Made by a program: the position numbers and the translations under genes
DNA from: a virus
Taxonomy: Duplodnaviria; Heunggongvirae; Uroviricota; Caudoviricetes
Direction: 5' to 3' (one strand)
Virus record (IMG/VR): IMGVR_UViG_648276656_000011
Length of the DNA stretch: 6,695 bases
The notes under the pieces: model-generated
Told to the model about the DNA's origin: nothing
Seen by the model: the letters and a program-made list of their open reading frames with translations, nothing else
Database searches by the model: none
Shown: in pieces, positions 1-6,695 of the stretch
Layout of the letters: every line of letters starts with the position of its first letter
Numbering within the stretch: position 1 is the first letter of the stretch

Positions 1-6
1 ACCCCC

Positions 7-27
7 AAAAAAAAAAAAAAAAAAAAA
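7..27. repeat. A21 homopolymer tract (T21 on minus strand)
   Basis: Direct reading: 21 consecutive A at 7-27, flanked by C5 (2-6) and C5 (28-32). Confidence 0.9.
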
Positions 28-50
28 CCCCCGCGGAGGGGGGGGTTTTT
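28..50. terminator. Probable bidirectional intrinsic terminator
   Basis: CCCCC(28-32)/GGGGG(38-45) stem with loop GCGGA, followed by T5 on the plus strand and preceded by A21 (a T21 tail for a minus-strand transcript such as cspF). Confidence 0.5.
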
Positions 51-335
51 GTGCTTTAGATAGGGTAATAGAGATGTTGAATCTCATTCCGGGATTCATG
101 TTTATTTACTTATTATTTATCGGGTGACTTTGCCTGATGTTTAAAATGTTTTCTTCCAGTACTATGTCCCTAGATACAATGAGTCTGCATATTACATTAT
201 TAGCAGAGCTATTACGGTCAAAGTACAGCATAAGCTTTTAAAGCCAATCAACCAGTCATCAAGACAGACGGGGTTATTCATGAAAACTCTCCATGTTTGA
301 TTCGATGGGGCCTGAAATTAAAGCTTTAATATAGC

Positions 336-548
336 TCATGAAAGGTAAACATTGGCAGCTGAAGGGCCACGCAGACCATTTATCCGGCAAAATTCCACGC
401 GTAATCCGGTGGTAATTTCTTCTGCATCGCGGAGATTGAGCGCTGAAACATGAAGCTGGACATCGATACGACCATCGGATGGGGTGATAAGACCCTTGCC
501 GCTTTTGCCGTCAAAGGTTTTGACAATTCCTGTCATTTTACGGGACAA
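336..548 (-). CDS. cspF: Cold-shock domain protein, CspF/CspH-type (70 aa)
   Basis: Translation [27 protein letters not shown]...[21 protein letters not shown] matches the CspF/CspH subfamily from memory. The first codon is TTG, 4-5 nt after an AAGGAA SD; an in-frame ATG sits four codons in (534-536). Divergent to cspB as in the Qin prophage. Confidence 0.85.
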
Positions 549-640
549 AAAAATTCCTTAATACTGATAACTGGGCGCACTATACACACGTTCCTGAAGA
601 AAGCTATAGTTTTTTGATGGGGTTGAAGATGGCTGGATGT

Positions 641-706
641 CTAAAATAAACATTGCTTCATATGTTCAACTATGCGTTAATGATTGCGTCGGTTTGAAGA
701 ACAGAC
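641..706 (+). promoter_or_regulatory. cspB promoter (UP-like AT tract, -35 TTGCTT, -10 GTTAAT) and cold-box-like 5'UTR start
   Basis: AT-rich 641-653, TTGCTT 654-659, 16-nt spacer, GTTAAT(G) 676-682, then GGTTTGAAGAACAGAC (691-706), which resembles the cspA 5'UTR start and cold box (GGTTTGACGTACAGAC from memory). Implies a ~160-nt 5'UTR typical of cspA-family genes. The same motif set recurs upstream of cspI. Confidence 0.55.
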
Positions 707-848
707 GATATACGAAGTAGTTTACTAAAGCAGTTCTCATTTCAGGTGTTATTCACTTATTCCTTCTTTGAGTCTCTCCAATTAAGTACGAAGTCGTTTC
801 TGTTATACAAGCCATTTATGCCGAAAGGCTCAAGTTAAGGAATGTAGA

Positions 849-1064
849 ATGTCAAATAAAATGACTGGTTTAGTAAAATGGTTTAACGCTGATAAAGGTT
901 TTGGCTTTATTTCTCCTGTTGATGGTAGTAAAGATGTGTTTGTGCATTTTTCTGCGATTCAGAATGATAATTTTCGAACCTTGTTTGAAGGTCAAAAGGT
1001 TACCTTCTCTGTAGAGAGTGGTGCTAAAGGTCCTGCAGCAGCAAATGTCATAATTACTGATTAA
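849..1064 (+). CDS. cspB: Cold-shock protein CspB (71 aa)
   Basis: [38 protein letters not shown]... is a classic CspA-family sequence with the RNP1 motif KGFGFI and RNP2 VFVHF. SD AAGGAA lies 8 nt upstream of the ATG. Confidence 0.9.
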
Positions 1065-1345
1065 AATTCATAGTTTGTCTGTATACGATAACGAAGAAGG
1101 CTGATGCCTGAGTGGAGATACAGACAGAGTGGTGAATATTGGATCTCTTTAATAAATAGTAAGGAGGTCCAATACATGAAACAATGGCCAGCATATTTGG
1201 CAATAACTTAATCAGGAAAAGTATGCTAACCATTGTGGTGAAGTGCAGGTTTGCTGCATGAATAGTTTTACAGCAGAAGCTAACTGCTGGCATAGCAAAA
1301 CAAAGTGCGTAAGTGGATGACTCCCACAAAAAGTACCACAATATT

Positions 1346-1370
1346 AAACCCGCTCAGGCGGGTTTTTTAT
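1346..1370 (+). terminator. Rho-independent terminator (possibly bidirectional)
   Basis: AACCCGC (1347-1353), loop TCAG, GCGGGTT (1358-1364), then T6. It is ~280 nt after the cspB stop and ~60 nt beyond the convergent minus-strand zinc-ribbon ORF. Confidence 0.7.
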
Positions 1371-1427
1371 TATCTGCTTTAAATATGTTATTAAAATATA
1401 AAAAATACTTGTTACGAATAAAATCAA

Positions 1428-1598
1428 TCAAGCTACAGCTTTAAGATTTGTCTGGAATACTTTGTTGCAATGAGGGCAGATCAAAAGGGCACCTTTTTGT
1501 ACTCTTGAAAAACTGTGTTCTGACTCTTGGGTGCAGTTTGGGCAGGAACATTTAACGAGATAATTACGGCGTGATTTTGAGTCTTTACGTTCTGACAT
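1428..1598 (-). CDS. Small zinc-ribbon protein (56 aa, CxCPxC...CPHC), hypothetical
   Basis: The minus-strand ORF track gives 73 aa, but the internal ATG (plus-strand 1596-1598) has SD AGGAAAAG 6 nt upstream, whereas the first Met has none. Translation MSERKDSKSRRNYLVKCSCPNCTQESEHSFSRVQKGALLICPHCNKVFQTNLKAVA carries four Cys in a zinc-ribbon arrangement. Confidence 0.55.
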   Translation of the reverse strand: MSERKDSKSRRNYLVKCSCPNCTQESEHSFSRVQKGALLICPHCNKVFQTNLKAVA

Positions 1599-1607
1599 AG
1601 GCTTTTC

Positions 1608-1629
1608 CTGTATAAATGGCCGTATACAG
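1608..1629. promoter_or_regulatory. Perfect palindrome CTGTATA-N8-TATACAG abutting the RBS of the zinc-ribbon gene
   Basis: Direct reading: ctgtata (1608-1614), aatggccg, tatacag (1623-1629). Either an operator for a dimeric DNA-binding protein or an mRNA hairpin next to the SD. Confidence 0.5.
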
Positions 1630-1816
1630 TACACTAAATATGAAAACATATCTCGTATTATTATTTAATATATGATTTTCTTTTAAAATAATTACCCACA
1701 TTTTTAATGTGTCTGTTTTTTAGCGCCGTTGAGAACAACGTTTGCTATAAAAACTAACCCATAGACTCCGATCTTTTCAAACATATTGCACCATCTGTGT
1801 ACATCGGGGTGAGGAT

Positions 1817-2032
1817 ATGAAATCAATGGATAAGTTAACAACAGGTATCGCCTATGGCACATCGGCTGGTAATGCTGGTTTCTGGGCATTGCAGTTACTC
1901 GATAAAGTAACTCCGTCACAGTGGGCTGCAATCGGTGTGCTGGGTAGTCTGGTTTTTGGCCTGCTGACGTATCTGACAAACCTTTATTTCAAGATTAAAG
2001 AAGACAGGCGTAAGGTTGCGAGAAGAGAGTAA
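1817..2032 (+). CDS. essQ: Class II holin / pinholin, phage-21 S-type, with dual-start motif (71 aa)
   Basis: [71 protein letters not shown] closely resembles the S21 pinholin from memory. The Met1-Lys-Ser-Met4 start fits the antiholin/holin dual-start arrangement. Strong SD GGGGTGAGGA upstream. Positioned as in Qin (cspB - essQ - ydfR - rrrQ). Confidence 0.85.
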
Positions 2033-2036
2033 TCCA

Positions 2037-2588
2037 ATGACACAAGACTATGAACTGGTTGTGAAAGGAGTCCGCAATTTTGAGAATAAAGTGGCGGTAA
2101 CTGTAGCCTTACGGGACAAAAAACGCTTTGACGGTGAAATTTTTGACCTGGACATCTCGCTGGACCGTGTTGAAGGTGCCGCGCTGGAGTTTTATGAGGC
2201 AGCAGCCAGAATGAGAATCAGACAGGTATTCCTGGATGTTGCTGCCGGGTTATGTGTAGGGGATGAGCAGTCGCTGGAAAAGCGCCCCATAATTTTAGAG
2301 GCGCAGAATGTGTGGATAACCTACAAAGGAAAGCTACCGGGAAGAATTACTGGTTCTCTGAAGACGCCACCGACGGCATTGCGGTCAGAAAAAGATGATA
2401 TTGAATCGCCCATTGAAAAACTGGAGGGCAGCGTCGCTGATCTGAATAAAAAATTGTCGGTGCTGATCCCTTCTGAAGATGAAAAAAAACGCCGCGATGA
2501 GCAGTTTGCGGCGTTTTACGATTATTGCATTGAAGTTACTCGCAGGAATTTTGTGAAGATTTTTGAGGAGGGTAAATCTCTTCAGTAA
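2037..2588 (+). CDS. ydfR: YdfR-family lysis-cassette protein with a long C-terminal extension (183 aa from ATG 2037)
   Basis: The tracked ORF starts at TTG 2016 inside the holin gene; the ATG at 2037 lies 4 nt after the holin stop and gives MTQDYELVVKGVRNFENKV..., which I recognise as the N-terminus of Qin YdfR (recalled as DUF1327, ~100 aa in K-12). Here the frame stays open to 183 aa. Its antisense frame is Phe-rich junk, supporting plus-strand coding. Confidence 0.65.
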   Translation: MTQDYELVVKGVRNFENKVAVTVALRDKKRFDGEIFDLDISLDRVEGAALEFYEAAARMRIRQVFLDVAAGLCVGDEQSLEKRPIILEAQNVWITYKGKLPGRITGSLKTPPTALRSEKDDIESPIEKLEGSVADLNKKLSVLIPSEDEKKRRDEQFAAFYDYCIEVTRRNFVKIFEEGKSLQ

Positions 2589-2796
2589 GCTTAATGGCGG
2601 ACGCTGCAATTAATTCAGGAAGGTCCGCAAGGTCATCTGTCAGTGGATATGATGAAAAATCGGCGGCAGTTCTGTTAAGAAGCGCTTTAACTAATTCCTT
2701 TTCCTTCTCCGGCAACAAGTTGATTAGAGCTACGACTGCTTGCCTGAGTGCGATTAAATCAGCAAAAGTTTGTTTTGGTAGATTTGTGTAATCCAT
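2536..2796 (-). CDS. Hypothetical small acidic protein (86 aa), convergent with and overlapping the ydfR-like 3' end
   Basis: ATG at plus-strand 2794-2796 is preceded on the minus strand by AGAGGTGA with a 5-nt spacer. Translation MDYTNLPKQTFADLIALRQAVVALINLLPEKEKELVKALLNRTAADFSSYPLTDDLADLPELIAASAIKLTEEIYPPQKSSQNSCE is helix-like and acidic with no signal peptide. The overlapping plus-frame ORF 2594..2791 looks less protein-like. Confidence 0.5.
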   Translation of the reverse strand: MDYTNLPKQTFADLIALRQAVVALINLLPEKEKELVKALLNRTAADFSSYPLTDDLADLPELIAASAIKLTEEIYPPQKSSQNSCE

Positions 2797-2909
2797 AGTC
2801 ACCTCTGTGTTTATCAGATTGACATCCTCCTCCCGCCAGTGCCCATCACTGGTGAGGTAAGATTTAACATATCCGGGGATTTGAAGCCGATAAATCCTGA
2901 TAAATATCC

Positions 2910-3937
<1,028 letters not shown>

Positions 3938-4094
3938 ATTAATATTAAATCGGATTATTTTTAGCGCTGAATGTGAAATTTAAATAAAAAGGACTCTTCC
4001 ATGAGTCAAAATCCTTGAAATCTTAAGGGTAAGATAAAAGGTCATTAGACAGAATGACACGTTTTATTAATAAATAAAGCTATTGTTTCATTCG

Positions 4095-4170
4095 TGTGTT
4101 TTTCTTTACAAAAGTAATCCTTGCTATGGTTGGTTAATCATGCGTTAATGGTGTTCTGGTTTGTTACAAA
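4095..4170 (+). promoter_or_regulatory. cspI promoter and cold-box-like 5'UTR start
   Basis: AT-rich 4095-4120, TTGCTA 4121-4126, 17-nt spacer, GTTAATG 4144-4150, then CTGGTTTGTTACAAA. Parallels the cspB upstream region (shared ATGCGTTAATG...GGTTTG). Confidence 0.5.
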
Positions 4171-4300
4171 ATTATCTGAAGCAGTCATTGTTATAATTTT
4201 ATTATTTGTACCTCTTGAGATTTCCTTGTTGGTTTTTCTCTCTGATATTTTTTTTCGGACCATTCTGCCCAAGGGCTAACTTCTTCAAAAGGTAATAATG

Positions 4301-4513
4301 ATGTTTAACAAAATGACTGGTTTAGTGAAATGGTTTAACCCTGAAAAAGGTTTTGGTTTCATCACGCCGAAAGATGGTAGCAAAGATGTGTTTGTGCATT
4401 TCTCAGCTATTCAGAGCAACGATTTCAAAACGTTAACTGAGAATCAGGAAGTCGAATTTGGTATTGAGAACGGACCTAAAGGCCCTGCAGCTGTTCATGT
4501 AGTGGCACTTTGA
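4301..4513 (+). CDS. cspI: Cold-shock protein CspI (70 aa from the second ATG)
   Basis: [70 protein letters not shown] matches CspI from memory. Tandem ATGs at 4298 and 4301; AAGG lies 6 or 9 nt upstream. Confidence 0.9.
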
Positions 4514-4717
4514 GGTAGAAAATATTACAAACCATATTCACTTTAGATGCCCGTGTTGCCATGGTTCTCAGTATAGAACATCATCTTTTGATGTTTCTGA
4601 CAGAAATCCTTTCGGGGCAAAATGTATCTTTTGTAAATCAATGATGATTACATTTGATAATATTTCACAATACTTAAATGTTAGCCATCTGTCGTTAGAT
4701 TTAAGAAAGTGAAAATG

Positions 4718-4741
4718 AAGGCTCCTTCGGGAGCTTTTTTG
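4718..4741 (+). terminator. Rho-independent terminator with UUCG tetraloop
   Basis: GCTCC (4721-4725), TTCG, GGAGC (4730-4734), then T6 (4735-4740); ~200 nt downstream of cspI. Confidence 0.8.
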
Positions 4742-4784
4742 CTTAGTGTCTAGTCGATGGATACTCACATATTACGGTAACATT

Positions 4785-5015
4785 ATGAAAAAAATAATAG
4801 TTTTTTTTAACTCTGAACCAGCAATGGTAGTGCCAGTGATGACCGGAGTTAACACCATCATGCGTGAATATCCAAATGGCGAAACAACACACCTCACTGT
4901 AATGGCTGCAGGGTTTCCATCTCTGACCGGAGATCATAAAGTCATTTATGTAGCAGCGGATCGACATGTAACTTCAGAAGAAATTCTGGAAGCAGCAATG
5001 AGACTCTTGAATTGA
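4785..5015 (+). CDS. ynfN: YmcE/YnfN-like small cold-shock-associated protein (76 aa from ATG 4785; start uncertain)
   Basis: Open frame 4746..5015 with several candidate starts: GTG 4746 (89 aa), ATG 4785 (76 aa), ATG 4860 (51 aa). None has a strong SD. The position between cspI and gnsB matches ynfN in Qin, and 76 aa would match the YmcE paralogue length from memory. Confidence 0.5.
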   Translation: MKKIIVFFNSEPAMVVPVMTGVNTIMREYPNGETTHLTVMAAGFPSLTGDHKVIYVAADRHVTSEEILEAAMRLLN

Positions 5016-5144
5016 TTTGATTCTAATGCATTGATAATAAATGATAATCATCTTTATCTGTTTGTGTGAAATTTAGACCGTCGTATGTTGATTATTGCGA
5101 TGTTTCATCTTATCTTTTATACGTTTGCTCCATATAATTGACAC

Positions 5145-5164
5145 TACTGTGTACCAGGACAGTC
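5145..5164. promoter_or_regulatory. SOS-box-like motif TACTGT-N8-ACAGTC between a TATAAT hexamer and the gnsB RBS
   Basis: taCTGTgtaccaggACAGtc fits the CTGT-N8-ACAG core of the E. coli LexA box, though the spacer is GC-richer than consensus. TATAAT at 5133-5138 lies just upstream. Confidence 0.35.
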
Positions 5165-5187
5165 ATAACAGACTAAAAGAGGAAATG

Positions 5188-5361
5188 ATGAACATTGAAG
5201 AGTTAAAAACAAAAACAGAAGCAGATATTTCTGAATATATAACAAAAAAAATCATTGAGCTTAAGAAAAAGACCGGGAAAGAAGTTACCAGTATCCAGTT
5301 TACTGCACGGGAAAAAATGACTGGTCTTGAAAGCTATGATATCAAGATTGATTTAATCTAG
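5188..5361 (+). CDS. gnsB: GnsA/GnsB-family small protein (57 aa)
   Basis: MNIEELKTKTEADISEYITKKIIELKKKTGKEVTSIQFTAREKMTGLESYDIKIDLI resembles GnsA/GnsB from memory (MNIEELKK...FTAREKMTGLESYD). SD AAGAGG lies 5 nt before ATG 5188. The tracked ORF 5095..5361 is a 5' over-extension. Confidence 0.8.
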   Translation: MNIEELKTKTEADISEYITKKIIELKKKTGKEVTSIQFTAREKMTGLESYDIKIDLI

Positions 5362-5425
5362 CATGTTTATAGTATTAGCATCAATTTCTCATCAGATGCT
5401 ATTCAACAATACAAATTACCCATAA

Positions 5426-5449
5426 ACCTCGTTTTTACGGGGTTTTGTT
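5426..5449 (+). terminator. Weak candidate terminator after gnsB
   Basis: CCTCG, loop TTTTTA, CGGGG (one G-U pair), followed by TTTTGTT. Confidence 0.35.
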
Positions 5450-5656
5450 ATATTTAAACATTACCGAATAGATATAAATCTCGATTGTCAATGGTATTGG
5501 TTGTGTGACAATACCTAGTCTTTCCGGTATGCCTGAAGAGAATACAAACGACAGATTATGTAAGGGAAACGCGCTGAAACTTTCACTCTTTCATGCTGAG
5601 TGATTTGACGTTATATTTTTAGCCGCAAGTGAAGAGCAAACGAATGGAGCGACAAA

Positions 5657-5863
5657 ATGCATAAAGATCAATACACTGATGCCCCCTCCCAGGAGCAGGT
5701 TCGTGTAAAAACTATGCTTAATAGCACCATTTCGATGGGTTACCCGGATGTTGTAATTGCATGTATAGAACATCAAGTATCTCTGGAAGCATTCAGGGCA
5801 ATTGAGGCCGCGTTAGTAAAGCACGATAAGAATACGAAGGATTATTCCCTGGTGGTTGACTGA
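5657..5863 (+). CDS. Hypothetical small prophage protein (68 aa)
   Basis: ATG 5657 with GGAG 7 nt upstream. [68 protein letters not shown] has protein-like composition. It sits where ydfO lies in Qin but is much shorter; it may correspond to a YbcW-like 68-aa prophage protein (uncertain recollection). Confidence 0.5.
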
Positions 5864-5898
5864 TCACCATAACTGCTAACCATTCTGACCATTTCACA

Positions 5899-5929
5899 AG
5901 TGACAGAGTCAATATCGTATTCTGTCACT
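5899..5929. repeat. Perfect 9-bp inverted repeat AGTGACAGA-N13-TCTGTCACT
   Basis: Direct reading: agtgacaga (5899-5907) and tctgtcact (5921-5929). No T-tract follows, so it is not a classical intrinsic terminator. Confidence 0.8.
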
Positions 5930-6228
5930 GTAAGGCTAATACAGTACTGCAATTCAACTACAGCAATGCCTCGTATTTAGGTGAATTTACAATATCGTCC
6001 AGTTCGGATGCCGGCTGCATTTCTGAAGATAAGGCATTTCGGTTCGCGTATTTTCCCCTCATGCTCGTCAGTCCTGCGCGTAGTAAGAAACAGGACACTC
6101 ACACTAATTTGTGTGGGCATGCTGTGATGTCCTTCTGAATTATCCCCATGCCATTATGTAACGCTCTGTTTCAGATGCTCGTCACGGTTGTCAGGCTGTC
6201 GGGTCCTCCCAGTGGGGGTCCCTGCCAC

Positions 6229-6246
6229 GGGGCGGGAGCGTCGCGG
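6229..6246. other. cosN-like GC-rich segment (putative cohesive-end site)
   Basis: GGGGCGGGAGCGTCGCGG followed by an AT-rich stretch resembles the lambda cosN neighbourhood (GGGCGGCGACCTCGCGG then tttcgctattt, from memory). It lies ~170 bp upstream of the terminase-small-subunit-like gene, matching the cosN-cosB-Nu1 layout. Confidence 0.4.
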
Positions 6247-6321
6247 AAAAAGGCTAGTTTTTGCATTTTTATCGGCCACCATCATCTTTGCATCTTATTG
6301 ATTATTAATGGTTGTTTGTTT

Positions 6322-6390
6322 TTTGTATGTCGAATTGAGTGTTTTTTGTTCGACATCGAACGCGTTTTCTTAAAGTTGTTCGCACGATGC
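6322..6390. promoter_or_regulatory. Three TTGT(A/T)(T/C)G..CGA repeats; candidate cosB-type small-terminase binding sites
   Basis: ttgtatgtcgaa (6322-6333), ttgttcgacatcgaa (6347-6361, which includes the small palindrome TTCGA-ca-TCGAA), and ttgttcgcacgat (6376-6388), just upstream of the HTH gene at 6416. Confidence 0.35.
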
Positions 6391-6415
6391 ATGTTTAAAG
6401 CTCTCCGGAGGAAAT

Positions 6416-6640
6416 ATGGATCATGAGTTGAAAAACCTGGTGCTGAATATTAATCAACTGGCGGCTTTATCTGGTCTGCACCGCCAGACTGTCGTGGCAA
6501 GACTGAAAAACATTCGTCCCGCTGGTGGACATGACAAACTCAAGCTATACCGGTTGACCGATATTCTGACTGAATTTATGGGGTTACCACCGCCGGTTGC
6601 TGAGGGCGAAATGGATCCACATGAACGCAAAGCCTGGTAA
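6416..6640 (+). CDS. Terminase small subunit-like HTH DNA-packaging protein (NohQ/Nu1 position), 74 aa, possibly truncated
   Basis: SD GGAGGA 4 nt before the ATG. LVLNINQLAALSGLHRQTVVARLKN looks like an N-terminal helix-turn-helix. Location immediately after the cos-like region. A TAA at 6638-6640 is followed by a frame that stays open to the window end. Confidence 0.55.
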   Translation: MDHELKNLVLNINQLAALSGLHRQTVVARLKNIRPAGGHDKLKLYRLTDILTEFMGLPPPVAEGEMDPHERKAW

Positions 6641-6695
6641 CAGCGCACAGGCGGCAGCGTCCTCGCAGACTGCATCGGCAAACTCCGCGACAGCA

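Follow-up and report, generated by a model that had tools for sequence, protein, structure and literature searches.

A reverse-strand gene in the late region of a Qin-type prophage is ynfU, and the palindrome beside its Shine-Dalgarno sequence is most likely a lineage-specific coincidence

The small open reading frame (ORF) on the reverse strand between cspB and the holin gene in the DNA analysed here, a stretch of 6,695 nucleotides from the Caudoviricetes record IMGVR_UViG_648276656_000011 (hereafter the window), is ynfU, a gene that is already catalogued and is not new. Our analysis supports ynfU as a genuine and conserved gene for a zinc-ribbon-type protein, read against the late operon. 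We also consider it probable, on the whole of the evidence, that ynfU is a known passenger gene with its own promoter and that the perfect palindrome in front of it is a lineage-specific coincidence. The coordinates of the features discussed below are given in Table 1.

Table 1. Features of the ynfU locus, in positions of the window.
Feature	Position	Strand	Basis and remarks
cspB terminator, GC-rich hairpin	1346..1365		Plus-strand terminator scan; inverted repeat I3
ynfU coding sequence (56 aa and stop)	1428..1598	-	ORF translation; annotation in CFT073 and K-12; HMMs; dN/dS
Shine-Dalgarno AGGA	1606..1609	-	7 nt 5' of the ATG; read from the sequence and the alignment
Perfect palindrome CTGTATA-N8-TATACAG	1608..1629		Escherichia/Shigella lineage only
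Predicted transcription start	1619..1621	-	From geometry, 7 to 9 nt after the -10-like hexamer
Putative -10 element TACTGT	1626..1631	-	Alignment A3, columns 43-48; shares 4 nt with the left palindrome arm
Putative element at the -35 position, GAGATA	1649..1654	-	Gap-free block of A3; weak match to TTGACA
A/T-rich tract, possible UP element	1655..1672	-	A3 columns 9-18, A-rich in most members

The ORF runs from an ATG at 1598 to a stop codon at 1428 on the minus strand and its 56-residue translation is MSERKDSKSRRNYLVKCSCPNCTQESEHSFSRVQKGALLICPHCNKVFQTNLKAVA. It lies antiparallel to the late genes, between cspB (849-1064, plus strand) and the class II holin gene essQ (1817-2032, plus strand), and the original prediction had placed it correctly. 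A longer start (ATG 1649, 73 aa) appears in the mechanical ORF list; the annotated and conserved start is the one at 1598. On the gene strand, the upstream region is laid out as GAGATA-N17-TACTGTATACGGCCATTTATACAGGAAAAGCCT-ATG. The region 1300-1800 is 100% identical to E. coli CFT073, S88, APEC O1, and many more strains, and is found in 1653 of the 5426 complete E. coli genomes. Each of the E. coli matches listed carries the annotation "ynfU: putative zinc-binding protein YnfU". The gene order in CFT073 is ydfT(Q), cspF, cspB, ynfU, essQ, a YdfR-like gene, rrrQ, rzpQ, cspI, ynfQ, ynfN, gnsB, and nohA. The same order is found in the cryptic prophage Qin of K-12 MG1655, whose DNA is 97% identical to the window across the region, with the palindrome unaltered. 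There, ynfU is b4776 (1640805-1640975), and the belief that K-12 Qin has no annotated gene at this place is thus out of date, since ynfU sits exactly there. The K-12 gene has the same neighbours, cspB and essQ, and is likewise opposite to them in strand, and its product is 96-100% identical to that of the window, with both CPxC knuckles and the SEHSFSRVQKG core. The allele in the window is of the CFT073 type; it has D at position K6, where the representative of the K-12-type cluster has N, and there is otherwise no substantive difference.

The protein has been detected in the cell. Weaver et al. 2019 (bioRxiv 10.1101/511675) found ynfU by Ribo-RET, the ribosome profiling of stalled initiation complexes, and confirmed YnfU in K-12 by immunoblot after chromosomal SPA tagging. 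Among the newly identified small proteins of K-12 in that study, YnfU had the highest level. The authors described "a pair of zinc knuckles" in the protein, which they found to resemble the zinc domain of PA0128 weakly. PIRT-seq detected ynfU independently. In our own comparison of about 80 species-level ynfU loci, the median dN/dS relative to the E. coli allele was around 0.09, and the entropy at codon positions 1, 2, and 3 was 29, 15, and 59. The low dN/dS and the difference in entropy between third and second positions show that the gene is under strong purifying selection.

YnfU matches two dedicated families well above their cut-offs, Pfam PF23499 "YnfU" (107.7 bits, cut-off 27, E=2.5e-31) and NCBIfam NF038384 (79.8 bits, cut-off 36, E=7.9e-23). 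Together with the CPxC knuckles, these matches bear out the prediction of a zinc-ribbon-type gene. The two knuckles that it described are present (C19/C22 and C41/C44), but the count of four cysteines was too low: there are five, at positions 17, 19, 22, 41, and 44, with C17 no less invariant than those of the knuckles. In an alignment of 24 family members, K5, L14, C17, P20, C22, S26 to F30 (SEHSF), K35, P42, and C44 are invariant, C19 and C41 are nearly so, and the C-terminus is not conserved. The protein is small (6.4 kDa) and basic (predicted pI 9.4). The CPxC motif suggests that it binds zinc, which is a putative property.

Searches with the 56-aa protein, as the original prediction had proposed, retrieved the YnfU family and showed that the ORF is conserved, also outside prophages. 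A word-indexed search gave 49 clusters, and those that are named all belong to Enterobacteriaceae. When 1.84 billion representative proteins were searched exhaustively with a profile, 44 matches at E<=0.001 were obtained; the more distant relatives among them are stand-alone proteins of 53-63 aa with the pattern CPxC-x3-SEHS...LICPxC. The convincing full-length matches of this search were all short stand-alone proteins, and none linked YnfU to a characterised family. Similarly, no family of known function scored above its Pfam threshold, no PADLOC family was matched, and the PHROG search gave nothing informative.

Below these thresholds, several zinc-binding domains resemble YnfU. Profile matches to the PDB included Tim15 (E=0.009), L44e (0.046), an archaeal ribosome-bound zinc finger (0.1), and PA0128 (0.37). 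The best match among solved structures is thus the DNL zinc finger (Tim15/Zim17/Hep1, PDB 2e2z), which shares with YnfU the pattern C-x2-C-x3-S-x-H-x2-S...KG-x2-LI-x-CPHC; yet zf-DNL (PF05180) gives only 13.4 bits, below its cut-off of 27, and YnfU lacks the DNL motif. The N-terminal zinc ribbon of PhnA/YjdM (PF08274; PA0128, PDB 2akl) has a CPxC...CPxC arrangement of similar span, but scores 22.4 bits against a cut-off of 30.8 (E=1.3e-4), and YnfU is devoid of the C-terminal domain of PhnA. The AlphaFold2 model of YnfU has a pLDDT of 64, and its top Foldseek matches in the PDB are small archaeal ribosome-associated zinc fingers, with non-significant E-values of 0.1-0.3 (best 0.11). We rejected a function derived from the fold, given this pLDDT and this best E-value. 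The top fold and profile matches, all non-significant, are to HVO_2753-like archaeal ribosome-bound zinc fingers (PDB 9fhl_C, 9o17_AZ) and to eL42/L44e; L44e has in common with YnfU the pattern CPxC-x3-(S/T)EHS. With E-values of 0.05 to 0.3 and a pLDDT of 64, this likeness is that of a generic zinc-ribbon fold and is no sign that YnfU contacts the ribosome. No recognisable DNA-binding fold besides the zinc ribbon was found with Pfam, PDB profiles, or Foldseek. From fold, charge, and context alone we infer, as a best guess, that the zinc ribbon and the basic N-terminus most plausibly bind nucleic acid or RNA, the ribosome, or a larger protein, in an adaptor-like manner.

The genomic context of ynfU across enterobacteria suggests that its home is not the prophage. 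In 57 of 80 enterobacterial species (loci L003-L082, with ynfU at about 4001-4168 in each), ynfU has a csp gene at a distance of at most 800 bp: 39 have a convergent cspB-like gene downstream, 10 a tandem cspF-like gene downstream, and 8 have a csp gene upstream only. Typically, ynfU faces a cspB-like gene in convergent orientation, and a cspF-like gene comes next. As 47 of these 57 csp-linked loci have no lysis genes within 4 kb, the ynfU-cspB-cspF block (336-1598 in the window) has the appearance of a chromosomal module that was acquired by Qin-type phages and now lies between Q and the holin gene. In Enterobacter and Klebsiella, ynfU stands alone in a chromosomal, non-phage setting surrounded by metabolic genes, and the more distant relatives have stress-type neighbours such as DinI, Usp, and YdhR.

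Lambdoid prophages carry passenger genes known as morons, which lie within the late operon and have a promoter and a terminator of their own. As an independently transcribed gene in the late region of a Qin-type lambdoid prophage, ynfU would be one of them. It is like a moron in its opposite orientation, its AT-rich flanks (33-36% GC vs 41% for the window), its promoter-like block, the terminator hairpin nearby, and its expression in the lysogen. Unlike what the concept of a moron implies, the ynfU/cspB/cspF block is also ordinary chromosomal DNA in many genera. The cspB terminator hairpin lies 63 nt past the ynfU stop codon and may also end the convergent ynfU transcript.

Other features of the window and of the prophage were observed along the way. 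The first 55 nucleotides of the window contain a run of about 21 A, then the GC-rich hairpin CCCCCGCGGAGGGGGGG, then TTTTT; in CFT073 coordinates this lies just past the Q gene and probably serves as the late-operon terminator targeted by Q. The Rfam cspA thermoregulator matches at full length at 688-1127 and 4143-4559 on the plus strand (160 and 105 bits), and these matches span cspB and cspI, each with its leader and coding region. The ORF that follows the holin gene (2037-2588, plus strand) begins with a DUF1327/YdfR domain (E=1.2e-40) and continues with around 70 unrelated residues; RefSeq lists it in CFT073 as an incomplete YdfR pseudogene and annotates in its place an overlapping antisense hypothetical protein of 86 aa at 2536-2802 on the minus strand. 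A 74-aa ORF at 6416-6640 (plus strand), directly upstream of the gene for the terminase small subunit, has an N-terminal match to DUF1441 (E=5e-15) as well as a helix-turn-helix, and lacks an annotation in the CFT073 record. Finally, the CFT073 prophage has, around 3 kb upstream of the start of the window (L001:1329-1655), a gene for a 108-aa protein that is made up solely of a LexA DNA-binding domain (PF01726) and has no peptidase domain. This gene is found in 59 phage records, including Stx2, SfII, SfIV, and cdtI phages.

To compare the sequences in front of the gene, we took the ynfU loci of 80 species and aligned the 46 distinct upstream regions (alignment A3). The alignment is nearly free of gaps from about -65 to the ATG, and there is no similarity beyond. 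In order, the conserved block comprises an A-rich tract, rAGCwA(T), a spacer of 17 bp, G-T-A-n-n-G-T, CC about 7 nt later, and CAGGA, which is almost invariant at the Shine-Dalgarno position (columns 65-70). The T, A, G, and T of TAnnGT are found in all 46 regions; the motif reads TATGGT in most species and TACTGT in E. coli. The family consensus at the -35 position is rAGCwA, with the G in 45 of 46, and the spacer between it and the -10-like hexamer is variable in sequence and 17 bp long in every case. GTATGGT is even present at an equal distance from the ATG in distant homologues whose proteins are only about 45% identical (L288, 3950-3965; L290, 2480-2495). In Yokenella regensburgei (L076, 3756-4003), ynfU lies 36 bp behind a cspF-like gene, with which it is apparently co-transcribed, and there the block is lost and the Shine-Dalgarno sequence is kept. 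This loss fits a promoter that co-transcription has made unnecessary.

The invariant T/A/T, the fixed spacer of 17 bp, and the A-tract upstream are what one would expect of a sigma-70-type promoter whose -35 element is weak, and we infer that the conserved block is the promoter of ynfU. The gene would then be transcribed from its own signals, namely the A-rich tract, GAGATA as -35, the 17-bp spacer, and TACTGT as -10. A start near 1619-1621 would give a leader of around 21-23 nt, with translation from AGGA-N7-ATG. The left arm of the palindrome would consist of the last four bases of the -10 element and of the discriminator and remain untranscribed, and the right arm would be part of the transcribed leader.

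A few observations fit this assignment less well. A simple promoter scan gave no prediction at the conserved block, the -35 matches TTGACA poorly, and a plain sigma-70 -10 element would not usually have an invariant G at -8 (the fifth base of the hexamer). Given this odd G and the poor -35, GTGTAnGGT could instead be the site of a regulator or of an alternative sigma factor. The supplementary tables of Cappable-seq, eLife 3'-end/dRNA-seq, ROSE in vitro, and EDL933 start-site studies have no usable 5' end for ynfU, and an RNA-seq compendium has only fragmentary, unquantified assemblies upstream of it. In a comparison by eye, none of the consensus sites for sigma-32, sigma-E, sigma-28, sigma-54, Zur, TyrR, HipB, RelB, CsrA, or PhoB fits. 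By genomic SELEX, Shimada et al. 2017 (PMC5493296) observed peaks of the sigma-E and sigma-32 holoenzymes in the essQ-cspB spacer of K-12 (U00096.2 1638930 and 1639072, about 1250-1500 in the window), which were credited to essQ/cspB before ynfU was annotated. We did not retain these peaks as the promoter of ynfU, because their resolution is too coarse and the DNA too AT-rich.

The palindrome was described correctly in the original prediction, and its contact with the Shine-Dalgarno sequence consists of a two-base overlap: the AG that begins AGGA is also the end of the palindrome, so that the right arm ends within this sequence. It is not beyond chance in such an AT-rich spacer. In the 451 bp between cspB and essQ, the number of perfect inverted repeats of 7+7 with a loop of at most 20 is 2, vs 1.2 expected (P=0.34), and shuffling of the 60 nt upstream of ynfU produced a 7+7 repeat in 6.3% of the trials. 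The whole window has 29 perfect 7+7 repeats (loops 0-20, nested ones counted) vs 11.8 +/- 4.4 in dinucleotide shuffles, and this excess is mainly accounted for by long GC hairpins elsewhere. There is no second copy in the 6.7-kb window with up to 2 mismatches, and the search for further copies also came back empty in 12.5 kb of the CFT073 prophage with up to 3 mismatches. When viral contigs were scanned, 46 of the 120 matches listed were the ynfU locus itself; the others listed have unrelated spacers and are mostly singletons, with a few recurring up to 6 times.

Comparison between species also separates the palindrome from the gene, as it is absent at every non-Escherichia ynfU locus compared. 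Even within viral-contig copies of the locus, 2 of 10 upstream variants, corresponding to 3 of 80 copies (L112, L141), have changes in an arm and keep TAnnGT. The left-arm variants within Escherichia are C-to-A, or C-to-A plus A-to-G, and are also seen in L006. These variants are weak evidence against a constraint on the palindrome, divergence within Escherichia being low. In two Enterobacter species (L055 and L074, around 3960-3995), a direct repeat, TGTACTG...TGTACTG, takes the place of the E. coli palindrome, with one copy over the -10-like hexamer and the other abutting the Shine-Dalgarno sequence. Klebsiella and Kosakonia have a dyad ATGG-N7-CCAT near +1, which we considered and discarded as a conserved helix because its partner columns show no apparent covariation by eye in A3. 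Altogether, the palindrome is most likely a lineage-specific coincidence between the -10 element and discriminator and the leader next to the Shine-Dalgarno sequence, and a role as a conserved operator or as an RNA switch is improbable.

The alternative that survives best, although we regard it as unlikely, is that the palindrome is an operator over the -10 element and the +1 at which a dimeric repressor shuts off ynfU. Such a repressor could be YnfU itself, the host LexA, the phage protein with the LexA DNA-binding domain, or another regulator of the prophage. The perfect 7+7 dyad is placed where a bound repressor would occlude RNA polymerase, its absence in other genera is compatible with a regulator specific to Escherichia, and divergence within Escherichia is too low for a proper test of selection on the dyad. 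However, neither the repeated sites of a prophage-regulon operator nor conservation together with the regulated gene is observed, since the site is single in the prophage, missing from the other genera with ynfU, and broken in natural variants. Apart from its zinc ribbon, YnfU has no DNA-binding fold that can be recognised, and tight repression in K-12 is at odds with the good expression of the protein there under standard growth. The palindrome had originally been taken as a sign of autoregulation or repressor control, an interpretation that its chance-level occurrence, its restriction to Escherichia, the lack of covariation, the variants that break it, and its single copy do not sustain.

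One candidate reader is a LexA-like protein. Each arm of the palindrome (CTGTATA) is a good half-site of the LexA (SOS) operator CTGT-N8-ACAG, TACTGTATAC agrees with the consensus half-site TACTGTATAT at 9 of 10 positions, and the LexA-domain protein of the CFT073 prophage matches PF01726 with E=3e-19. But the half-sites are 6 bp too far apart, with 16 bp between CTG and CAG instead of the 10 bp of a LexA box, and the 20-bp consensus TACTGTATATATATACAGTA has no match in the window within 3 mismatches. A canonical LexA box is therefore ruled out by its spacing. Furthermore, the gene of the LexA-domain protein is found in 59 phage records and ynfU in 8, which points to independent modules, and K-12 Qin retains the palindrome while no LexA-domain gene is annotated in the 10 kb inspected. 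What is left is a recently evolved, Escherichia-specific operator made of two LexA-type half-sites with a wider gap and read by a protein with the LexA fold, for instance the LexA homologue of many lambdoid phages that is reduced to the DNA-binding domain; we regard this as very improbable. If true, ynfU would be controlled by the phage or by the SOS response, and a new spacing class of LexA-like repressors would be defined.

It is similarly improbable that the palindrome acts in RNA, as a 7-bp hairpin in the ynfU leader that hides part of the Shine-Dalgarno sequence or stabilises the mRNA. The right arm does terminate within AGGA, and a weaker promoter-like site further upstream, TTTAAA-16-AATAAT (1687-1660), would bring both arms into the transcript. 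With the conserved -10 element, on the other hand, the left arm is not transcribed. For the longer E. coli leader, the folding energy has a z-score of about -1.1 relative to shuffles, and the minimum-energy structure does not contain the palindrome helix. Across the 46 species, the seven pairs of the proposed helix form in 44.1% of the cells vs 44.6% in column shuffles, and in 33-54% once the partner is slid by 1-3 columns. RNAalifold finds 0 conserved pairs in the same alignment, and Rfam has no match at the palindrome or the leader. Hence, neither the compensatory changes nor the folding energy relative to shuffles that mark a structured cis-regulatory RNA are seen here.

Finally, a toxin, antitoxin, or anti-sigma role, which the original prediction had suggested, is unlikely, and we give hardly any credence to ynfU as a tightly repressed zinc-ribbon toxin, antitoxin-type regulator, or anti-sigma-like factor: the protein is small, sits in a prophage with a dyad close to its start, and such modules do occur in these prophages (gnsB, and hokD and relBE in K-12 Qin), but there is no adjacent partner ORF and no match to known models of toxin-antitoxin or anti-phage defence genes (0 PADLOC families), the sequence has no HxxxCxxC motif of anti-sigma factors, tagged YnfU is abundant in healthy K-12 (Weaver et al. 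2019), and elsewhere the gene is alone on the chromosome among metabolic genes and under strong purifying selection in about 80 species.

The preferred reading thus remains that of a known passenger gene with its own promoter beside a coincidental palindrome. The annotation of ynfU dates from 2019, Pfam and NCBIfam each have a family for it, and its protein has been detected, so that the finding as originally stated adds very little. The leads to the function of YnfU are rather the promoter-like block with its unusual invariant TAnnGT, the strong linkage to genes of the cspB/cspF type in Enterobacteriaceae, and the view of the prophage copy as a captured chromosomal module.

Follow-up and report, generated by a model that had tools for sequence, protein, structure and literature searches.

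A small gene, ORF86 (positions 2536 to 2796, minus strand), lies backwards within the lysis operon of a Qin-like lambdoid prophage, and it is very likely a genuine gene. On balance, we judge it probable that ORF86 is a protein-coding moron, namely a self-contained backwards unit in the lysis operon that serves as a lysogen-expressed conflict factor and is not a core lysis component. The organization of the gene is well supported, and in the best-supported reading its protein is fast-evolving. The window, by which we mean the whole 6,695-nt stretch of DNA analyzed, represents the late region of the prophage and shares 99.9% identity with many E. coli genomes, among them CFT073, S88, and APEC O1. 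Its genes follow the order cspF, cspB, ynfU, essQ (holin), ydfR-like, ORF86 on the minus strand, rrrQ (endolysin), rzpQ/rzoQ, cspI, and onward.

ORF86 encodes 86 aa from an ATG at 2796 to a stop at 2536, while the minus-strand reading frame extends to 2802 and would give 88 aa from a GTG. The Shine-Dalgarno sequence AGAGGTGA (2799 to 2806, minus strand) has a GAGG core followed by a 5-nt spacer (TGACT) and the ATG; its GAGGTGA forms what we take to be a 7-nt match to the anti-Shine-Dalgarno sequence at the 16S 3' end. At its own 3' end, ORF86 overlaps the plus-strand ORF 2016/2037 to 2588 by 53 nt (2536 to 2588). The acidic 86-aa frame, the strong Shine-Dalgarno sequence with its spacer, and the overlap with the YdfR-like ORF were all reproduced as given in the preliminary description. 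Exactly the 86-aa CDS had already been called a hypothetical protein by the NCBI pipeline, as WP_001306174.1 in CFT073 and WP_001557934.1 in REL606.

The ORF86 product has a pI of 4.57 and a net charge of -5.5, and its AF2 model displays helices at residues 8–26, 30–48, and 56–74 (pLDDT 70). The N-terminus, MDYTNLPKQTFADL, read directly from the sequence, contains no signal peptide, hydrophobic leader, or lipobox Cys, and the product carries no catalytic or DNA-binding signature. The protein is predicted to be a small, acidic, cytoplasmic three-helix protein, and most likely it acts by binding another protein.

A word-indexed search revealed only E. coli copies of ORF86 with 85–99% identity, together with truncated chimeras. 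In contrast, an exhaustive HMMER search covering 1.84 billion representatives, combined with a profile search, recovered homologues of 89–93 aa with 41–57% identity from Salmonella enterica and from unassigned assemblies. The homologues in Salmonella, in other enteric prophages, and in metagenomic prophages keep the length, the frame, and a Shine-Dalgarno sequence, which is found at an equal distance from the start in every lineage though its sequence differs (GAGGTGA here, TAAGGA plus 6 nt elsewhere). In codon alignments among three lineages, the dN/dS of the ORF86 frame was 0.23–0.38, the lowest of the six frames, with synonymous sites saturated. Four of the five alternative frames gave values of about 0.9–2, and the antisense frame that has its third codon positions in common with ORF86 gave 0.35–0.47. 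Only the ORF86 frame was free of stops, all five alternatives having stops in one or both sequences, and a 65-aa plus-strand ORF antisense to ORF86 (2594 to 2791) was not kept in Salmonella. Loss of the reading frame among homologous prophages had been set beforehand as grounds for rejecting the gene; the frame proved open in all three divergent lineages.

Within E. coli, the constraint on ORF86 is relaxed. The gene was intact in 43 of the 44 copies examined, whose variant sites were 9 synonymous and 13 non-synonymous, and an EK repeat has been gained or lost in frame among copies. This relaxation, the many truncated or chimeric copies in databases, and a pseudogene flag on the adjacent ydfR could be taken to mean that the region is a decaying recombination remnant in a cryptic prophage and that the ORF is non-functional. 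We find this hardly credible, as the segment is intact in plaque-forming phages and conserved across genera, and in-frame fusions of YdfR to the convergent partner of ORF86, described below, are kept at several independent junctions. ORF86 occurs on at least 1000 contigs and is carried by the plaque-forming phages 2H10, PhiR63_1, PhiR12_x, and PhiR5_1.

The protein had initially appeared to resemble no nameable family. A catalogued family does exist, phrog_2572, whose profile matched ORF86 with an E-value of 1.2e-53 (residues 1–86 on profile positions 1–86) and the Salmonella homologue with 6.3e-24, alongside the RefSeq entry WP_001306174.1; the initial impression stands insofar as neither has an assigned function. 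Pfam, NCBIfam, and PADLOC searches gave nothing above threshold for ORF86 or its partner, only sub-threshold noise (ABATE, DUF1823, and one DrmA fragment), and a fold search with the ORF86 model returned no informative match. The label DUF1823 in PhiR12 phage records was rejected, since the match scored 13.2 bits against a Pfam gathering cut-off of 25 bits; the best DUF1823 E-value among 10 members of the ORF86 family was 0.024. The sole match of the exhaustive HMMER search besides true relatives was P0020, a 975-aa eukaryote-like TPR/CHAT repeat protein matched in eight stretches, which we treated as helical-repeat noise. The Gifsy defense gene gipd474 is an unrelated ATPase. Literature searches found no paper mentioning the ORF86 accession or the phrog identifiers, and no transcriptome or proteome data for ORF86.

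Comparison with the otherwise collinear prophage of E. coli strain FORC_042 disclosed a 478-bp segment (2381 to 2858) that is absent from this empty site. There, ydfR is a window-type allele of 114 aa that ends just ahead of a 47-nt spacer, followed by the endolysin. Inspection by eye shows an imperfect direct repeat of 10 nt at the borders of the segment, CCACCGACGG at 2368–2377 and CCATCACTGG at 2843–2852. In K-12 Qin, ydfR encodes 103 aa, its stop codon overlaps the rrrQ start, and the counterpart of window positions ~2245–2899 is absent. The suggested comparison with Qin and other lambdoid prophages therefore bore out an insertion, which both Qin and FORC_042 lack. Among 5426 complete genomes of E. 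coli, the segment was found in full in only 294. Its GC content (41.4%) differs modestly from that of the N-terminal part of ydfR (48.5%) and of rrrQ (51.5%). Compared with phage PhiR12_2, the window shows 94–96% identity in the segment, against 73% in the holin, 55% in the N-terminal part of ydfR, and 82% in the endolysin. This contrast is typical of a module that mosaic phages exchange.

Because the 478-bp segment removes the ydfR stop codon, the ydfR frame runs 68 codons further. YdfR here has lost its C-terminus and its own stop and is fused in frame to a partner domain, giving a 183-aa product from the ATG at 2037. The YdfR (DUF1327) N-terminal domain occupies 2037 to 2372 on the plus strand (Pfam DUF1327, E-value 1.3e-40, residues 8–119; phrog_2091 over its full length). 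The partner domain, referred to as P67, comprises ~68 codons at 2382 to 2588 on the same strand, is homologous to stand-alone late proteins of 67–73 aa, and overlaps ORF86 with its last 53 nt. The AF2 model of the fusion places the partner helices at residues 123–143 and 147–182 (pLDDT 72–87). Judged by its homologues, the YdfR "extension" is evidently a separate small late protein and not YdfR. ORF86 itself is unrelated to YdfR, and compared with K-12 Qin YdfR the plus-strand neighbor keeps the N-terminal domain.

The partner was found in several arrangements. In Stx-like E. coli prophages, it is a stand-alone 67-aa ORF (P0053, 393 contigs) located 4 nt past the holin stop, with ORF86 antisense, the endolysin next, and DUF1327 absent. 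In Salmonella and related assemblies, a partner of 73 aa, located between the small terminase gene and Rz, begins on the stop codon of Rz. In another lineage, it forms the C-terminus of a 144-aa protein, which occurs on its own or as a fusion to a full-length YdfR of the K-12 type. In-frame fusions of DUF1327 to the partner occur at several different junctions, with products of 170, 183, 243, 259, and 263 aa. PGAP labels ydfR here a pseudogene, a call that is probably wrong given the recurrence of such fusions. Among other possibilities, ORF86 had been proposed as an antitoxin-like partner of the extended YdfR-like protein; its conserved neighbor is not YdfR itself but the C-terminal extension, elsewhere an independent protein of 67–73 aa. 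The corrected annotation, with YdfR fused to a separate late protein, bears on a reported interaction of K-12 YdfR, which was described as binding RNase E's catalytic domain, and perhaps RNA, via residues 1–72 (PMC13232886). The region of residues 1–72 is retained in the fusion.

Every ORF86 homologue found, in three lineages and six genomic contexts, faces this convergent partner with a 3' overlap of 53–59 nt. The pair resides between endolysin and holin, whether DUF1327 is present or not, after Rz in Salmonella, or after a Q/DUF3927 region. ORF86 and its convergent partner thus appear to be inherited as one unit. The partner frame is free of stops and shows a dN/dS of 0.22–0.40 outside the overlap, although alignments are poor at that divergence, and its N-terminal heptad (coiled-coil) pattern is preserved in stretches with diverged DNA; within the 53-nt overlap, the codons are too few for dN/dS to tell which frame dominates.

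These data bring in the main rival to a stand-alone role of ORF86, in which the two genes form a two-component module. Expressed in the lysogen, ORF86 would neutralize P67 or the YdfR-P67 fusion by binding, or set its level by antisense pairing across the 3' overlap, and would thereby provide an antitoxin-like safety catch or a control of lysis timing. We rate this as unlikely, though worth serious thought. It agrees with the presence of the convergent overlapping partner beside every homologue, with the parallel divergence of the two genes, with the constraint on the partner frame, and with the lysis-accessory position of the partner directly past holin or Rz, where its start codon adjoins the upstream stop. 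However, the physical overlap and the embedded terminator would by themselves ensure co-inheritance, and the N-terminal part of the partner and the hairpin are also found where ORF86 is replaced by unrelated antisense genes. Furthermore, neither protein has a membrane segment or a match to a toxin or antitoxin family. We lean towards a stand-alone role of ORF86 in phage-phage or phage-host conflict over action on its convergent partner.

Upstream of ORF86, we identified a candidate sigma-70 promoter on the minus strand (2866 to 2894), with a -35 element TTTATC (2894–2889), a 17-nt spacer, and a -10 element TATGTT (2871–2866). It is preceded by a conserved A/T-rich block, ATATTTATCAGG, that extends to the rrrQ start codon. 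In all nine contexts compared, ATATTTATCAGGnTTTATC is followed, after 17 nt that vary in sequence, by TATGTT or, in Salmonella, by TATTGT. Contexts without an adjoining endolysin, including Salmonella and L093/L096, share the promoter block, and so does the empty-site prophage. The candidate agrees with the consensus at only 7 of 12 positions and escaped a consensus scan, whose sole minus-strand promoter match falls inside ORF86. We read the upstream block as a putative sigma-70 promoter and place the likely transcription start near 2859, where the variable segment has its right edge.

Such a start would give a predicted 5' UTR of ~63 nt (2797 to 2859, minus strand). The 6-bp inverted repeat CCAGTG-cccat-CACTGG, pointed out previously, is indeed present at 2836–2852, inside a longer predicted hairpin, and the leader fold has z-scores of -2.2 and -2.5 in two E. 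coli alleles. The window contains 27 perfect 6-bp inverted repeats with loops of 3–8 nt, so that 0.46 would be expected per 113-nt leader and the repeat is not beyond chance. Both hairpin and repeat were lineage-specific, being found in E. coli alleles and not conserved in Salmonella or L093-type leaders. The repeat TTTATCAG/CTGATAAA (2897–2904 and 2810–2817) was likewise not conserved outside E. coli, and Rfam gave no match within 2300–3000.

Downstream of ORF86, a GC-rich hairpin begins 18 nt past the stop codon, within the coding sequence of the convergent plus-strand ORF, and constitutes a predicted intrinsic terminator of the ORF86 transcript (2482 to 2517, minus strand). It consists of a perfect 10-bp stem, AAAACGCCGC/GCGGCGTTTT, with arms at 2517–2508 and 2495–2486, a 12-nt loop, and a T8 run (2489–2482), in which four more T follow GCGGCGTTTT. 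No inverted repeat in the region is stronger, and the window has just one other perfect repeat of 10 bp. The hairpin had been overlooked in the preliminary description. A consensus terminator scan did not call it because the 12-nt loop exceeds the 8-nt loop limit of the scan. Salmonella keeps the stem, and in the L093/L094 lineage both of its arms are altered, to CGCCACC and GGTGGCG. In the E. coli allele L104, a stem substitution preserves a base pair (G.U) in the minus-strand RNA, whereas the plus-strand RNA would have A.C. The stem of the predicted terminator thus appears to covary between lineages.

The transcript delimited in this way, ~375 nt, could be considered the functional product itself. 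The ORF would then be incidental, and the antisense RNA would modulate endolysin expression or mRNA processing, as OOP does on cII. Such an RNA would show full complementarity both to the 3' end of the partner and to the untranslated gap of 321 nt that lies upstream of rrrQ. The rrrQ gene (2910 to 3443, plus strand), the start codon of which adjoins the candidate promoter block of ORF86, has neither a Shine-Dalgarno sequence nor coupling to any upstream stop codon, the latter being provided in K-12 by an ATGA overlap of ydfR and rrrQ. Nevertheless, an RNA-only function seems quite improbable in view of the codon-level selection on ORF86, the conservation of its Shine-Dalgarno sequence and start codon, and the 41–57% protein identity maintained despite saturated synonymous sites.

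In other prophages, this site is occupied by unrelated antisense genes, and we therefore read it as a variable slot for accessory genes. In O157:H7 NE122, the same N-terminal part of the partner and the promoter block accompany an antisense ORF of 233 aa that is unannotated, matches no family, and replaces ORF86. In strain A34, the slot holds a 118-aa antisense gene of phrog_1853 along with a longer plus-strand protein; the 118-aa gene was rejected as a relative of ORF86, profile comparison revealing no homology. If the slot is a general exchange point for accessory genes expressed in the lysogen, it would be a cheap place to seek exclusion, defense, and counter-defense factors.

In the favored reading of ORF86 as a moron, host sigma-70 RNA polymerase would start near 2859 at TTTATC-N17-TATGTT and produce a transcript with a ~63-nt leader and 86 codons that stops at the hairpin 2517–2482 inside the convergent late gene. 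Transcription from a sigma-70 start to this hairpin would make expression of ORF86 in the lysogen independent of Q. After induction, the gene would be overrun and silenced by late transcription that is antiterminated by Q and converges on it. The product could serve in superinfection exclusion, in defense, or in the inhibition of a protein of the host or of a phage. A bolder conjecture, which we regard as doubtful, is a two-gene prophage module in which ORF86 restrains a late coiled-coil effector, as a switch of lysis timing or of abortive infection or exclusion, and in which the endolysin-side slot is a hotspot for antisense conflict genes. In that case, the YdfR fusion might tie the effector to RNase E or RNA.

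About 5% of complete E. coli genomes contain the gene, among them CFT073, APEC O1, S88, and the B strains of the REL606/BL21 lineage, and it is also found in Stx-like prophages and inducible phages. What was a bare "hypothetical protein" becomes a defined unit, with a selected gene, a candidate promoter, a predicted terminator that appears to covary, and an obligate convergent partner.

Among known proteins, the anti-CRISPR AcrIIC4 (PDB: 7xvo, 8hns) resembles ORF86 in length, helical content, prophage origin, and a weak co-linear sequence similarity. A profile of the ORF86 family searched against PDB sequences gave AcrIIC4 as its sole match, with a non-significant E-value of 0.54, co-linear over 62 of 93 positions. 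It would be possible to see in ORF86 a small helical decoy related to AcrIIC4 that acts as an anti-defense inhibitor of a host immune effector; besides the co-linear match, the same size (88 aa), a common LP...K.L...FSS motif, and the acidic, small, prophage-borne nature of ORF86 point that way. We consider such a relationship very improbable. The fold search lent no support to an AcrIIC4 identity, and, to our knowledge, the target system of AcrIIC4 is absent from the hosts of ORF86.

Convergent gene pairs that overlap at their 3' ends and are under antisense RNA control include lambda cII/OOP and the type I systems TxpA/RatA and BsrG/SR4 of B. subtilis prophages. ORF86 and its partner are similar to these in convergent transcription, in the 3' overlap (here 53–59 nt), and in the location of a terminator in the opposite gene. 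Unlike TxpA/RatA and BsrG/SR4, both partners here apparently encode soluble proteins and there is no hydrophobic toxin peptide; the GRAVY values of -0.11 and -0.86 and the coding constraint on both ORFs do not correspond to a type I toxin-antitoxin system of the TxpA/RatA kind. The pair also differs from type II systems, as the genes are convergent and not co-transcribed and neither protein matches a toxin or antitoxin domain.

The closest parallel in layout is provided by the morons of lambdoid phages, a concept reportedly due to Juhala and Hendrix. The bor gene of lambda is transcribed opposite to the late operon, beside the Rz genes. Like such morons, ORF86 is a single small gene inserted between late genes and antisense to the lysis cassette, it is present or absent among collinear phages, its GC content is below that of its neighbors, and it has an apparent promoter of its own and a predicted intrinsic terminator. 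The likeness to bor, suggested in the preliminary description, was supported with respect to the opposite-strand layout, with a predicted terminator and a candidate promoter. The two differ in their products, as Bor is a lipoprotein, while ORF86 has no signal peptide or lipobox. They also differ in the extent of the mobile unit, which for ORF86, unlike bor, comprises two genes because the terminator and the 3' end of ORF86 lie within a convergent late gene, which travels along with ORF86.

The ydfR gene is annotated by PGAP as a C-terminally truncated pseudogene (window 2037–2372, plus strand). Past this annotated end, the same frame remains open and runs on into a conserved two-helix domain, the partner domain convergent with ORF86, giving a YdfR-partner fusion frame at window 2037–2588 on the plus strand. 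The 183-aa fusion protein is likely real, because equivalent in-frame fusions recur in other prophages at different junctions. Residues 1–72 of K-12 YdfR are reported to bind RNase E's N-terminal catalytic domain, and RNA to co-purify with the protein (2026 report; PMC13232886). This region is kept in the fusion protein of the window.

ORF86, the acidic minus-strand ORF between the ydfR-like gene and rrrQ, contains the motif PEKEKE at codons 29–34 (window 2695–2712, minus strand). Among database variants, P0001 (88 aa) has one EK unit more and P0004 (84 aa) one fewer, in both cases in frame, a pattern suggestive of slippage at a short repeat of the GAGAAG type that leaves the reading frame intact. 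Upstream, the arms of a perfect 8-nt inverted repeat, TTTATCAG/CTGATAAA (window 2810–2817 and 2897–2904), flank the candidate promoter and 5' UTR of ORF86. This repeat, a possible operator, occurs in the E. coli alleles and is absent from the Salmonella leaders and those of the divergent L093 type.

Comparison with other strains disclosed further antisense genes at the ORF86 position. In E. coli O157:H7 NE122, the place of ORF86, at a position equivalent to window 2536–2858, is taken by an unannotated 233-aa antisense ORF (L092 1736–2437, minus strand), flanked by a DUF1327-partner fusion and the endolysin and preceded by the same promoter-like block as ORF86. This ORF had no match in Pfam, PHROG, PADLOC or NCBIfam, and a plus-strand ORF crosses it antisense over 252 nt. 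The third antisense alternative is a 118-aa gene of E. coli strain A34 (phrog_1853, function unknown; L101 2087–2443, minus strand), convergent with which is a plus-strand 259-aa protein (phrog_1085) that includes the partner segment.

Elsewhere in the window, the cspA thermoregulator (Rfam RF01766) gave two full-length plus-strand matches, at 688–1127 (160 bits) and 4143–4559 (105 bits), spanning the leaders and coding regions of cspB and cspI; the prophage thus carries several cold-shock genes with intact RNA thermosensors. An ORF with a lipoprotein-like leader, embedded in rzpQ in the +1 frame (window 3591–3887, plus strand), is the counterpart of the o-spanin gene rzoQ, whose annotation is present in K-12 and missing in the CFT073 RefSeq record.

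The start codon of the endolysin gene rrrQ has no recognisable Shine-Dalgarno (SD) sequence (window 2859–2912), and 321 nt separate it from the stop codon before it. Since this uncoupled layout is common to plaque-forming phages too, the endolysin must initiate without an SD. In K-12 Qin, the rrrQ start is joined to ydfR by an ATGA overlap, whereas in the window it is uncoupled.

Follow-up and report, generated by a model that had tools for sequence, protein, structure and literature searches.

The 183-amino-acid (aa) open reading frame (ORF) at positions 2037 to 2588 of the window, by which we mean the whole 6,695-nucleotide stretch of DNA that was analyzed, is probably a genuine and intact long form of the YdfR (DUF1327) family that consists of two units, with docking on RNase E proposed for one and association through a coil proposed for the other. 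The architecture, in which DUF1327 (aa 1 to 112) is followed by a TALR joint and a coil module (aa 117 to 183), is very likely, and the RNase E part of the reading, which is drawn by analogy, is put forward only tentatively. The two units, each of which is also found separately, are joined in frame by four residues, and either a fusion or a fission may account for the joined and separate states. The 183-aa protein is an ordinary product of phage gene shuffling: the long YdfR form is no anomaly and does not point to decay of the K-12 gene, and it ranks as a standard mosaic variant among several.

In the window, a Qin-like segment of lambdoid prophage from Escherichia coli, the gene order is cspF (minus strand), cspB, ynfU (minus strand), essQ, the 183-aa ORF, a convergent 86-aa ORF (minus strand), rrrQ, rzpQ, and cspI. 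The 183-aa gene lies between the holin and endolysin genes of a lambdoid late operon, which is the position of the YdfR family, and only 4 nt separate the essQ stop codon from its start. The ORF finder extended the frame upstream to a TTG at 2016; we place the start at 2037 because all homologues begin with MTQ. The features of the region are as follows:

1817 to 2032, plus strand: essQ, a class II (phage 21 S-type) holin of 71 aa (Pfam Phage_holin_2_1, E = 7e-34; named essQ in the CFT073 annotation)
2037 to 2588, plus strand: YdfR-family ORF, ATG at 2037 and TAA at 2586 to 2588, 183 aa
2037 to 2252, plus strand: DUF1327 N-terminal core (aa 1 to 72), with three predicted beta strands and one predicted helix, common to K-12 YdfR
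2253 to 2372, plus strand: DUF1327 middle segment (aa 73 to 112), also found in the 114/116-aa forms; K-12 has a short tail of unrelated sequence instead
2373 to 2384, plus strand: four-residue joint TALR (aa 113 to 116); the 116-aa form ends in ..KTPPESQP and a stop codon, and Met1 of the free-standing coil gene aligns with S117
2385 to 2588, plus strand: two-helix coil module (aa 117 to 183 and the stop codon), the counterpart of the free-standing 67-aa gene P0199
2536 to 2796, minus strand: convergent 86-aa ORF (PHROG 2572), overlapping the last 53 nt of the YdfR-like ORF
2910 to 3443, plus strand: rrrQ, a lysozyme of 177 aa (Pfam Phage_lysozyme, E = 3e-24), at the downstream edge of the variable slot
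3440 to 3937, plus strand: rzpQ, an Rz-like spanin gene

Homology with all compared loci returns at ~2835 to 2900, near rrrQ. Rfam and tRNA scans found no RNA genes inside 2037 to 2910, and the sites returned by a promoter and terminator scan of 1650 to 3000 were no more numerous than in shuffled sequence. The lysis cassette is flanked by three cold-shock genes, cspB, cspI, and, on the minus strand, cspF; cspB and cspI are covered together with their leaders by two full-length Rfam cspA thermoregulator matches on the plus strand (688 to 1127 and 4143 to 4559, 160 and 105 bits). Between cspB and the holin gene, a ynfU-like ORF of 73 aa (1428 to 1649, minus strand) contains two CxxC pairs and is putatively zinc binding. 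Embedded in rzpQ in another frame is an ORF with a lipobox-like LTSC motif (3591 to 3887, plus strand), which occupies the place where the K-12 annotation has the o-spanin gene rzoQ.

The 183-aa form is already catalogued, as PHROG 2091, as an NCBI “YdfR family protein,” and in phage PhiR63_1. The protein matches the PHROG 2091 profile from end to end (positions 1 to 183 of 183, E = 9.4e-111), which places this form far beyond chance. Its exact sequence is deposited at NCBI as EFK01911.1, with 681 members in the 90%-identity cluster, and the isolated phage PhiR63_1 carries the gene at 97% identity. Positions 1800 to 3000 of the window are 99.9% identical to the corresponding DNA of CFT073, S88, APEC O1, and others, and the exact arrangement is present in 267 of 5,426 complete E. 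coli genomes (1800 to 3000, at least 80% coverage). A comparison of the 183-aa protein with NCBIfam named families and PADLOC defence proteins gave no match at E ≤ 0.1, and in the literature on ydfR or DUF1327 we found no description of the two-unit make-up of the long form.

Pfam assigns residues 1 to 112 to DUF1327 (PF07041) with a score of 138.1 bits, the gathering cut-off being 25 (E = 1.2e-40; positions 1 to 92 of the 93 in the profile). The first-pass annotation, which was made from the DNA alone, had recognized the N-terminal 70 to 100 residues as matching YdfR of the Qin prophage, and the alignments bear this out: the window protein and K-12 YdfR are identical at 62 of 83 positions in the aligned part and at about 60 of 72 (~83%, counted from the alignment) over aa 1 to 72. 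By sequence, this core is taken to be equivalent to the published RNase E-binding fragment of K-12 YdfR. The comparison of lengths was also correct. The ydfR gene of K-12 MG1655 (b1555, P76160; Qin prophage) is annotated with 312 nt and 103 aa, so that the window protein, at 183 aa, is indeed almost twice as long. At the DNA level, 93% identity to K-12 Qin extends over 1800 to 2242, ends abruptly, and resumes at 2900, at the start of rrrQ; blastn of the window against Qin found no similarity between 2243 and 2899.

The C-terminal half had been described as charged, in agreement with the 41% of charged residues that we counted over the last 71 positions. A protein search with this half alone returned mostly fragments but surfaced P0199, a free-standing 67-aa gene found on 393 contigs, with the sequence MNPEEMNRRISRLENEIAELNKKLSVQIPSEDEKKRRDEQFAAFYDYCIEVTRRNFVKIFEESKSLQ. 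Residues 126 to 183 of the window protein are identical to P0199 at 50 of 58 positions (86%, E = 1e-35), and both proteins end in ..KSLQ. In five loci of Stx-type prophages (L021 to L025), a P0199-type gene starts 4 nt past the holin stop codon, with no DUF1327 gene and with the endolysin gene downstream. The coil module of the window is not a separate gene: it stands in frame behind DUF1327, with no stop or start codon between them. The same module forms the N-terminus of a 161-aa protein in the Stx2a phage Stx2_499 and of the 209-aa protein P0157 in locus L014, which also has the C-domain of the 296-aa YdfR form. Thus, of the two explanations that the first-pass annotation had proposed for the extra length, the fusion of an additional domain is the one that the data favor, since aa 117 to 183 correspond to a free-standing gene and the module also heads proteins without DUF1327. 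Across 16 sequences from varied contexts, the 19-residue motif S-x-D-E-K-K-R-R-D-E-Q-x-A-A-F-Y-D-x-C is almost fully invariant.

Downstream of P0157 in L014 lies a divergent stand-alone DUF1327 gene (924 to 1151) encoding 75 aa, the core alone, and the order of this locus, with the gene for coil and C-domain followed by DUF1327, is the reverse of that in the fused proteins. In P0134 (L015, 3001 to 3546), the coil module and part of the middle segment stand behind an unrelated 80-residue N-terminus, and the gene is situated upstream of a different lysis cassette, comprising Phage_holin_8, Phage_holin_3_7, and a GH108 endolysin. Pfam returned only sub-threshold coiled-coil families for the C-terminal half (CLZ, E = 0.07; ABC_tran_CTD, E = 0.12). 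A weak match to the PARP1 BRCT region in a PDB profile search (E = 0.004) was taken as compositional and discarded.

Structure prediction of the C-terminal half, as the first-pass annotation had advised, was carried out with AF2 on aa 113 to 183 alone and gave two helices (114 to 143 and 147 to 182) at a pLDDT of 85; the pTM of 0.45 makes the mutual packing of the two helices uncertain. In the best heptad register of helix 1 (aa 117 to 146), seven of eight a/d residues are strongly hydrophobic (K-I-I-L-V-L-L-L), as in a coiled coil or leucine zipper, and this helix may oligomerize. Modeling of the whole protein, from an alignment of 24 sequences, was poor (pLDDT 54), with low confidence at 70 to 127 and again two helices in the C-terminal part. 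In the N-terminal core it placed strands at 5 to 14, 18 to 27, and 34 to 43 and a helix at 50 to 73, with pLDDT values of 60 to 81. Foldseek of the whole model against the PDB returned nothing below E = 0.12, and the model of the C-terminal half gave zero Foldseek matches. The 183-aa protein has no membrane segment (maximum 19-residue Kyte-Doolittle mean of 0.96, versus 1.72 for the neighboring holin) and would therefore probably be soluble; we propose that it resides in the cytoplasm.

A search of 1.84 billion representative proteins yielded only 75 relatives, some of which match the C-terminal half only. Judged by source names, this small family is confined to prophages of Escherichia, Shigella, and Salmonella. 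Lengths of 103, 114 to 116, 176, 183, 211, 268, and 296 aa occur in the YdfR family; among the best 120 of the 90%-identity clusters, a list biased to relatives of the query, the lengths peak at 114 to 116, 176, 183, 211, and 296 aa. The 5,426 complete E. coli genomes were searched with junction-specific DNA probes, with at least 80% of a probe having to be covered for a match:

Junction from DUF1327 to the endolysin (114/116-aa form): 2,169 of 5,426 genomes, the commonest form
Junction to the K-12-type tail: 1,775 of 5,426 genomes
Junction of DUF1327 fused to the coil (176, 183, 211, 296 aa, and similar): 810 of 5,426 genomes
Junction from the holin to a free-standing coil gene: 270 of 5,426 genomes

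The family has no single normal length, and 183 aa is a common, catalogued variant. The possibility, entertained earlier, that ~180 aa might prove to be the norm was therefore half right: forms of 176 to 183 aa are indeed common and catalogued, but the family is multimodal and its commonest forms have 103 and 114 to 116 aa.

DNA comparisons of the forms show nested mosaic breakpoints and not point damage. Homology to the window ends at 2242 in K-12 Qin, at 2372 (codon 112) in the 116-aa form (L011), where it resumes at 2883, and at 2485 (codon 150) in the 296-aa form (L005), where it resumes at 2901. The 211-aa form (L008 and L009) is homologous to position 2452 and then continuously from 2480, and in the Salmonella 168-aa form (L003) the N-terminal core has 73% DNA identity and positions 2384 to 3000 have 91%. 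The interval that separates the holin gene from the endolysin gene is a hot spot for recombination.

The frame through the C-terminal half is open in variants from E. coli, E. albertii, E. fergusonii, Shigella, and Salmonella. The most widespread long-form variant, a 176-aa protein found on 463 contigs (P0004), lacks exactly GSVADLN (window aa 131 to 137), a deletion of one heptad of helix 1 that preserves the coiled-coil register, while the 211-aa form is 28 aa longer than the window protein, likewise in frame. For the C-terminal half, dN/dS ranges from 0.28 to 0.89 and is below 1 in 8 of 8 comparisons, which contain few substitutions and in some pairs cross replaced segments; with values of 0.6 to 0.9 in some pairs, constraint on this half appears only moderate. 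In CFT073 (NC_004431), PGAP annotates only aa 1 to 112, as a pseudogene with a “missing C-terminus” (C_RS30310; L001 6238 to 6573, corresponding to window 2037 to 2372). We read this label as an annotation artefact: CFT073 has an intact ORF, whose product departs from the window protein at a single residue (L79P). Eight RefSeq rows match the C-terminal half at 98% identity or above, and only one of them has a YdfR annotation over this half.

The convergent 86-aa antisense ORF is present beside every form ending in ..KSLQ that was examined and absent beside the 116-aa and 296-aa forms. In the five free-standing P0199 loci, the antisense region follows the coil gene, and the 86-aa ORF is called in two of them, again with an overlap of 53 nt. 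The antisense ORF thus appears to travel with the ..KSLQ coil module as one cassette. Its relatives are at least 77% identical, save for one weak Salmonella match. With such close relatives, a dN/dS of ~0.6 to 0.8, and no Pfam match at E ≤ 0.1, it is treated here as a putative gene only. By eye, a GAGG Shine-Dalgarno sequence can be seen a few nucleotides upstream of its ATG at 2796; the scan of 1650 to 3000 gave no promoter upstream of it. A plus-strand ORF at 2594 to 2791 has its wobble position in common with the antisense ORF, of which it seems to be a shadow. The antisense ORFs that Stx2 phage 86 and L014 have in this position are not homologous to that of the window, and the “DUF1823” label given to the antisense ORF in phage PhiR5_1 was not reproduced by Pfam at E ≤ 0.1.

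The other explanation proposed earlier for the difference in length was that the long form is ancestral and K-12 YdfR truncated, that is, a frameshift or deletion remnant of a 183-aa or longer protein in a decaying Qin. Qin is indeed a cryptic, decayed prophage and longer YdfR forms are widespread, and a 206-aa protein (P0141) combines a K-12-type tail with 100 more residues, so that the K-12 type may have lost something. However, K-12 YdfR spans the whole Pfam DUF1327 model (1 to 93 of 93) at 180 bits, its stop codon overlaps the rrrQ start (ATGA) in a typical intact operon junction, and the K-12-type junction is at least 99% identical in 1,753 genomes. The similarity ends at a clean mosaic breakpoint and not at an indel, and the frameshift relics that the first-pass annotation had suggested looking for in K-12 were not found: with tblastn, window aa 71 to 183 gave only chance-level matches in any frame of 10 kb of Qin (best E = 0.39). 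Because the breakpoints are nested, the Pfam model is fully covered, and Qin holds no relic, K-12 YdfR is best described as the entire core domain followed by a short tail of another sequence; the two proteins differ in module content and not through decay, and truncation in K-12 is very unlikely. We give still less credence to an accidental read-through into a neighboring cassette, which would make the ORF in effect a pseudogene, or a protein of 112 aa followed by a meaningless tail. The restriction of the PGAP feature to aa 1 to 112 with a pseudogene flag in CFT073, the dN/dS of the C-terminal half exceeding that of the N-terminal core in several pairs, the antisense ORF overlapping the 3' end, and the occurrence of frameshifted variants (P0077) would all fit such an accident. 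It is contradicted by the intact ORF of CFT073, by the 393 contigs on which a separate gene with a start codon of its own encodes the C-terminal residues, by the indels, all of which were in frame and one of which is exactly one heptad, and by the near invariance of the 19-residue motif in different contexts. It also fits poorly with the comparison of E. coli with Salmonella, in which the C-terminal module is 91% identical in protein sequence while the N-terminal core has diverged to 55%.

The gene abuts the holin stop codon and has a class II holin on one side and an R21-type lysozyme on the other, and this location raises another alternative, in which the protein would set the timing of lysis by acting, as an antiholin or an endolysin chaperone does, on either the pinholin or the SAR endolysin, and would have no role in RNA metabolism. 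A genetic screen that tied ydfR to envelope integrity, cited in PMC13232886, is in line with such a role. Yet the protein, unlike known antiholins, has no membrane segment or signal sequence, and the slot varies greatly in what it contains (DUF1327 or the coil by itself, the two together, or additional domains), which speaks against an integral component of the lysis machinery. The only direct experimental evidence implicates RNase E (PMC13232886), and we consider a lysis regulator unlikely.

We return to the reading of the ORF as an intact two-unit YdfR protein and to what its units might do. The statement of the first-pass annotation that the function of this family is unknown is partly outdated, as aa 1 to 72 of K-12 YdfR bind the catalytic half of RNase E (PMC13232886). 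A two-hybrid screen by Gopel et al. (2026), in which RNase G was the bait, yielded codons 1 to 72 of ydfR; K-12 YdfR bound RNase E 1-597 in the two-hybrid assay, and RNase E 1-598 was copurified with Strep-YdfR (PMC13232886). DNase-resistant nucleic acid (RNA) coeluted with tagged full-length YdfR, and overexpression of ydfR altered few transcripts (PMC13232886). As the core of the window protein is ~83% identical to aa 1 to 72 of K-12 YdfR, its partner may be RNase E as well, and the docking site proposed for the N-terminal core is the catalytic half of RNase E or RNase G of the host, with RNA as a further possible ligand; for the 183-aa form, this binding is inferred by extrapolation from its paralogue K-12 YdfR. 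The leucine-zipper-like helix pair would most likely serve self-association or binding to a shared partner. An association module is likely because the coil is common to proteins with different other domains in the slot. The position of the gene directly behind the holin gene suggests late expression together with the lysis genes.

In such a scheme, the coil would be an adaptor common to different effector domains of the holin-endolysin slot. A bolder version, which we regard as doubtful, is that the module is a shared docking or oligomerization adaptor that brings exchangeable effector domains to a single common target in the host at a late stage of infection. If so, the effectors would comprise DUF1327, a candidate for RNase E binding, and two or more further C-terminal domains as yet uncharacterized, with lambdoid and Stx prophages as the users, and the window protein would represent the smallest “effector plus adaptor” combination in a so far undescribed modular system for host takeover. 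The locus also exposes a systematic annotation gap, visible in the PGAP pseudogene of CFT073 and in the C-terminal 71 codons that are left outside YdfR in most of the RefSeq rows inspected. The natural variants (core alone, core and coil, coil alone, and coil with other domains) provide a cheap handle for following up the RNase E report.

Compared with known relatives, the 183-aa protein shares parts with each and the whole combination with none of the following. K-12 YdfR occupies the same position between essQ and rrrQ, has the same N-terminal core, and also passes Pfam DUF1327, but beyond residue ~72 its sequence is an unrelated tail of 31 residues, terminating on the rrrQ start, and its locus is without the middle segment (aa 73 to 112), the coil module, and the antisense ORF of the window. 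The 114- to 116-aa forms (P0087, P0109; PHROG 406) have the same architecture as aa 1 to 112, with 102 of 112 residues identical in P0087 (91%), and lie between the same holin and lysozyme; their last residues are ..KTPPESQP or ..KTPPEF, and the endolysin follows directly, whereas the window has ~510 extra nucleotides (2373 to ~2883) containing the coil module and the antisense ORF. In the 268- to 296-aa forms (P0050, P0089; PHROG 1085; gp05 of Stx2 phage 86), DUF1327 is like that of the window protein, and the 296-aa form also has the first coil helix, with DNA homology to window position 2485 (aa 150). These proteins have an additional C-terminal domain of ~125 residues with no Pfam match, whereas the window ORF ends after helix 2; the 296-aa loci are without the antisense ORF of the window, and Stx2 phage 86 has an unrelated one. 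Finally, the free-standing P0199, which is related to PHROG 36381 and 15975, has its own ATG and first ~17 codons that have diverged (MNPEEMNRRISRLENEI versus SEKDDIESPIEKLEGSV), but it is collinear with aa 117 to 183 of the window protein up to the same C-terminal end.

Follow-up and report, generated by a model that had tools for sequence, protein, structure and literature searches.

The window, by which we mean the whole 6,695-nt stretch of caudoviral DNA analyzed here, equals the final 6,695 nt of contig GG771984.1 in assembly GCA_000164255.1, as an exact-protein look-up established. It is 99.9% identical over positions 30–6643 to a Qin-like lambdoid late region found in E. coli strains including FY26, S88, and APEC O1, the genes of which include cspF, cspB, ynfU, the holin gene essQ, the lysozyme gene rrrQ, rzpQ, cspI, ynfN, and gnsB. 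Toward the right-hand end of the window, a GC-rich segment is followed by an AT-rich tract and by the start of a terminase small subunit (TerS) gene, which breaks off at its junction with a fragment of a side-tail-fibre (stf) gene. The genes and their junction are arranged as follows.

6407–6412, plus strand: GGAGGA, the Shine-Dalgarno sequence of TerS′, ahead of the start at 6416.
6416–6640, plus strand: TerS′, a truncated small terminase of 74 amino acids comprising the helix-turn-helix part of DUF1441 and corresponding to residues 1–74 of the 163-aa TerS.
6636–6643, plus strand: the deletion joint GGTA/ACAG, which leads from TerS codon 74 into the tail-fibre gene and makes a TAA stop.
6640–6695, plus strand: an internal stf fragment, out of frame with TerS′ and a 100% match to stf genes.

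The first-pass annotation had placed a cos-like site upstream of a small terminase gene; the gene is real, but only a 74-codon stump of it is present. The residues of TerS′ are identical to residues 1–74 of the 163-aa TerS in prophage FY26 and in PhiR40_1, and the stump matches both Pfam DUF1441 (E = 5e-15) and PHROG 141, “terminase small subunit” (E = 2.5e-27). Lambda Nu1 (PHROG 57) and the DUF1441 TerS each match the PHROG family of the other over nearly their whole length, with E-values of 5.6e-8 and 8.3e-9, and are thus distant homologues. The hhalign alignment of TerS′ residues 8–62 onto Nu1 residues 1–58 is sensible but statistically weak, with a probability of 6.7%; the AlphaFold model of TerS, built from a 6-sequence alignment, has a mean pLDDT of 56 and is too poor for a test of the winged-helix fold, and a PDB sequence search with TerS returned no significant match. 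A 92-codon open reading frame that spans the cos region (6148–6426) is annotated as hypothetical in PhiR40_1; it was treated as non-coding because the family alignment abounds there in indels whose lengths would break the frame.

In FY26-type strains, the late region continues downstream with the genes for the 163-aa DUF1441 protein, for TerL (the terminase large subunit, 700 aa), for a portal, and for a protease/capsid fusion. In the window, the homology to TerS stops and that to stf begins at the joint, and a deletion has thus taken out TerS codons 75–163 together with TerL, the entire set of head genes, and most tail genes. The stf fragment is a 100% match to genes, one of them in E. coli C, that are annotated as “prophage tail fiber N-terminal domain-containing protein”, and the contig ends 55 nt beyond the TerS′ stop. 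The sequence across the joint is ...GCCTGGTA/ACAGCGC in the window, as compared with GCCTGGTA/TCAG in the intact TerS gene and GCAG(C/G)TA/ACAGCGC in the intact stf gene. A search of 5,426 complete E. coli genomes did not find this TerS′–stf joint, nor did 30-nt and 21-nt probes find it in the GTDB representative genomes, and it is therefore considered rare. Each of its two sides is nevertheless met again in another combination: a DLP12-type prophage joins the Nu1-type nohD to the same stf nucleotide (GAACTGATA/ACAGCGC), and the Logan contig L025, which is 100% identical to the window over 5850–6640, joins the same point of TerS to a tape-measure gene (GCCTGGTA/ACCGTGCC, the intact gene reading GCTGGCTA/ACCGTGCC). 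Successive microhomology deletions could account for both coincidences, the second deletion perhaps being templated by a noh′–stf joint. Quasi-sites of a Pin/Gin-type invertase were also considered as the cause of the recurring joints and set aside, as by eye they are unlike the crossover sites of such invertases.

Upstream of the truncated gene, the segment in which packaged DNA would be terminated and cut comprises the following elements.

6201–6207, plus strand: the cosQ heptamer GGGTCCT, the packaging-termination subsite, the same heptamer as in lambda.
6225–6246: cosN, 22 bp, CCACG/GGGCGGGAGCGT/CGCGG, the top strand with a predicted nick at 6229/6230 and the bottom strand with one at 6241/6242.
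6230–6241, plus strand: the predicted 12-nt 5′ cohesive end GGGCGGGAGCGT, as suggested by homology and by the ends of deposited records.
6242–6268, plus strand: the cosN-to-R3 spacer CGCGGAAAAAGGCTAGTTTTTGCATTT, at the position of I2 in lambda, identical in Tritos and near-identical in cdtI.

A GC-rich, cosN-like segment followed by an AT-rich tract had been noticed at the outset, and the base composition agrees with this description: the GC content is 0.80 over 6200–6239 and goes down to 0.275–0.35 over 6260–6380, the GC-rich block quoted at that time, GGGGCGGGAGCGTCGCGG, being 6229–6246. The composite pattern GGGTCCT-N19-ACGGGGCGG-N6-CGCGG has a single match in the window, at 6201–6246, and none in 200 shuffles. 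When aligned to the joined ends of lambda (NC_001416), which read GGGTCCT-N20-TACG/GGGCGGCGACCT/CGCGG, the window reads GGGTCCT-N19-CACG/GGGCGGGAGCGT/CGCGG, and the cosQ heptamer is situated 29–23 nt before the nick here and 30–24 nt before it in lambda (a gap of 22 versus 23 nt). The 5′ flank of cosN is CCACG in the window and TTACG in lambda, while the nick flanks ACG/ and /CGCGG are common to both. Within the 12-mer, bases 1–6 are equal and bases 7, 8, 9, and 11 are changed, leaving 8 of 12 bp as in lambda; the initial remark that the segment resembles lambda cosN but departs from it at several positions was thus accurate. All relatives from E. coli and Klebsiella keep the heptamer as GGGTCCT, and those from Salmonella and Citrobacter have AGGTACT in its place. 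According to Feiss et al. (2015), the CG dinucleotides at the nicks are conserved and the 7-bp cosQ highly so, whereas differences in bp 7–12 are common among cos sites (N15 at bp 9 and 12, Gifsy-1 at bp 8, 9, and 11), and changes in the right half had no measurable effect on cos cleavage in lambda and N15. The departures of the present 12-mer from that of lambda fit this natural right-half variation exactly, comprising the three Gifsy-1 positions plus bp 7.

The position of the genome end can further be compared with the deposited records of related phages. The Tritos record ends with ...CCCTGCCACG (...CCACG) and starts with GGGCGGGAGCGTCGCGGAAAAAGGCTAGTTTTTGCATTT, which is identical to window positions 6230–6268; the cdtI record begins at GGGCGGGAGCGT, the same 12-mer as that of Tritos, and the record of Hafnia phage yong2 begins at CGCGG, i.e., at +13. 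In the record of LLS, whose TerS is 63% identical to the TerS family of the window, positions 1–12 are annotated as “5' extended single-strand cohesive site GGGCGGCGCGCT”. Tritos is prophage 3 of E. coli LF82 and forms virions and plaques, as described in the LF82 paper, which gives no end mapping for Tritos; the LLS authors, in turn, state “we infer” for their end, on the grounds of the similarity of TerL to that of lambda and of M. Feiss’s analysis of mEp213. The starts of deposited records may follow the analogy with lambda instead of measurement, and a full-text literature search for GGGCGGGAGCGT returned a sole match in an unrelated mammalian paper. Judged from these records, 6229/6230 would correspond to the genome end in the related phages.

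Between cosN and the TerS start, the AT-rich tract contains the candidate elements of a cosB, to which distances from the predicted top-strand nick are added in brackets.

6275–6286, plus strand: candidate R3, GCCACCATCATC (+46 to +57), which corresponds in the alignment to the relatives’ (C)ATCATCATCA block and agrees with the consensus at 7 of 9 positions.
6291–6303, minus strand: I1, a candidate IHF site, AATCAATAAGATG, which agrees with 8 of the 9 specified positions of the consensus WATCAANNNNTTR.
6326–6334, minus strand: candidate R2, inverted, TTCGACATA (+97), which forms an inverted pair with R1 and overlaps the first repeat of the first-pass annotation.
6349–6357, plus strand: candidate R1, TTCGACATC (+120), an exact TTCRHCAYC preceded by the conserved T-rich TGTTTTTTGTTC and located within the second repeat of that annotation.
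6376–6387, plus strand: the third of the repeats reported earlier, TTGTTCGCACGA, which is off the R consensus.

These elements were derived from an alignment, extending from cosQ to the ATG, of 12 members of the TerS family (PhiR40_1, 569R4, phi458, CP-1639, VT1-Sakai, Fels-1, Gifsy-2, Chris1, mEp043, Eeyore, Kp4865-4, and the window), in which the conserved blocks are, from 5′ to 3′, cosQ and cosN, the AAAAAGGCTAGTTTTT spacer, (C)ATCATCATCA, an A/T-rich block containing TTGAT, GATGTCGAA, and TGTTTTTTGTTC(R)(H)CATC. Scanning 14 family members for TTCRHCAYC with at most one mismatch, and counting distances from the nick, places the motif at +43 to +51 in forward orientation, at +95 to +99 inverted, and at +118 to +122 forward again; these distances hold despite differing spacers and a TerS start that shifts by 72 nt, from +130 to +202. 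The TGTTC..CA at R1 is invariant across the alignment, and so is the CA.CA at 6280–6284 within the R3 candidate in the 12 sequences. The latter candidate lies in an ATC-periodic stretch in which several registers are possible, and its distance from the nick agrees with the rule of 47 ± 2 bp given for R3 in the title of Higgins and Becker (1994). Exact copies of TTCGACAT occur only twice in the window, as the inverted pair 6327–6334 and 6349–6356, and the count of R motifs in the window, taken alone, is modestly unusual, with 2 observed versus 0.31 expected (P about 0.04).

A similar conservation of position is displayed by the IHF site. With at most one mismatch allowed, the consensus WATCAANNNNTTR has a single match in the cosB of the window, with one mismatch, and exactly one match in each of 12 relatives and in lambda, always between R3 and R2, four of these matches being exact. 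As a match in a single sequence has a 25% chance of occurring at random, it is the conserved position that argues for the site. Feiss et al. (2015) describe a complex cosB as one with three R sequences, of which R2 is oriented against R3 and R1, an IHF site separating R3 from R2. The R motifs of the window follow the same forward–inverted–forward order, and here too an IHF-consensus site separates R3 from R2; the complex cosB is thus recognized here by its sequence pattern and by the conservation of that pattern, including a candidate R3 that agrees at only 7 of 9 positions. The sequence features themselves, their conservation, and their fixed spacing in the relatives are direct observations, from which TerS binding, IHF binding, the nick positions, and any present-day use would follow by homology, conserved spacing, and the deposited genome ends. 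The cosQ heptamer, R3, and the IHF site had escaped the first reading of this DNA.

What had been reported in this interval were three TTGT(A/T)(T/C)G..CGA repeats, regarded as candidate terminase-binding motifs. Three copies do exist, at 6323–6333, 6346–6359, and 6376–6387, but a two-base gap fits only the third; when written as TTGTWYG-N(1-4)-CGA, the pattern has three matches in the 6.7-kb window, with gaps of 1, 4, and 2, as compared with 0.23 expected, and none of 200 shuffles reaches three. As binding motifs, the repeats are partly on target, since the first overlaps R2 and the second R1, but the first is inverted and the third is off the R consensus. The family-wide pattern of R motifs implies that the first repeat is R2 read on the wrong strand and that the second is R1. 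The third is confined to the window/PhiR40_1 and mEp460 subgroups and is missing where TerS starts at +130 to +160.

An alternative function for the repeats at 6323–6387 would be the control of TerS expression, as a leader or attenuator RNA or as operators, in place of terminase binding. R1 is located inside a small palindrome, GTTCGACATCGAAC, with a terminator-like match at 6347–6362 in a pattern scan, and the third repeat, present in one subgroup only, lies in the 5′ leader near the Shine-Dalgarno sequence. However, the stem has only 6 pairs (3 of them G–C) and the number of terminator-like matches equals the shuffle expectation; most relatives are without the palindrome, yet their R motif keeps its distance from the nick and not from the start codon; no Rfam family is matched; and the forward–inverted–forward R motifs with an IHF site mirror the cosB of lambda. 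A scan of the region for sigma-70-like promoters found none. We consider expression control improbable as the role of these repeats, and regard R3, R2, and R1 as candidate terminase-binding sites in what follows.

The relationship between cosB and its terminase is illustrated by Tritos and cdtI. The sequence upstream of the nick, including cosQ, closely matches between Tritos and the window, and the two are identical from the nick to +39; the first mismatch is at +40 (6269), and beyond it the sequences are unrelated, with cdtI behaving in the same manner apart from a few substitutions. The TerS proteins of Tritos and cdtI are also of the DUF1441 type but are only 42% identical to the window-type TerS, and a repeat search in the cosB of Tritos, carried out as a contrast, gave nothing clear. 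This mosaic boundary coincides with that between cosN and cosB, just before R3, which suggests that cosB is inherited together with its TerS allele; with an unrelated cosB and a TerS of 42% identity, the specificity of initiation presumably differs from that of Tritos and cdtI.

Taken together, window positions 6201–6415 very probably represent a sequence-intact lambda-type cos, composed of cosQ, cosN, and cosB, that belongs to the DUF1441-TerS lambdoid lineage (the group of mEp460, PhiR40_1, mEp213/LLS, Gifsy-2, and Fels-1) and has been orphaned, its mechanism being assigned by homology with lambda. Over 6190–6639, which includes the whole cos, the window is 100% identical to the FY26 prophage, which keeps the full TerS, TerL, portal, and capsid genes. 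In comparison with the plaque-forming phage PhiR40_1, for which E. coli ECOR13 is the recorded host, there are five differences in the cosQ region, at 6199 (upstream of cosQ), 6211, and 6218–6220 (the cosQ–cosN spacer), and two in cosB, of which 6314 lies in a spacer and 6326 forms the outer edge of R2; at 6326 the alleles of the window and of PhiR40_1 are both off the R consensus. The proposal that the packaging site is decayed does not survive this comparison. A relic in which mutations of cosN or cosB have inactivated the site and prevented cleavage is very unlikely: the host prophage is plainly defective, with TerS truncated and TerL and the head genes deleted, and the 12-mer departs from that of lambda at 4 of 12 positions, but these four differences are confined to the tolerant right half, the records of Tritos and cdtI, both virion-forming phages, begin with this very 12-mer, and the identity with FY26 and the near-identity with PhiR40_1, which differs in cosB at 6314 and 6326 only, argue against it. 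What has decayed is the terminase, with TerS cut at codon 74 and TerL gone, and not the cos.

Comparison with the cos of lambda provides a measure of how far this assignment extends. Both sites share the GGGTCCT heptamer at a near-equal distance from the nick, the nick flanks, bases 1–6 of the 12-nt end, the forward–inverted–forward order of R motifs with an IHF site in the R3–R2 interval, an R3 at about 46–50 bp from the nick, and a cos about 175 bp upstream of TerS, which in the window is a distant homologue of Nu1. A location immediately upstream of a Nu1-related TerS and a gpA-type TerL is among the features by which Feiss et al. (2015) recognize a lambda-like cos, and the window retains it, although TerL itself has been deleted. 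The two differ in cohesive-end bases 7, 8, 9, and 11, in the R core, which is CGTTTCC in lambda versus TTCRHCAYC here, in the R2–R1 spacing, which is 41 bp in lambda (cores at +114 and +155) versus 23 bp here, and in the Pfam and PHROG family of TerS. The specificity of cosB would therefore differ from that of lambda, as it is paired with a DUF1441-type TerS and not with Nu1; the suggestion of a variant specificity made in the first-pass annotation is thereby substantiated at the sequence level, and cross-packaging with lambda is not expected at initiation, by analogy with the precedent of lambda and 21.

Further relatives are found in the mEp213/LLS group (mEp043, LLS, Eeyore, and Kp4865-4), which has the same TerS family, layout, and R positions, the TerL of LLS grouping with that of lambda according to the LLS paper. 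This group differs from the window in its 12-mer, annotated as GGGCGGCGCGCT in LLS, and in a shorter cosB, with R1 running into the TerS start codon (+130); in the window, R1 is followed by a 57-nt leader that includes the third repeat. The cos of Gifsy-1, by its published description, differs from that of lambda at bp 8, 9, and 11, and the window at those positions and at bp 7.

The orphan cos sites of DLP12 and Qin, associated with nohD and nohA, resemble the present one in their setting, namely a lambdoid late region with cold-shock genes, holin, lysozyme, and Rz, followed by a cos, a TerS remnant, and an stf fusion, which in the DLP12-type joint involves the identical stf nucleotide. They carry Nu1-type noh genes and a cos of lambda specificity, however, and the window carries a DUF1441 stub that is cut at codon 74, as compared with about 169. 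The lambda hybrids lambda qsr′ and lambda qin arose by the rescue of cos regions of the DLP12/Qin kind. The cos of PICIs (EcCICFT073 and relatives, with Rpp) likewise resides on a carrier that does not package itself and depends on a helper terminase, and has a lambda-like cosQ and cosN; it is, however, without R repeats and lies beside rpp, whereas in the window R repeats are present, the neighbour is a TerS remnant within a prophage late operon, and no PICI hallmark genes are in view. Nor is this a self-sufficient packaging module with full TerS and TerL in cis, as TerS ends at codon 74 of 163 and is followed by the stf fragment. The site is to be placed with what is already known, as the lambda-like cos of a well-populated E. 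coli prophage lineage, and the current picture of lambda-like packaging is unchanged.

By homology with lambda, TerS dimers would bind the forward R3, the inverted R2, and the forward R1, and IHF would bend the DNA at I1, bringing R3 and R2 together. A gpA-like TerL placed in this manner would nick the top strand at 6229/6230 and the bottom strand at 6241/6242, leaving the 12-nt 5′ end GGGCGGGAGCGT, with packaging proceeding rightwards, while cosQ and cosN would end a packaging run coming from the left. Since the terminase has been lost in cis, the orphan cos could act only in trans. Such use would need a terminase of matching cosB specificity, for instance that of a PhiR40_1-type phage, and the cos could also be acquired by a phage via recombination. 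In lambda, 21, and N15, termination needs cosQ and cosN only, whichever cosB is present, and specificity for cosB enters at initiation (Feiss et al. 2015); by analogy, any lambda-like terminase might terminate at this site and only a matching one could initiate. A lambda-type run initiated here would need a second cos downstream; none is known, as the contig ends 55 nt after the TerS′ stop.

A further possibility is that the orphan cos and the 74-residue stub have been retained by selection as a helper-activated module, either a decoy or a packaging handle. If so, the Q protein of a related phage would switch on the late operon, and the stub, the cos, or both would compete for the incoming terminase and its cosB; alternatively, the helper terminase would cut the chromosome at the orphan cos and package the neighbouring DNA. 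The same 74-aa product is encountered with two joints, TerS′–stf here and TerS′–tape-measure in L025, the stub keeps the helix-turn-helix region and is situated in a late operon that the Q of a related phage might switch on, and the redirection of a helper terminase to a foreign cos has a precedent in PICIs. On the other hand, L025 equals the window over 5850–6640, and the two joints may have arisen one after the other by deletion within a single lineage; a packaging run of the lambda type is completed only at a second cos, and the window shows none; and the joint is rare, with no occurrence in a complete E. coli genome or a GTDB representative. A homologue search with the 74-aa stub found, for the most part, fragments of E. 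coli TerS that are incomplete or frameshifted, with cuts at 60, 81, and about 97 residues, and the occurrence of E. coli TerS remnants cut at so many points argues against selection for a 74-residue product. Retention by selection therefore seems highly doubtful, and an intact cos left behind by the deletion, which is itself directly observed, is the preferred reading.

The analysis accordingly yields a map of cosB for the DUF1441-type TerS, with TTCRHCAYC at about +47, about +97 (inverted), and about +120 and an IHF site separating the first copy from the second, which could help annotators to place genome ends in the many lambdoid phages and prophages that have such a TerS. With regard to the element itself, the window represents a defective prophage without the ability to package itself, whose use by a helper is possible only with a related phage; as its packaging signal is intact, the late region would be a ready substrate for a matching helper, be it in cutting, in the termination of a packaging run, or in rescue by recombination.

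The interval between the ybcW-like ORF and cosQ (window 5864-6200) comprises about 340 nt without an annotated gene, a stretch also kept in Tritos, mEp460_ev081, and HannyBb; its ORFs are short and confined to the minus strand, and a search of Rfam returned no match for it. The sequence from just upstream of cosQ to the end of the small terminase stub, TerS', carries the following features:

6148-6426, plus strand: 92-codon ORF crossing cosQ, cosN, and cosB, annotated in PhiR40_1 as a hypothetical protein
6370-6387 and 6395-6412: TTAAAG repeat flanking TTGTTCGCACGA, TerS leader
6376-6387: TTGTTCGCACGA, within the TerS leader
6636-6643: joint between TerS' and the side-tail-fibre gene stf

The ORF spanning cos is probably not a gene, because the family alignment contains indels across it that are not multiples of three. 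Only two subgroups, mEp460 and window/PhiR40_1, conserve TTGTTCGCACGA and its TTAAAG repeat. The terminator scan flagged a small palindrome at window 6347-6362, GTTCGACATCGAAC, that encloses the R1 candidate; Gifsy-2 has a similar one, whereas most relatives lack any.

Several sequences bear irregularities of their own. At the left end of the window (1-45), homopolymer-rich ACCCCCAAAAAAAAAAAAAAAAAAAAACCCCCGCGGAGGGGGGGG occurs where the closest relatives have hairpin-like GAAAACCCGCTGATGAGCGGGTTTTTG; it is found in the deposited contig as well, and looks like a cluster of sequencing or assembly errors of a draft assembly, not like a biological feature. The record of mEp460_4F5 (LR595868.1; positions 1-30) starts 5 nt upstream of the predicted nick and, compared with all close relatives, is short of the dinucleotide TC where cosN ends on the right; both features probably arose through misassembly at the cohesive ends. 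The reference prophage of E. coli FY26 (record 858000-875500) has full TerS, TerL, and head genes, yet it is cut in minor tail gene L. Directly next to it lies the Q antiterminator gene of another prophage, which is HK97-like and has a P27-family TerS and an HNH endonuclease, so the FY26 prophage, too, is probably incomplete as a phage.

The endpoints of the deletions recur. The TerS'-stf joint of the window and the joint of Nu1-type nohD to stf in DLP12-like prophages fall at the same stf nucleotide. In a second contig, Logan ERR4014584_349 (L025), the tape-measure gene is fused at the same TerS point as in the window. The matching regions in the comparison sequences are:

L005, about 3995-4010: joint region
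L025, 775-800: joint region

TA|AC is read at all three joints (TerS'-stf, nohD-stf, and TerS'-tape-measure), with a microhomology of 4-6 nt. Furthermore, two independent metagenome/Logan contigs (L026 and L027) both end in ...GCCTGGT, the TerS position of the deletion joint, and these breaks suggest that alternative continuations at this point coexist in their source samples.
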